IMG/VR virus record: IMGVR_UViG_3300033508_000214
Coordinates: 32,022-96,021 of that record
Length of the DNA: 64,000 nucleotides
Source: a virus
Reading direction: 5' to 3' (one strand)
Shown: positions 1 to 64,000 of the stretch, one piece after another
How positions within the stretch are numbered: position 1 is the first letter of the stretch
How the letters are laid out: each line of letters begins with the position of its first letter
Notes under the pieces: model-generated
Told to the model about the DNA's origin: nothing
What the model saw: the letters and a program-made list of their open reading frames with translations, nothing else
Database searches by the model: none
Translations under genes and position numbers: made by a program

Positions 1-1637
1 TTATCCATAGTTTGGAAAGTGGTATCTTCTAGCAAGTCGTAGTAGAATTCAGTGTTAACGATGAAAGTAACATCGTTAGGGTCAAGACCCCAAGCACCTA
101 GATCTTTACGCAGTGAACGTAGAAGAGCGATTGTACCGGCATTAGCAACTTGAGCAGTTACAGCAGATACGTCATCATACTTAGCAAGACCTTTAACTGG
201 GTCAGCGCCTGAACCAGCACCTAGCAAGTAAGCTTTGTCTACAGACTTAGCAACACGACGAACCATAGCGTCACGAACGATAGGCATTAATGCAATCAGA
301 GAATCTTCTTCTTCTTCATACATCATATACTCGTTAGTAGCTAGTTTGTATGAGTTAAGAGTAATTTCACTTAAACGATGGGTTTGGCTAGCACCAGCGG
401 ATGCAGTAGTACCGAACTGAGCGTTAGTAATCCAAGTACCATAACCAGCTTCTGGGTTCAGAGGCATAGTCATTACGTTGGTTTGCATAGTAATGTTGCG
501 CATTAAAGGAGCAACAACTAGCTTACGACGTACTTCAGATTCCATGTTTAGAGAAACTTCAAGTTCCCAAGTGGTAGACGCTTGGTGAGAAGGATCTTTT
601 CCACCAACGCTAGCTTTAGTAGCTAGTTCTTTACCAAACTTAGTGGCTTCGATAGCCTTGCCCGAAAACTTAGAAAGCAATACAGCTTTTTCCTTATCTT
701 CATAGCTAATGTCAGCCTTAGTATCAGCAAAGCTCATTTTAGATTTTTGCATAGCTACGATTTCAGCAGCTTTTTCAGCTAGAGCTGTTTCCAAACCACT
801 AATAGCGCTCTTGGTGCTTTCGGTTTGTTCAGCCATGCGCTTTTCGATATCAGCGATTAGACGCTCGGCGCCAGTAGTTGAGGTTGCTAGAGCAGCCTTA
901 ACACGTGCATCCATATCAGCAGCAGCTTTTTCAGCAGCTTCTTTCTCGGCCTTCTCAGCGGCTTGAGCAGCTAGAAGAGATTTAGTAGCTTGTTCAGCGG
1001 CAGACTTAGCAGCATTATCAAGCATAATTTGTAGTTCTTTTGGATCCATATTCCATTCCTTTTTGTGTGTGCTCGTTTTATCCGTTAAGGATTCTAGCCC
1101 TTTAGCTGAGTCGCCTTTAGGTGTAAATTGAGCTTTGAAACTATTATAATCTTCGGCACTAGAAAATGCTTTAGAAAGGTTAAACAGTGTATTTTGATTC
1201 ATAGGTACTGAAACTACAGAAATTTCTACTAGTTCTAGCTTCTTAATCAAAAACACTTCTGCGGCTGCATTATACTCGGCATCTAGAATTCTAAACCCGA
1301 TACTGAAGGCTGTTAGGACTTCATCTTTAATTAGATTAAAAATTTCGGCAGCCGCTGAAATTCTTGCTTTTACCCAAAGTCCTGTAGCGTCTATCTTATG
1401 CTCGATCATACGACCTATAGGATCATCGTGATCGTGTTGTGCTAGAATAATAGGGTTTTTAAGATAGTTTTTAATACCATCTTCCCATACACTTGCAGGT
1501 ACTACATCACCACCTCTATCGATGTCTACGGTACTAGCGTATCCTTCAATATATATAGATTTTATAGCATCTTCTACCTTGGGAAGCTCTTTGGTAAAAG
1601 CACTACTTATATAAAGTACTTTATTTTTATCTACCAT
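1..1637 (-). CDS. Prohead protease fused in frame to HK97-fold major capsid protein (T5 pb11+pb8-like); runs off the window start
   Basis: ATG at 1637 gives MVDKNKVLY..IEGYASTVDIDRGGD..ILAQHDH..FSIGF..LVEISVVSVPMN (HK97-type protease motifs). It reads through with no stop into MDPKELQ (ATG 1049, SD AAGGA), an Ala/Glu/Lys coiled delta domain and capsid body (YKLATNEYMMYEEEEDS). Confidence 0.9.
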   Translation of the reverse strand, partial: MVDKNKVLYISSAFTKELPKVEDAIKSIYIEGYASTVDIDRGGDVVPASVWEDGIKNYLKNPIILAQHDHDDPIGRMIEHKIDATGLWVKARISAAAEIFNLIKDEVLTAFSIGFRILDAEYNAAAEVFLIKKLELVEISVVSVPMNQNTLFNLSKAFSSAEDYNSFKAQFTPKGDSAKGLESLTDKTSTHKKEWNMDPKELQIMLDNAAKSAAEQATKSLLAAQAAEKAEKEAAEKAAADMDARVKAALATSTTGAERLIADIEKRMAEQTESTKSAISGLETALAEKAAEIVAMQKSKMSFADTKADISYEDKEKAVLLSKFSGKAIEATKFGKELATKASVGGKDPSHQASTTWELEVSLNMESEVRRKLVVAPLMRNITMQTNVMTMPLNPEAGYGTWITNAQFGTTASAGASQTHRLSEITLNSYKLATNEYMMYEEEEDSLIALMPIVRDAMVRRVAKSVDKAYLLGAGSGADPVKGLAKYDDVSAVTAQVANAGTIALLRSLRKDLGAWGLDPNDVTFIVNTEFYYDLLEDTTFQTMD

Positions 1638-1645
1638 GATACTCC

Positions 1646-2836
1646 TTATGGTGGTTTAGGTGCGTCCGGTTTTTTAGGCGCTCCTCCTACGCTAGAATCT
1701 GCTGCTGACCCTGCAATATTAGCAGGAATTCTGATTTCATCAGCTCCAGGTAGCTTAGGATAACGCAGTTCTTCTCTAGCCTCGTTAGGGGTTAAAATTC
1801 CTGCATTAACTAATGTAGAATGATACGAGGCAATATCTTTTAGTTCTGGCTGAAGCGCAGAAACATCAGTAGTTATAGGACCTATATCATATCCGAAAAA
1901 TCTTTCCATTGCTGATACGTACTTCTTAACAATAGGCATTACTGTTTCTAAGTAAAATAGTCTAAGATTAGGGGATATATTAGCATTATTACCACCATCT
2001 AATAAGATTGGTGGTATTCCAATTGCTTTGAGAATCTTAGTATCATGGGTTTTGATACTAACATCAAAGTCTAACTCTTGGAATGTTGAACTAGCCATAG
2101 GACTTGGTTTAAGCCCGCTATCTAGGATCATTGGGCGTCTAGCCCCGTTTTTTGGGCTGTATTTAACAGACCATTCAGCAATTGTTTTGTCTTTAGCAAC
2201 CTTACTAAGAGTATTTTCAGTAGTTAGGATAAGTCCTGCAACGGCTCCATTTTCAAAAAATTGATTTTGAAAGGCTATCATTTTGGATAGGGTTCTAATA
2301 CTATTGTCAGCTGCTGCTAACCTACTAGAACCCCTATAAATTGAGTGACTGCTAATATCTCTAATATGTATTACTTCGTTAGGCGACATTTCTACTGTGC
2401 CGTTATACGTGTAGCTTGATACTAATGTTTTTGTATCAGTTATAATCTGTACATTAGAAGCAGGTAGATGATATAAGAATACCCCATCATAGTATATAAA
2501 GATATTACCTTCTAAGATAAAATCTGTAAATATACTGGATCTAAAATCTTGGACTGATTGATATGGATTAGGACGATAGTTTAGCAATTGTTGTAGGTTT
2601 CTAACTCTTACACCTGCTACAATTCCGTCAATTACTTTGTCTCTAATATCATAGTCTAAAGAGGAACAAGCATTAACTAATAAATTTACGCCTCTATTTA
2701 CCGATTCTAGCCTATCAAATGCTGTAGTATAGCTAACGTTACTAGTAGACCCTATGTTGGCCCCTTCAGCGTAGCTAATATATTCTTGAGCTGGATTACT
2801 TTTAGTAAACCAGTCTTTTGGATTATACCATGCCAT
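1646..2836 (-). CDS. Portal protein (HK97/T5 pb7 type)
   Basis: 396 aa; LNYRPNPYQ, EGNIFIY, FFENGA, GILTPNEAREEL portal motifs; position between protease and terminase. Confidence 0.93.
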   Translation of the reverse strand: MAWYNPKDWFTKSNPAQEYISYAEGANIGSTSNVSYTTAFDRLESVNRGVNLLVNACSSLDYDIRDKVIDGIVAGVRVRNLQQLLNYRPNPYQSVQDFRSSIFTDFILEGNIFIYYDGVFLYHLPASNVQIITDTKTLVSSYTYNGTVEMSPNEVIHIRDISSHSIYRGSSRLAAADNSIRTLSKMIAFQNQFFENGAVAGLILTTENTLSKVAKDKTIAEWSVKYSPKNGARRPMILDSGLKPSPMASSTFQELDFDVSIKTHDTKILKAIGIPPILLDGGNNANISPNLRLFYLETVMPIVKKYVSAMERFFGYDIGPITTDVSALQPELKDIASYHSTLVNAGILTPNEAREELRYPKLPGADEIRIPANIAGSAADSSVGGAPKKPDAPKPP

Positions 2837-2844
2837 AATCTTCC

Positions 2845-3291
2845 TTAATAAAATTTAGCAAAGGCCCCTAATCCAGTATTCTTAGTTTCTGCAGTAGGTG
2901 CGTCAAAGGTTTTACCTTCTGCTTTAGCTTTCTGTATTTCTATCCACCGCTCTTGCTTTAGTACCGAACTATGTAAAGGAGACTTTCCAAAGACTGAATG
3001 TAACTTCACATGGTGATTATTACATAAAGTATATACTAAGTCGTAGATCTCATGATTATGTTCTTCAATGAATTCATCTCTAACTGCTAGTATACCCTCA
3101 TCTGTGGATATATCATACTTCTTTTTTGTAGACCAGTCTTCTAAAAGACGAGTAAGGGAATGTAGGTGATGTAATTCTAGATCTTCAGTAGTACCACATA
3201 TGTAGCAGGTTTCTTTCTTTTCATACAACGATTTACAGCGATCACGTATCCACTTGATTGCAATACGGTTGTTATTAGTATTTTTTGCCAT
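2845..3291 (-). CDS. HNH nicking endonuclease (T5-type, between portal and TerL)
   Basis: CYICG..LELHH..LCNNHH; T5-like synteny. Confidence 0.8.
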   Translation of the reverse strand: MAKNTNNNRIAIKWIRDRCKSLYEKKETCYICGTTEDLELHHLHSLTRLLEDWSTKKKYDISTDEGILAVRDEFIEEHNHEIYDLVYTLCNNHHVKLHSVFGKSPLHSSVLKQERWIEIQKAKAEGKTFDAPTAETKNTGLGAFAKFY

Positions 3292-3444
3292 AATTTTCTT
3301 GGATCTATAATTTACAGCTGTAATTATACTACTTTAGGTAAAAGAAGTCAAGGTATATTTTTTTGATGCGGCTCAGTAAAAATACATCTTTACATTATGA
3401 TTATAAAATTGTATAATAATACATACTTTTAAAAAGGAGACCTT

Positions 3445-5064
3445 ATGAACTCGGAAAAAACAAATAAGATTATTGACTTATGTGAAGAAGGTACTACGGC
3501 AGTTACAGAATATAAAACTTCTAAAGGTAAAATGATTCTTAAATGTAAAAATGGGCATTTAAGAGAGATAACACCAGAAAAACTAGTCGCTAGGGGTGAC
3601 AAACGTAAATGTAAAGAATGTGATACCTATAGGGCTGCTAGTAGGAAAACTACTGAAGAATTTGCACAACAATGTTTAGACAAAGGTCTAACTTTATTAG
3701 AAGATTATGTGGATAATAATACTAGATTATTAATACACAATAATACGTGTGGGCATGAGTATACAATAAATCCTAATAGCTTAGTAACTAAAGGTAGTGG
3801 CTCTATATGTAGAGTATGTAATCCTGTAATAAGTAAAAAGCAAGACGAAGTACTAAATACTCTAAAAACCAAGTATTCCTTAGTTCCTACTGAAGAATAC
3901 TTGGGTGTAAGGTATAAGACTATGATTACAAATACTGTATGTAATCATAGTTATTTAGTAGACATATCTAGTATTATTTATAAAGATACGGGGTATATTT
4001 GCCCTGTATGTGGTATTAGCAAAAACCTACTATCTAAAGAAGAAGTATCAGATAAGCTGGCAGTATTTAATTTAACTCCCTTAGAAGAGTATAAAGGAGT
4101 TAGATATCCTTTATTAGTTAGAAATAATATATGTGGACACGAGTACTACTCTGACCCTAATAACTTATTTTACAAGAGTTTGCCTCATGTATGCAAGGTT
4201 TGTCATCCAAATGTATCTGCGGAAGAACAGTCTCTAAGAGATTTTATTTCTAGTATTTATAAAGATTGGGCTATTTATGGTGATAGAATTATGCTGGAAG
4301 GTAAAGAGTTAGATATTATTCTTCCTGATATAGGGCTAGCTTTTGAGTATAATGGAGATTATTGGCATAGAGAAACTGAGATTAGGGATAAACATTATCA
4401 TTTAAATAAACTTATTGCCGTGGAATTATATGAATATCAGCTAATACATATTAAAGGATTACTATGGAATACAAAACCTAGTATAGTTAAATCTAGGATT
4501 AAAAGTATACTAGGTATTTTTGATACAAGAATATACGCTAGAAATACTATAGTAAAACAGCTAGATTATTTTCCTAGAGAATTCCTAGATAATAATCATT
4601 TACAGGGTGCTGGCTCCCCTACTGGAATAAACTTTGGACTATATATTGAGGAGCAGCTAGTTGCCTGTATGACTTTCGCTAAACCTAGATTTTCTAAAGA
4701 ATATACATATGAGCTTATACGCTTCTGTTCTTTATTAAATTATTCTATAGTAGGCGGGGCGTCTAAGTTATTAAAAGCATTTAGAAAATCCTACTCAGGT
4801 AGCATTATCTCTTACGCTGACAGGTCGTGGAGTAAGGGTAAACTATATAGTAATTTAGGATTTACTTTTGTAAAGTACACAGAACCAAATTATACGTATG
4901 TAAAAGGGCAGAAAGTACTTAGTAGGTACCAGTGTCAGAAACATTTGCTAAGAGAAATGTTTCCTGGTACTTATGAGGATGAATTAACTGAAAAGGAAAT
5001 TATGTCTAAAAATGGGTTTATTTGTTTGTATGATTGCGGTAGTAGTGTATGGGCACTTACATAA
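3445..5064 (+). CDS. Hef-like free-standing endonuclease: zinc-ribbon repeats plus PD-(D/E)xK/DUF559-like nuclease and C-terminal domain
   Basis: Repeated CGHEY..P....C..C units; ELDI..AFEYNGDYWH; ELIRFC..GGASKLL; opposite orientation to flanking head genes. Confidence 0.7.
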   Translation: MNSEKTNKIIDLCEEGTTAVTEYKTSKGKMILKCKNGHLREITPEKLVARGDKRKCKECDTYRAASRKTTEEFAQQCLDKGLTLLEDYVDNNTRLLIHNNTCGHEYTINPNSLVTKGSGSICRVCNPVISKKQDEVLNTLKTKYSLVPTEEYLGVRYKTMITNTVCNHSYLVDISSIIYKDTGYICPVCGISKNLLSKEEVSDKLAVFNLTPLEEYKGVRYPLLVRNNICGHEYYSDPNNLFYKSLPHVCKVCHPNVSAEEQSLRDFISSIYKDWAIYGDRIMLEGKELDIILPDIGLAFEYNGDYWHRETEIRDKHYHLNKLIAVELYEYQLIHIKGLLWNTKPSIVKSRIKSILGIFDTRIYARNTIVKQLDYFPREFLDNNHLQGAGSPTGINFGLYIEEQLVACMTFAKPRFSKEYTYELIRFCSLLNYSIVGGASKLLKAFRKSYSGSIISYADRSWSKGKLYSNLGFTFVKYTEPNYTYVKGQKVLSRYQCQKHLLREMFPGTYEDELTEKEIMSKNGFICLYDCGSSVWALT

Positions 5065-6376
5065 CAAAAGAGTAACAAGCATACCGTAATGCATCTGCTA
5101 TGTGGGAATGCTCATCGTGTTGTGGTTTTTCTATACCACTAACTGCGTCTGTCTTCCACCTATATTGATCTAGCATAGCGAGCGTGTTTGTGCAGTTTGG
5201 CGACACTAGTAGTCTTCCCTGACCAATTAAGGTCTGCACGTAAGCTATGCCCTCTAGTACTTGTTTGCGTGCTTTTAGGGTCGAGATATTATAGCTATAA
5301 GCCAAATCAGCAGCTGTCTGCGCTGCTGCACTATCAATAAAGATGCTCTCTATTCCGAACTCTTCAACAAAGCTTTTAAATGCAGTAGCATGTTGCTCAG
5401 TAGTTCTATTTGCTTCTACGTATTCAGCACAAACGTGAAACTTATCATCATAAAACGCTATAACTATAAAAGCAGTTGAGTCTTTAAAGCCGGGATCTAA
5501 TCCAGCTATGTACTCTGCTCCAGCAACATGTGTATAAGGATTAACATACTCAGCACTAAAGTCGCTATAAATCTGACCCTCGAATGTAGTAAATGATGCC
5601 ATGTACTCCTGTGCAAACTCTGCTTTAGACATCGACCGACGCGCTTCTGCTACGTCAACTTCCTTCATCCGTTTGTTCTCTGTATAGTCAGCAGTTATTG
5701 ACGCCCACTGAGGAAATTGAGAGCTGAAGCCGCGTTGAAAGAACTTACTAAACCAGTTATTCTTGCCTCGTGGCGTACTAATAAATATAGCTTTCGAATT
5801 AGGTGTATCAAGCGTAGGTCGTAGAGAAACATTAAACGCTTCTTCTGCGTCTGCCCCTAAAGCAGCTTCATCAAAAATGATACAAGAATACGAGCGTCCT
5901 ACGCACGAATCAACTGTTGATAATGACCCCATTCTAATAGAAGAGCCATTAGACAGTTCAATCACTCTATCTTTAGCATTGTCCCTATCAACTTCAAGAT
6001 CAAATGCCTTAATTAACTTACGTTGTATTTCAAAAGAAATTGACGACAGATTATAGTTAGGCGACATAATTAATATATGGCAGTTAGGTACTAAAGCTAC
6101 TAACTGTCCTACAATATTAGATATATACGTCTTACCTAAACGTCGTGCAAGAGCAGCACATACAAACCTATACTTAGGATTGTTTATTGCGTTGATAAGA
6201 GCAATTTGAGGAGCATTAATTTGTTCCCATGCAGTTGACTTTCTGTCGTCAATAGGATCTCTAGCAGGCAGTAATTTCAAGTAATTAATAATAGGCAACT
6301 TTATGAATCTGCTGTGAGCAGGAAACTCCGTTATAGAAGTGCTAGAAATATCCTCCCTAGAAATATTAAGCATCAA
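5057..6376 (-). CDS. terL: Terminase large subunit
   Basis: Walker A ARRLGKT, Walker B IIFDEAA, ISTPRG, RNase H-like GLDPG and HIADALRY. Confidence 0.95.
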   Translation of the reverse strand: MMLNISREDISSTSITEFPAHSRFIKLPIINYLKLLPARDPIDDRKSTAWEQINAPQIALINAINNPKYRFVCAALARRLGKTYISNIVGQLVALVPNCHILIMSPNYNLSSISFEIQRKLIKAFDLEVDRDNAKDRVIELSNGSSIRMGSLSTVDSCVGRSYSCIIFDEAALGADAEEAFNVSLRPTLDTPNSKAIFISTPRGKNNWFSKFFQRGFSSQFPQWASITADYTENKRMKEVDVAEARRSMSKAEFAQEYMASFTTFEGQIYSDFSAEYVNPYTHVAGAEYIAGLDPGFKDSTAFIVIAFYDDKFHVCAEYVEANRTTEQHATAFKSFVEEFGIESIFIDSAAAQTAADLAYSYNISTLKARKQVLEGIAYVQTLIGQGRLLVSPNCTNTLAMLDQYRWKTDAVSGIEKPQHDEHSHIADALRYACYSFVM

Positions 6377-6854
6377 TAGTCCCTTTAATTAACTGCTCTA
6401 TTAAACTAGAATACTTACTATTACCAGCATTATCATTGATTTGCACGTTAACTTGATTTTTAAGACTATTAGCAGTACGTATTTTTTCTAGAGCAATTTC
6501 CTTATCTAGAAGCTCGATGGTCATCTTATGGGATAAAGCTAGAATCTCTGTAATGTCTTTAGTGGAACCTGTATCCGATTCATCCATTTCCTGTAGCTTT
6601 TTCTTGATAATAGTATCCATTAGATCTCTCATCTGGAACCTATTATTAAATCCTAGGCTAAAAAATACGTTGTTAATGTACGCACGTACTTCTTTTCGGT
6701 CTAGAATATCTGATACTAGTTCTTTAGGTATGTCTAGATCTTCGGCTACTTTTGCTAGATCTGGGTTTTGAAGATACGCATTGGCTACTTGAAGCGCTTC
6801 TGGACTAATAGCAATATATTCTGCTGGAGTATTTACTGGTAAATTATCGCTCAT
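6366..6854 (-). CDS. terS: Terminase small subunit (T5-type)
   Basis: 162 aa, ISPEALQVANAYLQ..HKM; directly upstream of and overlapping terL. Confidence 0.85.
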   Translation of the reverse strand: MSDNLPVNTPAEYIAISPEALQVANAYLQNPDLAKVAEDLDIPKELVSDILDRKEVRAYINNVFFSLGFNNRFQMRDLMDTIIKKKLQEMDESDTGSTKDITEILALSHKMTIELLDKEIALEKIRTANSLKNQVNVQINDNAGNSKYSSLIEQLIKGTIDA

Positions 6855-7139
6855 GTTATACCTTTATTTTGATTATTTTCTCTATTATAGCATGGGGGGT
6901 TGGGGTTGTCAATGACTAAAATTTTTTAGCTTATGGGCGATTTGTGCGTACATTTAGATTTGTGTGCTTATAGCGATTTGTGTACTTTATTCATTTGCTA
7001 CACTTAGGGTCTTTTTGCTACGCTTTATTCATTTACTACACTTAGGGCATATAAGGCACCGAAAAAGCTGGTGTAGAAATTTTAAAAAGGCCGCGTGAGA
7101 TTGGGCGGCCGTATGCGAAGCGAAGCGGGGTCTGAAAAC

Positions 7140-7475
7140 CGCCCCATTTTGGTGCATAGTTCTACTCAATGCAAGGGTATGGTGCGCACAGTCCTGGTGT
7201 GTGCCCCGGCCTGGTGCGAATGTGCTAACTTGGTGCGATTATTTTGGTGCATTGCACTGATCTGGTGCATAGCTTTTTTCAATGCTACACTTCGGTGCGA
7301 TTATTTTGGTGCATTGCACTGATCTGGTGCATAGCTTTTTTCAATGCTACACTTCGGTGCATAGGTTTTTTCAATGGGCTAAGATGGTGCAGTACGCACT
7401 GACCTGGTGCGCACAGTCCTGGTGCATAAAATATATAAGCACGCACTTAATTGGTGCTTGCACTAAATTGGTGCA
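7140..7475. repeat. Array of about 16 TGCAC-N7-GTGCA-like 17-bp sites, including a 62-bp direct duplication
   Basis: TGCACTAAATTGGTGCA 7459-7475, TGCACTGATCTGGTGCA 7253 and 7315, CGCACTTAATTGGTGCT 7442, CGCACAGTCCTGGTGCA 7410, CGCACTGACCTGGTGCG 7395, CGCCCCATTTTGGTGCA 7140. Confidence 0.9.
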
Positions 7476-7822
7476 TAAGTAGCACTGCGCAAACTGTTGC
7501 GTCAAAACAACATAGGGCTAGAAGGGCTTAGAATGGCTATTTCAGCGTTTTTTTGGCTTGGGTGTAGGGTAGCCTTGGGATGCTTGCGTTTGGCCTGTAT
7601 AGCCCCTTTTGAAGGGTTTCCCTATGGGCTGACATCGGGTTATTTATAGCATCTAACGCACCGATTAGAAGCGTGAAGCGTGAAGTGTTGTATTTTTGCA
7701 ACAGTAAAAAATTTTTGAATTATTTTCGTTTGTGGTGTCCAAACAACACTTTTGCCCATATAATTACCCCAAGGGAAAAACAAGATGCTACAAAAATTGT
7801 AGCATCATTTTTGGAGTATATT

Positions 7823-8077
7823 ATGGCAGTTTCTTCTAAACTTGAGTTTGTTCAAAGTTTCACCGGGTTTCTGCCTGGTGAGTTTAAGGGGGCGTTTTTA
7901 TTTACAGTTATTGACTGCGGAAAGCAGTCAATAACTGTCGCACTGCCTAACGCAAAATGGGCAGACTTGCAGGTAACCCTGAATGGGTTACTTATTAATC
8001 TCACAGGTGAGTATCCCCCTCAGATTAATAGGGCAATTAAGTTTGCCCGGAAACTATTCCCACACTGGCAGGGATAA
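7823..8077 (+). CDS. Hypothetical pre-early protein
   Basis: GGAG-TATATT-ATG translation start shared with the next cassettes. Confidence 0.65.
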   Translation: MAVSSKLEFVQSFTGFLPGEFKGAFLFTVIDCGKQSITVALPNAKWADLQVTLNGLLINLTGEYPPQINRAIKFARKLFPHWQG

Positions 8078-8163
8078 TACTCTGCCAGTCAACCCGGATG
8101 TTATCCGGGTTGAAAATATAATATATCTTGCAAGATATATTATATTTTCAACTGGAGTATATT

Positions 8164-8298
8164 ATGTTTTCAATTGTTCGCGTTGACCAGTTTGGTTTTA
8201 TTAATTTTGCCGTCCATCTGGATGGCGTGGAGCTGGTTCGATTTGAAAAATACGGCTTGGCTGTGGATTTCATCCGCGCTATGGATGATATAGGATAA
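8164..8298 (+). CDS. Small hypothetical protein (44 aa)
   Basis: CTGGAGTATATTATG start after a double hairpin. Confidence 0.6.
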   Translation: MFSIVRVDQFGFINFAVHLDGVELVRFEKYGLAVDFIRAMDDIG

Positions 8299-8380
8299 TA
8301 TATAACCCTGCCAGATATTATCTGGCAGGGTTAAAATTTAAAGTAGCGGTCGATGCTTTAAATTTTAACTGGAGTATATT

Positions 8381-8461
8381 ATGTTGACTATTATTGCCAT
8401 CGGGTTTGGTTTACAGATTTTCGGAATGTGCGTTATTTATTTATGCGTTAAAATGCGCTAA
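8381..8461 (+). CDS. 26-aa hydrophobic peptide
   Basis: Same CTGGAGTATATTATG start; MLTIIAIGFGLQIFGMCVIYLCVKMR. Confidence 0.5.
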   Translation: MLTIIAIGFGLQIFGMCVIYLCVKMR

Positions 8462-8487
8462 TAAATAATAATAATAATAACCCTTAG

Positions 8488-8526
8488 AAACCTGATCAGG
8501 CAATACCTGATCAGGTTTTCTTTTTT
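8488..8526 (+). terminator. Intrinsic terminator
   Basis: AAACCTGATCAGG-N-CCTGATCAGGTTT followed by a T-run. Confidence 0.75.
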
Positions 8527-8530
8527 GTAT

Positions 8531-8636
8531 TATATAATACTTATCTCGGGTCTTATATAATACTTATCTCGGGTCTTATATAATACTTATCTCGGGTCTT
8601 ATATAATACTTATCTCAGGTCTTATATAATACTTAT
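8531..8636. repeat. 23-bp tandem repeat x4.6 (TATATAATACTTATCTCGGGTCT)
   Basis: Copies at 8531, 8554, 8577, 8600 and a partial copy at 8623. Confidence 0.95.
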
Positions 8637-8846
8637 ATTCGCGAATTTGCGCCAAGTGCTTACCTGAATTTATTTTTATTTATGTAGGATACTACTACAA
8701 GTATAGCTGCGCCGATTTTTGCTCGCCCTTTCACAACCTCATTATACACCTATTTTTAAACTGTGCGCATAAACTTGAAAATATATTTTTTCGTTGTTTT
8801 TGATGTTTGTCAGCTTCGGGTAAGGAACCCGGTGTAGGAACCCCTT

Positions 8847-8948
8847 TGCTATGCTTTTCATAGCGCCAAATTTTACCATAAAATCAAGGCAAAAAATTAG
8901 ATGTTGCAGTCTAATTTTTAGCGGCAAACCTGGAGTATAATCCACGCT
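8847..8948. promoter_or_regulatory. Repeated ~105-bp regulatory module, copy 1
   Basis: GCTATG-N-CATAGC palindrome, GCCAAATTTTACCATAAAATCAAGGC, AAAAATTAG..CTAATTTT, CCTGGAGTATAAT; near-identical at 10146 and 11713. Confidence 0.8.
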
Positions 8949-9193
8949 AGACTATAAAGGATTAATATGGATATTATTGATATTATTGCTGTTATTATTA
9001 CTATTATTAGTTTGCCATTATTTATTTGGAGTTAATATGAGCATTTATTTGGATATGATTAACGCACAGTATAATGAAAATTATACTGACATTAGTTACC
9101 TGGGAAATAGTGATTATCTCTTGATTAAGGGTAATCGGTATGGTACGGCTAAAATTATCGATAACGTGATAATCGGATATTATAGGGGCTAAT

Positions 9194-9532
9194 ATGGAAA
9201 TTCAAATATATGCTGAAACCCTTTGGATTTCATATAAAAAGATATTCCCTGAGTTAAGGGGTGAATGTCCTAAAATTATATTATCTAATAGGCTGACTAA
9301 AACAGCTGGATATAATATAAGCGAACATAATACTATTACACTAGGTAATAAGTTTTTCAAGCGTAACATGGATAGTATGCTGAAAATTACATTACCCCAC
9401 GAATTAGCACATCAAATTGATTATAACCTGCATGGTTGGTCAAAAAATAGAAAACATCACAATAGTAATTGGTGCGCTATTATGATGATTATCGGTTTAG
9501 ACCCTGACCCTTATCATTACATGGAGATATAA
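9194..9532 (+). CDS. SprT-like zinc metalloprotease
   Basis: SNRLTKTAG, HELAH (HExxH), downstream HH..W. Confidence 0.8.
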   Translation: MEIQIYAETLWISYKKIFPELRGECPKIILSNRLTKTAGYNISEHNTITLGNKFFKRNMDSMLKITLPHELAHQIDYNLHGWSKNRKHHNSNWCAIMMIIGLDPDPYHYMEI

Positions 9533-9696
9533 TATGATATACATTGTTTTGCCATATATTGCCCCGATTACTAAATTTGATCTGGTCGATGAGATGGAAT
9601 ACGAGGATAATGAAGATTTATTTATTACCCTAGAAGATGCGGGCTTAGAAAATAAACTAGAATACGATACTGTACCTGGTGCATTAAAAGAGTATT

Positions 9697-9918
9697 TTGA
9701 TAATGAATGTTAATTATATTTCCTGGTTTGCCACCGTATTATCTATTATTGGTGCATTTACGGTGGCAAATGGTATTACCCTTTTCGGATACTGTGCATT
9801 TATATTAGGTTCTATTGGCTGGGGCTATATTGGAATTACTAATAAAGATAACGCACTTATTACAATGCAGGGTGTTTTTTTAATGGCTAATATAATGGGA
9901 TTATATAATGCAATATGA
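9697..9918 (+). CDS. Small membrane protein
   Basis: Three hydrophobic segments. Confidence 0.55.
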   Translation: MIMNVNYISWFATVLSIIGAFTVANGITLFGYCAFILGSIGWGYIGITNKDNALITMQGVFLMANIMGLYNAI

Positions 9919-10072
9919 TATTTATGTGATAATGTTTAGACCACCTTTCTCGGATAAGTATTATTCGACTAAAGCATTTAATACCTTAGAAGATGCGGAT
10001 ATTTATATATTTGAAAATTCGGAGCTTAACCCGGATGCTTATTATGTTGCAGTAATAACTGTTAATTAAAAT

Positions 10073-10253
10073 AACCCGGTCAGATATAATATCTGACCGG
10101 GTTATTTTTTGGATCTTAACCTTACACCAAACTGACAGGCCTGGATGCTATGATTTTCATAGCGCTAAATTTTACCATAAAATCAAGGCAAAAAATTAGA
10201 TGTTGCACCCTAATTTTCGCTAAAAACCTGGAGTATAATTACCGCATGGCAGG
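10073..10253 (+). promoter_or_regulatory. Repeated terminator plus regulatory module, copy 2
   Basis: ACCCGGTCAGATAT-ATCTGACCGGGT hairpin, T-run, CCTTACACCAAACTGAC, then the module. Confidence 0.8.
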
Positions 10254-10380
10254 GAAACACTGTCAGGGTTAACTGTAGGTGATAATTTTATATACTATTA
10301 ACTTTATTTTATGAGATACTACATTATGCTATACATTGATGGGGTTTATTTTTGGTTATATGATAAGGAGGTTAATTAAT

Positions 10381-10845
10381 ATGAAAAGAATTGCAATATA
10401 TGATATGGACGGTACTATTGTTTGCAGTTTGCACCGATATAAAACAATAGATGGTAAAATAGACTTGCAATATTGGCGGGATAATGAATATAGGGCAATG
10501 GACGATTCATTATTGCCATTATCTGCACAATATAAAAAGGATTTAGCAGATAATGATTGTTTTGTTATTATAGCAACTGCTAGAATACTGCGGGAACCTG
10601 ATTTGTGTTTTATTAATACTATTCTCGGTAAACCAGATTATATTATATCTCGCAAAGAAAATGATTCTCGATCTGGTGCATTATTGAAAGTTTTAGGTTT
10701 AAATAAGCTATTTAGTCTAAAACAATTTAGTAAAATCAAATCAGATATGATAGTATTTTACGAGGATAATATATCTTATCTCAAAGCCGTTTGTGATAAG
10801 TTTAATTGTACAGGTATTTATATTCCAAGCAAACAAGGACATTAA
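10381..10845 (+). CDS. HAD-family phosphatase (PNKP phosphatase-like)
   Basis: IYDMDGT motif I, IATAR motif II, K, FYEDN motif IV. Confidence 0.8.
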   Translation: MKRIAIYDMDGTIVCSLHRYKTIDGKIDLQYWRDNEYRAMDDSLLPLSAQYKKDLADNDCFVIIATARILREPDLCFINTILGKPDYIISRKENDSRSGALLKVLGLNKLFSLKQFSKIKSDMIVFYEDNISYLKAVCDKFNCTGIYIPSKQGH

Positions 10846-10923
10846 TTATATTAGTTTGTAGATTCTAATTAAAAATCTACTTGTTTACTCAGACAATACT
10901 CTGAATTACTTTTGAAAGTTATT

Positions 10924-11622
10924 ATGGCTAAAAAACAATACTTTGCTATTATTGATACTGAAACAACTATTAATGATACTGTTGCTGACTGCGCGATTAT
11001 TATTTGTGACCGTGAAGGGGTTATCTTTAATCAAATGGCCGTATTAATTAAAGATCATTTTGACACTAAAGAATTATTTTATGATATTACAGCTAAAGGG
11101 TTATGGTCATTAGAATATGCAAAAGAAAAACGTATTAAGTATAATGAGATGCTTAATGCTGGTTTCCGCAGTATGGCATCCGTTAATGCTATTAATAAAT
11201 GGATAAACCAAGCGATTGGTAAATATAATCCAATACTAACAGCATATAATCTGCCATTTGATGCAAATAAATGTGATAATACTGGAATTGACTTAACTGG
11301 ATTTGCAGATAGATTTGATTTGTGGGCGGCTTCAGTTGGCAATATCTGTAATAGAAAATTATATAAGCAGTTTTGTGTTGAGAATCATTTATTTAATAAT
11401 CGCACAGATTATGGTAATATGACATTCAAAACGTCGGCTGAAACAGTTACGGGTTATTTAAATAATAATATGACCGACGAGCCACATACTGCGCTGGAAG
11501 ATATTATCGGATACGAGTTACCTATTTTGAAACACATTCTAAGGATTAAAAAATGGCGTGATAATATCAAGCCTTATGATTGGCGCGTGCATCAGGTTAA
11601 GGATAACTATATTGCAAAATAA
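10924..11622 (+). CDS. DEDDh 3'-5' exonuclease
   Basis: IDTETT, AYNLPFD, HTALED. Confidence 0.85.
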   Translation: MAKKQYFAIIDTETTINDTVADCAIIICDREGVIFNQMAVLIKDHFDTKELFYDITAKGLWSLEYAKEKRIKYNEMLNAGFRSMASVNAINKWINQAIGKYNPILTAYNLPFDANKCDNTGIDLTGFADRFDLWAASVGNICNRKLYKQFCVENHLFNNRTDYGNMTFKTSAETVTGYLNNNMTDEPHTALEDIIGYELPILKHILRIKKWRDNIKPYDWRVHQVKDNYIAK

Positions 11623-11627
11623 TTAGA

Positions 11628-11820
11628 AAACCCTGCCAGATACTATATCTGGCAGGGTTTTCTTTTGGATCTTAACCTTACACCAAACTGACAGGCCTGG
11701 GTTGGGCCAGGATGCTATGATTTTCATAGCGCCAAATTTTACCATAAAATCAAGGCAAAAAATTAGATGTTGCAGTCTAATTTTCACTAAAAACCTGGAG
11801 TATAATTACCGCATGGCAGG
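11628..11820 (+). promoter_or_regulatory. Repeated terminator plus regulatory module, copy 3
   Basis: CCCTGCCAGATA..TATCTGGCAGGG hairpin, T-run, CCTTACACCAAACTGAC, then the module. Confidence 0.8.
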
Positions 11821-12064
11821 AAAACAGGGTGCTGGCAGGTGAAAAAGAATTTAAGGCAACAAAAAATAAACTTGCAAAGATCGTAAAAACCATGTTATAC
11901 TGTAGGCTTGAAAGGGAAAAGCGGGAAACAGGCAAAAACGCAAAGCGCGCTGCAAAAATAAATTTTGCAAAATGCGAAAATAAGCGCAAAACACTGTTAC
12001 AATGTAGGCTAGACTGTAGCGAAACAGGACAAAATCGCAAATCTTTAATTTTTTAGGATTATAT

Positions 12065-12409
12065 ATGGCTACCGAAAAAACCGTTAATTATACTAATGAG
12101 CAAACTGCTATGGTAATTGAACAGTATCTTGAAAATCCAACAACGGATACTGTTGCGAAACTCGCAGAAACTCTTGGAAAAACAGTTCGTAGCATTACTA
12201 TGAAACTGGTTCGTGAAAAAGTATATGTTAAAAAAGAATATACTACTAAAACTGGTGGCAAAGTAGTAAAAAAGGATAGTCTGATTGACAAACTATCCGA
12301 GTTTGTCGAATTTACGGAAAATGAGCAAACTAGTTTTGAACACGTTAATAAGACAGCATTAGTTAAACTTATTAATAAGCTCCAAGGATATTTGCCAGTT
12401 ACTGAATAA
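12065..12409 (+). CDS. T5 A2-like DNA-binding protein (paralog 1)
   Basis: YT.EQT..LA..LGKTVRSITMKL...VY..K..; similar to 15663 and 17500 and to remembered T5 A2. Confidence 0.7.
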   Translation: MATEKTVNYTNEQTAMVIEQYLENPTTDTVAKLAETLGKTVRSITMKLVREKVYVKKEYTTKTGGKVVKKDSLIDKLSEFVEFTENEQTSFEHVNKTALVKLINKLQGYLPVTE

Positions 12410-12508
12410 GTAATTAATAACCCTGCGGGGTTATTAATAAAGGGTTTAACCCTTTATTAATAATCGTCGATTATTAACCTGGTGTAACTTAACTTTTTAG
12501 GATATTAT

Positions 12509-12805
12509 ATGGCTTCCAATACCAAACTTTTCCCGGAACAAAAACAATACGTTAAACAATGGTGCAAAGATAATGATACAGCTGAATTTTTTGATAATGA
12601 AAAAATCACGATTTTGGCAAAGCCTGATTTTAAAGGGTCAAGAATGTTTGTGGTTTCTATTTCCACAATGGCACCTAATGAAAAGAAGTTTAGGTCATCG
12701 GTGGGTAGGTATTATGCCATTAGTAATATGGAAAATGGGCAGTATGTATTGATGGATTATAATACTATGTGGAGTTTTTTGGAAGCTAATGATTGTGTTT
12801 GTTAA
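12509..12805 (+). CDS. Hypothetical protein
   Basis: AGGA SD; cassette organisation. Confidence 0.6.
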   Translation: MASNTKLFPEQKQYVKQWCKDNDTAEFFDNEKITILAKPDFKGSRMFVVSISTMAPNEKKFRSSVGRYYAISNMENGQYVLMDYNTMWSFLEANDCVC

Positions 12806-12889
12806 TACTAATTAGTATTAATAACCCCTTTCGGGGGTTATTAATAAGGGCTGAACCCTTATTAACAATCTTTTTAACTAGGAGTATAT

Positions 12890-13048
12890 ATGAATCTCGC
12901 AGAAATTAATGCTTTTCGGGTTTCTCACGGTTTGGCGGCAATTGAAGTTAATAAACCTAAAAAGAAAAACAATAATAAGGCACTGCGTGCGCAGGAAAAC
13001 AGGGATATTAAGTCAATGCGTACTGGTGGAAAAAAGGTAAGTAAATGA
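12890..13048 (+). CDS. Small basic protein (52 aa)
   Basis: AGGAGTATATATG start; MNLAEINAFRVSHGL.. Confidence 0.55.
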   Translation: MNLAEINAFRVSHGLAAIEVNKPKKKNNNKALRAQENRDIKSMRTGGKKVSK

Positions 13049-13177
13049 AAATCTGGCAAGTTTTCTATACTAACGGGTCTAATATGATTATATTGTCTCC
13101 TAATCGGAGACATATATGGAACAAGTATGTTTGTGTCGCTAAAATATATGAGATAGTTATTTATTAAGGAGTTAATT

Positions 13178-13420
13178 ATGTTGGCTGGTCTGGTTATTTT
13201 GGAAGATATTACTATTTGTTATTCTCAAAATGAGGATAATACTATTTCCTATAAGATCACGAATACTTATTCTGGCGAATCTGAGGATATTATAGGTATT
13301 TCTTCTGTGAAGTTTTTCAAGGCATTATCTATTGCCGTACATAATGACGGCACCCCGGATTATGAGGAGGATTATCCTGATGCCGAGGATATAATGCTTG
13401 ATATTCGCTGGATTCCTTAA
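13178..13420 (+). CDS. Acidic hypothetical protein
   Basis: TAAGGAG SD. Confidence 0.6.
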   Translation: MLAGLVILEDITICYSQNEDNTISYKITNTYSGESEDIIGISSVKFFKALSIAVHNDGTPDYEEDYPDAEDIMLDIRWIP

Positions 13421-13426
13421 TTTAAG

Positions 13427-13495
13427 AAACCCGGTCAGATATTATCTGACCGGGTTTCTTTTGGATCTCAACCTTACACCAAACTGACGGACCTG
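13427..13495 (+). terminator. Repeated intrinsic terminator
   Basis: GAAACCCGGTCAGATATTATCTGACCGGGTTTCTTTT, identical to 14293. Confidence 0.85.
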
Positions 13496-13805
13496 GTGGC
13501 CCTGGCCGTGCTATCATTTTGATAGCATGGTGCGCCGATTTTAGCTTACAATACTTACAACACCCTTACAAAAATAAATATATATTTTCGTTGTTTTTCG
13601 GTGTTTGTCAGTCTTATGTAAGTTTTGTTGTGTATCATTAGGTGTGGGCGCCGATTTTTGCTATAGATTTTGTAGCTAAAAATATATTTCAAATTAGGTT
13701 CAAGACTCTAATTTTTGGCTGTAAACCTGGTGTATAATTACCGCATGGCAGGAAGTTAGACTGCTATCATTGACCAGATTGTTTCTATTATCTAAGGATT
13801 ATATT

Positions 13806-14009
13806 ATGCGCACCATTACTATTGAAGTTACTTATTCTGCTGAGTATCTTATTACGGATGCAGAATTTGACTTGGTACATTATCTGTATAACCTGTCAGA
13901 ACCTAAAAAGGTTACCGCAGTTAAGTTTATTAAAAATCAACATAATCTGTCACTGAAAATCGCAAAGGATATTTGCGATAAGATCGGACATAATCCGATT
14001 CAATACTAA
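13806..14009 (+). CDS. Ribosomal protein bL12 C-terminal-domain-like protein
   Basis: KKVTAVKFIKNQHNLSLKIAKDICD resembles the bL12 CTD pattern K+.+IK.+R...GL.LKEAKD+V. Confidence 0.55.
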   Translation: MRTITIEVTYSAEYLITDAEFDLVHYLYNLSEPKKVTAVKFIKNQHNLSLKIAKDICDKIGHNPIQY

Positions 14010-14100
14010 AATAACCTGCCAGATAATATCTGGCAGGTTATAAATATAATAGTATCGAACTAGTTACTATTATATTTATTGGTAACTAAGGAGTTATATA

Positions 14101-14289
14101 ATGGCTGGTATGATTTTCACTTATGAATCTCGCAAAAATGGTTGGCTTATTGAAATTGAGGGAAAAACAATTAAACTATGGTTATCTGATGGATTTTCTA
14201 ATTTTACAGGAGATTTTGATGAATTAAATGAGGCTTATCCAGAAGTTATTGCCGAACTAATTGAAAAGAAAATTATTACTAAAAAATAA
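14101..14289 (+). CDS. Hypothetical protein
   Basis: TAAGGAG SD. Confidence 0.6.
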   Translation: MAGMIFTYESRKNGWLIEIEGKTIKLWLSDGFSNFTGDFDELNEAYPEVIAELIEKKIITKK

Positions 14290-14292
14290 AAG

Positions 14293-14362
14293 AAACCCGG
14301 TCAGATATTATCTGACCGGGTTTCTTTTGGATCTCAACCTTACACCAAACTGACGGACCTGG
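14293..14362 (+). terminator. Repeated intrinsic terminator
   Basis: Same hairpin and tail as 13427. Confidence 0.85.
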
Positions 14363-14829
14363 TGGCGGCTACCCTGGCTTACACCAAACTGACAACGCTA
14401 TGATTTTCATAGCGCCGATTTTTGCTCGCCCTTTCACAACCTCATTATACTCTTTTCTGACCCTAGGAGTAGCAAATCGCAAAATATATTTTTTTCGTTG
14501 TTTTTTCGCACTCACAAATTGATAGCTGTTGTTTTTTCGCACTCACAAATTGATAGCGCTATCATTCTGGTAGCTTGCTATGATTTTTGTAGCATTCCCC
14601 CTTCGTGGCGCCACAGTGGCCTTGTCAACAGTGAAAAACTGATTGTGTTTCTGCGCCACAGTGGCCGCTCGACTGCGCCATTCTACTACAGTGCCCGGTC
14701 GATTGTCAAGCCCAGATTTCCGCGCTTCGGGTCAGGAAATCCATAAATTTAAAAAATTTTGTGTTGCAAAAATTTGCACTTGTAATTTATTTACAATTAT
14801 TGTATAATATAGTAAATTAGGAGAAAAAT

Positions 14830-15495
14830 ATGACTTGTGGAATTTACTTACTTACATTTGGGGAAAATTTATACTATGTTGGTCAGTCTATAGATATAGA
14901 AAGAAGATATGAAGAGCATTTATTAAATATTAAAAAAGGCTCTGCTAGTACAAAAATGCAAGATGCGTATAGTGCTTTTGGACTACCAAAACATTCTATT
15001 CTAAAAGTATGTAATAGTTATGAGCTGGATGAATATGAAAAATTTTATATAATTCAATTTAATTCATACTATAAAGGTTTAAACTATAATAGTGGGGGAG
15101 CTGGAGTAAAATATGGTGTATTTGAAGAAAGTATGTTTTATACTTTAAAAGGAATACTTAAAGCTTATTGTATAAATAAAGTTTCGGTAGATAGACTAGC
15201 GTCGTATCTAAATACTAGTCCATCAATAGTAATTGATTTATTAGCTGGTAATAAATATACAATGATTAGAGATGTATTTCCAGAATTGTATGATATAGCT
15301 ATTAATAAGTATAAAGATGCTAATAAAATTATTAATACGTACCCTACAATAGTTAATGATAAAGGTGAAGAAGTAACTATACCTTACCGTGGGGCATCTA
15401 AGTTTGCTAAAGAAAATAACTTAAATCCTGCAAATTTGTCTAAACTGCTGAAGGGTTCCGCCCATCGTTGTGGCACGTGGAAAAGAGCATATTAG
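14830..15495 (+). CDS. GIY-YIG (Seg-like) homing endonuclease
   Basis: GIY..YVGQS..R..H..E..N; own promoter TTGTAA-N17-TATAAT at about 14780-14808. Confidence 0.85.
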   Translation: MTCGIYLLTFGENLYYVGQSIDIERRYEEHLLNIKKGSASTKMQDAYSAFGLPKHSILKVCNSYELDEYEKFYIIQFNSYYKGLNYNSGGAGVKYGVFEESMFYTLKGILKAYCINKVSVDRLASYLNTSPSIVIDLLAGNKYTMIRDVFPELYDIAINKYKDANKIINTYPTIVNDKGEEVTIPYRGASKFAKENNLNPANLSKLLKGSAHRCGTWKRAY

Positions 15496-15662
15496 GATCA
15501 GATAAACAGTGTTGAACTCGTTACCTAAATAGCTTATAATTGATATATCAGAAAATAAATGTATACCAACATACATTGAACTTTCGCAAATGAAAATTTG
15601 ATCTTGCGCGTTAGCTAAAAACGCTTTATAATTTATACATAAACCAACGAAAAGGAACTGTT

Positions 15663-15977
15663 ATGACTACTGAAAAATCTGTTGTGTCTTACACTGCTGA
15701 ACAAACTGCTACTGCTATTGCGGATTACGCAGCAGGTGATACCATTGAAGCTATTGCGGATACCTTGGGCAAGACTGTCAAGTCTGTAATTGCTAAGCTG
15801 GCTAAGGAGGGTGTGTACAAAACTCCTGTTAAGGCTAAAACGACCCGAGTTACTAAAGCTATGCTGATTTCTGCTATTGCTGTTAAGTTCCGTGTAGAAG
15901 GTGAAGCTCTTGCCTCCCTGGAAAAAGCTGATAAGGCAACTCTGGAAATCTTGGCAGGTACGGAAATTTCGGCTTGA
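15663..15977 (+). CDS. T5 A2-like DNA-binding protein (paralog 2)
   Basis: LGKTVKSVIAKLAKEGVYK..LASLEKADKATL. Confidence 0.7.
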   Translation: MTTEKSVVSYTAEQTATAIADYAAGDTIEAIADTLGKTVKSVIAKLAKEGVYKTPVKAKTTRVTKAMLISAIAVKFRVEGEALASLEKADKATLEILAGTEISA

Positions 15978-16002
15978 CCCTAAGTTCAGCGTATGTTATA
16001 AT
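15974..16002 (+). promoter_or_regulatory. Sigma70-type promoter upstream of the hammerhead RNA
   Basis: TTGACC-N17-TATAAT. Confidence 0.75.
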
Positions 16003-16006
16003 TATT

Positions 16007-16157
16007 GTATGTTAAGGGAACTCTCTGATGAGTCTGACCCTAGGTTTAGCGAGTGCTATTCCTGAATACAGACGAAACCCTAGACCATCAATCGTATGTT
16101 GCTGAAACATTCTCAGCCTTCACCATACGCTCAACCTAGGGTAAGAGCTTGCATACG
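16007..16157 (+). ncRNA. Type I hammerhead ribozyme
   Basis: CTGATGA 16025-16031; stem II GTCTG/CAGAC; GAAA 16074-16077; stem III ACCCTAG/CTAGGGT; GUA cleavage triplet 16141-16143; stem I CTCT/AGAG extended by GTATG/CATAC. Confidence 0.85.
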
Positions 16158-16486
16158 TGTAAGACTAGCCATCTAGTAAGGCTATAAACTAGAAAGTCGT
16201 TGCTCCTGACTATAAATTCGGGCCGCCAGATTAGGGCGTTGTACTAGAATCCCTGAGGCTAAACAGGTAGAAACGTAGCAACCTCTGCTAGAGGGTTTCT
16301 AGTGCACAAAGAAGTGTTTAAAATACAGCTATAATTTAATACGAGTGGTAAATTAGTCCACACTAAGAATGCTTTGTTAAAAGTAAATGAGAGTAATAAT
16401 TCGTAATCTCTCTAGCGTCTAATAAAAACTTATAGACAATCTTTCTGGTTTGGTCGACTAGAAAGGCTCTCATAGACCATAAGTTC

Positions 16487-16525
16487 AAAAGCCCTGTAAC
16501 ATTGCTGTTACAGGGCTTTTGTTTT
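16487..16525. terminator. Bidirectional intrinsic terminator
   Basis: AAAAGCCCTGTAACA-N-TGTTACAGGGCTTTT. Confidence 0.85.
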
Positions 16526-16907
16526 ACTGCTTATACTCTAATAAGGAATTTGTATAGTCAGTATAATTTTTACTAGCTATACTATTATTATTTATTAGTT
16601 TCTTAAATTTAAGCCCTGGAATACCTAAAGTATTAATTAATTTGAAGTCTTTAAAGCCCCAGTCTTGTACATCCTTATCTAATAAGTAACTAGGATCTTG
16701 TTTAACAACTAAAGAATTAAAATAAGACTTAAAGGATCCGGTTTTTGGTTTATTAGGAAACCAAGTTTTCAAATCTTTTTTAAATTGTGCGGAAGATTTT
16801 ACAAATAGCTCTTCTATATCTTCGATTGGCTCGTTCATTAATAGGTTTAATAAATAATCAGAATTATATAGCTCTGGAATATTAAAATTTGTAGGGTCAA
16901 TTTTCAT
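16524..16907 (-). CDS. Hypothetical protein
   Basis: 127-aa ORF with upstream minus-strand promoter. Confidence 0.55.
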   Translation of the reverse strand: MKIDPTNFNIPELYNSDYLLNLLMNEPIEDIEELFVKSSAQFKKDLKTWFPNKPKTGSFKSYFNSLVVKQDPSYLLDKDVQDWGFKDFKLINTLGIPGLKFKKLINNNSIASKNYTDYTNSLLEYKQ

Positions 16908-16942
16908 AATAAACTTTCTGTTAAAAATTTATTTCACTAAAG

Positions 16943-17335
16943 GCGCCAAATTATACTTCAGTGATAGTGTGACTGTCAATACTATTTTTCTGACCCTAAG
17001 TGTAGCATATTGTGCAAGTCTGTATTTTAACAAAAAGTTTCGTTAAAAATTTATAGCAAAAAATTTCGTTATAAATTTTTTGTATTTTAGTGCTAGACGT
17101 GTATATTTTCGAAGCTCCACTACATTTGATAAAATTTCATCAATTCTAGAAGGATTTGCTCAAGTGTTATATGTACGCAGTAGTCTGCTACATAGGCCCT
17201 ATTTGCTAAAATATACTATAGCTAAAAAGTTTATAGTACTATCACAGTGGCGACTTTTTCGAAGCTTTTGCGCCAAATTATACTTCAGTGCTAGTGTGAC
17301 TGTCAACACTATTTTTCTGACCCTAGGTTGAGCAT
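16943..17335 (-). promoter_or_regulatory. Two direct-repeat minus-strand promoters
   Basis: ~65-bp repeat at about 16943 and 17270; reverse complement TTGACA-N18-TATAAT-TTGGCGC. Confidence 0.75.
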
Positions 17336-17418
17336 ACGTATCGATTTATGTATATTCGATCACTGGACCGCTCACTTGGTTAGTCAATGTGTCATTCAGT
17401 GGGTTAGTCAGTAACCAC

Positions 17419-17466
17419 AAACAAAAAAGCCCCTAAGCTTCAACAGCTTAGGGGCTTTTTTGTTTT
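17419..17466. terminator. Bidirectional terminator
   Basis: AAAAAAGCCCCTAAGCT..AGCTTAGGGGCTTTTTT. Confidence 0.85.
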
Positions 17467-17499
17467 CTATTCAACTTACCGTCTGTTCGTCTAGCCTGC

Positions 17500-17853
17500 T
17501 CAACTTACTGTCTGTTCGTCTAGTCTGCTCAACTTAGGTTCAAGAGCGTCTAGAATCATGATTAATACGTTTTTATTGACTTTTTCAAGGCTTTCTAGAA
17601 ATTCTAGGTCTTTTCCTAGAATTTGTGCGATTTTTTCGATATATTTGGACTTTCTAATAGGGGTGCGGCCCTGTTTAGTCACATATTCCTTGCGTTTGTA
17701 GACTCCTAAGGCTGATAACTTGGATATAATGCTGCGCTCAGGTATTTCTTCTCCGAGTTGGGCACCCAAAGTCGTAGCTATGGTTTTTGGATCCATTTTT
17801 TGGTCTACGTACATCTGCCGCGCCAATTCGGTAATTTCTTGATTGTATTTCAT
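17500..17853 (-). CDS. T5 A2-like DNA-binding protein (paralog 3)
   Basis: RSIISKLSALGVYKRK..IRKSKYIEKIA..LESLEKVNK; closest to remembered T5 A2. Confidence 0.7.
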   Translation of the reverse strand: MKYNQEITELARQMYVDQKMDPKTIATTLGAQLGEEIPERSIISKLSALGVYKRKEYVTKQGRTPIRKSKYIEKIAQILGKDLEFLESLEKVNKNVLIMILDALEPKLSRLDEQTVS

Positions 17854-17863
17854 ATTTTTATAA

Positions 17864-18034
17864 CTGTTTCTGATCCTAGGTGCAGCGATCATACAAATCG
17901 TTGCATGTGGTAATCTTTTTGCCCAATTAATTGGTGAGTCTGTTTCTGATCCTAGGTGCAGCGATCATACAAATCGTTGCATGTGGTAATCTTTTTGCCC
18001 AATTAATTGGTGAGTCTGTTTCTGATCCTAGGTG
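17864..18034. repeat. 76-bp tandem repeat x2.2
   Basis: TGATCCTAGGTG recurs at 17871, 17947 and 18023. Confidence 0.9.
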
Positions 18035-18295
18035 GGGCGTATGTCTTGATTGTAACAAATTATTACGATTAGTAGACTTTACTCAGCTTAAGGTCAGAAG
18101 TACTAGTCTAGTCCCAAGGCTTATCTGCTTCTAACTTCTTAAGTACTTTTATCTTAAAAGCGGAATCAGTTGGAAGAGACCTTAGTAATACATCTCGTAT
18201 AAATCCTAAATGCATATACTGTTTACCACTAGGATACTTCATAGACTCGAGTGCTGAAATAGTTAAGTGTAGTGCAAATTCTACGTCTTGTTGAT

Positions 18296-19075
18296 TTACC
18301 ATGTTGGGAACATTGCCTCCCCAACATCAGTAGTTTTACGACTATACTTTTCGCTACTCTTTAGTACTTCTTGTTCAATTAGAGGATCTGGCATATTATC
18401 CCAATCGTTAGGGTCTAGAATCATATTTGATGTACGCAGACTAGGGTCAGCTACCCAGATTTGTCCTAACATAGTTAGGGTCAGGCTAGGAAGACCAAAC
18501 CATTCGGTATTCTGTAGACCTGTTAATGTCCAGCTAGAAATTGGCTTTTTCATACTACCAGCAGCAGGGCCTGATTTTACAGTTAGTCCTTGTGCTCTAA
18601 GCTCTAGTGCTCTATCTTTAGTTACCTCGGGGATTTCTGCGGTTGCAGCTTCAAACAGATTATCACCAATAATAACTTCTAGTTTTTCTCTAGACCAGCT
18701 AGAATATGGGATACCTTGAGCATCTTTAAGTGCTGCAATTAGGATTGGGACTAAAGATGAATACTTGCTGAACTCTTTAGTATTCTGGGACTTAACTAGC
18801 TTAGACCTACCTAGTCTAGTAATAACTCGCCATAGACCAATATCCCACGGCTTATTATTAATATTTTCCAAGTACAAAGACTTGGACTCATACTCACCTC
18901 TAGAGTTCTTAGTAGCAGTGTATGCGCCATAATATCCATAGATTTGGGGTAGCATCCACGCATTAAAGGCTGTAAGATTATGATCTACAGCCCACTTCTC
19001 TAGTTGCGAGTCGGTTAGTCTTTCAGCCTCATGGAACGGAAAGCTTTTAATATCGTTTTTATTTAGAATAAACAT
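18296..19075 (-). CDS. Conserved-looking hypothetical phage protein (259 aa)
   Basis: Long ORF, AGGT SD; no family recognised. Confidence 0.7.
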   Translation of the reverse strand: MFILNKNDIKSFPFHEAERLTDSQLEKWAVDHNLTAFNAWMLPQIYGYYGAYTATKNSRGEYESKSLYLENINNKPWDIGLWRVITRLGRSKLVKSQNTKEFSKYSSLVPILIAALKDAQGIPYSSWSREKLEVIIGDNLFEAATAEIPEVTKDRALELRAQGLTVKSGPAAGSMKKPISSWTLTGLQNTEWFGLPSLTLTMLGQIWVADPSLRTSNMILDPNDWDNMPDPLIEQEVLKSSEKYSRKTTDVGEAMFPTW

Positions 19076-19496
19076 AAATTACCTACTGTTTTGTTGCTAG
19101 TACAGGAGCAACAGTACCTGACCCTAAGTGTAGTATAGGGATTTGCCTAAGATTTCCTAGCAGGTCGGGCGGTAACCTATTCGGAACGAACGGACGATTA
19201 TTACGGTAATCGAAAAAAAGCGGTTGAAACCGCTTTTTCCGATTCAAAAACAAAATTTTTCAATTTCAAACAAAAATAGTTCTCCAAACCTTCAACCCTC
19301 CACCGCGATAATTAAAAAAAACTTTAAAAATTAGCAAAAACCAAGAAAAGCAACGTAACAAGTAACGCTTTTCAGGTTTTATTTATTTTATAAATTTTTT
19401 TTATTATCTTCACCGGGGTCTATCTATATATATGATCTAATTATATCACAAACGCTAGTATAAAATCAAGTTCAATTTTTAGCAAGGTAGTAAAAT

Positions 19497-20339
19497 TCAG
19501 ATTTGGATAAGACATTCACTATAGTTAGAATTATTACCGTAGCCGTATGGATTAGCAATTATTCTAGTGCTACCTATCTTTACATCTACATTATCATGAG
19601 TATGTCCGTGCAAAAATAATGTGTTTTCTAGACTGCTAATCCACTCCGACAAATCATTAGCAAAGTAATCGTTAAGCGTGTTAGGCCCGCTATACTTAGG
19701 GTCAATAGAGATTATTGATGGCAGAAAATGAGTAACAATAACTTTCTTTAGCTTTGTAACCTCATACTGATGCTTGATGTAACCGTAATGCTGATTAAAT
19801 AGATTACTGCAATCATTAGGCGTGAACCTACGGTCGTCAAACTCGATAAGCTTGAAGTCATTGATACCTATAGCTGCATGAGATTTACTAAACTCGTTAT
19901 TACGAAAGTTAGTCCATAGCGGTGCCCCTATAAAGGCAACCGCATTACTAATAGGCTTCACCCTAAGTTGAGCGACTTTAGCTAGCTTAGAATCATCAAT
20001 CTCTAGCTCATACTTAGTAGGCACCGTATCCTGTAGCTGCTTGCTAATAGGATTGTAGTAAGCTGTGCCTGGGTTAAGAAACTTGATTGATGTATGCTTA
20101 GACCAATCTTCTAGCTTTTTATTAAAGTCTTGGTAGTTTTGCTTATAGTACTCATGATTACCTGGAATGTAAACAATATTAGGCTGATGCTCCGCAAAAT
20201 GCTTTAGCGTAGTCCAAACATTATTAGCCCCTACATGTAGATCACCAGCGATTACTAGAACATCTTCGCCTTGAGACTTATAGAGTGCTTTGTCGAAGCT
20301 GTATTCAGCGTGTAGATCAGATATTAAACGCACAATCAT
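19497..20339 (-). CDS. Calcineurin-like metallophosphoesterase
   Basis: SDLH, AGD, GNHE, THF, HGHTH. Confidence 0.9.
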   Translation of the reverse strand: MIVRLISDLHAEYSFDKALYKSQGEDVLVIAGDLHVGANNVWTTLKHFAEHQPNIVYIPGNHEYYKQNYQDFNKKLEDWSKHTSIKFLNPGTAYYNPISKQLQDTVPTKYELEIDDSKLAKVAQLRVKPISNAVAFIGAPLWTNFRNNEFSKSHAAIGINDFKLIEFDDRRFTPNDCSNLFNQHYGYIKHQYEVTKLKKVIVTHFLPSIISIDPKYSGPNTLNDYFANDLSEWISSLENTLFLHGHTHDNVDVKIGSTRIIANPYGYGNNSNYSECLIQI

Positions 20340-20445
20340 ATTAGTAATGTACCCATAACAAAAGCAATCTTAGCTGCTTGATATAAAAATCCAATTGTAA
20401 AGCTAACAACTATAGTAATAGTTGTTATTAGCACAAATTCTTTAA

Positions 20446-20745
20446 TTAATTCCATGCTAATTCCATTGCAAATTGGCAGCCCGCGCCTCCCAGCTGCATA
20501 TAACGAATACTAAAATCAAAGTATTCGCTTAGAATAGATAGAAGCTCATTCATAACATACTCATCTAGCGTACACTTTTGATCGTTAATAATTAGTGTAC
20601 ATTCGTCCTCAACAATATCAAAAGTATGCCTAACTCCTAGTTTGATTAGATTACTAGATAGTTCGTCAAATTCATCTTTAAAATCTGACTGATCACAGTC
20701 CCTTTTATATGATGATACAATTTGTTTAGGTATAATTAGTTTCAT
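20446..20745 (-). CDS. Hypothetical protein
   Basis: ORF in a minus-strand operon. Confidence 0.55.
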   Translation of the reverse strand: MKLIIPKQIVSSYKRDCDQSDFKDEFDELSSNLIKLGVRHTFDIVEDECTLIINDQKCTLDEYVMNELLSILSEYFDFSIRYMQLGGAGCQFAMELAWN

Positions 20746-21087
20746 TTAGATGTCCATCCATTTAATATCATAACCAGCTGACTCACGATTAACAATCCAC
20801 TCTTCTAGCTCTTTAATATGCTCTAAAGAGTAGTTATGTTCAACTACTCCAATAGGTTCATTAACTTCCCAAGTATCCCCTTCTGCATATACAAGTTCTT
20901 CTACTTTAGAATCAAGTTTCCTAATCCAGTTAACATAGAACTCTTTAGTATCATTACTTGATAGAGCATTGTAAGTAACATCAGAAGGCGTACTCCAAAG
21001 ATCAAAACTATATGTTTGCTGATCCTTAGCTCCGGTTCTATCCACAGTAATGTTTCTAGTGGCTAAAATCATTAGATTAATACTCAT
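20746..21087 (-). CDS. Hypothetical protein
   Basis: AGGA SD and upstream promoter. Confidence 0.6.
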   Translation of the reverse strand: MSINLMILATRNITVDRTGAKDQQTYSFDLWSTPSDVTYNALSSNDTKEFYVNWIRKLDSKVEELVYAEGDTWEVNEPIGVVEHNYSLEHIKELEEWIVNRESAGYDIKWMDI

Positions 21088-21172
21088 TACATTTCCTTTT
21101 AAAGATTAATTATAACATAAATGCAAAAGGGCTTGCAACGGCATAATTTTTAGCGTTGCAAGCCCTTTAGGG

Positions 21173-21814
21173 TTAAATAGGAAAAAATGCTTCCATAGTA
21201 ATAGGAGCAACGACCCTAAGTTGAGAAATTATATCTTCCGCTAACTCTCTATGTTCTTTTTGTGTAGTAGGATGTAATCGTTGTTTTAGATAGAATACCC
21301 ATGAACGGATATTACCATTCATGTACATCCTACTCATAGTATTACCCTCAGGTAAGATAGCCCTAGCCTGTTCCTTAGCAATACCTTTACTAAGCGCTTC
21401 CTTATACGCTAGAGTTACTTCCCTAATAACCATATCTTGAGTTTCTTGCCACCAAGTATTAAGCTCTGAGTCTTCTACTTCAATAGAAGACTGCCTATTA
21501 GTTGTATCTTGTAACCTACATTCTCTAGTAAGAAACCCACCAAGTTTTGTTACATCCTGATACCTCTGTGAAAACTCTTGAAAAGAGAAAGACCTATGCC
21601 GTAGTATCTGCCTACCAATATCTCTAGTAGTATTGATCTCCATAGTTACATTAGCCATTTCAAAGGGTGACACGTGCCCCTCTCGCATCATATACTGTAG
21701 TAACCCCAGGATATTTGGGTTACTCTGATTGCTAGGATTAGATACCCTAGCAATATACGAGATAGTATTATCAATATCTGGTGTAGCCCAGATAACTTTT
21801 GCTGCATTAGTCAT
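21173..21814 (-). CDS. thyX: FAD-dependent thymidylate synthase
   Basis: GHVSPFE, RHRSFSFQEFSQRY (RHRx7S), EQARAILP. Confidence 0.95.
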   Translation of the reverse strand: MTNAAKVIWATPDIDNTISYIARVSNPSNQSNPNILGLLQYMMREGHVSPFEMANVTMEINTTRDIGRQILRHRSFSFQEFSQRYQDVTKLGGFLTRECRLQDTTNRQSSIEVEDSELNTWWQETQDMVIREVTLAYKEALSKGIAKEQARAILPEGNTMSRMYMNGNIRSWVFYLKQRLHPTTQKEHRELAEDIISQLRVVAPITMEAFFPI

Positions 21815-22372
21815 ATTTACTAGTAATGGTAATAGTTGGATTATCTTCTTCAAACGCTACACCTAGGGTACATTCTTCCGGTGTAAGTGCGTAACCTATC
21901 TCGCTAGCTTGAAACTCATTAAATGCTTCTAGCATTTTAAAAACACTATACTCATATACACCTTTTCCTAGACGGGTGTGAGATACTAATGCGTGAATAG
22001 CTTCTAAATCAGTAAAATTAAGTCCAGTTAACTTAAAAAGCCCATTCTTTGTTTGTTTAATCATATTTAATCCAAATATATGCTGCTGTAGCAGCAATAA
22101 TAACAGATCCTAAGTGTAGCAAGTATGAAGGACCACATCTAATCTTAGTTAGTTTTCTAGGCATGGTGGTTCCAATGGTTGCCAATGCAATTCTATAGTT
22201 ATACTATATTGCTGATCATTAATAACCCAAAAGTACTCCCCATAGTTATAGTTAGTATACCCAATAGCAAAAGCCTCATTATAATATACTAGCACAGGCC
22301 TACTCATCTGCCATATTTCTGATACTTCTAGTAAGAGAGGCAGTTTACTAGAAGATTTAATCCATTTTGTTT

Positions 22373-22798
22373 TCATTTATCTAAGTAGAAAGTATGGTTG
22401 CCAATTGTAATCCCTTCTTCTAGACGCTTACTCCAAGAAGGTCTAATTGTTTTAACATGGTAGTGGGTGTATTTAACATCATCACTAGAGTTATAAGCAA
22501 TGATAGAAGCATTAATAGCCTCAAAGTTATACACTATGTTTTTATATCTTTTAGTCCAACTAAACTGGTTCTTCTGATATACAACACCACATATACTACT
22601 AGGATATTTACCACTATATACCCTATTTAATGTTACCTTAGCCACAGTAATTTGTCCTTCCATTGGCTCACCCCTCGCCTCTCTATATACATTAGTAGCC
22701 AAACATTTTAGTTCCTTTTTAGTAGGAATGTTTGGCACATCTAAACTTACTAAATTATTACTAAGCAGCATCAGGCTCAGCACTAGAACCCTCTTCAA
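22373..22798 (-). CDS. SleB-like cell wall hydrolase (Hydrolase_2)
   Basis: CLATNVYREARGE..GQ..V..V.LNRV..YPSSICGVVYQKNQFSW..IGNHTFY; N-terminal signal. Confidence 0.9.
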   Translation of the reverse strand: MKRVLVLSLMLLSNNLVSLDVPNIPTKKELKCLATNVYREARGEPMEGQITVAKVTLNRVYSGKYPSSICGVVYQKNQFSWTKRYKNIVYNFEAINASIIAYNSSDDVKYTHYHVKTIRPSWSKRLEEGITIGNHTFYLDK

Positions 22799-23157
22799 CT
22801 AGAGCTAGGATTGCAGTCTTTACTTGCATCTCCTCCCTCACTAGCTGAATCGAGTCGTTGATCGAATACCCAACTACTTCCCACATCGCTAGCTTTTTGT
22901 CCACCATTGCGTAAACTTTCAATTTCTTTCCTTAGTTGTTTAATTAGTTCAGTTAACTCTTGGTTCTCTTTAGTTAAGTTACAGTTCTGATGCTGATTAG
23001 CCTGAATATTAAAATTATTAGAAGCATTAACTTCATCCATCTGTTTAATAGCTCGTGCAGCCCTTAGCATTAGAGAGGTAGGGGATTTACTTACTAACTC
23101 ACCTTTATCATTAGTCTCTGTTACAGGAGATGTAAGCTCGTTATATAGTTGATTCAC
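22795..23157 (-). CDS. Coiled-coil hypothetical protein
   Basis: ORF with AAGGA SD. Confidence 0.55.
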   Translation of the reverse strand: MNQLYNELTSPVTETNDKGELVSKSPTSLMLRAARAIKQMDEVNASNNFNIQANQHQNCNLTKENQELTELIKQLRKEIESLRNGGQKASDVGSSWVFDQRLDSASEGGDASKDCNPSSS

Positions 23158-23499
23158 AATTATCCTTTATAAAAAATAATTATAACATATTACCAAGCAA
23201 TTAACAAGACAAAATTTCATTAGCTTAGGTTAACTGCGCCAATCACCTGCGTAAAAATGAGCTTGCTAAGGTGTTACGTAAGTGTTATAATAAAAGCTAC
23301 TTTAGGGAATACTTATATGTCAATTTCACATACTTACGTTAAGGAGTTAGAATCTTTAATACTAAACACATTACTACCTTCGTATATTTCGTATCAGCAT
23401 AGCATAGGGAATAAAAACCCTTTAGCAAGTATTAACCAAAGTCTTTTATCTCAAATCCGTGCCAAAAGAGAATTACCGGCACTTCTTAGACCCTATTAA

Positions 23500-23814
23500 A
23501 TGAAAATTGTACACGTTGAAAATCCTGAGTTTGGTCAGGTGCCTATTATTGAACGAAGAATCACTGATGGTAAATCATTATTTATACCAGATGATACTAC
23601 AGCTTTAAAGAAGCAGATTAGTGGTGATCATTATAAGACCCTAGGTATACAGCCTGTAGAGTATATACGTGCTAATAACATTGGTTATTTTGAAGGTAAT
23701 GTTATTAAGTATGTTACTCGTTGGAAGAATAAGAACGGTGTAGCAGACTTGGAGAAGGCTAAGCACTACCTAGAAATGCTTATTGAGTTTGAGAATGAGC
23801 CCACTGTACGCTAA
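23500..23814 (+). CDS. DUF3310 / T7 gp1.7-like protein
   Basis: GDHYK..IQP..YI..GNVIKY..RW..KNG..DLEKA..YL. Confidence 0.8.
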   Translation: MKIVHVENPEFGQVPIIERRITDGKSLFIPDDTTALKKQISGDHYKTLGIQPVEYIRANNIGYFEGNVIKYVTRWKNKNGVADLEKAKHYLEMLIEFENEPTVR

Positions 23815-24079
23815 ACTAACAGCAGCATTACTACACACTAGAGAAGACTTCGCAAGTGTATGCAAGTTAATGGGCGTAGACCCTGAGTTTGCCGACCCTG
23901 CTATGCTAGATGCTATAATGTGTGATAACTGCTCATATTGGGAAACACCAGAACTAGCGCATGTAACTGATGATGATACTGTACTTTGTAGAGCTTGTCA
24001 TATGCTAGAAGACTTAAGGTTTTGAAATATTGTCTTGATTATTTGTTAAAATCATTATATAATTAATCTTTAAACACAA

Positions 24080-24154
24080 CGGCCCTTAGTTCAATGGATA
24101 GAACAGAAAGCTTCTACCTTTCAAGTGCAGTTTCGATTACTGCAGGGCCGGCCA
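24080..24154 (+). tRNA. tRNA-Arg(UCU)
   Basis: Cloverleaf, anticodon TCT, CCA encoded. Confidence 0.9.
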
Positions 24155-24160
24155 TTTTAT

Positions 24161-24235
24161 ATGCTTTTAGTTCAATGGATAGAATAAATTTATCCTAAAG
24201 GTTAGAAATGCGTTCAAATCGCGTAAAGCATACCA
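24161..24235 (+). tRNA. tRNA-Arg(CCU)
   Basis: ATGCTTT/AAAGCAT acceptor, loop ATCCTAA, CCA. Confidence 0.75.
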
Positions 24236-24349
24236 TTACACAAAAAGAGTATCACCAAATACTTTTCGAGCTAGGAATACTAGATGACGAAGAGGATTGG
24301 GAACTATATAAACAGCAAGAAGCTAAATTTAACCAAATACTGGATACAC

Positions 24350-24664
24350 ATGAGCACTTATACACCAGATGCATGGGCACTAATAGAAGTCAATTCTAAA
24401 GAGTACGGAAAGATCAGAAAGATTCTAGCAGGATGGCGAGGTGGGTATCTTGACGGGGATTCTTGGAAGCTAAGTTCAGGAATCCTAAAAGAGTATTCAG
24501 ATGGAGACTTTATTGTATTCCCTCAGGAATCAGGCTCGATCTATCGTTGCCATAAAGACGCACAGAGACTTACAATATATACAGGAAGTATCCTACAACA
24601 ACTAAAAGATAATTTTAAAGATAATCCTGATGTAAGTATTGAGCTTATTGAATATAAATCTTAG
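24350..24664 (+). CDS. Hypothetical protein
   Basis: MSTYTPDAW..GW.GGYL.GDSWKLSSG. Confidence 0.6.
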   Translation: MSTYTPDAWALIEVNSKEYGKIRKILAGWRGGYLDGDSWKLSSGILKEYSDGDFIVFPQESGSIYRCHKDAQRLTIYTGSILQQLKDNFKDNPDVSIELIEYKS

Positions 24665-25218
24665 CTTGATTCGCTTACTAAAACATTGTATAATTATTGC
24701 TTAAACGGAGAATCTAATGCGAACAAGCGGCGAAATGATTTTGAATGTCGATTTACCATATAATGGCTTTTGCGAAATTATATGTACTCAGGTTAAGTAT
24801 TGGGCAGGAGAAGGGCTCCCAACCTTTGAAGGCTCCCTAGCTACAATGAAAGAAGTCTACCCTGTAGAGTTTTCATATCTTCTTAAACGCAAGACTATAC
24901 GGGTTGGAAAAGAATTTTGAGCTTGTATGTTCGGTTAAAGTGTTCTATAATAGATGCTTAAACGGAGAAATTAAAATGGCTTTGGCATATACAAAATCGT
25001 TCTTAGTTGATGCTTTCTTGTGGCGTTATGCTGATGTTCTAGTTAAAGATACCGCTGAAGAAATAGCGTCTTATATTAAAATGGTTAATGACTTCTACGA
25101 CAAGGTAGGAAAAGATAAGTTTCGTATCTGGTGCTCTTTAGACGCAGACGAAATTAAGAGGTATAAAGCTGCAAAAAATGAGCTTGCGCATCCTGTATAA
25201 ATGATGTATAATTATTAC

Positions 25219-25299
25219 TTCTACAGCACATCGCGTACCACCTTTTAGGACGGAATTTAATTCCCAGACCGCTTATTCAGGGCGCACCGTGCTGTAGAA
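25219..25299 (+). ncRNA. Candidate structured ncRNA
   Basis: 11-bp closing stem TTCTACAGCAC/GTGCTGTAGAA starting just after a TTGCGC-N17-TATAAT promoter. Confidence 0.55.
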
Positions 25300-25301
25300 A
25301 C

Positions 25302-25448
25302 TAATAATTTAAGAATAGATAGGCTCACCATTCTTCCTAGACGAAGCCTCGCTGTATGCTTATATACACGCACCGGGTTCTAGTTAGTATGCCGCGAGTA
25401 ACGAATTACATAAGCTCTTTTTCGGTTCTATCTATTCTTAAATTATTA
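25302..25448 (+). ncRNA. Candidate structured ncRNA
   Basis: 21-bp perfect closing stem TAATAATTTAAGAATAGATAG/CTATCTATTCTTAAATTATTA. Confidence 0.6.
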
Positions 25449-25664
25449 ATAAAGTGCCAAGGCTTATTGCCGTAGGCTAGAAATATTCGAATTGCATGCT
25501 TCAGTGCGCTTGCCCAGTAAGCATCAGTAACTACTTAGCTACAAAGTACCTAAGACGGCAAATCTTAGCGAATACGGGTATGCAAAGTTAACCCTGGTTA
25601 AATCTGGTGGCAATATCTGAAACTAGACTAGTAGATATTTCGTTTGACACTTTATTAATAATTT
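25440..25664 (+). ncRNA. Candidate structured ncRNA
   Basis: Closing stem AAATTATTAATAAAGTG.CAA/TTG.CACTTTATTAATAATTT. Confidence 0.6.
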
Positions 25665-25750
25665 GGATGCTTGGGGGAGTGGTTGAACCCATCTGACTGT
25701 AAATCAGACCTGTAAAAAGCGCGTTCGTTCAAATCGAGCAGTATCCACCA
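25665..25750 (+). tRNA. tRNA-Tyr(GUA)
   Basis: TCTGA-CTGTAAA-TCAGA, variable arm, CCA. Confidence 0.9.
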
Positions 25751-25829
25751 TTTAAAGGCGAAAAGGGTTGCTCCATGCCAGTACCGTAAATACTGGCTAG
25801 CCTAGCTTTCTTTTACGGAGAATATTAAA

Positions 25830-26549
25830 ATGACAACAGGAATTTATAAGTTAAACTTTATTGGTACCGATAAAGTTTACATAGGTAAAGGTACCAATAT
25901 AGAAAGCAGACTAGCAAGGCATATTAATTTACTTAAAAATAATTCACATTCTAGGAAGATGAATGCAGCCTACGCAGAGTTTGGCACTCCTATAATGGAG
26001 ATTTTATGCGAATGCTCTATTGAAGAGTTAAATTCATTTGAGAATGAGACTATTGAAATATACAGTTCCGTAAATAACGGGTTTAATACTCTATACTGTG
26101 CAGAAGCTATGCCAGATGGTAGTTTATGCCCAGGAGAACTAAATGGTAGAGCAAAGTATTCTAATATCCAGATTACCGAGGTATTCAATATACTCGTTGA
26201 TAGTCCTACACTACTATACAAAGGGATATCCAGTATAACTGGTGTCTCTATTAATGTGATTGAGGAAATAGCTAGAGGTGCAAGACATAAATAGTTAGCT
26301 ACACTATTTCCAGAAAAGTACACAAAGTTATTTTTATTAAAAAATACCCGTAGATCGAGATCTAGTTCTGCAAAAGCTAAAGCTAAGGGTACTACGTATA
26401 AACAAGTACAGTCTCCGCATGGAGAACTATATACAGTAGATAATATTTATAAGTTTGCTCAAGAACATAGCTTAGACGACTGCAACCTTTGTAAATTATT
26501 AAATGGCAAGGCAAAATCTGTAAAAGGATGGAAATTAAGTATTATATAG
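25830..26549 (+). pseudogene. GIY-YIG homing endonuclease with in-frame TAG at 26292-26294
   Basis: GIY..YIG; after the TAG the frame continues (SPHGE..KFAQEH..KLLNG..GWK), matching the paralog C-termini. Confidence 0.8.
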
Positions 26550-26555
26550 TATAAT

Positions 26556-26630
26556 GTCGCATTAGACTTCTGGTGATGTCCTCAGCCTTTCACGCTGATC
26601 AGAGGGGATCGTAACCCCTATGCGACTCCA
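26556..26630 (+). tRNA. tRNA-Glu(UUC)
   Basis: TCAGC-CTTTCAC-GCTGA, CCA. Confidence 0.9.
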
Positions 26631-26773
26631 AAATCCCTGGGATGGGATAAGACTCAACCAACAGCTAGACAGCCTCTGGGCGAATCGCTGCGGTGCCCAA
26701 CAATGAGCTGAACCTAGCATGGCTTGACTAGGTTCCCATAATTAAACTGATTTTTCTTAGTTAGTTTAATTAT

Positions 26774-26856
26774 GGGCAACTGGCATATACAAATAGGTAC
26801 AGTTTCTCGCCTTAGAAGCGAGGCTTTTCCCGGTTCGAGTCCGGGGTTGCCCACCA
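26774..26856 (+). tRNA. tRNA-Leu(UAG), atypical D-arm, short variable arm
   Basis: GGGCAAC/GTTGCCC, CTCGC-CTTAGAA-GCGAG, canonical T-arm, CCA. Confidence 0.75.
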
Positions 26857-26882
26857 ATTAAACTGAATAATAAACTACCAAT

Positions 26883-26967
26883 GCGAGTATGGGGAAATTG
26901 GCTAGACCCAGGAGACTTAAAATCTCCCGCTTTAAGCATATCAGTTCGAATCTGATTACTCGCACCA
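26883..26967 (+). tRNA. tRNA-Leu(UAA)
   Basis: GGAGA-CTTAAAA-TCTCC, CCA. Confidence 0.92.
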
Positions 26968-27277
26968 AATAACTTAAACTATCATGCGTAAATTATACAA
27001 CACAATCACTCAAATAAGCGTAGGCTCTGAAACAGAAAATCCAGTATTTGGCGAATGCATTCGTGTTAAGCTAGATGACGAATGTGGAGGTATGTTCATT
27101 GTACTAGAACAAGATGGAGAAGATGACAGAACTCATCAAGTTCGTATTTGTTTTGATGAGCTAGTAAACATTAACCATGCTATATCAACTCTAGTTAATC
27201 AGCGTTTGGCAAAATAAATTTATCGGTTATACTTCTTAGGAGAGCAAGATGCAATTGTAAAACTACAGGAGCATAAT

Positions 27278-27592
27278 ATGGCTAGAACTTTTAAAGACAG
27301 TATTAAGAAATACCACTTTAAAGATTTTTGGGCACAAGATCGTATCCAATTAGAAGGATACGGATGCCGTTTAGCAAAAACAACAAAACCTAAGAAACGT
27401 AAAGAAGTAGACACTGAGGATCACTGGATGCGCACACCATCTTGGTGGACACATCTAGTAATGATTAGGCCACAGCGTAGGGCAGGAAAACTTTGGGAAT
27501 CCAAGTTTGTTAATTCTGATATTGATATGTGGGCATTAGAAGAAGCAGATGCTCCAATTGTTAGTAACAAACCTTATATCTACTTCTATTAA
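27278..27592 (+). CDS. Basic hypothetical protein
   Basis: AGGAG SD; 104 aa. Confidence 0.6.
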   Translation: MARTFKDSIKKYHFKDFWAQDRIQLEGYGCRLAKTTKPKKRKEVDTEDHWMRTPSWWTHLVMIRPQRRAGKLWESKFVNSDIDMWALEEADAPIVSNKPYIYFY

Positions 27593-27877
27593 CGTAAATT
27601 CTGTCTTGAATTTCTAACTAAAACATTGTATAATTAATGCTTAAACGGAGAAAACAATGTCTAAAGCACAAGTTATTAAGCGTGTTAATGCAGCCTGCAA
27701 CTTTTGGGCTGATACTTTTAATGAAGATTACTGTGAGTGTCTAAGCTGGGAAGAGGTTCAGGAAACGGATAAAGATAATAAAGAAGTATTATTTATGTTC
27801 AAAAAAGAACTTGGCGCGTGTGGGTATTAAAATTTACACTTGCGCAGCTTTTACCAAAGTGTTATAATTGTTACTTA

Positions 27878-28029
27878 ACGCGATAGAAGGGCACACCGAG
27901 GGGAACCTGCTATAGTTTGCTACATGATTAACTACCATTAGTATATTCTATACAATAAACCGCACGTCGTGCTTTTGATAAAGAGGGTACAGGCTAGAGT
28001 AGTTACCTAGGTTAGGGCCACTTTCGCGT
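27878..28029 (+). ncRNA. Candidate structured ncRNA
   Basis: ACGCGATAG/CTTTCGCGT closing stem directly after a TTGCGC-N17-TATAAT promoter; no ORF. Confidence 0.45.
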
Positions 28030-28089
28030 AGTATTAACTAGCTTGAGGCTAGTACCAGATTGACAGTTCTGGGTTATCAAAAGGTCAAT

Positions 28090-28165
28090 CAGATACTAGC
28101 TCACTTGGTAGAGCGCTAGCTTTGGGAGCTTGAGGCAGAAGGTTCGATCCCTTCGTATCTGACCA
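28090..28165 (+). tRNA. tRNA-Pro(UGG)
   Basis: CAGATAC/GTATCTG, loop TTTGGGA, CCA. Confidence 0.9.
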
Positions 28166-28166
28166 A

Positions 28167-28345
28167 TTAATTTAATACTAATTAGCATCCACTTCGGTGG
28201 GGGCTTTGCGAACCAGAGAAATAAAGGTATTCCGGCTGGTATATCCTTAAAGCGGTTCATCTCTATTGATAGTAGCGTCGAAACCTATGAACCTTAGAGT
28301 ATATAACTAGAGATAGTTATAGGTAGTATATTAGTATTAAATTAA
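28167..28345 (+). ncRNA. Candidate structured ncRNA
   Basis: 16-bp stem TTAATTTAATACTAAT/ATTAGTATTAAATTAA filling the Pro-Ala spacer. Confidence 0.6.
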
Positions 28346-28347
28346 AT

Positions 28348-28419
28348 GGGGTTGTAGTGCTAATGGGAACACACCGGTTTTGCAAATCGGAATTGAGAGT
28401 TCGATCCTCTCCAGCTCCA
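28348..28419 (+). tRNA. tRNA-Ala(UGC), CCA not encoded
   Basis: G3.U70, loop TTTGCAA. Confidence 0.88.
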
Positions 28420-28490
28420 CAAAAATTAACTTGATTTTTCTTTGCTTATGGTGCATAATATACTTATTATGACCAATAGAGTATCGAAAA

Positions 28491-29117
28491 ATGGAAAATT
28501 TTACTAATCAAATAATAAGTAAGCTACAACTAAATCCAGATAAGGTTTCGAGAAAAGCAATTCGTGGATGCAGTGGTTTTACTATTAAAGAACTAATTTA
28601 TAGTATTCTAACGCATACATCGTTAGAAACTGCATCAAATAGTTTAGGATATTCCTCTACTATTTCTATGAAAAAAGCCTTGTCTGAGTATATAACTCCT
28701 TATTTTGAACATCGGCGCGTAGAGTTTGGTTTTGGTGGTACTGGAAAAGGTGTACCTAAAACTTGGAAAGGCGAGCTACTATATTTTATAGGATATAAGG
28801 AATGTACTAGTTGTGCTACAGTTAAACCTATAGATGAGTTTGGTATTAATAATGGTAAAGGTTTACGTTCTGAATGTGGTAATTGCCATACTTTTGATAC
28901 CAAATTACAAAAAATTGATATTAAAAACAGAATACCTACATGGGTAGATATGCGTTCTATAAAGATGTTCTACTCAGCTTGTCCCAAAGGTATGCACGTA
29001 GATCATATTATACCTTTGAGAGGTACTTTAGTATCGGGGCTTCATGTACTAGAGAATTTGCAGTACTTATCTGCAAAAGATAATCTTGCTAAAAATAATA
29101 AGTATGACGTAATATAA
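28491..29117 (+). CDS. HNH homing endonuclease
   Basis: CxxC..CxxC; [17 protein letters not shown]...DN. Confidence 0.88.
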
Positions 29118-29326
29118 GGGTTTCTATGTTTAATCAAATTTCTAAAAGTAATACATCCACCTAGCATACCCTTATTCCCTATTGAATAAGGGGCTTCTGC
29201 CCCATTTTCTTTTGCCTGCTGATAGCATTAGGTTCAGACTAGGTATAGCTAGATCACTTATACTACCCACATCCATGCAAGGTCGCTACTTGTATATGTA
29301 GATGTTCCGCGACATTTGTACCCGGA

Positions 29327-29430
29327 TAACATATGCTAGTATTCTGCCTAGTCTTATACACTAGGTTCCTACATTGATCTGTATAAGGGATTAATACGGA
29401 GTAGATTGAAGAGAATGCTGGCATATGTTA
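29327..29430 (+). ncRNA. Candidate pseudoknotted ncRNA
   Basis: 19-bp closing stem; inner CCTAGT/ACTAGG hairpin whose loop CTTATAC can pair with GTATAAG. Confidence 0.55.
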
Positions 29431-30351
29431 ATTTTAGCACAACATAATCATATACTATGAAACGAAACAAAGCATTAAACAAACTAAAGTCTTATAGGTC
29501 TTATGTATCTACAATGAAGCGTAAGCGTTCTGACGAACTTTTTGACTGGCTAAAGATAGTGTATTGCCAATCTATGGGGATACCTTACCATGCATAGCTT
29601 TGCTTGGATAGGTTTTGAAAAAGTTCAATCAGTACCTGTAGTGTTTCCTATGACCCTATGGATTGTACCGGCTAATGATGGCGTAATGATTAGTAAATCA
29701 AAATTATGATAAACTTTTTAAGTTGGCTAGCAGGAATTGTAACAGGGGTTGTATTATATACATTTCTTGTATGCACATATTTAGTAAAATAAATTATGTC
29801 TTGAACGTATAACCAAAACATTGTATAATTAATGCTTAAACGGAGAACATAATGAAGTATATTAAAGGTTTGGAAAAAGAACTAAAAAAGGCATTAGCAG
29901 AACAGGATGAACATCCTCTTAGCGGTTCTACTGCTCGTAAGGTAGCTATGTTACAACGTGAAATTGAAGCAGCTTATAGAAAGAAAAACGATGAAAGCAT
30001 TTGAAGCGATAGCTATACTGGAAGCACTTGACCCTAGTCACGAAGTTACGCTGACTATTAACACTAATAAGTGTACTAAGTCATTTGAGCCGATTCCTAC
30101 TAAATCTACCCAAACAACTATATGGGATGACTATACTCGTGAATGGGTGCTTGGTAAGCAGTTCTGGCCTAATCAGAACCACTACGACAGTATTTCCACA
30201 AGTACTATTCATTGAAAGATACTTATGAAAGATAGTGACAAACGCAAGCTAGTGAAACGAAATGTATTCGTTCCACTAGCTATGAATAGAAAAGCAGGCT
30301 CACATACTAAACCGTATAAGAGCTTGCGAGGAAAAGAGAACCGTGATATTT

Positions 30352-30425
30352 GGGATTGAAACATTAAGGTGATGTAACGGCCCTTTAAGCCGTAAAACTC
30401 GGATCGTTACCGTGCAGTCCTACCA
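30352..30425 (+). tRNA. tRNA-Lys(UUU) with C33
   Basis: ACGGC-CCTTTAA-GCCGT, CCA. Confidence 0.8.
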
Positions 30426-30559
30426 TATTTAAGAATACTAAGGATCAGTTTAACCTTGTCGGCCGCATCGTGTTAAAACTCCTAAATCCCTGGCAGTCCA
30501 TGCGCGCTTCATGCGTCATTCTTCAGGCAAGTGAGAATAGTAGTATTCTTAAATATGGT
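30422..30559 (+). ncRNA. Candidate structured ncRNA
   Basis: 19-bp perfect stem ACCATATTTAAGAATACTA/TAGTATTCTTAAATATGGT. Confidence 0.6.
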
Positions 30560-30969
30560 GCCAAGCTTAGCTTAAACGCTCCCTTTGTTTAACTAGCTCA
30601 AATTGGCTAAAAATAAAGCTAAACTGGTCGAGTATGCTTTACCCATTATCAGACTTGAGGGCTGTCGTCCAATAGTAACAAGACAGTATATTCTAGCCTA
30701 GGGAGCTAGGGCATACTTTAGTAGTTTTGTCAGTGTATTCTGGAACGGATTGATAAACCGTGAAACTACTAAACTATGTCAATTATTAACACTTTAAATT
30801 ATGAATAACCTTATAGCTATTCCTAAAGAATACTTCAAAGAGAAACCATCCTTAGAAGATTATATTGCAGCCCATGCCCCTACTAATATGTTTCATATTT
30901 CCTTTCTAGAAACTCAGTATTGTAGATTCATGGTATCTAAAAACTATTGGGGTATGTCATTTTAATTAC

Positions 30970-31044
30970 TGGGGTATATTGTAGTAGAAAACACCGCAGA
31001 CTTTGACCCTGTTATCCTACGTTTGAACCGTAGTACCCCTGTCA
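30970..31044 (+). tRNA. tRNA-Gln(UUG), degenerate
   Basis: Loop CTTTGAC, 1:72 mismatch; 3' end TCA and altered T-loop. Confidence 0.65.
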
Positions 31045-31407
31045 TTCTAGTATAGTGCTAGACGTTTAAGCCCATAAGCGTATGTTCTCCACGTAAGTTG
31101 AGAAGCTGGATTACATAACCAGCAAGAATTATTCCAGTAGACCCAAGTATGCACATGGGCGACACTGTTAATGCCTAATTAAATAGACTCTATTACCGGA
31201 TTCAATCTTTATAGCTGAACAAAACCTTAGTAAGACCCATCTATCAGGGTATATACCAGCCAATAGCTATGATTACTATAATAGCATAAAGCGCATACTC
31301 TGCGTATTGGTGAACATATAAGTTCTTAAAATCACGATAGAAGCTATAAAAATTTGAGCTTGTATCTATTATTAAATTGTTCTATAATAGATACTTCAGA
31401 ACAAAAG

Positions 31408-31573
31408 TTAATTAAAGATTAAACTCTGGCTGTGGCCACAGTAAAATGAACCAGCTATACACAATACTAAGCAGGGGTAATTATCCTGTGAAGTAGCGAG
31501 ACGCTGAACGGTGTATTAAGGTAATTCCTTGTTAAACCTAATAGAGTTTGCACAGAGTCTAATCTTTAATTAA
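31408..31573 (+). ncRNA. Candidate structured ncRNA
   Basis: Closing stem TTAATTAAAGATTA.ACTCTG/CAGAGT.TAATCTTTAATTAA after a promoter. Confidence 0.6.
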
Positions 31574-31826
31574 TCCTAGTGATGTAGTGTAGTACCAAAT
31601 CTTCTGAGTCCTTGTGACTTTCGACAAACCACACAATTTTTATTGTGTGTAAAGCTAAGGGAATGACAGTTACTTCATATGAATGATCTAAAGCACGGAC
31701 TTTATCCTCCGTACCCTTGACCCTAGTAGGGACTTGGGAAATAGATGAAAAACCTCGATTTCTGGCATTACGAGGCTAAACATAAGGCCAGAGCACTGAC
31801 AACGAAAATTCTCACTGCTAGGATTA
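31571..31826 (+). ncRNA. Y RNA-like ncRNA (long form) upstream of Ro60
   Basis: TAATCCTAG/CTAGGATTA and AGTGA/TCACT stems; CAGTTACTTC..CACTG internal motif shared with the 33653 element. Confidence 0.6.
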
Positions 31827-31850
31827 GTTACCCTTAACCAAAGGAACTTA

Positions 31851-31961
31851 ATGTATTATAAAGATTTAGAAACTGACGCTAAAGCTAAATGTGATCACGA
31901 TGCAGCGCAAAACGCTGCTGCTGCTGCCGCTGCTAAGCGTCGTACTAAGAAAACTAACTAA
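31851..31961 (+). CDS. 36-aa Ala-rich basic peptide
   Basis: AAGGA SD; ..NAAAAAAAKRRTKKTN. Confidence 0.45.
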   Translation: MYYKDLETDAKAKCDHDAAQNAAAAAAAKRRTKKTN

Positions 31962-32055
31962 AATTATTACTTAGTAATATAGACGAAAAGGCTTAGCGGT
32001 ACTGCTAGTACCACGAATACTAGATAGTCTCCCTTCTTTCAACTAAAAGGTACTT

Positions 32056-33369
32056 ATGTCCTCAATTAATCATATTCCTCGTCAACCTTCACACACAGTT
32101 AATCACGAAGGTACTAAAGTACCAGCTATTTCTGCTGAAAAGCAGCTTAAGCGTCTAGTTCTAGCAGCTATGCTATGGGAGAATCAATTTTACTCCGATG
32201 GGCAAGATTCAGCTAAGCTAGTGCGTGATCTAGTGTCTACGGTAGAACCTAGCCAAGTTGCTATCCTTGCTATTGAAGCACGCCATAATTACAAACTTCG
32301 GCATATGCCTTTGTTTATATGTCGTGAGCTGGCTCGTATTGGTCAGCTTAATGCTGATACACTTAACAAGTGCATTCAGCGTGCAGACGAGCTTGGAGAG
32401 TTTCTAGCTATGTATTGGTCTGAGAGCAAATGCCCTATTTCCAATCAGGTTAAGAAAGGCTTGGCTCAAGCATTCGGTAAGTTCAATGAGTATCAATTGG
32501 CTAAGTACGATCGTGATAATGCTTATGTAAGCATTAGGGATGTGATGTTCCTAAGCCATGTGAAACCTTGTGATAAGGCACAAGAAGCATTATTCAAACG
32601 TGTAGCTAATAAGGAGCTTACAACTCCATTAACTTGGGAAACTGAGTTATCCGCTGGTGCAGACAAAGCATACACTTTCACTCGCCTTATGGCGGAGAAG
32701 AAGTTGGGGGCACTAGCATTCTTGCGGAATCTTCGTAATATGGTTCAAGCTGGTGTATCGGAAGATACAATCCGTGCGTATACTTTAACACTTAATGTGG
32801 ATAAAGTACTTCCGTTTAGATTCGTAGCCGCTGCACGTATTGTACCTCAATTTGAGGATATGCTGGAACGTCTAATGCTAAAATCATTAGATACTTCAGA
32901 AAAACTGCCAGGTAAAACTGTGCTAATGGTTGACGTATCAGTCTCTATGTTTGGTACTAAGATTTCCGCTAAAAGCGATCTTGATCGCTTTGATGCTGCA
33001 GCTGCTTTAGCTATTTTGTGTAGCTCTGTATGCGAACAGGTAGAAATCTATACCTTTAGTAACAATCTAGTACGAATAGCTCCTCGTACTGGGTTTGCTT
33101 TGGCATATGCACTTAAAGGAAGCCAACAGATTGCAGGAACACACCTAGGTTCCTCGCTTGCTAAACTACAGGCCAAAAGCCAGTATGATCGTCTGATTGT
33201 TATTACTGATGAGCAGTATGACGATGCAATTGTACCCCCAAAATCAGACAAGGCTTACATCCTAAATGTAGGATCATATCAAAACGGTGTAAACCGTGGA
33301 GATTATTTGACAATTACCGGGTTTTCAGAAGCGTGTATTGACTATATACGTGAAGTAGAAAAAGAGTAG
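32056..33369 (+). CDS. Ro60/TROVE-domain RNA-binding protein with vWA domain
   Basis: NHEG, RADE, YQLAKY, TWETELS, ALAFLRNLRN, VLPFRF, DVSxSM MIDAS-like motif, ITDEQ. Confidence 0.92.
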   Translation: MSSINHIPRQPSHTVNHEGTKVPAISAEKQLKRLVLAAMLWENQFYSDGQDSAKLVRDLVSTVEPSQVAILAIEARHNYKLRHMPLFICRELARIGQLNADTLNKCIQRADELGEFLAMYWSESKCPISNQVKKGLAQAFGKFNEYQLAKYDRDNAYVSIRDVMFLSHVKPCDKAQEALFKRVANKELTTPLTWETELSAGADKAYTFTRLMAEKKLGALAFLRNLRNMVQAGVSEDTIRAYTLTLNVDKVLPFRFVAAARIVPQFEDMLERLMLKSLDTSEKLPGKTVLMVDVSVSMFGTKISAKSDLDRFDAAAALAILCSSVCEQVEIYTFSNNLVRIAPRTGFALAYALKGSQQIAGTHLGSSLAKLQAKSQYDRLIVITDEQYDDAIVPPKSDKAYILNVGSYQNGVNRGDYLTITGFSEACIDYIREVEKE

Positions 33370-33459
33370 GTAAATAGGTTGTTAGTACTAGCTTTCCCTA
33401 AGTGGCTAGGAGGACAGGAATTCCTGAAGGCGCTAACAACGCTACTACTAATACCTACT
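33365..33459 (+). ncRNA. Candidate structured ncRNA downstream of Ro60
   Basis: AGTAGGTA/TACCTACT and GTTGTTAGT/GCTAACAAC stems. Confidence 0.45.
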
Positions 33460-33652
33460 GGATGCTAAGATTGGTTAATGATCTGACCTTCTAGATATAA
33501 ACCATGCGTAATCAGTCGAAAAATGGTAGTAATAATGCACACCTCTATGAACGGTAGTCAGTCCAGAGACCAAAACCAAGTGCAGCATTAATTCAGACTC
33601 TAAAGGTAGCCAGTCCTTGTCCAAACTTGAAGCTCTAAACCAAAGTACAAGG

Positions 33653-33739
33653 TTTAGAAAAACATATAGTGTTAAATACGGTTACTTCTATTTTTGGTAT
33701 ATTTCGTTCCGTATTGCCTTGTTCTTATGTTTTTCTAAA
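33653..33739 (+). ncRNA. Y RNA-like ncRNA (short form) downstream of Ro60
   Basis: 14-bp closing stem, internal loop, AATACGG/CCGTATT helix, GGTTACTTC motif, pyrimidine-rich loop. Confidence 0.65.
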
Positions 33740-33750
33740 TCTTTTAATAT

Positions 33751-33843
33751 GGAAGGTTGGCAGAGTGGCCGATTGCATCTCTTTGCTAAAGAGACGAGTT
33801 ACTAATAATAGCTCCCAGGGCTCAAATCCCTGACCTTCTTCCA
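33751..33843 (+). tRNA. tRNA-Ser(GCU)
   Basis: TCTCT-TTGCTAA-AGAGA, long variable arm, CCA. Confidence 0.85.
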
Positions 33844-33846
33844 AAT

Positions 33847-33920
33847 ACCTAGTTAGTTCAATGGCAGAGCAATCGGCTGATAACCGATAGACGGTGGATC
33901 GTAACCATCACTTGGTACCA
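33847..33920 (+). tRNA. tRNA-Ile(GAU)
   Basis: ATCGG-CTGATAA-CCGAT, CCA. Confidence 0.88.
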
Positions 33921-33925
33921 AATAT

Positions 33926-33999
33926 ATGCCCTTAGTGTAGCGGCTGCACGAAAATCTCCAAAATTTTTAGGGCTAGTTCGAATCTAGCAGGATATGCCA
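33926..33999 (+). tRNA. tRNA-Trp(CCA)
   Basis: AAAAT-CTCCAAA-ATTTT, G73, CCA. Confidence 0.8.
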
Positions 34000-34484
34000 A
34001 CAAAAACATAAACTTGATTTATGTTTCCTTAACGTGTTATAATTATTCTTTAAGGAAACATAATGATTGAATTATCACTAATGTCAGCGTATGGTCGTAA
34101 TTATAATACAGACGAAGATATGCTAAAGGATTGGAATGAGGGTAAAGATTTTAAAATCTATCCTAATGGGCCTTATACCTCAATAAGAGATATTGGCAGA
34201 CTTAAGTGTCTTAATGAACGAGTTAGTATTACACGAGACTTTTTTACCTATAAGGTACTTTAATGAATAAATATGTAGTTGCTTATTTGAGCTTCTTTGA
34301 TAATCTTATTAAGCAAGAAATAGTATGTGCAGATTCAGAACTTGATGCAGCTTTGACATACTTAGCTAACCATCAGGGCACTTCATTTGATAGCGTGGAG
34401 CAAGAAGACCTCACTAATTTAGAGTCTCTAACAGATAATTGCTATGACTTAGATATTGCTATTTCTGTAATTAAAATTGATTAA

Positions 34485-34558
34485 CGCGGGTAGTGCAGCC
34501 AACACTTCAGTCTCATAAGCTCGAAGCATCCTAGGTGCGAATCCTAGACCCGCAACCA
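34485..34558 (+). tRNA. Initiator-like tRNA-fMet(CAU), atypical
   Basis: C1:A72 mismatch, anticodon CAT; reduced D-arm, bulged anticodon stem. Confidence 0.7.
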
Positions 34559-34718
34559 CTTAATCCACTGTAGTTTAAGGTAAGTTGCATCTACAAATAA
34601 AAACCTTTAAGCAAACGCGCTAGGTCATGGAAGCCTAGCACTAATTATAAACCATCGACTACATTTGTAGGATAGCATATTAGATGGGAAACAGGTTAGC
34701 TAGCCCTGTACTAATTCA

Positions 34719-34806
34719 GGGGTGTAGGGACGCTGGGCGTTAAACGGCTTTGAATACCGTCCTACTGTTGATAGCGGTAATTGTTCGATTCAATTACACC
34801 CCGCCA
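34719..34806 (+). tRNA. tRNA-Ser(UGA)
   Basis: Loop TTTGAAT, long variable arm, G73, CCA. Confidence 0.8.
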
Positions 34807-34812
34807 GAATAT

Positions 34813-34919
34813 GATAGTAAATAGCTACACGGGAACACCGATAGCCCCAACAAGTTTCGAATACGGTAAGGCAGGCCCAGAAGAAGGGCTATATCTAGGT
34901 TCAATTCCTAGTACTATCG
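34813..34919 (+). ncRNA. tRNA-like RNA (acceptor and T-arm, non-canonical body)
   Basis: GATAGTA/TACTATC, CTAGG-TTCAATT-CCTAG; no recognisable D or anticodon arm. Confidence 0.5.
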
Positions 34920-34943
34920 TTTATAACAATAACAAAGGGTTTC

Positions 34944-35552
34944 ATGAATAAACACGACGATGACGAATATGTAGATGGTATTATGCTAGGTAATAAATCT
35001 AGCATTAAACCAAAAGCGCTAGCACATTTATACGAGTACTACATCTCCGGCCCTATTACTGGCCCAGAAGATTATATTGAAGTATTTGATCAGATTCGCC
35101 ACGCTAGACCAGATGATGAAATCCGATTATATATTAATAGCTACGGCGGGGATTTGTACACCGCTATTCAATTCCTAAGAGTTCTTAGCGAAACTGAGGC
35201 CCTAGTTACTGCTTCTATTGAAGGTGCGTGCTTTAGTGCCGCTACATTGCTTTTCTTGAACTCAGACATCTTTGAGGTCACCCCCCATTCTAGCTTCATG
35301 ATCCACTCATATTCGGGTGGCACCTTTGGTAAGGGATCTGAAATGCATGCCCAGATCATACATGAAAAAGTATGGGCTAGTAAACTATTCGCAGAAGTAT
35401 ATGAAGATTTCCTTTCAGCTAAAGAGATTGAAGAAGTCTTAGCAGGTAGAGATTTATGGTTATCTACCGAGCAAGTAGCCGAACGTATGAATAAAAGAAT
35501 TGCAACTCGCCGTGAGTTGGCAGAGCTTGAAGATGCTACAAAACCAGACTAA
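34944..35552 (+). CDS. clpP: ClpP-like serine protease
   Basis: YINSYGGD, ACFSAATLLF (catalytic Ser), FMIHS (His), RDLWL (Asp). Confidence 0.85.
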   Translation: MNKHDDDEYVDGIMLGNKSSIKPKALAHLYEYYISGPITGPEDYIEVFDQIRHARPDDEIRLYINSYGGDLYTAIQFLRVLSETEALVTASIEGACFSAATLLFLNSDIFEVTPHSSFMIHSYSGGTFGKGSEMHAQIIHEKVWASKLFAEVYEDFLSAKEIEEVLAGRDLWLSTEQVAERMNKRIATRRELAELEDATKPD

Positions 35553-36114
35553 GGTAATTATATCTCTATTTGATTATTCAGGTAACTGGCCTAGCTTCTA
35601 CAAAGCTAACGGATACGATGTATATTCTTTAGATATAAAGAATGACATTGATATACTAACTTTAGTTAGAACAGACCTACCAAATAATGTATATGGTATT
35701 CTAGCAGCTCCACCGTGTACTGATTTTAGTGGTTCTGGTGCTCAATACTGGAAGACTAAGGATGCAGATGGAAGAACAGAAGCATCCTTATCATTAGTAG
35801 ATAAGACACTAGAAATTGTTAGTTGGTATCCAGAAATACGATTCTGGGCCTTAGAGAATCCCGTAGGTAGATTATCTACATTAAGACCACAAATTGGAAA
35901 ACCCTGGTATTTTCAACCTCATTGGTTTGGTGACCCGTATACTAAAAAGACGGGGTTATGGGGTAATTTCAATAAAGACTTACCTAGAAATGATGTAGTT
36001 CCTGACCCTAATAACTGGATAATGAAATTAGGTGGAAAGTCGGAGCGCACAAAAGAACTTAGAAGTATGACACCTCTAGGATTTGCAAAAGCCTTTTATG
36101 AGGCAAATAAATAA
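35533..36114 (+). CDS. Short DNA (cytosine-5) methyltransferase
   Basis: SLFDYSG, AAPPCTDFS, LENP. Confidence 0.82.
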   Translation: MLQNQTKVIISLFDYSGNWPSFYKANGYDVYSLDIKNDIDILTLVRTDLPNNVYGILAAPPCTDFSGSGAQYWKTKDADGRTEASLSLVDKTLEIVSWYPEIRFWALENPVGRLSTLRPQIGKPWYFQPHWFGDPYTKKTGLWGNFNKDLPRNDVVPDPNNWIMKLGGKSERTKELRSMTPLGFAKAFYEANK

Positions 36115-36124
36115 GGATTCACAC

Positions 36125-36253
36125 ATGGCAACTAAACCTAAATTCCATCCAGTAGACCCAGCTAAGGAGCCTGCTAAGGAGCCTGCTAAGGAGCCTGCTA
36201 AGGAGCCTGCTAAGGTTCCTCCCGCAAAGACCCCTAAGAAACCAGGAAAGTGA
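36125..36253 (+). CDS. 42-aa PAKE-repeat peptide
   Basis: AAGGA SD; 12-bp repeat CCTGCTAAGGAG; (PAKE)4 PAKV PPAKTPKKPGK. Confidence 0.55.
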   Translation: MATKPKFHPVDPAKEPAKEPAKEPAKEPAKVPPAKTPKKPGK

Positions 36254-36264
36254 TAAATTAATTT

Positions 36265-36339
36265 GGTAGGTTAGCGTAGAGGTAACGCGGCAGTCTCATA
36301 CGCTGTTATACATTGGTTCAATTCCAATACCTACTACCA
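36265..36339 (+). tRNA. tRNA-Met(CAU), elongator-type
   Basis: GCAGT-CTCATAC-GCTGT, CCA. Confidence 0.85.
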
Positions 36340-36441
36340 AAATTTCTTTTCTCGCGCAAACCAACGAAAATACACAACTGATTATAAGTAACGATCTGAA
36401 GACTCTATACCCCGTTTAGTCTTACGACTAAATGATCAAGT

Positions 36442-36518
36442 CTCTCCTTAGCATAACTGAATAATGTACTTCGCTACGAACGAAAAGACTGAAGGTTTAA
36501 TCCCTTTGGGAGAGGTCA
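36442..36518 (+). tRNA. tRNA-Arg(ACG), degenerate
   Basis: TTCG-CTACGAA-CGAA; altered D and T loops, TCA end. Confidence 0.6.
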
Positions 36519-36572
36519 TATATTAGTAGTGTGTCACCCTTTACCCTAGTTGACGACTTGGGCTACTAATAT

Positions 36573-36875
36573 ATGGCTAAAACATTTTCAAATCTAAAAA
36601 ACCCTAAGTGTGGCATGCACGATATTATTAGCTTCGGAAAGCTAAAAGGATGTAGAGTATGTGACGTAATAGAAGATCACTACGACTACCTAATATGGGC
36701 AGAAAAGCAAGGTTACATTAAGTTTCAGGAAATAGTAGTTGAAACTATCCAAGAAGCTGCTCATTTCGAAAAATGGACATCCCCAGAAGAATCATCAAAT
36801 CCTCATAAATATGAATATCTTTTTGAAATCGCTACACGACAAGAAGAGGACTGGTATGACGATATTCCCTACTAA
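36573..36875 (+). CDS. Hypothetical protein with FGK.KG motif (DUF3820/ExoX C-terminal-like)
   Basis: ISFGKLKG..V.D...DYLIW. Confidence 0.6.
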   Translation: MAKTFSNLKNPKCGMHDIISFGKLKGCRVCDVIEDHYDYLIWAEKQGYIKFQEIVVETIQEAAHFEKWTSPEESSNPHKYEYLFEIATRQEEDWYDDIPY

Positions 36876-36877
36876 AT

Positions 36878-37192
36878 ATGACTAAATTTGAAAACAGCGA
36901 TGCCATAGTATTAGGGCTAATTAAACATTTAAACTTAGCAAGTAATACCTCAATATCTAAAATATCGAGGATTAAATCTTTAGATATTTTACAAGAAGTA
37001 TTAGAATATCTAGTACTAAATATTTCTACAGAAATTGATGAAGAATTACAATCTATATACTCAAGAGTTTTACCTAAGATTTTAGTTAAAGTAATTAAAG
37101 CTAAAGTATGTATCAACACATCACCCCAAGATTTTAAGGACGAAGTAGGGTTCCTACGAATAGTTCTAGGGTACAACAACCCGAATATGTAA
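36878..37192 (+). CDS. Hypothetical protein
   Basis: AT-rich ORF upstream of flagellin. Confidence 0.45.
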   Translation: MTKFENSDAIVLGLIKHLNLASNTSISKISRIKSLDILQEVLEYLVLNISTEIDEELQSIYSRVLPKILVKVIKAKVCINTSPQDFKDEVGFLRIVLGYNNPNM

Positions 37193-37228
37193 AAATATAG
37201 TTCCTTACTTTATTATAAAGGTTCTATC

Positions 37229-38050
37229 ATGTTATCAATTAATAATAACTCTACTGCTTCTTCTATTTCTAATATATTTAATTCTATCTCTAGGGATATG
37301 GATTTAACTAATAGAAGAATTGCTACTGGTAAACGGATTTTATCAGCCGCGGATGATCCTGCTGGAAGTTCTATTGTCTCTTCTTTAAAGAGTCAAAACT
37401 CATCTTATGACGCAGTTCAAAAGAACCTTTTAGCAGGTAGTTCTCTACTTGACGTAGCATCTACCGCATTAGACTCTCAACAGACTCTAATGACGCAGAT
37501 GAAAACTATTGCAACCCAAGCTGCTTCTGGTACCCTTTCCGCGGATCAACGTACTGCACTACAAAATACTTTTACTGAGCTACAAACTCAGCTTAATCAG
37601 ACAGCCAATGGTGCGTCTTTATTTGGACAAAATTTGACAGGAACAACGGCTGCTGCTGTTCAGTTACAAACAGGTATTAATGCTGGCAATACTTATAATT
37701 TAAGTATTGCTAAATCAGATGCCGCAACTTTAGCTATTGACGCAGCAACTATTGATATTACAGACGCTACTAAAGCTGCTGCTGCAATGACAGCATTAGA
37801 TACAGCGATTGGTACAGTATCTTCTAATCAAGGTATTATTGGTGCACAGCAAAATGCTTTAAAAGCTATTACTCAGACCGCTACAAATACACAAGAAAAT
37901 CTAGTTAGAACTATCTCTAGCATTGAAGATGTAGATATGGCAGCTGAGTCTACTCGATTAGCTCAGCTACAAACGAAGCAGCAATTGGCTGGCTCGATGT
38001 TGTCAATCGCTAATCAAACTCCAAGTTACATCTTACAGTTGTTAAGATAG
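37229..38050 (+). CDS. fliC: Flagellin (minimal D0/D1 type)
   Basis: SINNN; RRIATGKRILSAADDPAG; QAASGT.S..QR; LQTG; IGAQQN.L; IEDVDMAAE...L...Q..QQ....ML..ANQ.P..ILQLLR; no Cys, His or Trp. Confidence 0.93.
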   Translation: MLSINNNSTASSISNIFNSISRDMDLTNRRIATGKRILSAADDPAGSSIVSSLKSQNSSYDAVQKNLLAGSSLLDVASTALDSQQTLMTQMKTIATQAASGTLSADQRTALQNTFTELQTQLNQTANGASLFGQNLTGTTAAAVQLQTGINAGNTYNLSIAKSDAATLAIDAATIDITDATKAAAAMTALDTAIGTVSSNQGIIGAQQNALKAITQTATNTQENLVRTISSIEDVDMAAESTRLAQLQTKQQLAGSMLSIANQTPSYILQLLR

Positions 38051-38053
38051 TAT

Positions 38054-38125
38054 ACTGCCCCTAGTGTAGGGGCTGCACATTTATCTGTGGAATAAGTAGA
38101 GAGTTCGATTCTCCGGTTCAACCCA
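38054..38125 (+). pseudogene. tRNA-His(GUG) pseudogene
   Basis: D-arm, TTAT-CTGTGGA-ATAA, T-arm and CCA present, but the acceptor stem cannot pair. Confidence 0.6.
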
Positions 38126-38172
38126 ATAAAAATAATCTTGATTACTTTGTTAAAAATTGTTATAATTAATGC

Positions 38173-38397
38173 ATGAAAAAAGTATTTAAAACCTATGATG
38201 TAAGTCCCAAAATGGGCACTCCTCGGAATACTACTAAGCCGCCAAGCCTAGTAACACCTGGAGGTTCTACAGCATTAAAAGCTGCTAAAGTATATACAGG
38301 TGATAAAATGATTGGAATTGCGATTATACATAAGTCATGCTTGCAACCAGTCTTTTCTAAAGAAGCAGCAACTGATACAGCACAAATGAGGCGTTAA
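38173..38397 (+). CDS. Hypothetical protein
   Basis: KVYTG..MIGIA..HKS..QPVFS..A.D.A.MRR; promoter immediately upstream. Confidence 0.6.
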   Translation: MKKVFKTYDVSPKMGTPRNTTKPPSLVTPGGSTALKAAKVYTGDKMIGIAIIHKSCLQPVFSKEAATDTAQMRR

Positions 38398-38536
38398 TAT
38401 GACAATTTTTCTAATAAGTTTATTTATAGTGCTAGGACAGCTACTAGCAGGTATGGCCTTATTTATGATGTTAGTACTAATTATTCTAATTCCTATATAC
38501 GCATACGCTTTTCAAAATGTAGACAAAGATTAACTT

Positions 38537-38611
38537 GCAGGTAAGGTGTTTACAGATACACACTAGTCTTCCAAACTTGAATAGTCGGAGCATTACCGAC
38601 TACCTGCTCCA
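38537..38611 (+). tRNA. tRNA-Gly(UCC)
   Basis: GCAGGTA/TACCTGC, U73, loop CTTCCAA. Confidence 0.85.
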
Positions 38612-38619
38612 AATAATCA

Positions 38620-38694
38620 GTTCGAGTAGCTCAGAGGCAGAGCGCTGCTTTTACACGGCAGAAGTCGGGATCTCGGAATTCCCCTTGAACACCA
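38620..38694 (+). tRNA. tRNA-Val(UAC)
   Basis: CTGCT-TTTACAC-GGCAG, CCA. Confidence 0.88.
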
Positions 38695-39065
38695 ATAAAT
38701 AACACATAATATCATGCGCAAAATACTTTTAACAATGGGTACTGGGTACGCAGGTACGAGTACCCACGAAGCCTATTTAGTTCCAGATGATATGCCTGAT
38801 GATGAATTAGATGAATGGGCTTACTGGAAAGCCGTAGAACACGCAGAGTCTTATGGTATTTATCCACCATCTGATGACGATTCTACGAATACCATTGAAG
38901 GGCACTGGCGTCTTTTTGAAGAAAAAGATCGCGTTAAAGTACTTTATGGTGACAATCAAGAAATTGACTGGAACGAGTATTAACGGGAAGTACCCTAGTA
39001 GGGTGATTCAGCGTGTACCTAAAAAGCATGAGAATTAGGTTAGATTCCTAGACTTTCTATCAAAT

Positions 39066-39175
39066 GCGCGTTGTAGGTGAGAAGGGAGGTGGAAACGTCC
39101 CTAAACTATGTATGGTGAAGGCGTCCACCTTGCAGCATCCTCTATCGTGGGTTCGATTCCCACCAGCGTGCTCCA
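39066..39175 (+). ncRNA. tRNA-like RNA with 8-bp acceptor stem, T-arm and CCA
   Basis: GCGCGTTG/CAGCGTGC-T-CCA; GTGGG-TTCGATT-CCCAC; GAGGTGGA/TCCACCTT helix in place of D and anticodon arms. Confidence 0.65.
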
Positions 39176-39180
39176 AGTTA

Positions 39181-39258
39181 GGAACATTAGCATAGTTGGC
39201 CTAATGCGCTACCCTGTCACGGTAGAGACCACCGATTCGACTTCGGTATGTTCCGCCA
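39181..39258 (+). tRNA. tRNA-Asp(GUC)
   Basis: CTACC-CTGTCAC-GGTAG, G73, CCA. Confidence 0.92.
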
Positions 39259-39299
39259 CTATTTCAGCCCGCTTTATGCGGGCATTATTATGATATAAT

Positions 39300-39869
39300 A
39301 TGAGCAATATATTTCTAGCGTCAGATCATCACATTGGACATGAAGCCTTACTAAACTTTAAACGTAATGATGGGATTACACATATTCGTTCATTTGATAA
39401 CGTAAATCATATGAACGAATATATAATTATACAACATAATTCTGTTGTTAAGCCTGCAGATCGCGTATACCTTTTAGGCGATTTTTGCTTTCATAAGCGT
39501 GATCTAGCAATCCTATCTAGGATGAATGGACATAAAGTACTAATTAAAGGTAACCACGATAAACTAGATTTAAAAGACTATCTAGCGTATTTTGATGATA
39601 TAAGAGGATCACACCAACTCGATGGTATGTTACTAACACATATTCCAGTACACCCTAATAGTTTAGGAAAATGGCATGTAAATATTCATGGGCATCTACA
39701 TCATAGCATAGTTACTAAAGAAGTATATACCTATGGTGCCAATGAGTTACTAGTAGCACCAGACCATAGGTATTTCAATGTATCAATGGAGTGCTTAGAT
39801 AAGTATACTCCTATCAGTTTAGAAGAGCTAAAGAAAGAACATAAATTTAGACTTGATCATGATTTCTAA
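39300..39869 (+). CDS. Calcineurin-like phosphoesterase
   Basis: SDHHIGH, LGD, GNHD, THIP, HGHLH. Confidence 0.88.
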   Translation: MSNIFLASDHHIGHEALLNFKRNDGITHIRSFDNVNHMNEYIIIQHNSVVKPADRVYLLGDFCFHKRDLAILSRMNGHKVLIKGNHDKLDLKDYLAYFDDIRGSHQLDGMLLTHIPVHPNSLGKWHVNIHGHLHHSIVTKEVYTYGANELLVAPDHRYFNVSMECLDKYTPISLEELKKEHKFRLDHDF

Positions 39870-39908
39870 ATTTGTTATAATTATTACTTAAACAACAACG
39901 TAACCATT

Positions 39909-40292
39909 ATGGAAAACAAACAGAAATTTGCTGAACAAAAAGCGGAACTTAAACAAACTGCTGATGAGCTTCGTGCCCGATATATTAAGATCGCTAAAGA
40001 TCAAGGTATTGGAATTGTTCATATTCACTATGACGGCATTAAGGGCGGCATGACTATTGCATTTAGAAAAGCTTCGCCATATAAGCATGGTGTTATGGTG
40101 GATGTAGCCGTTAGTGTATGTTCTACAAAGGATACTTTTAGTTGTAAACGGGGTACTTTTGGCGCTATTCATAAGTTCTTAAATGGTGAGACTATTCAGC
40201 TTCCTTTGCTAGCGGGCTCTTACGGTGATACTAGCGACTTGAATTGGACTGTTAAACAAGCATTTACATCTATGTATAACATCGCTACCTAA
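39909..40292 (+). CDS. Hypothetical protein
   Basis: GG.TIA..VCS.KD.F....G. Confidence 0.6.
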   Translation: MENKQKFAEQKAELKQTADELRARYIKIAKDQGIGIVHIHYDGIKGGMTIAFRKASPYKHGVMVDVAVSVCSTKDTFSCKRGTFGAIHKFLNGETIQLPLLAGSYGDTSDLNWTVKQAFTSMYNIAT

Positions 40293-40306
40293 TAAATAAC
40301 AAGTAG

Positions 40307-40381
40307 GGGAAGGTAGTATAATGGATGTACTGAGAACTCATAATTCTTAAGGTGTCGGATCGTGACCGACTCTTCCCACCA
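40307..40381 (+). tRNA. tRNA(CAU), Ile2 or Met
   Basis: GAGAA-CTCATAA-TTCTT, CCA. Confidence 0.8.
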
Positions 40382-40939
40382 CTGTTAATACCTAATTTAA
40401 CCCAAGAAAGAAACTAATGAAACTAATGAAACTAATGAAATTCCTTATTTGTCCAGCCACTGACGACATGATTAACGCTACTGAAGAAGGCGAGCTTTTT
40501 ACCGGAAAGGACGGTAATGAGTATATGTACGAGATTGAGTTCGACGGTGATACAGTTTTGATTACAGATACTATTGGTCGGAATGTACCTTTTGATGTCA
40601 CTGATATTGATAAGCTAATGTTTATTCTTAATAGGATTAATAACTATGTTAAGAGCACTACAACACTTAACCAATTCCTCTATGATAAGCTGGTCGAAGG
40701 TGCCACCGAGTAATCCACTATCTAAGATTTTAGGTAGGATTCCTTTCTCTGAAACTCTGATTGATCCTATTCTACTAGATGACATACAAATGACACTACT
40801 AGATTGCGGATATAGAAATATACCCAATAGCATAGTAATGTTGTTACTATTAGATATGGCAAAAGCAGAGTTAGTAACTCTGGAACAGTTCACCTGGCCT
40901 AGTACATTGGGAAAAGCCTTTATTATTAAAGAAACATAG

Positions 40940-41326
40940 ATGGCAAATAAATCACGTAGTAAAGCGGCTGAAGGATACGCAGCAGCTTATAAAACTTCTA
41001 ATCGCTGGGAATCTAATCGTAAGCGTAAACTAGAACGTACTCTAAAGGAGCAGCCTAACAATGAACAGGTAAAGACTGCCCTAAAGTCAGGTCTTGTTTA
41101 TCGTCGTAAGACTCCAGCTACACGAGTATGGTCTGCTAGTTGGATTCGTACTGCTAAAATTATCAAAATGTTTGCAGGTAAGTTTGATAAGAACATTATG
41201 TCTTCAAATGAAAAAACTGCTAATGAAGCACTACGATTTTCTAGGACTAATTACGATTACAAAGCCCCTGTAATGCCAAAGAGTATGTTTAGTCTAGCGA
41301 CTAGGGCTACTAGCCTATGGAGCTAA
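40940..41326 (+). CDS. Basic hypothetical protein
   Basis: 128-aa ORF. Confidence 0.6.
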   Translation: MANKSRSKAAEGYAAAYKTSNRWESNRKRKLERTLKEQPNNEQVKTALKSGLVYRRKTPATRVWSASWIRTAKIIKMFAGKFDKNIMSSNEKTANEALRFSRTNYDYKAPVMPKSMFSLATRATSLWS

Positions 41327-41641
41327 GCAGTATTACATTATATGTACTATTTGCTGTAACTACATCACTTACCTCGTTATATGAGCTAGTAGCTCCGATA
41401 GTGTCTAAAAGGGCTAAAAGTGGCAAAAGTATTTTACCACTATATTATATATACCCTATATTTTTTATACTAAATCTATTAGTTGCTCCTTTGATATTTT
41501 TTAGCTGTATAATCCCGTCATGGGGAGAAAGATTTAGATCTACCTTATACTCCTCACTATATGACGAGGTCTAAAATTTTAGACTTGATTTAGTAATCAA
41601 AACGCTGTATAATTATTACTTAAACACACAAAGACCACACT

Positions 41642-41914
41642 ATGAACATTATAGATTTTAAATATACTAAAAAAGACGGTTCCGTTTCCAAACGGGTTCT
41701 TTCTCCCACTAAAGTTCCCTGTACTATGTATGAAGGAACCGACCTTAGTGAAATTAGCATCGAAGATCAAATCCTGTATGTTCAAGAACTCGGTCGTTTA
41801 AAAGATGAGTTTGCAGCTAAGATTATGGAGCTGAACAGCAAGTACGACGTAAACAACAAGTATCGTCGCTTCGACCCTAAGTTGATGACTGAAGTAATCG
41901 AAGAACACGTTTAA
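41642..41914 (+). CDS. Hypothetical protein
   Basis: FKYTKKDGS..R; YRRF. Confidence 0.6.
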   Translation: MNIIDFKYTKKDGSVSKRVLSPTKVPCTMYEGTDLSEISIEDQILYVQELGRLKDEFAAKIMELNSKYDVNNKYRRFDPKLMTEVIEEHV

Positions 41915-41925
41915 TTAAGTAACTA

Positions 41926-41999
41926 GCTTTGCTCGTATAACGGTATTACTCCGCACTTGTAATGCGGTTATTGGGGTTCGACTCCTCAGCTTAGCACCA
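41926..41999 (+). tRNA. tRNA-Thr(UGU)
   Basis: CCGCA-CTTGTAA-TGCGG, CCA. Confidence 0.88.
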
Positions 42000-42025
42000 C
42001 ACCTTTAACAACTGAAAGATAATAT

Positions 42026-42379
42026 ATGGCATGGACAGAAGAAACAAAGCAACAAGCAATTGACACTTACTTGGCGGGTAAACCTACAGTGGATAATTCC
42101 ACTGAACTTGTAAAAGAAATTGCTGAAGATATGGAAGTTTCTGCTAATGGTGTACGGCAAGTGCTAGTACAGGCAGGAGTTTACGTAAAGAAAGATTCTG
42201 CTAAAACAACTGCTACTAAAGCAGGCGCTACTAGCGACAAAGCACCGCGAGTATCTAAAGAATCTCAAATCGCTGAACTCAAGGCTCTAATTGAAGCTAA
42301 GGGTCAAGAGGTTGAAGATGAAATACTGGATAAACTTACAGGTAAGGCAGCAACTTACCTCGTTAAGGTATTTTCCTAA
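42026..42379 (+). CDS. D3: T5 D3-like DNA-binding protein
   Basis: WTEE..EIAE...NGVR..L..AGVY.KK..ILDKLTGKAA. Confidence 0.8.
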   Translation: MAWTEETKQQAIDTYLAGKPTVDNSTELVKEIAEDMEVSANGVRQVLVQAGVYVKKDSAKTTATKAGATSDKAPRVSKESQIAELKALIEAKGQEVEDEILDKLTGKAATYLVKVFS

Positions 42380-42653
42380 TAACAGGCAGCCATAGTGCTG
42401 CCTTTTTAATGAATTAAAATATGATATATTGTAAAGACTGTTCCTTTTTCAGACCCCCTACAACTGATCCTTCTGGGATTGCTAAGTGTAACCACCCTTC
42501 AGCTATATGCGATTTAGACTGCGTATGGGGTTATGATGTTTTTTATAGCGCTAAGGCTATGCGAGAATCTACTAAAGCTTGTGGGCTTGAAGCTAAGTGG
42601 TTCAAGCCATTAGCCGAATAATTTTTATCCTGCGCCAACCACCAACAAAATAT

Positions 42654-42908
42654 ATGCTATTAACAGTTTATTCCCAGCCAGGCTGTAGTGCCTGCGAAAC
42701 AGCTAAAAAGCTTATCCTAGAAAAAGGTCATACGTATCAAGAACTAATTCTTAATGTAGGACAGAAGCAAATAGAGGGTAAAACGTATGTTCCAGTTCAA
42801 TCCCTAAAAGATCGGTATCCTGGAGTTAAAAGTGTACCAGCAATTTTTGAAGGTAAAACATTTATTGGCGACCTAGATAGGCTAAAGAAATGGCTAAGAT
42901 ACGATTAA
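42654..42908 (+). CDS. Glutaredoxin-like protein
   Basis: VYSQPGCSAC, SVPAIF, FIG. Confidence 0.85.
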   Translation: MLLTVYSQPGCSACETAKKLILEKGHTYQELILNVGQKQIEGKTYVPVQSLKDRYPGVKSVPAIFEGKTFIGDLDRLKKWLRYD

Positions 42909-43325
42909 ACTGGCTTGAATTTTGCTTAGTTTAGTGTTATAATTATTCTTTAAACGGAAATAGCAATGCTAGAACTAGGGTCTTATAAATCTTTGCCTCA
43001 TTATGCTGTTATTGGGCAGCCACAAGAATTTTATGTATACTGTACAACTGCTAATAAAAATATTAACTCTTATTGGAGTGGATGGATTCGTGGAGATATT
43101 AATCTATACCATAAACTAAAAGCCATTAAATCTAAAAAGGAATTTATGCACAAAGCAGGCTCTCTTGTTACAGAAAGGTATTAATGAATTCAATTTTTAA
43201 AAGTGTGGACGGTAAGTGGTACTTTTGGGACGAAACAGAAACATACGACTACGGCCCCTATGATACAGAAACAGAGGCAATGGCTGCTTTGTATGAGTAT
43301 TGTAAACAACTATTGAGTAACTAAA

Positions 43326-43943
43326 ATGGCAACAAGACGCGCAAAAAATGAAGACGAACGCTTAGACGACGCTCATATGGAGCGCGTTATTGAAATGCTA
43401 GAACCTAAAGAGGGCAAACCGTGTACAAAGAAGGATGCTTGCCAAGTACTGGGTATTGCTTATAATACTACTAGGCTTGCTTCTCTTATTGAAAAGTACA
43501 AAGAGAAGCAAGCTTATGACGCTAAGCGCAGAAGTGAGCTACGTGGTAAACCTGCTACACAGGAAGAAATTAACTTTATTATTCAAGAATACCTAGAAGG
43601 AACTACTGTAGATGCTATCAGTAAATCAACATTTAGAGGATCTTCGTTTATCAAAACAATACTCGAACGATTCGCTGTCCCGATACGAGCATCATCTCAG
43701 GATTATTTTAAACCCGAACTTATCCCTGAGGGAGCTGTTCGTGATAGGTTCGCAATTGGAGAAGTTGTCTATTCCGCACGATATGATTCGATTGCTAGAA
43801 TTGATAGTGAGTCAGAAGATTCACGGTATGGATTCGTTTACCGAATCTGGCTACTAGCAGATAAATGGCGTATGAACGCGTATCAAGAAGCTTATGAGCT
43901 TGCTAGCCTACAACATCTTAGAGATATGGGAGTACGAATTTGA
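43326..43943 (+). CDS. D2: T5 D2-like protein
   Basis: VIEMLE..TKKDACQVLG. Confidence 0.8.
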   Translation: MATRRAKNEDERLDDAHMERVIEMLEPKEGKPCTKKDACQVLGIAYNTTRLASLIEKYKEKQAYDAKRRSELRGKPATQEEINFIIQEYLEGTTVDAISKSTFRGSSFIKTILERFAVPIRASSQDYFKPELIPEGAVRDRFAIGEVVYSARYDSIARIDSESEDSRYGFVYRIWLLADKWRMNAYQEAYELASLQHLRDMGVRI

Positions 43944-44702
43944 CTAATAAAACATTAGTATCAGAACTTGAGTATCTATTAGATATTAATTTAATAGATA
44001 CTCCCGAAGTATACTATTTAGTACTTAGGTCTATTAAACAGATTCGCTCAGACGAAAAAGAGCTGCTAAAGCTTCGTAAGAAAATAACTGATACTGCGTG
44101 GAAAGATTCACTTAGTATGGGTACGTATTAACATTCTGGAATAAGAATATGACCACTGATACAGTTGGAGTTTGGCACGCACTAGAAATGACTTGTGCGG
44201 CGCAAGACTATCCTTACGAACAATATATTGACATTCACTCAAAGTCAGGGATATCTAGTAAGCCTCTATCTTGTACTGGATATACCCTAATAGGAAATTT
44301 GTTTGATGTAGAGTATATGCAATATATGCTAGATAAAGGATCAAATGACTGATGTTCAATTTAAAGATTTAATGGATCTTTTAGCCTTATTTGGCCTTTT
44401 TCTATTTGCGGGAGCTGTGTGGATACTAGCATTAAAGCAATTAAAATAACTCATGTAGCTGTAAAGACTCCAAAAGAGATTTGGAGTTTGCCTAGGTCAA
44501 ATAGACACCAAGATGTACTAAGATTAATGAGTCGTTTTGGTGTACGTGATTATGGCAAGGAAACAGAAGGATTTGTTGATGAGAACGGCAAATTCTTAAA
44601 TAGGCGCGAAGCATTTACCCTAGCGTGCGCTACTGGACAACTTAATAGGTTTAATCACCCACCTAACCATTATAACGGGGATGAGCTATACTCGGAGGAT
44701 TT

Positions 44703-45005
44703 ATGGTAGAAGAACCAGAGCTTTATGAGAAAATTATTTATCAAAACGATGATAAAGCATACCAATTACGGCTAGTAGTTAATGAGTTCAAAGGGACGCA
44801 ATATCTGCATTTAAGGAAATACTTCATGTCATACGAGGGAGAATACTTGCCCACCAAAGAAGGCGTTAGTATGGAAGCAGGTATTTCTAATATATACGCT
44901 TTGCTTGACGGATTGTTAGAAATCGTATCGAAAGAAGAAGCCATTGAAGCGATTAATACTTATTTTAGTAACAAAGTAATAGATTTGCGCAAAAGCTTAA
45001 TTTAA
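44703..45005 (+). CDS. PC4-like ssDNA-binding protein
   Basis: RLVVNEFKG..YLHLRKYF..PTKEGVS; T5 synteny before the ligase. Confidence 0.8.
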   Translation: MVEEPELYEKIIYQNDDKAYQLRLVVNEFKGTQYLHLRKYFMSYEGEYLPTKEGVSMEAGISNIYALLDGLLEIVSKEEAIEAINTYFSNKVIDLRKSLI

Positions 45006-45020
45006 TCTATAATAGATACT

Positions 45021-45971
45021 ATGACAAACAAACTACGAAATTATTTAGATGAAGCAAGTATTAAATACTATATGGGCGAGCCTATTATCACGGATGAGGA
45101 ATTTGATCTGCTTTCTGAGTCTGCTGGGTACGCCGAGGTCGGGTCGAAGCAGCATGATAACGTATGCAAACACATATTTCCCATGTGGAGTCTCCAAAAG
45201 TACTACGAAGGAGAACAAAAGTTCCCGCTCGAAGGATATGACTGTATTCCGAGTCTTAAACTAGATGGTGCAGCTATTTCCATTTTATACCTAGATGGAA
45301 AGTTAACACAGGTACTGACCCGAGGTGATGGAATAGAAGGAAGGGATATTACTTCTAGGTTTATTGCTAGAAAAGACCTAGTACCGCTAGAGATTGAATC
45401 TACAGGCGTACTACAAGTAACTGGTGAGATCGTAGCTCCTAAGCATATTGAGAATAGCCGTAATTACACAGCAGGTGCACTTAATCTAAAAGATGATAGT
45501 GAGTTCTGTTTGCGGGCTATCAGTTTCTTTGCATATGGTATTCAGCCATACCAAACAGACACATATCGGGGGGATATGCAATATATAGAGTCCCTAGGTT
45601 TTGAAACTGTCTGTATCCCAGAACTCAATGAAATCTATGAATGTGATGGACTCGTGCATCGAGTAAATAGCAATAAAGTATTTCAAGAACTTGGCTATAC
45701 GGCTAAGTTTCCTAGAGGTGCTGTTGCTATTAAAGTTCGTAAAGAAGCAGTAGAGACAGAGTTACTTGATGTAGAGTGGAATACTGGGCGCACCGGTAAA
45801 GTCACACCTACCGCTATACTTAAACCGGTTTACATTGGCGATAAGCTAGTTTCTAGAGCTACATTAAATAACCCTAAGTATATTGAAATGCTTGATCTCC
45901 ATATTGGATGTACTGTAGCTGTAATAATGGGGGGTGAGGTGATACCTAGGGTTCTTTATAAAGTTGACTAG
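45021..45971 (+). CDS. ligA: NAD-dependent DNA ligase, subunit A
   Basis: YY.GEP.I.D.EFD, KLDG, TRGDG, VEWNTGRTG, ATLNN. Confidence 0.93.
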   Translation: MTNKLRNYLDEASIKYYMGEPIITDEEFDLLSESAGYAEVGSKQHDNVCKHIFPMWSLQKYYEGEQKFPLEGYDCIPSLKLDGAAISILYLDGKLTQVLTRGDGIEGRDITSRFIARKDLVPLEIESTGVLQVTGEIVAPKHIENSRNYTAGALNLKDDSEFCLRAISFFAYGIQPYQTDTYRGDMQYIESLGFETVCIPELNEIYECDGLVHRVNSNKVFQELGYTAKFPRGAVAIKVRKEAVETELLDVEWNTGRTGKVTPTAILKPVYIGDKLVSRATLNNPKYIEMLDLHIGCTVAVIMGGEVIPRVLYKVD

Positions 45972-46048
45972 AATATGAGGGTAGTAGAAATTTGAACTTG
46001 AATCTTTTTTGCTAAAAAGGTATAATAGTAGTATTAGGAGATACTACT

Positions 46049-46900
46049 ATGAATATTTATAAAATTATGTTTTCTGATGGGAGTATTTACGTAGGAAAAA
46101 CAATTAAACCTATAAATATTAGATTTAATCAACATATGTATTTACTACGCAATAATGCCCATCATAGTTATAAGATGCAAGCAAAATTTATAGAATTAAA
46201 TTTTGTTATACCTACTATAACCTTATTAGAAGATATATCTAATGATATATCTTCTAATATAGAAAAGATGTGGATAGCTAAGTTTAATTCATTTAATAAT
46301 GGGTTAAATTGCTCAATAGGTGGAGAGGGAGAGTGTGGAGAGGCACATCCTTCTGCTAAATACTATCTTGAAGATTATACTGCCATATTATTTATATTAG
46401 CTACCACAGAGTGGTCATTAAAAAGTATATCAATAGAACTAGATGTATCTTATAGCACTGTATGTAGTATAAGCGCTGGTAATTCACACCAATACTTACA
46501 GAACCTTTATCCAAAAGAATATCAGTTAATGCTGGATAAAAAGGGTACAAGGTTAGTAACTTCGCAAAGGGATAAAGAATACCCTGAAATCGTTTCTCCA
46601 ACTGGAGAAGTATTTATTATTAAAAATGCTAGTAAATTTGCTAAAGATAATAATTTGTTAGATAGTGAGTTATCAAATCTTCTAAACTATAAAAGTAAAA
46701 TACATAGGGGCTGGCATCTTCTAAGTCAAGAATTTCCAAAAGTATTAAACCCTTCTGGTGATGAATACATTATATACACAGGAAAAGCCAAGGAATTTGC
46801 CTTATCAGTTGGATTAGATCCAAGCAATTTTACAAAACTTCTCAGGGGTGCAAGTAAATCCTGTAAGGGTTGGAAGTTATTAGAAGCATCAAAAAAATGA
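46049..46900 (+). CDS. GIY-YIG homing endonuclease between the ligase halves
   Basis: NIY..YVG..R..H; duplicated SPxGE..KFA..L..LL..GW C-terminal module. Confidence 0.82.
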   Translation: MNIYKIMFSDGSIYVGKTIKPINIRFNQHMYLLRNNAHHSYKMQAKFIELNFVIPTITLLEDISNDISSNIEKMWIAKFNSFNNGLNCSIGGEGECGEAHPSAKYYLEDYTAILFILATTEWSLKSISIELDVSYSTVCSISAGNSHQYLQNLYPKEYQLMLDKKGTRLVTSQRDKEYPEIVSPTGEVFIIKNASKFAKDNNLLDSELSNLLNYKSKIHRGWHLLSQEFPKVLNPSGDEYIIYTGKAKEFALSVGLDPSNFTKLLRGASKSCKGWKLLEASKK

Positions 46901-46953
46901 ACTTGCAAAGGCTATCCTTTTGAGCTATAATAGATACATAAAGAAACAAAACT

Positions 46954-47703
46954 ATGCAAGATATACACATACCAACTAACTGCCCAGCGTGTAACTCAAC
47001 CTTAGTATGGATCAACGATCAATTATTTTGTAGAAATATATCGTGTGATGCTAGATTAAACAAACAGATTGAACACTTTGCTAAAACTCTTAGTATTAAG
47101 GGTTTAGGTAAAGTCACAATTGAAAAATTAAATTTAGCTGATTTAACCGAGATTTTTTACTTAGACTTTGATACTGTAAAAGCCTCTTTAGGTGAAAAAA
47201 TCGCTGTAAAGTTACTAGACGAGATAGAGAGGGCTAAAGCATCTACATTAGATAATGTAGTTGCATCTTTTTCTATACCATTAGTTGGTATTACAGTAGG
47301 TAAAAAACTTGCTGCAGTAGTTAGTAATTTAGACGAAATAAATAAAGAAGCCTGTTTACAGGCCAAATTAGGGGCTAAGGTAACAGAGAATCTACTAAAC
47401 TGGATTCAAACAGATTACCAAGAAATGAAAGAATTTTTACCCTTTACTTTTGACGGTAAGGTACAGATTACAGATACAAATGCAAAAAAGGTTTGTATCA
47501 CAGGTAAGTTAAAGTCCTATAAAAAGAAATCCGACGCTGAGGGGGCGCTCTCAGCCGCAGGATATACTCTAGTAGATTCAGTTACTAAAACGACTGATTA
47601 TCTAGTAGACGAAGAAGGCAAAGGTTCTAGTAAACGCGATAAAGCCGTACAATACGGTGTCACTATAATAACCGATCTAAATGATCTTTTAAAGGTAAAT
47701 TAA
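46954..47703 (+). CDS. ligB: NAD-dependent DNA ligase, subunit B (zinc finger, HhH, BRCT)
   Basis: CPAC..C....C, IKGLG, VCITGKL..SVTKTTDYLV. Confidence 0.92.
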   Translation: MQDIHIPTNCPACNSTLVWINDQLFCRNISCDARLNKQIEHFAKTLSIKGLGKVTIEKLNLADLTEIFYLDFDTVKASLGEKIAVKLLDEIERAKASTLDNVVASFSIPLVGITVGKKLAAVVSNLDEINKEACLQAKLGAKVTENLLNWIQTDYQEMKEFLPFTFDGKVQITDTNAKKVCITGKLKSYKKKSDAEGALSAAGYTLVDSVTKTTDYLVDEEGKGSSKRDKAVQYGVTIITDLNDLLKVN

Positions 47704-47707
47704 ACAT

Positions 47708-48448
47708 ATGTCAGAAACTAAAAAAGCAAAATGGAATGACGAAGCAGTTGCACAACTCTTGTCTATCGTAGGTAGCGCAAGCCCTGTAACAGTTGCCCTA
47801 GTTGAACAAGCAGCAGAGGCTCTTGGTACTTCTACTCGTTCTATTGCTTCTAAGCTGCGTCAGCTTGACCACGAAGTAGCAAGCATGGCCGTAGCTAAAG
47901 TTGCAACATTCAGTGATGAACAAACAGATGCTCTAGCAGCTTTTGTTAATAATCACGCAGGCCAGTTCACTTATAAGGAAATTGCCGAACAATTTCCAGG
48001 TGAGTTCAGTGCCAAGCAAGTGCAAGGTAAGTTGCTAGCTATTGAACTCACTAGTAAGGTTCGTCCTGCTGATAAGTTGGAAGTAGCCACTAAGTATAAT
48101 GAAGCTGAAGAAGCTACATTTATTAGTATGGCGCAAGCAGGTAGCTTTATCGAAGAAATTGCTGCGGCTCTTGGTAAGACTATTGCTAGCGTTCGTGGTA
48201 AAGCATTGAGCCTGTCACGCAAGACTATTATTGATAAGATTCCTGCACAAAAGGAAAGCCATGCTAAAAATGCGGTCGATCCAGTAGATGCACTTGGTGA
48301 TGCAATGGCTGCTATGACTGTAGCAGAGATTGCAGCAGCAGTTAATAAAACTGAGAGGGGAGTTAAAACTCTTCTGACTCGTCGTGGTATTAACGTAGCA
48401 GATTACAAAGGCGCTGAGAAAAAAGCTAAGGCCGAAGCCAAAGCGTAA
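47708..48448 (+). CDS. D5: T5 D5 DNA-binding protein
   Basis: RSIASKLR, SVRGKALSL, KTERGVKT.LTRRG. Confidence 0.88.
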   Translation: MSETKKAKWNDEAVAQLLSIVGSASPVTVALVEQAAEALGTSTRSIASKLRQLDHEVASMAVAKVATFSDEQTDALAAFVNNHAGQFTYKEIAEQFPGEFSAKQVQGKLLAIELTSKVRPADKLEVATKYNEAEEATFISMAQAGSFIEEIAAALGKTIASVRGKALSLSRKTIIDKIPAQKESHAKNAVDPVDALGDAMAAMTVAEIAAAVNKTERGVKTLLTRRGINVADYKGAEKKAKAEAKA

Positions 48449-49340
48449 TTCTAAATAAGAATTAAAATAAAATAAAATAGAATTATAGGCCGGTAGTTAG
48501 AATATAGCTACCGGCCTTTTCCATTGGAGTAAAAATGTATAATAAAAGAGATTGGCTAAATGGCGAGTCTAGTGCTTCCACAGGACCCGTTGTTGCGTAT
48601 CATGGCCCTAGTCCTTGGGATTCTAAAAAGAAATCCACGACATCATTTTTTGAAGTATCCGACTGTCGTAACTCCTGTAGACTCCATAAAATGGAGTCTC
48701 ATTCAATGAAGGAATATATTATAAAAATCAGGAAGCTACAAAAAGCTGCAAAAAATTATGCTAATTACTTAGAAAGTAAAGTTAAAAATAATGAGTAATT
48801 TTGATTCAGTATGGACTAAGTGTCCTGTTTGTTCACAGGAAGTAGAGTTTCAATCTAAGGCAGGTTCTTGTGAGTTGCATAGTTATAGGACATCTTCGGT
48901 TCCAGAAGTAATTGCTTTAGATTTAGATTCTGTAGCAAGTACGTGTTCTAACTGTAAAACACATCTAATACTACATCATAATGAGTGTCCTAGAAACATT
49001 CGTATGACAGTATCTATCTTAGATACAGAGAAAGCCAACTTTTGAAAGTAACTATAACTTATAACGATGATTCTGCTTTCACGGTAGAAGAGCTTGTTAA
49101 GCAGGCAACTAATAACTATGGTAAGCGTGTTAGTGTAGAAGTAACCGCTGACAGCGCCCAGCCCCATGACTTAATATACTTTGCTTTACAAGCAATTATA
49201 ACACATCAACAATTAAGTTTACTGTATGAAGACAAGTTTGGATATTCTTCTAGTATCCAGAAACTCCGCACAGATACTATGTATAAACTAAGTGAGATAC
49301 TAGATACAGTAATTGTTGATAATGAAAGCAAGGTTGCATA

Positions 49341-50711
49341 ATGGACGTATCTGCTGTTCTAATTAATAAGCTTTTAGTAGAAGGTAGTTTGGACGTATGG
49401 GCTAAACTAAAGCTATCGTTTTTAGATGCGGCATACTCGTCTGTCTATACTCTAATAAGCAAACACTATGATAAGTATAGTGTATTACCCTCATTTGACG
49501 AATTAGAAGTAACCTCTAGAGATACATCTGCTGAAAGACTAATAGCGTCAATTAGACTAGCAGATCAAGCAGATATTACTGCGGAAGTAGCTTTAGACGC
49601 ATTAATTGACTTATACACACAAAATACTACAATAACTTTATTAGATAAGTTTATTGATAAGCTACCACTTTATGATACAGCAGAAATTAAAGAAAATCTT
49701 AGTAGTATAGTATTTACCCTAGATGAGAAAACTTTAACTACTGAGGGGGTCTATTCCATGAATGAAATCATGGTATTCGTAGAACCTGATGAGATTGCTA
49801 AAAATACTGTGTACCTTGGCCTCAATAATACTTTTGATTCGATTGTGCATTGCGCTAGACAAGAGCTAGTACTAATTGGTGGTAAGCGTGGTTCTGGTAA
49901 ATCACTTATTAGTAGTAATATTATGATTAACCAGTATGAAGCTGGTAATACTAGTGTGTACTTTACAATTGAGATGGTGGCTAGAGAAACTCTTCAGCGT
50001 AATATGAGTATTCTAGCTAACGTAAATCATCAGCATTTAAAGAATGATACACTAGAAGACGGTGAACTATTAAGTGTAGTTAGAGCACGTGCAGCAATGT
50101 TCGAAGACTCTAGTGATCTAGTGAATGAATTTATTAAAGATAGGGATAGATTCAGGTTTGAGAAAGCTCTAGTTAAGCACTGTAGGCTGAAACCTACAAA
50201 TCAAATGATTATCATTGATGATAGAGCACTTACCCTAAGTTCATTAGACCTACACCTTGGAAAAGTAAAAGCAAAGTTTGGGGATGATTTTACTGTAGCA
50301 GTAGTAGACTACTTGAATCAGATCGTTGTAGATGGAGGTAGTCAGTTTGATTGGCAACCACAAATTGTAGTTTCTAAGAAGTTAAAAGAGATGGCTAGAA
50401 AACATGATGTACTAATGGTATCTCCTTATCAGATTGATGAAAGTGGTGAAGCTAGGTTTGCTAAAGGTATTCTTGATGCTGCTGACATTGCACTTGTGTT
50501 AGATGCTAATGCTAAGGAAGATGAAGCTATTAGTTTTGAGACTACTAAGATTCGTGGAGCTAAAGAAATGAAGTTTAGTAGTGGTATGAACTGGGATACT
50601 TTACGTATCAGTCCACAATCAGTAGAAAAGCCTGCTGCTAAAGAAAAGAAGAAAACTAAGAAAGAAAAAGAATCGACTGGGGAAAATCCTGTTGACGCAC
50701 CTTGGAACTAA
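49341..50711 (+). CDS. Replicative DnaB-like helicase (T5 D6-like)
   Basis: GGKRGSGKS, FTIEM, VDYLNQ, PYQID. Confidence 0.92.
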   Translation: MDVSAVLINKLLVEGSLDVWAKLKLSFLDAAYSSVYTLISKHYDKYSVLPSFDELEVTSRDTSAERLIASIRLADQADITAEVALDALIDLYTQNTTITLLDKFIDKLPLYDTAEIKENLSSIVFTLDEKTLTTEGVYSMNEIMVFVEPDEIAKNTVYLGLNNTFDSIVHCARQELVLIGGKRGSGKSLISSNIMINQYEAGNTSVYFTIEMVARETLQRNMSILANVNHQHLKNDTLEDGELLSVVRARAAMFEDSSDLVNEFIKDRDRFRFEKALVKHCRLKPTNQMIIIDDRALTLSSLDLHLGKVKAKFGDDFTVAVVDYLNQIVVDGGSQFDWQPQIVVSKKLKEMARKHDVLMVSPYQIDESGEARFAKGILDAADIALVLDANAKEDEAISFETTKIRGAKEMKFSSGMNWDTLRISPQSVEKPAAKEKKKTKKEKESTGENPVDAPWN

Positions 50712-51167
50712 AAATGAGCACAATTACCTTTGATAGATCGATTATTACCGCTGACTACCAGATATGGGTTAAAAATACTCCTTATATGGAGTTAGAGTGG
50801 GAAGGCAATTCACTATTGTTAGCAGTTATTAACCTATTAGTCGCTAAGATTAAGCATCCTGCAAGATACATTAAATTGGAGTGTAGATGAAAGTTTATAT
50901 TACCCGATCACCTTGGTCAGATTGCTTTGAAGTTCGTCTAGCAAAAGAGTCCAGTAAAAAACTATTAGTATGTGAAGCTATAAGCTATGTTGACCTTAGG
51001 CCTGGAGAAATACATTCACCTACTATGATTCTAGAAAGAGAAGAAGCACAGGTATTAATTAATGCCTTGTACGATGCAGGGCTTAGGCCAAGCCAAGCCG
51101 CAGGCTCTGCCGGGCAACTTAGTGCTACACTTTACCACTTAGAAGATATGAGAAAATTGGTGTTTAA

Positions 51168-52025
51168 ATGAATGATAACAGCATAGTAGAACAATTATTA
51201 ATAGATCATGGTATCGCATACAAGATTTCTGGGAAGGATTTTGTTACTACTTGTTTCAATCCAGAGCATATCGATAATAATCCTAGCTTTAGAATTAATA
51301 GATTTACAGGTATCGCACACTGCTTTTCTTGCAGCTATAAAACTAATATATTCAAGTATTATAATGTAAGTAGTAAATATCATTCTGTACGAGTAGCTAA
51401 GCTTAAAGAAAAGCTACGTATTCTTAATGAGAGTACTAATGGGCTTAACGTATTAGAGGGTACAATTCCGTTCAATGGAGTACATAGAGGTATTAGTTCA
51501 CAAACTCTAAAAGAGTTTGGCGCATTTAAAACCACTAAAGTATCCGAAATGGAAGATAGAATTATTTTTCCTATTACCGATGTTAGGGACAAAGTAACAG
51601 CGTATGTAGGTAGACATATACTTCCAAATGCTGAACCTAGGTACAAAACCTATCCTAGTGGTTGCACCTTACAACTTTATCCTAGTAAATTTACAGAAAG
51701 ATACAACTCCATTGTATTAGTAGAAGGCATTTTCGATTTACTGAATGTATGGGATAAAGGACTAAAGAATGTAGTATGTACGTTTGGCACTGATGGATTA
51801 TATAATAATACTGCGGAAAAGCTACTTCCTTATAAGATTGTAGGTATTACTAAAGTATTTATTATGTATGATGCCGATGAGCCAGGACAAAAAGCTGCTG
51901 AGAAACTAAAGCCACTAATTGAAGAAGCAGGCTTTATCGTAGAAATAATTAACTTACCGGATGGAACTGATCCTGGCAACCTATGCCAAGAAGATGTTAA
52001 CGGTACTATAGAGTACACTAAATGA
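51168..52025 (+). CDS. DNA primase
   Basis: C..PEH.D..PS..HCFSC zinc finger; LVEG.FD and YDAD TOPRIM motifs. Confidence 0.92.
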   Translation: MNDNSIVEQLLIDHGIAYKISGKDFVTTCFNPEHIDNNPSFRINRFTGIAHCFSCSYKTNIFKYYNVSSKYHSVRVAKLKEKLRILNESTNGLNVLEGTIPFNGVHRGISSQTLKEFGAFKTTKVSEMEDRIIFPITDVRDKVTAYVGRHILPNAEPRYKTYPSGCTLQLYPSKFTERYNSIVLVEGIFDLLNVWDKGLKNVVCTFGTDGLYNNTAEKLLPYKIVGITKVFIMYDADEPGQKAAEKLKPLIEEAGFIVEIINLPDGTDPGNLCQEDVNGTIEYTK

Positions 52026-55000
52026 CTAAAGTCGCAATTGTAGATAAGACTCCTAGTAAAAACAACTATTCTAAATACTTCGAGTTTGAGCACGAGGTAT
52101 TTCATATGTCAAGTGCTCCTATTACTAAGCTACTAAAAAAGAATGTAGACTTAGAGTTCGATCATACTGAATTTGATTATGTAATCCTAGTGGGTAGTGA
52201 GGCTGCCAAAGAATACGCTAAAGTTACTAGTATTACTAATATGATGGGACATTTAATTGAAGATAAGTTTATATGTATAAGTAATCCTCTGGCTTTAGTA
52301 TTCAAACCAGAGGGGAAACCTGCATTTGAACAAGCTGTACGTAAGATTCATAAGTACATTAGCGGAGAAGCAAAAAGTACTTCTAATGATGGTACTTATC
52401 GTGGTATTATAAATACAGCAGAGGCGTTAAAGTTTCTTACTGAAGTTTACGATAATGCTCAAGGTTACGTTGCATGGGATACGGAAACAACCTGTCTCTA
52501 CCCTAGGGATGGGTATGTTTTAGGGCTGTCCATGTCTTACAAATCTAAACATGGTGCCTACATTAGTACAGATTGTTTAGATGAAGTTTGTATGGAAGTA
52601 TTACGGAATATCATTAAAAAGTATACCGCAGTATTTCATAATATGAAGTTCGATATTAAAATGATCGAGTACCATCTAGAACTTAAGTTTGATAGAAGCA
52701 AAGTGCATGATACTATGGTTATGCATTATTGCCTAGATGAAAATGACCAACATGGTCTAAAACCTCTAGCCCTAAAGTACACTGATTATGGTGACTATGA
52801 CAAAGAACTAGATGAGTTTAAAAAATCATACTGTTTAAAACACGGTATGTTACAGGAGGATTTTACTTATGACCTTATACCATTTGATACTATTAGCCGC
52901 TATGCTGCCATTGATACAGCAGTTACTTACGATTTATTTAATAAGTTCTGGCCGGTAATACAAAAGAATAATAAGCTGCTTTCTGTTTATAATACCCTTC
53001 TAGTTCCTGGTACATTGTTTCTACTAGATATGGAAGAAGTAGGTGTATATGTAGATAAAGAACGCATGCAGGCAGCTGAAATATATCTAGATACAGAAAT
53101 TGAAAATGCTAGAGAGCAGGTTTATGGTTTTAAAGAAGTACAGGAGTTTCAAAAAGCAAATGGCGCAGTATTTAATCCAAACTCCGTGCAGCAATTACGT
53201 AAAGTCTTGTTTGACTATGTTGGACTTACTCCAACAGGAAAAACAACGGCTACTGGTGCAATCTCAACAGATGCGGAAGTACTTGAAACCCTTAGCGAAG
53301 AACATCCCTTACCAGCAGCTATCCTTAAAATTAGACAACTAACAAAACTAAAAAATACGTATATTAGTAAAATATTACCAGAACTAGATAGGGATGGGAG
53401 AATTCGTACGAATTTTAATCTTATATTTACAACTTCTGGAAGACTTTCAAGTTCTGGTAAATGTAACCTTCAACAAATACCTAGAGATGACCCTCTAATT
53501 AAAGGTTGTTTTAGCTGCCCGCCGGGGTATAAGCTTGTTAATCAGGATCTTTCTACAGCTGAGTCATACTATGCAGCTGTATTAAGTGGTGACACAAATC
53601 TTCAACAAGTTTTTATTACAAAAGGGGACTTCCACTCTACAATTGCAAAGTCAGTATTTGATCTTGATTGTGAAGTAGAGGACGTTAAGAGGTTATATAG
53701 CGGAATGAGACAAAGCGCTAAAGCCATTACATTTGGGATTAACCTATAAAGGTCCCACTAGTAGGTGACTACTAGAACAAATAACTCGCTCAATTGCTGG
53801 AACACCTACTATTAAGTTAAGGTCAATCAGCAGCCAGAGTCGGCAGGAATGCCTTCAAATGGTTCAGAGACTCACAGAGCTTCCAGAACGGAAGTTGTCT
53901 GGGATACCAAAAAATACTCTTGACAATCTTATGGTTAAGGTGCTATAATGTACCTGTGCCGAAAGGTTTTTGGGAGAGGTATAACACGGCGAGTATCTCC
54001 CCTTTCTTACTTAAGAAAGGTCGTATGGAAATTAATTATATAAACTACCAAGAGTTAAAACCGTCTGGACTATCAAGAGCTGCAATGGCAGAAACTTTTG
54101 GTATTCCAGAATGGAAACTAAAAAAACTTATTGCGGCTAATAAATGGGGTACACCTAGACCCACTATTGGAAATGAAACCGCTTTTGATGAGTACTCAGA
54201 AGAATCTTGCTATTGGGCAGGATTCTTAGCTGCAGATGGTTGTGTAGATAGTGAAAATAGAATTAGGCTTATGCTTAAATATGATGATATAGTGCACTTA
54301 GAAAAATTTAAAGCCTTTCTAAGGTCAACACATACTATATCATCTAACACTACCACATACAATAGATGCAGTTTTGAGTTTACTCATCCACATATGCGAG
54401 ATATGCTAGAGCTAAATTTTAATGTTATTCCTAATAAAACGGATAAATTACAGTTTGCTAAGCACTTACCTAAAGAATGGTTACGTCATTATATTAGAGG
54501 ATATTTTGACGGAGACGGTTCTATATGTGAAAGTTTTACAAATAGAAACTCTTTGCGAGCTACTATTTGTAGTGGGGCAAAGGAATTTGCAGAAGATTTA
54601 TATATTTATTTAAAATCTATTTTACCTGTACACGGCCAGAAACAGGAGTTTAATGACTCTATAAAATGGCAAATAACTTTTTGTACCAACGATGCAAAAA
54701 CTCTTATGCACTATATGTATAAGGATAGTACAGTATATCTAGATAGAAAATACGCGTTGTATCAAAAACTCATATTTAATGATGATAGAAAAACGAGAGA
54801 TAAAGGTATAGTCCATCCCATTAGTAATAATGGATAATGATGTTTATATGGATCAGGGCCACAAAAGGTATCTGATACAGTAAGTAAGGCAACAGGCGAG
54901 TACTACGGAATAGACAGAGCTAAAGAAGACATTAGGTCCTATTTTAATAAATTTTCTAAATTAAAAAAATGGCTAAAAGATCAAGAGGAGTTTATCCGCG

Positions 55001-55419
55001 CTAACGGGTTCGTGTATTCTGCGCTGGGTCGTAAACGTAGACTAGTAAATGTTTTTAGCTCAGATAAAGGAATAGCCTCGCACGAAGTACGTAGTGGTAT
55101 TAATAGTTTAATCCAATCTGTAGCCAGTGATATTAATTTATTAGCCGCTATTGATACTGCTAACGAAATTAGCCAGAAAGGACTAGATGCAAAAATATGT
55201 GCACTAGTACACGACTCTATTTTAGCCATAGTAAGAGAAGATCAAGTGGAGGAATATTGTAAGATAGTAGCAAGAAATACTCAAAAAGATAGAGGAGTAA
55301 GTATTCCTGGATGCCCTGTAGGTATTGACCAAGAAGTAGGGGACGAGTATTCCTTTGGTAAGTTTGATAAGCAGTATAAACTTGAAAATGGTGTGCTTAC
55401 AAAAAATGAACAGCAATGA
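52022..55419 (+). CDS. Family A DNA polymerase, join(52022..53739,54843..55419), 764 aa spliced
   Basis: WDTETT, HNMKFD exonuclease; TTSGRLSS, DLS.AE; splicing restores AKAITFGI-LYGSG; LVHDS in exon 2. Confidence 0.93.
53740..54842 (+). mobile_element. Group I intron in the DNA polymerase gene
   Basis: P1 GGGAT/GTCCC with U.G at the splice site; P AATTGCTGGAAC, Q AATCAGCAGC, R GTTCAGAGACT, S AAGGTATAGTCC; terminal G 54842; P10 TATAAA/TTTATA. Confidence 0.92.
54025..54837 (+). CDS. Intron-encoded LAGLIDADG homing endonuclease
   Basis: YWAGFLAADG and YIRGYFDGDG; AAGG SD; internal promoter TTGACA-N18-TATAAT 53920-53949. Confidence 0.9.
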   Translation: MEINYINYQELKPSGLSRAAMAETFGIPEWKLKKLIAANKWGTPRPTIGNETAFDEYSEESCYWAGFLAADGCVDSENRIRLMLKYDDIVHLEKFKAFLRSTHTISSNTTTYNRCSFEFTHPHMRDMLELNFNVIPNKTDKLQFAKHLPKEWLRHYIRGYFDGDGSICESFTNRNSLRATICSGAKEFAEDLYIYLKSILPVHGQKQEFNDSIKWQITFCTNDAKTLMHYMYKDSTVYLDRKYALYQKLIFNDDRKTRDKGIVHPISNNG

Positions 55420-55942
55420 CCTACAAAACATTGTATATCCAATATACAAGTTACCAGCAAAGCCGCTAGTTGATGAAGGAGTAACCTTCTACTATGGTGA
55501 AACAGAAGTAGAAGGTGAACCTAATAAACAACATCTAAAGATACTAGATGATAAGAATGTGGAAGGTACCTCACTAGCTAGTAGGAGATTGAAACTATTA
55601 GCTAGTGCTACACCTTTATTTAGGTTATCTAAAGCTATATTCTTTCTAGGCGATCTAATAAAAGAAGCTACTTCTAGTACTTATTTTATAGACGCTAATG
55701 GAATGATATTTAACTACGTTAAGACAACTACAGCTAAGCTAAAGTTTCATAAAATAAACAAAGTTCTACAGATTCCTACAGGTGGTGCAATTATTGAAGT
55801 GTTAGGGATACCTAATAGGTTCAAAGTAATTAACTATCCTACACCTGAAACTAAATGTGCAGGCGTACTACACATTGGAATTTCAACAATACTATATGGT
55901 TTATATGAGTATATACCAGAAGATACAGTGAGACGCGTATAA
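55406..55942 (+). CDS. Conserved T5-like hypothetical protein
   Basis: Synteny between polymerase and D10; YPIYKL..LDDKN. Confidence 0.75.
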   Translation: MNSNDLQNIVYPIYKLPAKPLVDEGVTFYYGETEVEGEPNKQHLKILDDKNVEGTSLASRRLKLLASATPLFRLSKAIFFLGDLIKEATSSTYFIDANGMIFNYVKTTTAKLKFHKINKVLQIPTGGAIIEVLGIPNRFKVINYPTPETKCAGVLHIGISTILYGLYEYIPEDTVRRV

Positions 55943-57231
55943 TGCCTAAAGCAATTCTTAGTAATCGAATATACTTAGACACTACTTCAAGCCTATTAGA
56001 AGAACTAAAGTCAAAGCTAACATATAAAATTAAGAAACCTTCTAGACCAGGGATGACAATCTTTACGCAGTTTGATATTATTAAGAACTATAAGCTTCTA
56101 CCTAAAGGTGTAATTGCTATACCTATTGGTAGAATGGACTTGATTCCAAAAGGTTACGAAATAGTAGATAGGCGTATCAATGAAGATATGCCCTTTCCTG
56201 AACCTAAACTACAGCTTAGAGGACAACAGCTAGAAATTTATAATGAAGTAGATGAGTCTTGCTTCATTAACGCTATGGTGGGATTTGGTAAAACCTTTCT
56301 AGCATTACATCTTGCTAGAAAACTAGGCCAGAAGACTTTAGTAGTATGTCATAATACTATGCTTAGAGATCAATGGATCGAGGAAGTGAAAAAGCTGTAT
56401 GGGATGGATTGTGGCGTTATTGGTAGTGGCAAGTTTGATACCGATCATGTTATCGTTGTCGGAAACATTCAAACACTTATCAAAGAATTACCCAGTATAA
56501 ACAAGGAGTTTGGCACTGTAGTGGTGGACGAGTGTCATCATATAGTAAGTACTACCTTTACTTCCTTCATAGAGGGAATGTACGCTAGGTACAAGATAGG
56601 TTTATCAGGTACTATGGTTAGAAAAGATGGTAAACACATTCTTTTCAAAGATTTCTTTGGATTTGATCTATACCAACCTATTCAAGAAAATACTATGACA
56701 CCTACAGTTAGAGTGCTAAAGACTAACTATGGGTTATCAGAAGGAGATCCTTGGGCAGTAAAGATTAATAAGCTACTATACGACCCAGACTACCAAGAAT
56801 TAATTGCAATCATAGCAGCTAAAGAGATTGCTGCTGGTCACAAAGTTCTAATTATTGCAGATCGAGTTGAATTTTTACAAAAAGTAGGAGAACTAATTGG
56901 TCAAGAATGTGTGTGCATTGTTGGTGAAACAACCTTCGAACAACGTAACGAACTCAAAAGACAAATTGAAGACGGTGAAAAGAGCTGCATTGCTGGCTCC
57001 CGCCAAATCTTCTCAGAAGGTATCTCAGTAAATATTCTTAGCTGTGTTATTCTCGCTTCGCCAATCGCCAATGATTCTCTATTAGAGCAGATTATTGGTC
57101 GTATTATGCGTATGCATTCTAACAAGCTAGATCCACTAGTAATTGATATGAACTTTAGTAGCCCTAGTGATAAAAGACAGAACCGTATGAGACGGGATTT
57201 TTACATTAAGAAAGGTTGGGATATTGAGTAA
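55942..57231 (+). CDS. D10: SF2 helicase D10
   Basis: GFGKT, DECH, SGT, QIIGR. Confidence 0.92.
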   Translation: MPKAILSNRIYLDTTSSLLEELKSKLTYKIKKPSRPGMTIFTQFDIIKNYKLLPKGVIAIPIGRMDLIPKGYEIVDRRINEDMPFPEPKLQLRGQQLEIYNEVDESCFINAMVGFGKTFLALHLARKLGQKTLVVCHNTMLRDQWIEEVKKLYGMDCGVIGSGKFDTDHVIVVGNIQTLIKELPSINKEFGTVVVDECHHIVSTTFTSFIEGMYARYKIGLSGTMVRKDGKHILFKDFFGFDLYQPIQENTMTPTVRVLKTNYGLSEGDPWAVKINKLLYDPDYQELIAIIAAKEIAAGHKVLIIADRVEFLQKVGELIGQECVCIVGETTFEQRNELKRQIEDGEKSCIAGSRQIFSEGISVNILSCVILASPIANDSLLEQIIGRIMRMHSNKLDPLVIDMNFSSPSDKRQNRMRRDFYIKKGWDIE

Positions 57232-57316
57232 GCATTCATATAAATAGGTTATAAATTTTACACTTGACTCTACCTTACAATAGTGTTATAATATATATTG
57301 AAACGAGGCGATTACA

Positions 57317-57697
57317 ATGTTATTTTTTGATATAAACAAACTAGAGGAGTTAGCGTCATGTAGTGAACATTTTATGGCTTTACTAGTCCATCACTATAAT
57401 AAAAAGACAATTCCGAGCAAATGGGATAAGTACCCTCCTGCTAAAAGAACTATCCACGGTAGCTCTTTTCTATTAAATCCTTTACCCTTATTTGAGGATA
57501 AAGGAACCGACATACTATTTAAACTACAGTATATAAAATTGGCTGCTAAAAGAGACTGGCTTATGTATAAAATGTATAAGTACAAAGCTCTTAACACATC
57601 CTTTTTTCCCGACTTAAATTATGATGCAATCAAGCATAATAATTTATTGAAAATCACACCAACAGAAGTACAATTTAAGTACGAAGAAAGAATTTAA
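57317..57697 (+). CDS. Conserved T5-like hypothetical protein
   Basis: MLFFD..GSSFLLNP; synteny. Confidence 0.7.
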   Translation: MLFFDINKLEELASCSEHFMALLVHHYNKKTIPSKWDKYPPAKRTIHGSSFLLNPLPLFEDKGTDILFKLQYIKLAAKRDWLMYKMYKYKALNTSFFPDLNYDAIKHNNLLKITPTEVQFKYEERI

Positions 57698-57698
57698 T

Positions 57699-58358
57699 AT
57701 GGCTCTTACATTCAAGAACACCAAAGGCAAAGCTCAAAAATCTAGCCACGAAGCATACACTTACAAAGACGGTGAGAATACCGTTCGTATTGTTGGGGGT
57801 ATTCTTCCGCGTTATGTATATTGGGTTAAAGGCACTAATGCTAAGCAAATTCCGGTGGAATGCCTTGCATTCTCAAGGGAAGATGAAAAGTTCAATAACG
57901 CTGAACATGACTGCGTACAGGGATACTACCCAGAGCTAAAGTGCTCATGGTCTTATGCTTGTAACTGTATTGCTACAGTTGATGGAGTTAAGAAGGTTGT
58001 TGTTCTTAACCTGAAAAAGAAATTGTGGGAACAGATTGTTTCTGCTGCAGATGACCTGGGCCTTGACCCTACAGATTATGACGAGGGCTTTGACTTGGTA
58101 TTTAAGCGTGCTAAAACTGGCCCACTGGCATTTAATGTGGAGTATACCCTTAGTCAGTTGAAGTTGAAAAAGCGTGCTCTTACTGCAGAAGAACGTACAA
58201 TTGCAGATGCTGCAATTACTATTGATGCTAAAATGCCGCGCCCTACAGCAGATGATGTTAAGAAGCTTATGGAACGTCTGAAGAAAGGCGAAGATGAGGA
58301 CTCTACCGGAGGAGATGAAGTTGGTATTGATAAAGAGGCTGTGAACGATTTAGGGTAA
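57699..58358 (+). CDS. D11: D11 ssDNA-binding protein
   Basis: GENTVRIVGG.LPRY.YW..KTGPL.FNVEY; acidic tail. Confidence 0.88.
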   Translation: MALTFKNTKGKAQKSSHEAYTYKDGENTVRIVGGILPRYVYWVKGTNAKQIPVECLAFSREDEKFNNAEHDCVQGYYPELKCSWSYACNCIATVDGVKKVVVLNLKKKLWEQIVSAADDLGLDPTDYDEGFDLVFKRAKTGPLAFNVEYTLSQLKLKKRALTAEERTIADAAITIDAKMPRPTADDVKKLMERLKKGEDEDSTGGDEVGIDKEAVNDLG

Positions 58359-58401
58359 TAAATTTGCCGCTTGAGGTTATACTTCAAGCGGCTTCGTTCT
58401 T

Positions 58402-59382
58402 ATGAAAATACTATTCTCAGCAGATATACATATTAAGCTGACTCAAAAGGGCGTACCTTCTGATTGGGCTAAAAATAGGTATAGATTATTTATTGAGCAA
58501 CTTGCTCAACAATCAGTAGATGCAGACTTACTAGTTATTGGCGGGGATATTTTCGATAAACTTCCTAACATGGAAGAGCTAGAAATATTCTATGAATTAG
58601 TAAGTAGTTGCTCTCTGAAAACACTGATATATCCGGGTAATCACGAAAGCCTAAAGAAGGATACTACCTTTCTAACATATTTGAAAAAGGTTACTAGTAT
58701 TATTAATCCACTAGTAAGTATTCTCGATGACTATACTACGTACTGTACTCCTGACGATAACTTATCACCTATCTTTGATATTATACCATATAACAAGCTC
58801 AAAGAATTCGAAAAGCTAGGTAACGATAAACTAAAAGCTCCGTTGCTATTTACTCATTGTAGAGGTGCTATTGAACCATTTGTTAAACCAGAGGTTGATC
58901 TTAGTATATTTGATCGTTGGCAAACCGTACTAGCCGGAGATTTACATAGCTATGAGAATTCGCAGAGAAACATACTTTATCCTGGTTCTCCTCTTACTAC
59001 TAGCTTCCACAGGAATAGTGTGGACACGGGCGTTATCCTTTTTGATACTGATACTCATATCCATGAGTTTATCAAACTAAAACTACCACAGCTTATTCGT
59101 AAGACAATTAAAGCAGGCGACCCTATGCTGCCCACTAGTTATGACCATACAGTTTACGAAGTTGAGGGAACAATGTCAGAACTAGGTTCTGTAGAAGATA
59201 GTGAGCTTATTGATAAAAAGATTGCTAAAAGGGATAGTGACACAGCTCTTATTCTAGACCCTAGTATGTCACTACAGGAAGAAGTAAAAGAATATTTAGA
59301 ATATGTATTAGGCATAGACGCTATTAAAATAGACTCATTACTAAATGTACTAAATAATAATATGAGTAAGATAAATGATTAA
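58402..59382 (+). CDS. D12: D12 SbcD/Mre11-like nuclease
   Basis: ADIHIKL, GGDIFD, GNHE, GDLH, YPGSP. Confidence 0.92.
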   Translation: MKILFSADIHIKLTQKGVPSDWAKNRYRLFIEQLAQQSVDADLLVIGGDIFDKLPNMEELEIFYELVSSCSLKTLIYPGNHESLKKDTTFLTYLKKVTSIINPLVSILDDYTTYCTPDDNLSPIFDIIPYNKLKEFEKLGNDKLKAPLLFTHCRGAIEPFVKPEVDLSIFDRWQTVLAGDLHSYENSQRNILYPGSPLTTSFHRNSVDTGVILFDTDTHIHEFIKLKLPQLIRKTIKAGDPMLPTSYDHTVYEVEGTMSELGSVEDSELIDKKIAKRDSDTALILDPSMSLQEEVKEYLEYVLGIDAIKIDSLLNVLNNNMSKIND

Positions 59383-60099
59383 GAAAATACCAGGTATTTA
59401 TCTATTATACTTCAGTAATACTGAATTAGTATATGTAGGCCAATCAGTAGATATAGAAAAAAGGTATAGAGAACATATACGTTTACTAAATGCTGGAAAA
59501 CATACAAAAAACTGCTAGATGCGTATAATAGCTTTGGCGAACCAGAAATATCTATATTATGTGAATGTAGTAAAGAACTATTAAATACATATGAAAATAT
59601 ATACATAAAATACTATAATAGCTACGAACAAGGGCTTAATACTTTAGAGACTGCTGAGGAAATACCAAAACCTGATAATAAAGGAACTAATCACGGTATG
59701 TCTAAATATACTAAAGAACAGATAGTTATGGTATTAAACCTACTAATTAAGATACCTATTATTAGGTTTAAAGATATATCAGAGTATACAAAAGTTTCTC
59801 AGTCAGTAATAGGAAATATTGCTGCATTAAATGAACATATATGGTTAAAAGATCTATATCAATTAGAGTATGAAAAATTAACCCTATTAAAGGGTAGTAG
59901 AAATCTAAATATAGAGGTTAATACAGCCGAATTAAAAGGTATTAAGTACCCTAGTGTAGTATCTCCTGAAGGAGTAGTACACACTAATATTACTAATGTT
60001 TCTAAATTTATGCGTAATAATAACATTTCTAGTCGTAGATTTTATGGATTATTGAATGGTAAAGAAACAAAGATAATGGGGTGGACTAGGTATGATTAA
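59375..60099 (+). pseudogene. GIY-YIG endonuclease split by a -1 frameshift
   Basis: MIKKIPGIY..YVGQS in one frame stops after ACA AAA AAC TGC TAG; the -1 frame continues LLDAYNSFG..ILCECS into the 59698 ORF. Confidence 0.82.
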
Positions 60100-61888
60100 G
60101 TTTACAAAACTTAAATTCTCTAATGCGTTCTCGTATGGAGAAAATAATAAAATAGATTTAGATAGTGCAAACCTTACTCAACTTCTAGGTAGTAATGGTA
60201 ATGGGAAAAGCTCTATTGCTCTTATACTAGAAGAGGGTCTATTTAATACTAACTCTAAAAAGATTAAGAAAGCAGATGTTCTTAATAGATATGTAAAAGC
60301 TAAGTCCTATAATATTGAAGTAAGGTTTGAAAAAGATGGAGTCCCCTACACTGTTATTACTAGTAGGACTATCAGTACTGGTACTGTTAAACTCCTTAGG
60401 AATTCTACTGATATTAGCTCACATACGTCAACAGGAACTTATAAACAAATAGAGTATATTCTTGGATTTGACCATAAGACCTTTAGTCAAATTGTATACC
60501 AAAGTAGTGTATCATCACTAGAGTTTCTTACAGCAACAGATTCTGCTAGAAAAAAGTTCCTGATAGAATTACTTAATCTTAGCAAATATACTAAAGCATT
60601 AGATGTATTTAAAGAACTAAGTTCTGACTGTTCTAAACAGTTAGATATACTTAATAGTAAGATTCAAACTATTAATGGATGGATTCATAAGTATTCTTCT
60701 GTAGATACTACTATTAAAGAGTACTTAGATGAACCTAAAAGCGCAGATAATCTAAAAATTCAACTATCACAAGCATTAGATAAACTAGCTAATATTGATA
60801 GTACTAATAAGCAAATTCAGCAGAATAATACTTATAAAACTATATTAGATAGTATTGATATTTCTGTAGTTGTAGAAGCTCCTGCGTCTAGTAATATCGC
60901 TGAACTTAGGGTAGGCTTAGCAACAATTGCCAAGCAACTAAAAGATGGTGCTCAACTATCTAATAAGCCTAGTACTAAAACTATTAAGTGTCCAACCTGT
61001 TCACAGGATATGGATAATAGTGTTATGTTTTCTAGGATAGTAGCGTTTGAAGCACAGAAGCCTAGTTTAATAGTTGAACGAGCTATACTAGAAAATAGGA
61101 TAGCTCGTATAGAAGATGCTACTATAAAGTATTCTGAGCATACTAAAAAGCTTCAAGAATGGGAAAAGTATCATGCGTTATATAGTCCTAAACTAACGAC
61201 TACACTACTTGATAAAGATAAACTAACTACTGAGATTTCTGCACTTAGGGTGGAGATAGCTACTATAGAAGATAATATTAGTAAAGTTAGACACGCTAAC
61301 AAACTAATTGGTGAACACAACTCCAAGGCTAAGGTAGTATCGGAACAGATGGTGGATATGAAAAAAGATCTGCTAGAACTTAATCAGGAACTAGTTTTAA
61401 AGATTGATGAGCTATCTAATCTACAAGTACTAGTAAAGACCTTCAGTAATACTGGATTAATTGCATTCAAGATTGAATGCATGGTAAAAGATCTAGAAGA
61501 ACTTACTAACGAGTATCTTAGCGTTATGTCCGATGGTAGATTTCAGTTATCTTTTGTTGTTGTATCGGATAAATTAAATGTTGTTATTACTGACAACGGG
61601 CGTGATGTTGATATTGTTGCCCTATCTTCTGGTGAGCGTGCTAGAGTCAATGTATCAACTTTGCTCGCTATACGGAGGCTCATGCAGGCTCTGTCTAATA
61701 GTAGAACGAATCTTCTTATTCTTGATGAAACAGTAGAATCGCTTGACGCTGAGGGTAAGGAAAAATTAATTGAAGTTCTTCTACAAGAAGAATCCCTAAA
61801 TACCTTTTTAATATCACACGGATTTAGTCATCCTCTCCTAGAGAAGATTAGTGTAATTAAAGAGCATAATATAAGTAGGATAGAATGA
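60092..61888 (+). CDS. D13: D13 SbcC/Rad50-like ATPase
   Basis: GSNGNGKSS, CPTC hook, LSSGE, LILDE. Confidence 0.93.
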   Translation: MIKFTKLKFSNAFSYGENNKIDLDSANLTQLLGSNGNGKSSIALILEEGLFNTNSKKIKKADVLNRYVKAKSYNIEVRFEKDGVPYTVITSRTISTGTVKLLRNSTDISSHTSTGTYKQIEYILGFDHKTFSQIVYQSSVSSLEFLTATDSARKKFLIELLNLSKYTKALDVFKELSSDCSKQLDILNSKIQTINGWIHKYSSVDTTIKEYLDEPKSADNLKIQLSQALDKLANIDSTNKQIQQNNTYKTILDSIDISVVVEAPASSNIAELRVGLATIAKQLKDGAQLSNKPSTKTIKCPTCSQDMDNSVMFSRIVAFEAQKPSLIVERAILENRIARIEDATIKYSEHTKKLQEWEKYHALYSPKLTTTLLDKDKLTTEISALRVEIATIEDNISKVRHANKLIGEHNSKAKVVSEQMVDMKKDLLELNQELVLKIDELSNLQVLVKTFSNTGLIAFKIECMVKDLEELTNEYLSVMSDGRFQLSFVVVSDKLNVVITDNGRDVDIVALSSGERARVNVSTLLAIRRLMQALSNSRTNLLILDETVESLDAEGKEKLIEVLLQEESLNTFLISHGFSHPLLEKISVIKEHNISRIE

Positions 61889-62059
61889 TTAATATAGGAA
61901 AAATATACGCTAATAGAAACCGTATTAGTGACTTAGTAAAAGTAGAAAGTGTAGAGTATGACGACGGTATAAAGTGCGTATTCTTTTTCAGACTTACTAA
62001 AGATAGGAAGTTTAGGCTTCCTATTGAAATGTTTGACAAGAACTTTCAGGAAGTACCTA

Positions 62060-62509
62060 GTGGTTACGAGTAATCAAAAAGGTGCATATGGAGAAACTGT
62101 TATTCGTGACAAACTGCGCCAATTAACAGGATTACAGTGGGAGAGGGTACCGAGTTCTGGAGCACTTGACCCTAAGCACGGCTTAAAAGCAGACTTATAC
62201 TTACCTGGTCAGAATAACATATACGCTGTAGAATGTAAAAACTATACTGAAGAACAATTTACTAGCAAAGTATTATCTAGTAGTAAACCCAAACTATTAG
62301 AGTTTTGGTCGCAGTCTATGCGTCAAGCGCATCAGGTAAATAAAAAACCTTTACTAATATTTAAATTTGATCGCAGTAAGCTATTTGTAGCATATGAAAG
62401 TATTCCTAATGTAGTAGACCATGTATTCATTAGTGTAGGAATACATCAATTTTATGTGTCACTTCTAGAAGATTGGATACTACAAGAGAAACCTATATTT
62501 ATACAATGA
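62060..62509 (+). CDS. D14: D14 Holliday-junction-resolvase-like nuclease
   Basis: KG..GE..RVPSSGA..ADL..VECK; GTG start with AGGA SD. Confidence 0.85.
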   Translation: MVTSNQKGAYGETVIRDKLRQLTGLQWERVPSSGALDPKHGLKADLYLPGQNNIYAVECKNYTEEQFTSKVLSSSKPKLLEFWSQSMRQAHQVNKKPLLIFKFDRSKLFVAYESIPNVVDHVFISVGIHQFYVSLLEDWILQEKPIFIQ

Positions 62510-62604
62510 AAACATTTAATTATTGAAGTTTATGAAGCTGCTAAATATTAGCGTTGATTTTTATTATCCAATATGTTATAATATTGCTTATTGGAGAAAA
62601 TTAT

Positions 62605-63420
62605 ATGGCAAAATCACCTAATTGGAATAAAAATGAATTACAGATACTTGAGAATAATTACCCACATTTAGGATCAGGGCCTTCAATGTGTAGTATGTTA
62701 CCTGGCCGTACTTCCAAAAGTATTAATGTTAAAGCTAGTAGACTAGGATTAAAAATACTATTTGATAGGCAGTGGACAGAAGATGAAAATAGTATTTTGG
62801 CTAGTCTATATCCACAATTTGGATCTGATAAACCTACTATAGATGCTCTTATAAATAGAAGTAAGGAAAGTATTAAAATACATGCTGCTAGACTAGGTAT
62901 TAAGTGTAATAAATTAGATGGAAAAACAAAACCTATTGAAGTATACTTAGAAGAACTTGATATTATTGGAGTAACACTATTAGGTAGTTATACTGGTAGT
63001 AGGGATAAAATATTACATAGATGTAATAAATGTTTACATGAGTGGTATCCTACACCAAATAACCTAGTACAAGGTTCGGGTTGCCCTAATTGTTCCCATA
63101 AATTTAAGTATAAATATTCTTTAGGATGCTTATACTTAATAAATATAAATAATGAGTTTTTAAAGGTTGGTATAACTAGTAGACCTATTTCTTATAGACT
63201 TATGGAAATATCTAGGGAGCTTGAAATACCTTATACTTCTATTATTTTAATTAGTATTAAGGAGTGCCAAGGAGATAAAATACTATCAATAGAAAATAGT
63301 ATTTTAAATAACCCTAGATTAAACAGATATACTCATAATATTAAATTTAATGGGTATACAGAACTATTCAATATATCAGAGTTAGATAAATTGCAGAGTA
63401 TATTTAATGAAATCATTTAA
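62605..63420 (+). CDS. Putative homing endonuclease (Myb-like repeats, zinc ribbon, GIY-YIG/T5orf172-like C-terminus)
   Basis: Two W..E..IL...YP repeats; C..C.HEW..GCP.C; LYLI..KVGIT. Confidence 0.65.
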   Translation: MAKSPNWNKNELQILENNYPHLGSGPSMCSMLPGRTSKSINVKASRLGLKILFDRQWTEDENSILASLYPQFGSDKPTIDALINRSKESIKIHAARLGIKCNKLDGKTKPIEVYLEELDIIGVTLLGSYTGSRDKILHRCNKCLHEWYPTPNNLVQGSGCPNCSHKFKYKYSLGCLYLININNEFLKVGITSRPISYRLMEISRELEIPYTSIILISIKECQGDKILSIENSILNNPRLNRYTHNIKFNGYTELFNISELDKLQSIFNEII

Positions 63421-64000
63421 CAAAATAACCGAACAGGGTAATAATCTACTACTAGTAGATGGTTTAAATATGAGCTTCTCTTTTAGAGGGTATACTGACT
63501 ACTATAAAAAGTACTTAGATATGATAAATAGCCTTAAAAGGTCGTATAAAGCAGATAAATTAATTCTGTGTGTAGATAAAGGTGGATCTACGTATAGAAA
63601 AGGTATATATCCAGAATATAAGTATAATAGAAAACTAAAGCAAGACTCTCAGACGGAACAAGAGAGACAAGAGTTTGAGGATTTCTTTAAAAGCTTTGAA
63701 GCCTCGTTATTATACGTAGCAGAAAACTCAGATTACCCAATACTCAGGTACGATGGAGTAGAAGCAGATGATTCTATTGCGTTTATATGTTCTAAATTTA
63801 AATCTTTAGGAAAAGATCATATATGGATAATGAGTTCGGATAGAGATTTAAGTTTACTAGTAGATGATAACGTATCACAGTTCTCTTATGTTACTAGAAA
63901 AGAGACTACTAAGGAGAACTGGCATGAGCGTTTCGAATTCCCTATGGAAGATTATATTAGCATTAAGTGCCTCATGGGGGATGCTGGTGACAACGTGGCT
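63407..64000 (+). CDS. D15: D15 flap endonuclease / 5'-3' exonuclease (partial)
   Basis: LVDGLN, YPEYK.NRK, GVEADD, SSDRD, GDAGDNV. Confidence 0.92.
   Translation, partial: MKSFNKITEQGNNLLLVDGLNMSFSFRGYTDYYKKYLDMINSLKRSYKADKLILCVDKGGSTYRKGIYPEYKYNRKLKQDSQTEQERQEFEDFFKSFEASLLYVAENSDYPILRYDGVEADDSIAFICSKFKSLGKDHIWIMSSDRDLSLLVDDNVSQFSYVTRKETTKENWHERFEFPMEDYISIKCLMGDAGDNVA

Follow-up and report, generated by a model that had tools for sequence, protein, structure and literature searches.

An array of 16 co-oriented 17-bp dyad units of the form YGCAC-N5-TGGTGCR, look-alikes of the boxes bound by the nitrogen regulator NtrC, is located at positions 7140..7475 (+ strand) of the window analysed here, i.e. 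the whole stretch of 64,000 nucleotides corresponding to bases 32022-96021 of a 96,021-bp phage contig. The array lies in non-coding DNA beside a predicted genome end, and the reading tentatively preferred here, a possibility not far from even, is that it provides promoter-less boxes for the NtrC of the host on the first DNA to enter the cell, where it would act as a decoy or a sensor.

The contig (a single phage, G+C 37%, no end repeat in the record) is classified in IMG/VR as linear and about 90% complete, and was found in microbial-mat metagenomes of 4 studies. Based on the identity of its terminase subunits to those of T5-like phages (45% for TerL, 38-40% for TerS), it was considered to represent a distant T5-like phage. 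Flagellin look-alikes, used as a hint of the host, are most frequent in Pseudomonadota, which gives weak support to a host bearing NtrC. To the left of the array are found the T5-type terminase small subunit gene terS (6366..6854, -), the large subunit gene terL (5057..6376, -), a protease-capsid fusion and the portal (both on the - strand), and an HNH endonuclease gene on the + strand. Some 230 bp to the left of the array, the promoter predicted for terS-terL (6884..6912, -; a TG-extended TTGACA-17-TATAAT) is a perfect 12/12 sigma-70 match, unexpected for a T5-like late operon; it is also the sigma-70 promoter nearest to the units (6912-6884), none of which is overlapped by such a promoter.

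terS and the first ORF of the plus strand (7823) are separated by 970 bp, and the array is contained in this gap. This first small pre-early ORF (84 aa, 7823..8077, +) has the start context GGAGTATATTATG, found again at 8152 and 8369; the interval 7812-8470 of the window holds 3 tiny ORFs (84, 44 and 27 aa) with a near-identical start context, (C)TGGAGTATATTATG, and a strong hairpin after each, giving the appearance of mini-gene cassettes that were duplicated where the pre-early region begins. The DNA right of the array was considered as pre-early because it carries a homologue of T5 dmp (10336..10845, +) and two A2-like genes; tblastn searches with the T5 pre-early proteins recovered dmp only, A1 and A2 not being found. 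The interval 8300-8950 is strain-variable (contigs of 4 metagenomes break or diverge at 8307, 8709, 8779 and 8847), and a 23-bp tandem repeat of 4.7 copies containing TATAAT is present at 8530-8636. By blastn, the intergenic region had no match among 50,697 phage records. No credible RNA family was obtained over 6500-17500 with Rfam, even at permissive thresholds, and a possible RNA structure at 7486-7712, clamped by an inverted repeat, was rejected as it folds no better than shuffled sequences (z -1.2).

The units start at 7140, 7170, 7185, 7202, 7221, 7235, 7253, 7283, 7297, 7315, 7345, 7375, 7395, 7410, 7442 and 7459, all on the + strand. When the 16 units were aligned on their right half, GGTG was found in all 16 and the next C in 15, the five spacer positions being variable, and the left half at fixed distance showed G in 14/16, C in 12/16, A in 10/16 and C in 11/16; a YGCAC block is thus placed exactly 5 bases upstream of the TGGTGC half, resulting in the 17-bp dyad. 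These results bear out three claims of the initial annotation: the array of about 16 units (the ten starts that it named are all real), the 32-bp pairs 7170/7202 and 7410/7442 (both correct), and the conserved TGGTGC half with variable spacers.

On the + strand between 7150 and 7474, the right half is read as TGGTGC 13 times, CGGTGC twice and TGGTGT once, with no TGGTGC on the - strand. TGGTGC occurs 38 times on both strands of the whole 64-kb window (14.9 expected), and 42 times on the + strand and 11 times on the - strand of the 96-kb genome. Searches for TGCAC-N7-GTGCA with at most 2 mismatches gave 11 sites inside 7140-7475 and 12 in the remaining 63.7 kb, and a position matrix built from the units found nothing comparable elsewhere in the 96-kb genome. 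The array region is also GC-richer than the genome. Unit starts follow a 16.0-bp lattice (resultant R of 0.84, the 99th percentile of random-gap arrays being 0.77), and this lattice, together with the many neighbouring pairs 30-32 bp apart (n=8), puts alternate sites on one face of the helix. Inside the array, a perfect 62-bp tandem duplication (7232-7293 / 7294-7355, +), at which public contigs break, is a sign of recent expansion; together with several repeated sub-blocks, it shows that the array is still expanding. Conserved arms combined with diverged spacers point to selection for the binding of a protein, and speak against a young neutral tandem repeat. A separate dispersed motif, YGCTNNACYTAGG, has copies at 6996 and 7034 (beside the terminus), at 7283 and 7345 (in the 62-bp unit) and at 14.4-22.2 kb; with at most 3 mismatches it gives 39 matches for 21.7 expected.

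The NtrC box is given in the literature as TGCACCAnnnTGGTGCA (PMC8743547) and also as TGCACC(A/T)4TGGTGCA (PMC4987338). The consensus of the array, TGCACTAATTTGGTGCA, agrees with the latter at 16 of 17 positions and has 13 of the 14 specified NtrC positions. Individual units differ from TGCACCAnnnTGGTGCA at these 14 positions by at most 2 mismatches (four units), by 3 (four units) or by 4-5 (eight units), the best being TGCACTAAATTGGTGCA (7459..7475, 1 mismatch), followed by the units at 7140, 7253 and 7315 (2 mismatches each). In the 96-kb genome, all sites with at most 2 mismatches (4/4) were confined to the array, as were 4 of 7 with 3 mismatches. Of the two halves, the left one is systematically the poorer, usually showing T or A at a place where NtrC boxes have C.

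In the E. coli glnA enhancer (NC_000913), the two strong sites TGCACCAACATGGTGCT and AGCACTATATTGGTGCA are 32 bp apart and are followed by weaker co-oriented GGTGC halves, and the 4 strong units of the array (at most 2 mismatches) are equal in quality to these two sites. The likeness to NtrC boxes noticed in the initial annotation therefore holds, by the consensus as well as by the co-oriented halves and the 32-bp pair of glnA. Array and glnAp2 enhancer share the 17-bp dyad with GCAC...GTGC arms, the co-orientation of the right halves, the 30-32-bp pairs and the mixing of strong and weak sites. They differ in that NtrC enhancers have 2-5 sites and serve a sigma-54 promoter, whereas the array has 16 sites on phage DNA adjoining a predicted genome end, with no such promoter in reach.

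The left genome end is predicted from a family-wide terminus module at 7054..7139 (+), GGCACCGAAA ... GCGTGAGATTGGG ... GGTCT-N3-AACCGCCCC, which is homologous to the left terminal-repeat boundary of T5, Vibrio phage phi3 and Providencia phage PR1. In most relatives the version of the module found between terS and the early genes is composed of GCACC-N-AAAG, CCGTG(T/A)GGGTGGG and AGTCT-N3-AACCGCCC, the element in the middle of GCACC-N-AAAG and AGTCT-N3-AACCGCCC reading CCGTGWGGGTGGG. The module spans the annotated left boundary of the repeat, and its conservation extends from the three cultured phages to a dozen uncultured relatives (for example at L007:8533, L009:3371 and L010:4078). An alignment of 11 uncultured relatives with T5, phi3 and PR1 shows AACCGCC without variation, 35-45 bp into the annotated repeat. 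By transfer from the cultured phages, the first base of the direct terminal repeat is predicted at 7093 (phi3), 7104 (T5) or 7105 (PR1), so that the first unit (7140) would be situated 35-47 bp inside the repeat; the inner boundary of the repeat may be near 14-17 kb, which is a guess. Mean contig depth left and right of the array was 10.7, 6.5 and about 4.5 against 16.2, 12.9 and 8.1 in 3 metagenomes; the depth, read from assembled contigs in which read starts are not visible, is 1.5-2.0x higher on the right in 3 of 4 runs, and this step fits a collapsed repeat. The placement at the likely genome end made in the initial annotation is in agreement with both the homology and the depth step. Its comparison with T5, whose terminal repeat was said to begin shortly beyond the terminase genes, has to be corrected, as the right repeat of T5 starts 3.1 kb beyond terS.

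The left end of T5 enters the cell first (bioRxiv 10.1101/866236), and by analogy the array-bearing end may do so as well. Like the array region, the left terminal repeat of T5 is long, non-coding, repeat-rich DNA of the first-step transfer, and its boundary is homologous. It also carries boxes for a host DNA-binding protein, to which the units of the array can be likened as candidate boxes of this kind. The position is different: the repeat-rich injection stop signal of T5 (repeat region 3, with DnaA boxes and other repeats) lies at the inner end of the repeat, whereas the array is at the outer end. No DnaA-box cluster was found near the array, and the paired DnaA boxes and inner-end location that characterise the T5 stop signal are both lacking there. 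In T5, phi3 and PR1, the 250 bp that follow the boundary contain no succession of TGGTGC-type units.

Sigma-54 promoters (-24 GG / -12 GC) were searched around the array, where the best match was 8/12 within 6500-9500, and in the whole genome, where no match reached 11/12. A sigma-54 reading of the conserved GGCACC-N-AAAG element was rejected because the -12 GC is not conserved. In the proteins of the phage, the best score was 9.6 bits for the HTH_8 domain (within the D5-like regulator) and 12 bits for the Sigma54_activat domain (a Walker motif), and no sigma-54 gene or sigma-54 DNA-binding domain was found. An NtrC-type binder would thus have to be that of the host, and the lack of a sigma-54 promoter, of an activator and of sigma-54 in the phage suggests a promoter-less landing pad for it.

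The same dyad is present in other phage families. When IMG/VR was scanned for a pattern of two neighbouring dyads, at least 120 loci were obtained, and among the matches listed 27 loci have at least 4 dyads within 500 bp. In 23 of these 27 array loci (again among the matches listed) a TerL homologue is found in the same locus, mostly 0.85-2.0 kb from the array, which places the arrays just upstream of a terS-terL operon. Besides T5-like phages, the lineages among the matches listed are one called here family X, whose nearest cultured relatives are Caulobacter phages (TerL 42%), and a diverse family named after its locus L100; the array is missing from Caulobacter phage RLK and from the isolate MW202545, two cultured phages related to family X. 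Dyads were restricted to the array in 4/4 records checked. No ORF is shared between the phage of the window and 8 array-bearing loci (6 of family X, 2 unclassified), a result that favours a common host factor. In 1.1 Mb of the listed loci, 53 sigma-54 promoter matches of at least 11/12 were found for about ten expected (a rough estimate), the majority at 25-260 bp from a dyad; they are oriented both toward and away from the terminase genes. Such an arrangement is characteristic of sigma-54 promoters that depend on an activator, and the dyad of these phages is therefore best read as an NtrC-type activator site.

Perfect GCACCA-N3-TGGTGC dyads with TGGCAC-N5-TTGC sigma-54 promoters (up to 12/12) occur in the gap upstream of terS-terL in two families of uncultured phages, for example at L066:800-1150, L072:1890-2060, L051:1650-2120, L039:13130-13340, L047:1898-2105 and others; the promoters of these gaps point both ways, and some face each other. 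At L100:2440-2720 and L088:400-1000 (-), which belong to one family, some ten consensus DnaA boxes (TTATCCACA) are interspersed among the dyads next to the packaging genes. This recalls the DnaA boxes proposed for the stop signal of T5 injection, or else an element of the oriC or datA kind. Sigma-54 dependence of a phage has been published for Pseudomonas phage YuA (Ceyssens et al. 2008, as cited in bioRxiv 10.1101/2023.10.13.562163). The modules of L066, L072, L051 and L039 have in common with the array the clustered GCACCA-N3-TGGTGC dyad in a non-coding gap beside terS-terL; in these modules, which like YuA belong to the phage sigma-54/enhancer systems, promoters are 25-260 bp from the dyads, whereas the phage of the window has none of at least 11/12. 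A literature search found no paper on NtrC-box arrays in phages, which agrees with the earlier statement that no such array has been described, the use of sigma-54 by YuA being nevertheless published.

For comparison within the T5-like lineage, 16 related loci with TerS 55-96% identical were collected from IMG/VR and JGI metagenomes. An identical contig has the full array. A relative (L002, TerS 96% identical) has only 4 units, which are the counterparts of the first two and last two units of the window, so that the middle twelve would represent an expansion in the window or a loss in L002; between the two, half-sites are conserved and spacers have diverged. In 14 other related loci (TerS 55-71% identical) the dyad is absent within 0.8-4 kb beside terS and the terminus module is kept; most have their first sigma-70 promoter and early gene within 60-200 bp of AACCGCCC, on its far side from terS. 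Two further phages (L065 and L029, TerL 64-65% identical) have arrays of the same dyad inside the pre-early region, 1.3 and 4.6 kb from the terminus module, respectively, and altogether promoter-less arrays were found in 4 T5-like lineages with TerS 49-96% identical. This patchy presence and shifted position indicate that the array is an accessory of the pre-early non-coding DNA, and not a conserved packaging signal; the distances in L065 and L029 further indicate that placement at the very end, and hence an end-specific role, is not conserved. In one relative, lineage-specific TGTAAAG repeats with 10-11-bp spacing (L003:3700-3760 and L003:2560-2600 (-), 4 and 3 copies) occupy the place of the dyads of the window, directly upstream of the -35 of two early promoters.

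According to the preferred reading, the array would consist of 16 sites of the kind bound by NtrC (an enhancer-binding protein with a Fis-type HTH), grown from about 4 by internal tandem duplication. Situated in non-coding DNA where the direct terminal repeat begins, they would be carried first into the cell, as in T5, and would be bound by host NtrC dimers without serving any sigma-54 promoter. Two array copies per virion DNA would provide 32 sites, and more after replication. These would not be a promoter element, and would either soak up NtrC or report the level of NtrC-P early in infection. Several points weigh against NtrC as the binder. Only 4 of the 16 units have strong-site quality and the left half is weaker, and a binder that is itself asymmetric, for instance an HTH monomer with two domains, would also agree with the single orientation and unequal halves. 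Titration of a host transcription factor would bring little benefit to a T5-type phage that rapidly degrades the DNA of its host, an objection on which the lack of an A1 homologue in tblastn searches of this phage bears. NtrC is moreover scarce in the cell unless nitrogen is limiting.

A binder encoded by the phage itself is the main rival explanation, less probable and rather doubtful. The array would then be a landing pad for the A2-like paralogs, the D5-like regulator or a virion protein acting on the entering DNA, for example in DNA transfer, in end handling or in bridging the two terminal repeats. One candidate is an A2-like DNA-binding protein of 114 aa (12065..12409, +), predicted to form two homeodomain-like three-helix bundles, which is accompanied by a second A2-like paralog of 104 aa (15663..15977, +) in the same pre-early block as the array; the D5-like regulator is encoded at 47708-48448. 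The A2-like genes match phrog_1725 (E 3e-7 and 3e-5) and, in BLASTP, T5 A2 (E 3e-4), which is annotated in the T5 record as a DNA-binding protein required for second-step transfer; 191 database relatives were obtained at E <= 0.001 in a length-limited search. The two paralogs and the D5-like regulator have a common HTH pattern, A..LGK..RS...KL, and three such paralogs are encoded by L029. Two HTH bundles per chain, as in the model, would fit the unequal halves and the single orientation of the units, and the array of L029 lies between two A2-like genes, that of L065 about 0.9 kb upstream of one. Against such a binder, array-less relatives also encode A2-like proteins, and the dyad recurs in unrelated phages (no shared ORF in the loci compared), where it accompanies sigma-54 promoters. 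A PDB sequence-profile search with the A2-like protein was empty, and a Foldseek search with its model gave weak homeodomain-like and transposase HTH rows without a significant match (best E 0.26), and no Fis or NtrC DNA-binding domain. It is also unlikely that a phage operator would by chance hit 13 of the 14 specified NtrC positions.

A role in terminase recognition or packaging, with the units as cosB- or pac-like sites for TerS or as a brake at the terminal cut, is improbable. Repeated sites near a packaging cut are classical, as in lambda cosB and P1 pac, and the array shares with these its short repeated sites near the packaging cut and terS: it is 285-620 bp upstream of terS and 35-47 bp from the predicted cut, and the arrays of other phages are mostly close to TerL. 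It differs from them in not being conserved with TerS, in changing place, and in a motif common to phages with unrelated packaging genes. TerS is 96% identical in the relative with 4 units instead of 16; the 14 loci without the dyad retain the terminus module; and the arrays of L065 and L029 are displaced from it. TerS as the binder, one of the proteins suggested in the initial annotation, is weakened by this absence from most relatives with a conserved TerS and by the displacement in two. When the TerS family was compared by hhalign with the small ORFs upstream of TerL in the two other families (putative TerS from rough ORF calls), no similarity was detected, so that these putative TerS have no detectable homology to that of the window. 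Better candidates are available for terminase recognition in the repeats just outside the predicted boundary (6937..7047, +), because CTTAGG-type repeats, particular to each relative, are present at this place in all of them (as 17-bp tandem repeats in L013), so that family-conserved repeats stand across the boundary from the array. In the window they comprise GCGATTTGTG in two exact copies, further TTTGTG-like copies recognised by eye, and a 25-bp repeat carrying TGCTACACTTAGG, present in 2 copies. The terminus module itself is a candidate for the cut signal of terminase.

An orphaned or degenerating NtrC/sigma-54 enhancer, which would have lost its promoter and whose boxes would have expanded by replication slippage with little or no function, has a similarly small likelihood. 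It would account for the nearest sigma-54 match being 8/12, for the recent exact duplications, for the 4 versus 16 copies in near-identical phages and for the weakness of most units. It is opposed by the conservation of half-sites against diverging spacers, seen among the units of the array and again when the window is compared with L002, and by the persistence of promoter-less arrays in the T5-like lineages mentioned above.

A replication origin with iterons, or a Chi-like array against exonuclease, is very improbable: the repeats are iteron-like, the dyads of L100 and L088 are interleaved with DnaA boxes, the core CTGGTG recalls E. coli Chi (GCTGGTGG) and the escape of the T5 leading end from RecBCD is an open question, but the array has no DnaA-box cluster and no adjoining initiator gene (its neighbours being terS and small pre-early ORFs) and its region is GC-richer than the genome. 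The Chi-like reading was rejected since an asymmetric single-strand signal cannot explain a second half-site at fixed spacing, and also because, to judge from the known polarity of Chi recognition, an enzyme that enters at the left end would meet a Chi-like word of the + strand in the wrong orientation.

The terminus module, being conserved, could be used to predict the repeat ends of uncultured T5-like genomes from their sequence. The sigma-54 promoters found beside dyads suggest that the use of host NtrC and sigma-54 by phages is much commoner than the single published case of YuA, and this side result may matter more than the array. A broader proposal, speculative and on balance unlikely, is that environmental phages widely plug into the Ntr/sigma-54 system of their hosts, and that this T5-like lineage has a promoter-less NtrC sponge or sensor of 32 sites per genome which blunts or reads the nitrogen-starvation response before any phage protein is made. 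If host NtrC does bind the array, it would be a device made of DNA only, by which a virulent phage titrates or senses a nitrogen regulator at entry; this would bear on infection in nitrogen-limited mats and waters, and on the fate of the leading end of T5-type phages.

Follow-up and report, generated by a model that had tools for sequence, protein, structure and literature searches.

Clamped elements among the tRNA genes of a T5-like phage are probably small RNA genes of the phage T5 'stable RNA' kind

The 64,000-nt stretch of T5-like phage DNA analysed here (the window) carries, among its tRNA genes, ten units which the initial annotation described as unrelated non-coding RNA cassettes, each clamped by a long closing stem. 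What are these units? Our preferred answer, held with a probability of roughly 0.6, is that they are genes for small RNAs like those called 'stable RNA' in phage T5, a mixed set rather than one family, co-transcribed with tRNAs and processed at their clamps. Both the original description and its interpretation were upheld in part. The units and the elements adjoining them are as follows.

25174..25218, + strand: early promoter, CTTGCG-N17-TATAAT, start predicted at nucleotide 1 of unit 1 (repeat family, sequence reading)
25219..25299, + strand: unit 1, promoter-proximal 81-nt hairpin RNA, 11-bp clamp (fold z = -3.6)
25302..25448, + strand: unit 2, 147 nt, 22-bp clamp (fold, stem statistics, transcript fold)
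25438..25666, + strand: unit 3, 229 nt, 19-bp clamp, ending at tRNA-Tyr +1 (fold, stem statistics)
27878..28029, + strand: unit 4, leader of the tRNA-Pro operon next to the promoter, weakly clamped (fold z = -1.1)
28163..28347, + strand: unit 5, tRNA-Pro-linked structured RNA in the Pro-Ala spacer, 16-bp clamp (model R2)
29327..29430, + strand: unit 6, 104 nt, 19-bp clamp (homologue in L067)
30351..30425, + strand: uncalled element resembling tRNA-Lys(UUU), its ACCA being the start of the unit 7 clamp (positional homology)
30421..30560, + strand: unit 7, 140 nt, 20-bp clamp with 5' arm ACCAUAUUUAAGAAUACUA (homologue in L067)
30711..30779, + strand: unit 8, hairpin, homologue of a tmRNA hairpin (match to L013)
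31350..31397, + strand: early promoter upstream of unit 9 (promoter repeat family)
31407..31574, + strand: unit 9, 168 nt, 15-bp clamp (homologues in L025 and L028)
33361..33461, + strand: unit 10, conserved RNA with a three-way junction, beginning at the stop codon of Ro60 (model R3)
36514..36578, + strand: 17-bp clamp beginning in the 3' end of tRNA-Arg (stem search)

All ten units were present at the positions first given and folded with the terminal pairings first described. In the 64-kb window, nine stems of at least 15 bp enclose 50-260 nt, seven of them between 25.3 and 33.8 kb, whereas 60 block shuffles of the window gave a mean of 0.42 and a maximum of 4; stems of at least 10 bp numbered 122, with 86 expected. 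The clamps of units 2 (22 bp), 3 (19 bp), 5 (16 bp), 6 (19 bp), 7 (20 bp) and 9 (15 bp) lie well beyond chance and that of unit 8 (14 bp) is intermediate. Those of units 1 (11 bp), 4 (6 bp plus bulges) and 10 (8 bp), however, are at chance level, and the long closing stem ascribed to every unit holds for six. Two further clamps, one of 18 bp at 33649-33743 and one of 17 bp at 36514-36578, were absent from the original list. Related Ro60-carrying phage contigs contain the same class of clamped cassette, at densities of as many as 17 in 21 kb.

G·U pairs in the clamps are about three times commoner on the + strand, which is the tRNA strand (276), than on the - strand (88). Selection therefore acts on RNA, in agreement with the original view of the units as non-coding small-RNA elements of the tRNA strand. 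That the inverted repeats act instead as DNA, namely as miniature transposable elements, as sites for recombination or for a homing endonuclease, or as palindromes used in replication, is very improbable. Terminal inverted repeats of 15-24 bp, a region rich in homing endonuclease genes and interiors that seem swapped between relatives would suit such elements, but the strand bias of the G·U pairs, the compensatory changes that keep the pairing, the single-copy state of every element in the genome and the register of the arms with tRNA CCA ends all argue against them.

The geometry of the clamps is uniform. CCA opens 40% of 192 distinct clamp 5' arms (background 8%), and the 7 nt that follow have a G+C content below 10%, giving an almost pure A/U helix. 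Among 100 clamps, 30 start within the ACCA of an ARAGORN-called tRNA and 20 end no more than 8 nt from the next tRNA. Arms are most often 19 bp long, and a U[UA]AG box, present in 48-59% of long arms as against 12% of chance-length stems, has its G 11-12 nt from the outer end of the arm in 61 of 138 cases.

The promoters ahead of the units are of the sigma-70 type and early. They belong to a repeat family, CTTGA-N17-TATAAT-TAATGCTTAAAC, with at least 13 copies, and its TATAAT boxes lie about 7 nt before the starts of units 1 and 4. Unit 5 occupies the gap between tRNA-Pro and tRNA-Ala to within 1-3 nt; unit 3 likewise abuts a tRNA, and unit 7 a tRNA-like element. The tRNA-Lys(UUU)-like element preceding unit 7 has C33 and a T-stem mismatch, and is the positional homologue of tRNA-Lys in L067 and L013. 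Folding of a 532-nt transcript gave three clamps, the unit 1 hairpin among the structures retained, together with the tRNA-Tyr cloverleaf (z = -3.0). The claim that the units abut tRNAs or promoter starts was borne out.

Comparison with relatives placed units 5 and 10 in conserved families with strong covariation, and showed compensatory changes in the homologues of units 6, 7 and 9. Model R2 (unit 5) matched 15 loci, nearly all immediately 3' of tRNA-Pro; in the 12-sequence alignment 89% of cells pair, compared with 34-49% in slid controls, and double changes occur in 42 of 44 pairs. Model R3 (unit 10) matched 20 loci, every one on the + strand and 3' of Ro60. Here the pairing cells amount to 95%, as against 35-46% in slid controls, and double changes were seen at 20 of 23 pairs; the relatives keep the 5-bp AGUAG/CUACU stem but not the outer 8-bp clamp. 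The unit 6 homologue in L067, which adjoins tRNA-Thr there, is 77% identical; its 35 pairs include four compensatory and five one-sided changes and none is broken, the loops are nearly invariant, and a 2-nt indel argues against coding. Unit 7 also has a homologue in L067 (nhmmer E = 6e-17), with an identical clamp, an interior about 70% identical, four compensatory pairs and none broken. In the homologues of unit 9 (L025 and L028, E = 6e-7) the loops are conserved and the clamp shows compensatory changes. The interiors of units 5, 6, 7, 9 and 10 are structured RNAs that have been conserved. An Rfam search of the ten units gave no match, in keeping with the earlier statement that no known family could be assigned; a known kind does exist, in the stable RNAs of T5 and T4 discussed below.

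L013 encodes a two-piece tmRNA (18601-18961; beta_tmRNA, 131 bits) with a hairpin like unit 8 inside it; the window resembles this tmRNA in the hairpin only, the T arm being missing, and unit 8 is probably a tmRNA relic. For units 1-4 a homologue search among relatives gave no convincing match. The sole matches of units 1 (L029, E = 0.9) and 2 (a clamp cassette of L026, E = 0.18) are weak though syntenic. Unit 3, which overlaps the 3' arm of unit 2 by 11 nt, has clamped cassettes with unrelated interiors at its position before tRNA-Tyr in L026, L029, L032 and L037. We regard the interiors of units 1-3 as lineage-specific. Unit 4 yielded no homologue, L029 aligning up to 27887 and lacking the unit; backed by position and nothing else, it is the least supported of the ten and doubtful. 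That the interiors are unrelated was confirmed, since BLAST linked none of the cassettes and, within the window, each covariance model matched no unit but its own.

In a further reading the clamps are mere processing or insulating devices of the polycistronic tRNA transcripts (RNase III sites, folding insulators), and the interiors are functionless filler or decayed genes. Interiors at the same position, after tRNA-Lys or before tRNA-Tyr, are unrelated between relatives while the clamp ends are conserved; in addition, the clamp geometry is uniform, unit 8 looks like a relic, degenerate tRNA-like elements are present, and tRNA-Tyr folds correctly next to three clamped modules. We nevertheless consider this reading unlikely, given the conserved unpaired loops and covarying internal helices in unit 5, unit 10 and the post-Ro60 RNA described below, and the near-invariant loops of unit 6. 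A structured interior of 100-200 nt is also superfluous for a spacer, and many tRNAs of the same clusters lie just 3-10 nt apart.

The island contains a Ro60 gene, homologues of which are present in other phages, and two RNAs beside it that the original list lacked.

31575..31826, + strand: large pre-Ro60 RNA with motifs GUAGUGUAG...GUUACUUCAUA (motif recurrence)
32056..33369, + strand: Ro60 orthologue, 437 aa, with TROVE (E = 3e-10) and vWA_Ro60 (E = 1e-5) domains (Pfam)
33645..33747, + strand: post-Ro60 clamped RNA, 18-20 bp clamp (model R1)

The post-Ro60 RNA is the clearest Ro60-linked RNA. Model R1 matched 51 loci at E < 2e-8, among them 48 of the 64 loci having at least 900 nt after Ro60; the RNA lies at a median distance of 145 nt 3' of the stop codon. 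In its alignment the share of pairing cells is 94%, that in slid controls 34-49%; of its 31 pairs, 30 are compensatory. Its junctions are A-U-GG-UG and CUUAUUCC, with an apical UUACUUC. Within the helix the U(U/A)AG box varies least, 47 of 48 sequences having U10 and U11. The motifs of the pre-Ro60 RNA recur in L004-L016, in the cassettes ahead of Ro60, and also in CcrColossus, in its YrlA-like modules; the fold of the pre-Ro60 RNA is insignificant (z = -1.0).

Could all cassettes be RNAs that partner the Ro60 of the phage, forming a diversified library of Y-RNA-like molecules with a shared double-stranded 'handle' and differing effector modules? Y RNAs do combine a long terminal stem with variable modules (PMC4201824, PMC12135203), the Ro60 gene lies inside the island, CcrColossus has five tandem clamped YrlA-like modules ahead of its Ro60, and the U(U/A)AG box, invariant in the Ro60-linked RNA, is enriched in the same register in other clamps. 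The junction motifs UGGUG / CUUAUUCC and UUACUUC are, however, missing from units 1-9. With filters off, model R1 gave at most 13 bits against the other units, and model R3 matched unit 10 only. Rfam YrlA found nothing at E <= 5, though the CcrColossus control was detected, and GNCGAA-type motifs occur at chance frequency. Furthermore, T5, which to our knowledge has no Ro60 gene, has similar RNAs. We hold such a library to be quite unlikely: Ro60 cargo, one of the roles suggested for the set, fits only unit 10 among the listed units, together with its neighbours at 31575-31826 and 33645-33747, and these three are likely Y-RNA-like partners.

As T5-type stable RNA genes, the units would share transcripts with the tRNAs, initiated at strong early promoters of the sigma-70 type, and would be freed by the enzymes that process the adjoining tRNAs: an endonuclease would cut immediately 3' of the preceding CCA, and RNase P at the 5' end of the next tRNA. 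The clamp has a measured length (modal 19 bp), an almost pure A/U stretch beside the CCA:UGG pairs and, 11-12 nt from the helix base, the U(U/A)AG box, features which suggest that one double-strand-specific protein recognises it. Most likely this protein would be host RNase III, cutting near the helix base; RNase III sites are set by sequence boxes within the helix (PMC1540722). Such a role is suggested by helix geometry and by the T5 RNAIII annotation, whose ends leave a 2-nt 3' overhang; the latter may be coincidental, since the RNAIII 3' end is the base before tRNA-His. The box, as the most conserved part of the Ro60-linked RNA helix, could point to Ro60 instead. With the remaining clamp shielding the two ends, neither 5'-end-dependent RNase E nor 3' exonucleases would have access, and the RNAs would therefore accumulate. 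Transcription, processing sites and accumulation in this uncultured phage are what we infer from the sequence. The interiors are independent modules. We would guess that those not tied to Ro60 act in early takeover or counter-defence by binding proteins of the host or the phage, and that they are accessory and fast-evolving. Deletions in the T5 tRNA region are viable (PMC11464382), and the region is therefore accessory.

Several known systems share features with the units. RNase III stems of rRNA operons and T7 early transcripts are, like the clamps, helices of about 20 bp flanking a functional RNA in a polycistronic transcript. Their cut is specified by boxes inside the helix (PMC1540722), whereas clamp cleavage here is only predicted; rRNA operons remove the stems, whereas the T5 annotation suggests that the mature RNA retains most of the clamp. 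Y RNAs (YrlA/YrlB, RF02553, PMC4201824; Yrl1/Yrl2 of Thermus phage phiLo, PMC12135203) resemble the units in having a long stem, formed by their ends, round a variable module, and several different ones lie beside Ro60, as in the window. Unit 10, 31575-31826 and 33645-33747 share their position, and the last two share the junction motifs GGUG..., ...ACUUC... and CUU(A/G)UUCC with the CcrColossus YrlA-like modules. Unlike Y RNAs, the window's RNAs have no tRNA-like domain, GNCGAA motif or Rfam match (the CcrColossus control was detected), and units 1-9 lack the Ro60-linked motifs. The T4 species 1 and 2 RNAs (rnaC, rnaD) are likewise small and stable, stand at the end of a tRNA cluster and adjoin a GIY-YIG homing endonuclease gene. 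They have no sequence similarity to the units, however, rnaC is tRNA-like with a T arm, and both lack a long terminal clamp.

The T5 record (NC_005859) lists RNAIII, I, 1, 2H, IV, 2, 3 and X, eight 'stable RNA with unknown functions', in the tRNA cluster. Like the units they are non-coding, 70-230 nt long, located among tRNAs and homing endonuclease genes of a T5-like phage, on the tRNA strand and behind early promoters. Terminal helices are present in RNAIII (12 bp, 20 bp with flanks), RNA2H (about 10-14 bp) and RNAIV (about 8 bp); that of RNAIII starts in the GCCA of RNAI and extends to tRNA-His, much as many of the clamps here are anchored at CCA. Neither sequence nor covariance-model similarity was found between the units and the T5 RNAs. 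The window's clamps are longer (15-24 bp) and more numerous, with a common CCAUAUUU(A/U)AG consensus, and this island includes a Ro60 gene with its own RNAs. The closest known counterparts of the units are the T5 stable RNAs I, III, IV and 2H, with which they have architecture rather than sequence in common.

Judged by its genes, the window, which derives from a 96-kb IMG/VR virus contig, is part of a T5-like phage. The NAD-dependent DNA ligase gene is split in two parts with a homing endonuclease gene between them, and a gene for a D5-like regulator is found as well; the window further encodes DnaB-like helicase, primase, DNA polymerase, SbcCD-like nuclease and numerous homing endonucleases. 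Between 24.0 and 42.0 kb, 18-20 tRNA genes lie on the + strand, along with a sigma-70-type promoter (CTTGA-N17-TATAAT-TAATGCTTAAAC) repeated at least 13 times, small ORFs, one GIY-YIG and one HNH endonuclease gene. The following elements of this region were analyzed; a closing stem formed by the two ends of an element is referred to as its clamp.

Non-coding units, Ro60 gene and post-Ro60 RNA
25219-25299, + strand, unit 1
25302-25448, + strand, unit 2
25438-25666, + strand, unit 3
27878-28029, + strand, unit 4
28163-28347, + strand, unit 5
29327-29430, + strand, unit 6
30421-30560, + strand, unit 7
30711-30779, + strand, unit 8
31407-31574, + strand, unit 9
32056-33369, + strand, Ro60 orthologue, 437 aa, with TROVE and vWA domains
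33361-33461, + strand, unit 10
33645-33747, + strand, post-Ro60 clamped RNA, 95-100 nt, ahead of tRNA-Ser, absent from Rfam

All ten units fold with the terminal pairing that the initial annotation had described. The window was scanned for uninterrupted stems, G·U allowed, enclosing 50-260 nt, and compared with shuffled sequences.

Stems observed in the window and mean number in shuffles
At least 10 bp: 122 observed, shuffle mean 86
At least 14 bp: 10 observed, shuffle mean 1.07
At least 15 bp: 9 observed, shuffle mean 0.42 (maximum 4)

Seven of the nine stems of at least 15 bp lie between 25.3 and 33.8 kb. The description of the closing stems as long holds for units 2, 3, 5, 6, 7 and 9, whose clamps of 15-22 bp cannot be chance. 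It is unsupported by length for units 1 (11 bp), 4 (6 bp plus bulges, z = -1.1) and 10 (8 bp); the clamp of unit 8 measures 14 bp. Two clamps were absent from the initial annotation, one of 18 bp at 33649-33743, immediately ahead of tRNA-Ser, and one of 17 bp at 36514-36578, which begins within the 3' end of tRNA-Arg. The original finding is real, and it reaches past the ten units for which it was made.

The proposed abutment of units to promoter starts and tRNAs was also borne out (units 1, 3, 4, 5 and 7). Unit 1 starts about 7 nt past a TATAAT at 25207-25212, and unit 4 starts 10 nt past another (27863-27868), a few nt from the predicted transcription start. The end of unit 3 coincides with +1 of tRNA-Tyr, unit 5 occupies the gap between tRNA-Pro and tRNA-Ala, and unit 7 starts within the ACCA of an element resembling tRNA-Lys, called by neither ARAGORN nor Rfam. 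In units 3, 5 and 7, as in the clamps at 33649 and 36514, the terminal helix is in register with the preceding CCA and the 5' end of the next tRNA. Folding of 25219-25750 as a single 532-nt transcript yielded three clamped modules, then a correct tRNA-Tyr cloverleaf (z = -3.0).

Several further features of the region were observed. The tRNA-Lys(UUU)-like gene (30351-30425) is the positional homologue of the tRNA-Lys of related phages; its anticodon loop (CCUUUAA) shows C33 and its T stem a U·U, and it may be either decaying or a variant escaping an anticodon nuclease. Another tRNA-like element (30970-31041) scored 33.6 bits with Rfam, is uncalled by ARAGORN and shows 82% identity to the tRNA-Gln of the related locus L026. 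The frame of the GIY-YIG homing endonuclease (25830-26549) is interrupted by a single in-frame TAG at 26292-26294, past which 85 further codons are open, resembling the DNA-binding half. A tRNA with a CUA anticodon, labelled 'Pyl' by ARAGORN, is present in the relative L020 (7578-7664). Both the GIY-YIG gene and the Ro60 gene are preceded by a structured, conserved leader (AAGGCGAAAAGG...CCAGUACC...ACUGG...GGAGA, at 25751-25829 and 31972-32055), with a GNCGAA-like string in it and the ribosome-binding site sequestered; this leader also occurs in L024, L026 (two copies) and L034.

Related phage loci were collected via the Ro60 protein (17 IMG/VR loci and 80 metagenome loci). The same clamped class occurs in AT-rich relatives, with up to 17 clamps of at least 14 bp per 21 kb (L026). 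On the tRNA strand, 212 clamps contain 276 G·U pairs, whereas 148 clamps on the opposite strand contain 88. Because of this asymmetry we conclude that the clamps are selected at the RNA level, belonging to non-coding units on the tRNA strand that stand in register with promoters and tRNA ends. DNA-level readings of the inverted repeats were rejected on the same asymmetry, and the units are moreover single-copy; an explanation of the repeats as DNA-level elements, be it miniature inverted-repeat elements or palindromes, is hardly credible.

Strand, register, a U(U/A)AG box and arm length show a common design at the RNA level. Clamp starts lie inside the ACCA of an ARAGORN-called tRNA in 30 of 100 cases, and clamp ends no more than 8 nt from the next tRNA in 20 of 100. 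Among 192 distinct 5' arms, 40% begin with CCA, compared to a background of 8%, and the seven positions that follow contain less than 10% G+C (consensus CCA-UAUUUUAG). The U(U/A)AG box was detected in 48-59% of long arms vs 12% of chance-length stems, its G lying 11-12 nt from the outer end of the arm in 61 of 138; the modal arm is 19 bp long. A search for clamps without Ro60, carried out via the neighbouring phosphoesterase gene, provided one informative locus, L106. This 15%-complete fragment, which lacks Ro60, contains 24 tRNAs and five long-stem clamps and is free of CCAUAU handles.

The interiors of the cassettes, in turn, are nearly all BLAST singletons. An all-against-all BLAST of 147 interiors produced links only among the closest phages and left every cassette of the window a singleton, and cassettes in equivalent positions (past tRNA-Lys, ahead of tRNA-Tyr) have interiors unrelated between phages. 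The statement that the units are not assignable to known families is true for Rfam, which at gathering and permissive thresholds matched tRNAs alone in the window; in megablast and blastn searches of 50,697 phage records, the tRNAs and the HNH gene gave the only matches. Given interiors of this kind, the units might be regarded as pure processing spacers with mere filler between the arms, a reading we consider unlikely; conserved structured interiors were shown in about half of the units.

The family of unit 5 follows tRNA-Pro and was found in 15 loci. MAFFT alone aligned it poorly, and alignment succeeded once closer metagenomic relatives were added. In a model-guided alignment of 12 sequences, 89% of cells pair, compared to 34-49% with the partners slid, and both-sided changes occur in 42 of 44 pairs, counts that lean towards the model since the alignment was fitted to it. 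At the Ro60 stop codon, unit 10 forms a three-way junction; the model built from the family of this RNA (R3) matches 20 loci, with 95% pairing vs 35-46% in slid controls and compensatory changes in 20 of 23 pairs. Conservation of its closing stem applies to the 5-bp AGUAG/CUACU and not to the 8 bp first described. L067 contains homologues of both unit 6 and unit 7 (77% identity); in either case four pairs are compensatory and none is broken, and the lengths of the indels are not divisible by three. Homologues of unit 9 were found in L025 and L028. With nhmmer, units 1 and 2 gave weak but syntenic matches (E = 0.9 and 0.2, respectively) and units 3 and 4 no convincing homologue among the related loci; unit 4 is absent from L029.

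Unit 8 matches a hairpin located past the acceptor-piece CCA of a two-piece (permuted) tmRNA in L013 (18601-18961), which is complete in that phage (beta_tmRNA, 131 bits). An intact tmRNA piece was ruled out for unit 8, because the T arm is missing and no tmRNA model matches in the window, and the unit is therefore best read as a probable tmRNA relic. Of this tmRNA, the window retains the internal hairpin alone (unit 8, within 30561-30779); a weak match to the tmRNA 3' end lies separately at 39146-39163.

The initial annotation had also considered the units as possible Ro60 cargo. The clearest companion of Ro60, and the best candidate for a Y-RNA-like partner, is an RNA that it did not list, at 33645-33747. 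The model of this post-Ro60 RNA (R1) matches the + strand of 51 loci, at a median of 145 nt past the stop codon; of the 64 loci with at least 900 nt past Ro60, 48 are among them, and loci lacking a match are mostly distant, GC-rich phages. Pairing amounts to 94% of cells vs 34-49% in slid controls, and compensatory changes were found in 30 of 31 pairs. The unpaired junctions carry A-U-GG-UG on the 5' side, CUU(A/G)UUCC on the 3' side and an apical UUACUUC. These motifs recur in larger cassettes upstream of the relatives' Ro60, and in the window at 31575-31826.

The latter element separates unit 9 from Ro60, is non-coding and has a fold that is not significant; its motifs, GUAGUGUAG and GUUACUUCAUA, are common to the relatives' pre-Ro60 cassettes and to YrlA-like modules of phage CcrColossus. 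The stretch between unit 10 and the post-Ro60 RNA (33460-33645) is non-coding as well, shares conserved blocks with L017, L024, L025, L029 and L034, and holds two copies of GGUAG(U/C)CAGUCC. In CcrColossus, five tandem clamped modules lie upstream of Ro60 (1978-2965), with stems of 13-16 bp and a shared handle. They carry GGUGGCGUAG...GAUACUUCG...CUUGUUCC, which the Ro60-linked junction motifs of the window resemble, and three of the five match Rfam YrlA below threshold; at these modules the record annotates tRNA-Gln and terminators, nothing else.

Unit 10 and the two unlisted elements (31575-31826 and 33645-33747) are thus candidate Y-RNA-like partners of the phage Ro60. Among the ten units, the cargo proposal is supported for unit 10 and unsupported for units 1-9. 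The start of unit 10 coincides with the Ro60 stop codon here and in most of the 20 loci, and the unit is the only match of R3 in the window (97 bits). Unit 9 lies 480 nt upstream of Ro60, and units 1-8 lie 1.3-6.8 kb away with promoters and genes between. With filters off, R1 scored at best 13 bits (unit 8) and 9 bits (unit 6) and gave nothing on the other units. YrlA (Rfam RF02553) had no match at E <= 5 within 23-43 kb of the window, nor at E <= 1 in L004, L013 and L017; the positive control, CcrColossus, gave three matches (42, 30 and 30 bits). No tRNA or YrlA model match that would indicate a tRNA-like domain (T and D arms) was found inside any unit. A Ro60-binding motif, GNCGAA N0-1 G, has been described near the 5' end of Y RNAs (PMC4201824). 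The variant GNCGAANG occurs 8 times in the window vs 9.5 expected and not once inside the units; GNCGAAG occurs 19 times vs 10.5 expected, a number reached in 1 of 100 shuffles, with a single copy inside the units (25340, unit 2). With one variant at chance level and the other mildly enriched, and both essentially absent from the units, the motif was discarded as a Y-RNA marker for them. All units could still be Ro60 ligands through a shared handle, as in the helix of the Ro60-linked RNA, too, no part varies less than the U(U/A)AG box; with units 1-9 lacking R1, R3 and YrlA matches as well as GNCGAA enrichment, we hold this to be distinctly improbable.

The units would be co-transcribed with the tRNAs and then cut free, by RNase P where the downstream tRNA begins and by an endonuclease at the clamp base. 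Because the helix is uniform at about 19 bp and the position of the box is fixed, a single double-strand-reading protein may recognise the clamp. RNase III sites have their distal box about one helical turn away from the point of cleavage. Such sites are set by helical boxes (PMC1540722). An RNase III stem would be expected to have roughly two regular helical turns with boxes at defined positions; in the clamps, the modal arm measures 19 bp, and the G of the U[UA]AG box is 11-12 nt away from the helix base. The remaining clamp would bury both RNA ends and should thereby stabilise the RNA; buried ends protect RNA from RNase E and 3' exonucleases. Fast turnover, accessory location and presumed early expression of the interiors would fit protein-binding or counter-defence roles. 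A bolder reading, which we consider improbable (about 0.15), is that the clamps are a common handle (about 19 bp, CCA-UAUUU(A/U)AG..., also written CCAUAUUU(A/U)AG) for one reader, either Ro60 or a double-strand-specific nuclease. A T5-like phage clade would then keep a library of interchangeable RNA modules with fast turnover (up to 17 per 21 kb), acting as decoys or adaptors in takeover and counter-defence and swapped by recombination within the handles. If one protein does read the handle, the island would amount to a toolkit of RNA modules whose logic parallels that of anti-defence gene islands. At least three strongly covarying families lie outside Rfam, two of them tightly linked to the phage Ro60 gene. 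Two easily conflated sets are hereby separated, the Ro60 partner RNAs (three candidates here) and the wider clamped RNAs of the tRNA cluster, and concrete RNAs and a concrete protein are now available for asking what such RNAs do.

Stable small RNAs of the T4 and T5 tRNA clusters are long-standing annotations to which a function was never assigned. In T4, rnaC and rnaD adjoin segB. According to its GenBank annotation, T5 encodes eight misc_RNAs among tRNAs and HNH endonuclease genes (RNAIII, RNAI, RNA1, RNA2H, RNAIV, RNA2, RNA3 and RNAX), most of them noted as 'stable RNA with unknown functions'. T5 survives large deletions in its tRNA region, which provides a tRNA-Lys that serves in counter-defence (PMC11464382). 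RNAIII, RNA2H and RNAIV fold with terminal clamps. RNAIII (8279-8398 of the T5 locus L023) is surrounded by a 20-bp helix running from the GCCA end of RNAI into tRNA-His; its annotated ends fall inside this helix and leave a 3' overhang of 2 nt, as an RNase III cut would, although the 3' end is also simply the base that precedes tRNA-His. The units of the window have no blastn match in T5, and neither R1, R3 nor the model of the unit 5 family (R2) matches at the T5 locus. Like the T5 RNAs, they are non-coding, share the strand of the tRNAs and lie within the tRNA cluster in a T5-like phage, and units 3, 5 and 7 and the clamps at 33649 and 36514 share with RNAIII a helix in register with CCA and the next tRNA. 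The kind of RNA is therefore already known from T5 and T4. In this uncultured T5-like clade it occurs at much higher density and with a recognisable common design: a clamp starting in the tRNA CCA, a nearly pure A/U lower helix, a box at fixed position and a modal length of 19 bp. The variant described here is denser and better defined than the T5 and T4 RNAs, and partly linked to Ro60.

Follow-up and report, generated by a model that had tools for sequence, protein, structure and literature searches.

What does a flagellin gene do in the genome of a phage that is probably virulent? The question is raised by an open reading frame (ORF) in a 64,000-nucleotide stretch of viral DNA (the window), which corresponds to bases 32022-96021 of a 96,021-bp IMG/VR record rated 90% complete. 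A preliminary description, made from the letters of the window, had read this ORF as a complete but altered flagellin in a lytic, T5-like phage.

The Carrier Phage

The record encodes a large terminase, a portal, a protease-capsid protein, a replicative helicase, PolA, an NAD-dependent ligase and an SbcC-like nuclease, and carries 18 tRNAs. The gene set typical of T5-like phages (large tRNA cluster, NAD-dependent ligase, PolA, SbcCD-like nuclease, portal, protease-capsid protein and terminase) is therefore present, and the terminase is 45% identical to that of Vibrio phages with genomes of 112-118 kb. Neither a tyrosine integrase nor a serine recombinase/resolvase was found anywhere in the record. 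The gene set, the terminase identity and the absence of integrase and recombinase together support the view that the carrier is a T5-like and probably virulent phage, in agreement with the preliminary description, which had placed the flagellin gene in a lytic, T5-like phage.

The flagellin gene is located inside the tRNA region, shares the orientation of its neighbors and is packed between phage genes and tRNAs. Its GC3 value of 0.226 falls within the range of the other genes of the phage (0.22-0.35), which bears out the earlier remark that its codon usage resembles that of the neighboring genes. No convincing sigma-28 or sigma-54 promoter consensus was seen upstream of the gene upon inspection by eye, and in a consensus scan the number of sigma-70-like sites did not exceed chance. 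A weak terminator-like hairpin (38064-38078, plus strand), found by consensus scan alone, lies behind the flagellin stop codon.

Two further features of this region were observed. The gene after the flagellin gene is preceded by a strong sigma-70-like promoter in the consensus scan (38138-38166; TTGATT, 17 nt, TG-TATAAT); promoter and gene together span positions 38138-38397, within the same variable slot as the flagellin cassette (see below), and the 74-aa product matches the unnamed phage family phrog_27048 (E 1.8e-14). At positions 36083-36253, a short ORF ends in four tandem EPAK repeats (PAKEPAKEPAKEPAKEPAK) and overlaps the end of a 204-aa ORF (35500-36114); it may be a real gene or a frame artifact.

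The Gene Encodes a Minimal Flagellin

The ORF at positions 37229-38050 (plus strand) is complete, has an intact reading frame and encodes a protein of 273 aa. Both flagellin domains of Pfam are recognized well above their gathering scores: Flagellin_N (PF00669) over residues 4-136 (E 1.8e-23, 83.6 bits against a cut-off of 26.6) and Flagellin_C (PF00700) over residues 187-272 (E 2.6e-17, 63.4 bits against a cut-off of 23). An AlphaFold2 (AF2) model, computed from an alignment of 22 family members, reaches a pLDDT of 84 and contains helices at residues 8-33, 44-98, 105-128, 180-233 and 237-272 and a small beta-hairpin at residues 144-158. The predicted structure is a D0-D1 helical hairpin alone, without an outer domain. 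Two claims of the preliminary description, a complete 273-aa flagellin with both termini and the near absence of a hypervariable domain, thus hold. Foldseek aligns the model with filament subunits of Caulobacter, Kurthia, Shewanella and Pseudomonas (TM 0.88-0.92), and of its 67 sequence matches in the PDB, the best 60 without exception bear the name flagellin or flagellin homologue, down to an E-value of 9.5e-26.

Short-flagellin models score highest in NCBIfam (PRK12802, 122 bits, below its cut-off of 332), LafA_2 gives 95.6 against a cut-off of 365, and the window flagellin reaches the cut-off of none of the curated polar, lateral (LafA), FliC/FljB or Hag models. In PHROGs, the sole match is that of the C-terminal part to an unnamed family, and the protein atlas label is just ‘flagellin, Pseudomonadota.’ An identity as the junction protein FlgL was considered and rejected: the FlgL model gives 86.9 bits, below its cut-off of 127.2, while flagellin models give up to 122 bits, and the solved FlgL chain 9go6_N ranks only 48th in Foldseek (TM 0.74).

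A Flagellin Family Carried by Large Phages

A word-indexed search returned 355 relatives of the flagellin; the best 120 of these 355 have a length of 232-289 aa, are 45-94% identical and are all metagenomic, with some family members located on contigs of 160-235 kb. A scan of IMG/VR with the family alignment revealed 14 further loci (49-64% identity) on viral contigs of 5-328 kb, and each viral record encodes exactly one flagellin. According to CheckV, most of the carrier contigs are fragments of genomes of about 180-360 kb; a rating of complete is given to the 328-kb record, in which terminal repeats are present. Terminase genes are present in the 318-kb, 328-kb and 137-kb records. The family flagellins neighbor genes for ribonucleotide reductase, ATP-dependent ligase, RIIA, T4-type DNA polymerase, RNase H and dCMP deaminase, and not virion genes. 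Based on this gene content, most contigs with the 14 other loci are pieces of T4-like phage genomes of large or jumbo size, and the flagellin genes sit among early or middle genes rather than virion modules. A metagenome scan added two family contigs, both short. One metagenomic protein (P0137, 407 aa) is 46% identical, with its match split in two around an insertion of about 130 residues, which may represent an outer domain gained within the phage family.

No member of this family was found in 185,579 species genomes of bacteria and archaea (one genome per species; alignment scan). The best matches there, from Colwellia and Pseudocolwellia, reach 38%; they are polar flagellins of the ordinary tandem type, at 35-37%. 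When 401 Pseudomonadota genomes, drawn evenly, were searched directly, identity did not exceed 37%. Among 1.84 billion cluster representatives, searched exhaustively with HMMER, there are 23,128 flagellins, just 15 of which reach E 1e-30; about ten representatives with at least 43% identity constitute the family, and the next ones fall to 34-39%. Flagellins from outside the Pseudomonadota (e.g., Campylobacterota) were compared through the species-genome scan and this exhaustive search. As to deposited phages, the preliminary description knew of no characterized example in T5-like phages, and none of 50,697 deposited phage records encodes a full-length homologue of the window flagellin. A nucleotide search of the region against deposited phages gave matches in tRNA stretches only.

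Phylogenetic analysis gives the same picture. In a FastTree phylogeny of 259 sequences, zero bacterial-genome sequences fall within the family. In an IQ-TREE phylogeny of 107 sequences, the window flagellin, all 14 viral loci and the metagenomic family form a clade of 52 sequences (SH-aLRT 91), which includes none of the 17 bacterial-genome flagellins. The nearest neighbor of the window flagellin is a 94%-identical metagenomic protein, and a small clade with support of 95 unites it with the flagellin of L061, a fragment of 76 kb with an estimated completeness of 21%. For the outgroup flagellins closest to the family (P0142 and others), there was no viral hit. On the evidence of these searches and trees, the family is a viral clade to which no bacterial sequence belongs.

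All 15 viral copies are intact (271-273 aa). The dN/dS ratio is 0 (dS 0.061), 0.17 and 0.21 in the comparisons with unsaturated dS; in the remaining comparisons dS is saturated and dN is 0.25-0.47. Purifying selection on the flagellin is evident from these sequence comparisons, and the relaxed selection that the preliminary description had associated with a passenger gene is not what we found.

Signature Residues and a Conserved Exposed Segment

We set 139 sequences of the family against the 120 nearest flagellins outside it and found eight positions at which the two sets differ: K92 (elsewhere R), T96 (V), S100 (N), F132 (N), Q201 (R), G/A210 (R), L253 (A) and I260 (Q). These positions are well conserved in other flagellins, and the differences are fixed in a phage family of more than 100 sequences. 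The preliminary description had noticed that usually conserved charged residues are replaced in two motifs (MTQMKTIATQ, residues 88-97, and QGIIGAQQNAL, residues 201-211). The motifs stand as they were written, but the notion of an altered copy does not, since the changes are common to the whole phage family. As family-wide signatures, the replacements are therefore no mark of a crippled or ‘poison’ subunit in this particular copy.

The second peculiarity of the family concerns residues 129-179 (DNA positions 37613-37765), which form the exposed middle of the protein. The exposed middle segment is normally the most variable part of flagellins, and in the comparison set it is the least conserved part, with a conservation of 0.43. 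In the phage family, by contrast, it is the best-conserved long segment (0.70, versus 0.54-0.68 for the helical segments of D0 and D1), which suggests a conserved contact on the filament surface.

A Putative FliS-Like Chaperone Gene and Other Flagellar Companions

Clustering of the neighboring genes revealed a small ORF directly 5' of the flagellin gene in most of the 15 loci. In the window, this is a 104-aa ORF at positions 36878-37192 (plus strand), which begins 2 nt past the stop codon of the preceding phage ORF. Its product aligns with the directly upstream ORF of nine other viral loci (cluster A2) at 16-41% identity. None of the ten homologues has a match in Pfam, to the FliS family (PF02561) or any other, and the 104-aa protein has no sequence-profile match in the PDB. 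AF2 confidently predicts an antiparallel four-helix bundle for it (pLDDT 88, pTM 0.80), and the ten highest-ranking Foldseek hits in the PDB are all FliS (TM 0.54-0.71), with weak E-values of 0.07-0.19. In a search against 48,161 chains with VIA-align, an independent aligner, FliS takes ranks 1-2 (5xef with Z 14.5 at an rmsd of 2.5 across 102 residues, and 3iqc with Z 12.2), followed by generic helical bundles with Z-scores of about 11 and below; four-helix bundles can reach high structural scores by their common arrangement.

We also predicted the complex of flagellin residues 210-273 with the 104-aa protein. The ipSAE is 0.50, compared to 0.00 for the best control, which lends weak support to an interaction. 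In the calibration, 58 out of 80 solved complexes passed the mark, and so did 2 out of 110 mismatched pairs; at scores of up to 0.60 there were just seven of the solved complexes, together with both mismatches. The runs share at least 83% of the contacts, and the partner has a pLDDT of at least 79. As FliS-flagellin complexes have already been solved, the score may reflect likeness to them. Because of the fold evidence and the fixed position beside the flagellin gene, we read the 104-aa protein as a putative analogue of FliS-type chaperones. The earlier statement that the phage carries no other flagellar genes thus has to be revised: the ORF directly upstream is FliS-like by fold in both Foldseek and VIA-align.

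The chaperone-like gene and the flagellin gene are the only flagellar genes of the window's phage. Relatives have additional ones. Seven of the 15 records encode a compact FlgK-like protein downstream of the flagellin (340 aa, with rod-type N- and C-terminal domains and a match to FlgK D1); bacterial FlgK is considerably longer. These genes directly follow the flagellin gene, e.g., at positions 10860-11882 of L070 and 10849-11871 of L062, and likewise in L066, L067, L069 and L072. The records with a FlgK-like gene yielded neither FlgL nor FliD as a partner, and FliD is absent from all 15 viral records. FlaG-like genes occur in three records (G014, E 8.8e-13; G001; and G004, with a weak match).

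A Structured Leader Precedes the Flagellin Gene

The stretch of about 70 nt ahead of the flagellin start codon has a three-helix structure that is common to the window and five other loci. According to the RNAalifold consensus of the six loci, this 5' leader of the flagellin mRNA (37163-37231, plus strand) consists of two 4-bp hairpins and a last helix that pairs the Shine-Dalgarno region. The other copies are located at positions 9940-10003 (L061), 9939-10003 (L063), 9931-10003 (L066), 9892-9958 (L072) and 209-277 (L090). Over only five distinct sequences, 90% of the cells are paired, versus 78% in column shuffles and 42-56% with slid partners, and compensatory changes are found at nine pairs of the leader among these five distinct sequences. 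A covariance model (R1) searched over 384 kb of phage DNA matches directly upstream of flagellin genes only, including the locus L090, which lies outside the set from which the model was built (E 1.4e-7). No Rfam family matches the leader. The leader may act as a translational switch. It extends into the end of the chaperone-like gene, and the cassette therefore moved as one unit together with its regulation.

The Cassette Occupies a Variable Slot

The cassette lies in a region of 36876-39299, in the tRNA region, between a conserved gene of 100 aa (36573-36875) and a phosphoesterase gene (39300-39869). The phosphoesterase gene led to five related T5-like records, four with 55-59% identity and one with 36%. 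The flagellin is absent from all five, including a 112-kb record rated complete. In L078, the homologues of both flanking genes are just 414 bp apart, and in L075 they enclose different, unrelated ORFs. The latter two ORFs (150 and 201 aa) are found at positions 7997-9423 of this T5-like contig, at the place of the flagellin cassette. The short gap in L078 and the different ORFs in L075 indicate that the cassette occupies a variable cargo slot; since L075 carries unrelated ORFs at the same position, the interval between the 100-aa gene and the phosphoesterase gene is a cargo hot spot. The nearest T5-like relatives found lack the cassette; the flagellin gene is thus accessory in its T5-like carrier, and the cassette was laterally acquired. 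The place of the flagellin within a clade of large phages points to an exchange of the cassette between phage lineages.

Proposed Role of the Cassette

We propose that the ORF encodes a functional, polymerization-type minimal flagellin that forms one half of a mobile two-gene phage cassette and would be exported and built into host filaments, a reading to which we give a probability of roughly 0.55. Lytic viruses would thereby probably supply or rebuild the flagellar filament of the host during infection. The cassette would consist, in this order, of the gene for a FliS-shaped chaperone, the structured leader and the flagellin gene, and would circulate among virulent phages, for the most part T4-like ones with large or jumbo genomes, the carrier described here being T5-like. 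Upon infection, the flagellin would be translated under control of the leader, held monomeric by the phage chaperone and then passed to the flagellar type III export gate of the host, to polymerize at the tip of the host filament beneath the host cap. The likely purpose would be a sustained supply of filament once host gene expression has been shut off; cyanophage psbA follows the same logic of supply after host shut-off. A second possible purpose would be a changed filament surface that no longer serves as a phage receptor, a logic comparable to that of T5, which masks its own receptor.

None of these phages carries genes for the cap, hook, rod, motor, export gate or basal body. What they do supply is confined to the distal filament (a chaperone, a subunit and, in some cases, a protein for the junction or for length control), and the action of the flagellin must therefore depend on the flagellum of the host. 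Export into host filaments fits best with a predicted complete polymerization core under selection that is accompanied by a putative export-type chaperone. Several points argue against this explanation. Identity to the nearest bacterial flagellins is as low as 35-38%, which leaves compatibility with the junction, cap and export gate of the host as an assumption. The 104-aa protein has no sequence similarity to FliS, and four-helix bundles generally score high. A simple version of the receptor disguise does not predict the conserved segment 129-179, and remodeling of an existing filament would be limited in speed, as new subunits join at the distal tip only.

The same components could be put to other uses. 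Flagellin and chaperone might stay in the cytoplasm or at the export gate as a regulatory decoy, titrating host factors such as FliS, FliW-CsrA, FlgM/sigma-28 or the FlhA docking site, with host flagellar synthesis and secretion being shut down or reprogrammed. A decoy would agree with a phage that brings only flagellin and a chaperone-like protein, with a leader that hides the ribosome-binding site as in translation-controlled flagellin mRNAs, and with the distance of the family from every bacterial flagellin. We nevertheless consider it unlikely, as the whole D0-D1 polymerization core is kept and is predicted to be filament-like, and as the FlgK-like junction genes and FlaG-like length-control genes of the relatives are sensible for assembled filaments only; no link to FliW or CsrA came to light either. 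These same two partners would be unneeded if the flagellin were a poison or terminator subunit, in which the replaced D1 arginines result in a growth block or a non-propulsive filament and hence an immobilized cell or a disabled receptor. The substitutions are indeed consistent at sites where the nearest other flagellins mostly have arginine (K92, Q201 and G/A210). Yet they are ancient, family-wide and under purifying selection with the rest of the core, and some bacterial flagellins without these arginines still form working filaments. An export-type chaperone alongside the flagellin also favors export and incorporation over poisoning, which appears improbable to us. Nothing supports the change in immune visibility (TLR5/FLS2) that the preliminary description had considered as a further function.

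A use outside the flagellum, with the flagellin polymer as a virion appendage or an intracellular phage filament, would explain the unusual conservation of the surface segment 129-179 by a fixed binding partner and would suit the long evolution of the family within phages. However, the gene is located among early or middle genes for replication and nucleotide metabolism and among tRNAs, not in virion modules; it is accessory and absent from close T5-like relatives, and a protein with an export-type chaperone fold accompanies it, which leaves little room for this option. The least credible of the explanations is a functionless passenger gene or an assembly chimera with host DNA. The flagellin gene is accessory and lies in a variable slot, as a passenger might, but it is intact in 15 of 15 viral loci with a dN/dS of about 0.2 or less, matches the phage in GC3, is packed among phage genes and tRNAs in the same orientation, and recurs with the same cassette and leader in other phages, while no family member is found in the species genomes scanned.

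Returning to export into host filaments, a wider idea can be formulated more tentatively, at somewhat less than even odds: unrelated virulent phages (T4-like jumbo and T5-like) may swap a self-contained ‘filament kit’ that would have evolved within viruses for so long that bacteria have no counterpart of it. The kit would combine a chaperone with a flagellin gated at the level of translation, to which a compact FlgK or a FlaG can be added, and with it the phages would take over filament supply after host shut-off.

Relation to Known Systems

In the temperate Enterobacter phage FRphi, the flagellin gene fliC_P is paired with TldR, an RNA-guided repressor, and after infection the phage flagellin takes the place of the host flagellin in the filament (PMC13418256). 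FRphi is a lambda-like prophage in which TldR and its guide RNA silence the host fliC, and FliC_P has large D2-D4 outer domains on a core close to that of the host (PMC13418256). The phage described here resembles FRphi in having its own flagellin, but it is T5-like, with no integrase found, and its flagellin lacks an outer domain and shares no more than 38% identity with any genome-encoded flagellin. Its partners are a FliS-shaped protein and a structured leader. No TldR/TnpB-derived repressor is present beside the window flagellin, where the flanking ORFs are just 74-115 aa long; the combination of a temperate phage and a TldR gene next to the flagellin, which defines the FRphi-type module, is therefore not found in the window's phage.

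Minimal bacterial flagellins whose filaments have been solved (Caulobacter FljK/L/M/N, Kurthia, Shewanella FlaA/B and Bacillus Hag) belong to the same length class and share the D0-D1 fold. They are 23-31% identical, and the phage family differs from them by its signature residues, its conserved exposed segment and its carriage by viruses. The 104-aa protein shares with FliS (PF02561; PDB 5xef, 3iqc, 1orj, 6gow) the four-helix bundle, a similar size and the position of its gene adjoining a flagellin gene, but it is shorter than a typical FliS and has no detectable sequence similarity.

In a Nitrosospira phage, genes for FlaA, FlaG, FliJ and FliI are reported by annotation, without functional analysis (bioRxiv 10.64898/2026.05.02.722434). 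The phages of that report are cultured and belong to another host group. Neither a comparative review nor a metagenomic lineage study of large phages mentions flagellar genes. New in this work are the T5-like carrier, the evidence for insertion of the cassette, the family-wide signature residues with the conserved exposed segment, and the covarying leader.

Significance

Two genes and a 70-nt leader make the cassette a compact, testable system, and the family offers natural variants for the study of filament assembly, in that its D1 positions carry uncharged residues where basic ones are usual and its exposed segment is conserved. If virulent phages do exchange a filament kit, its use would lie either in continued swimming of the infected cell or in flagella that no longer function as receptors, and the kit would be a motility counterpart of the photosynthesis genes of cyanophages. 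Flagella are the means by which the host finds nutrients and a common phage receptor. The one phage flagellin known to have been characterized is that of a temperate prophage, with lysogenic conversion as its mode of action; a lytic-phage flagellin kept by selection, with a chaperone-like partner and a structured leader of its own, would mean, if our reading is true, that viruses manipulate bacterial motility within the lytic cycle itself.
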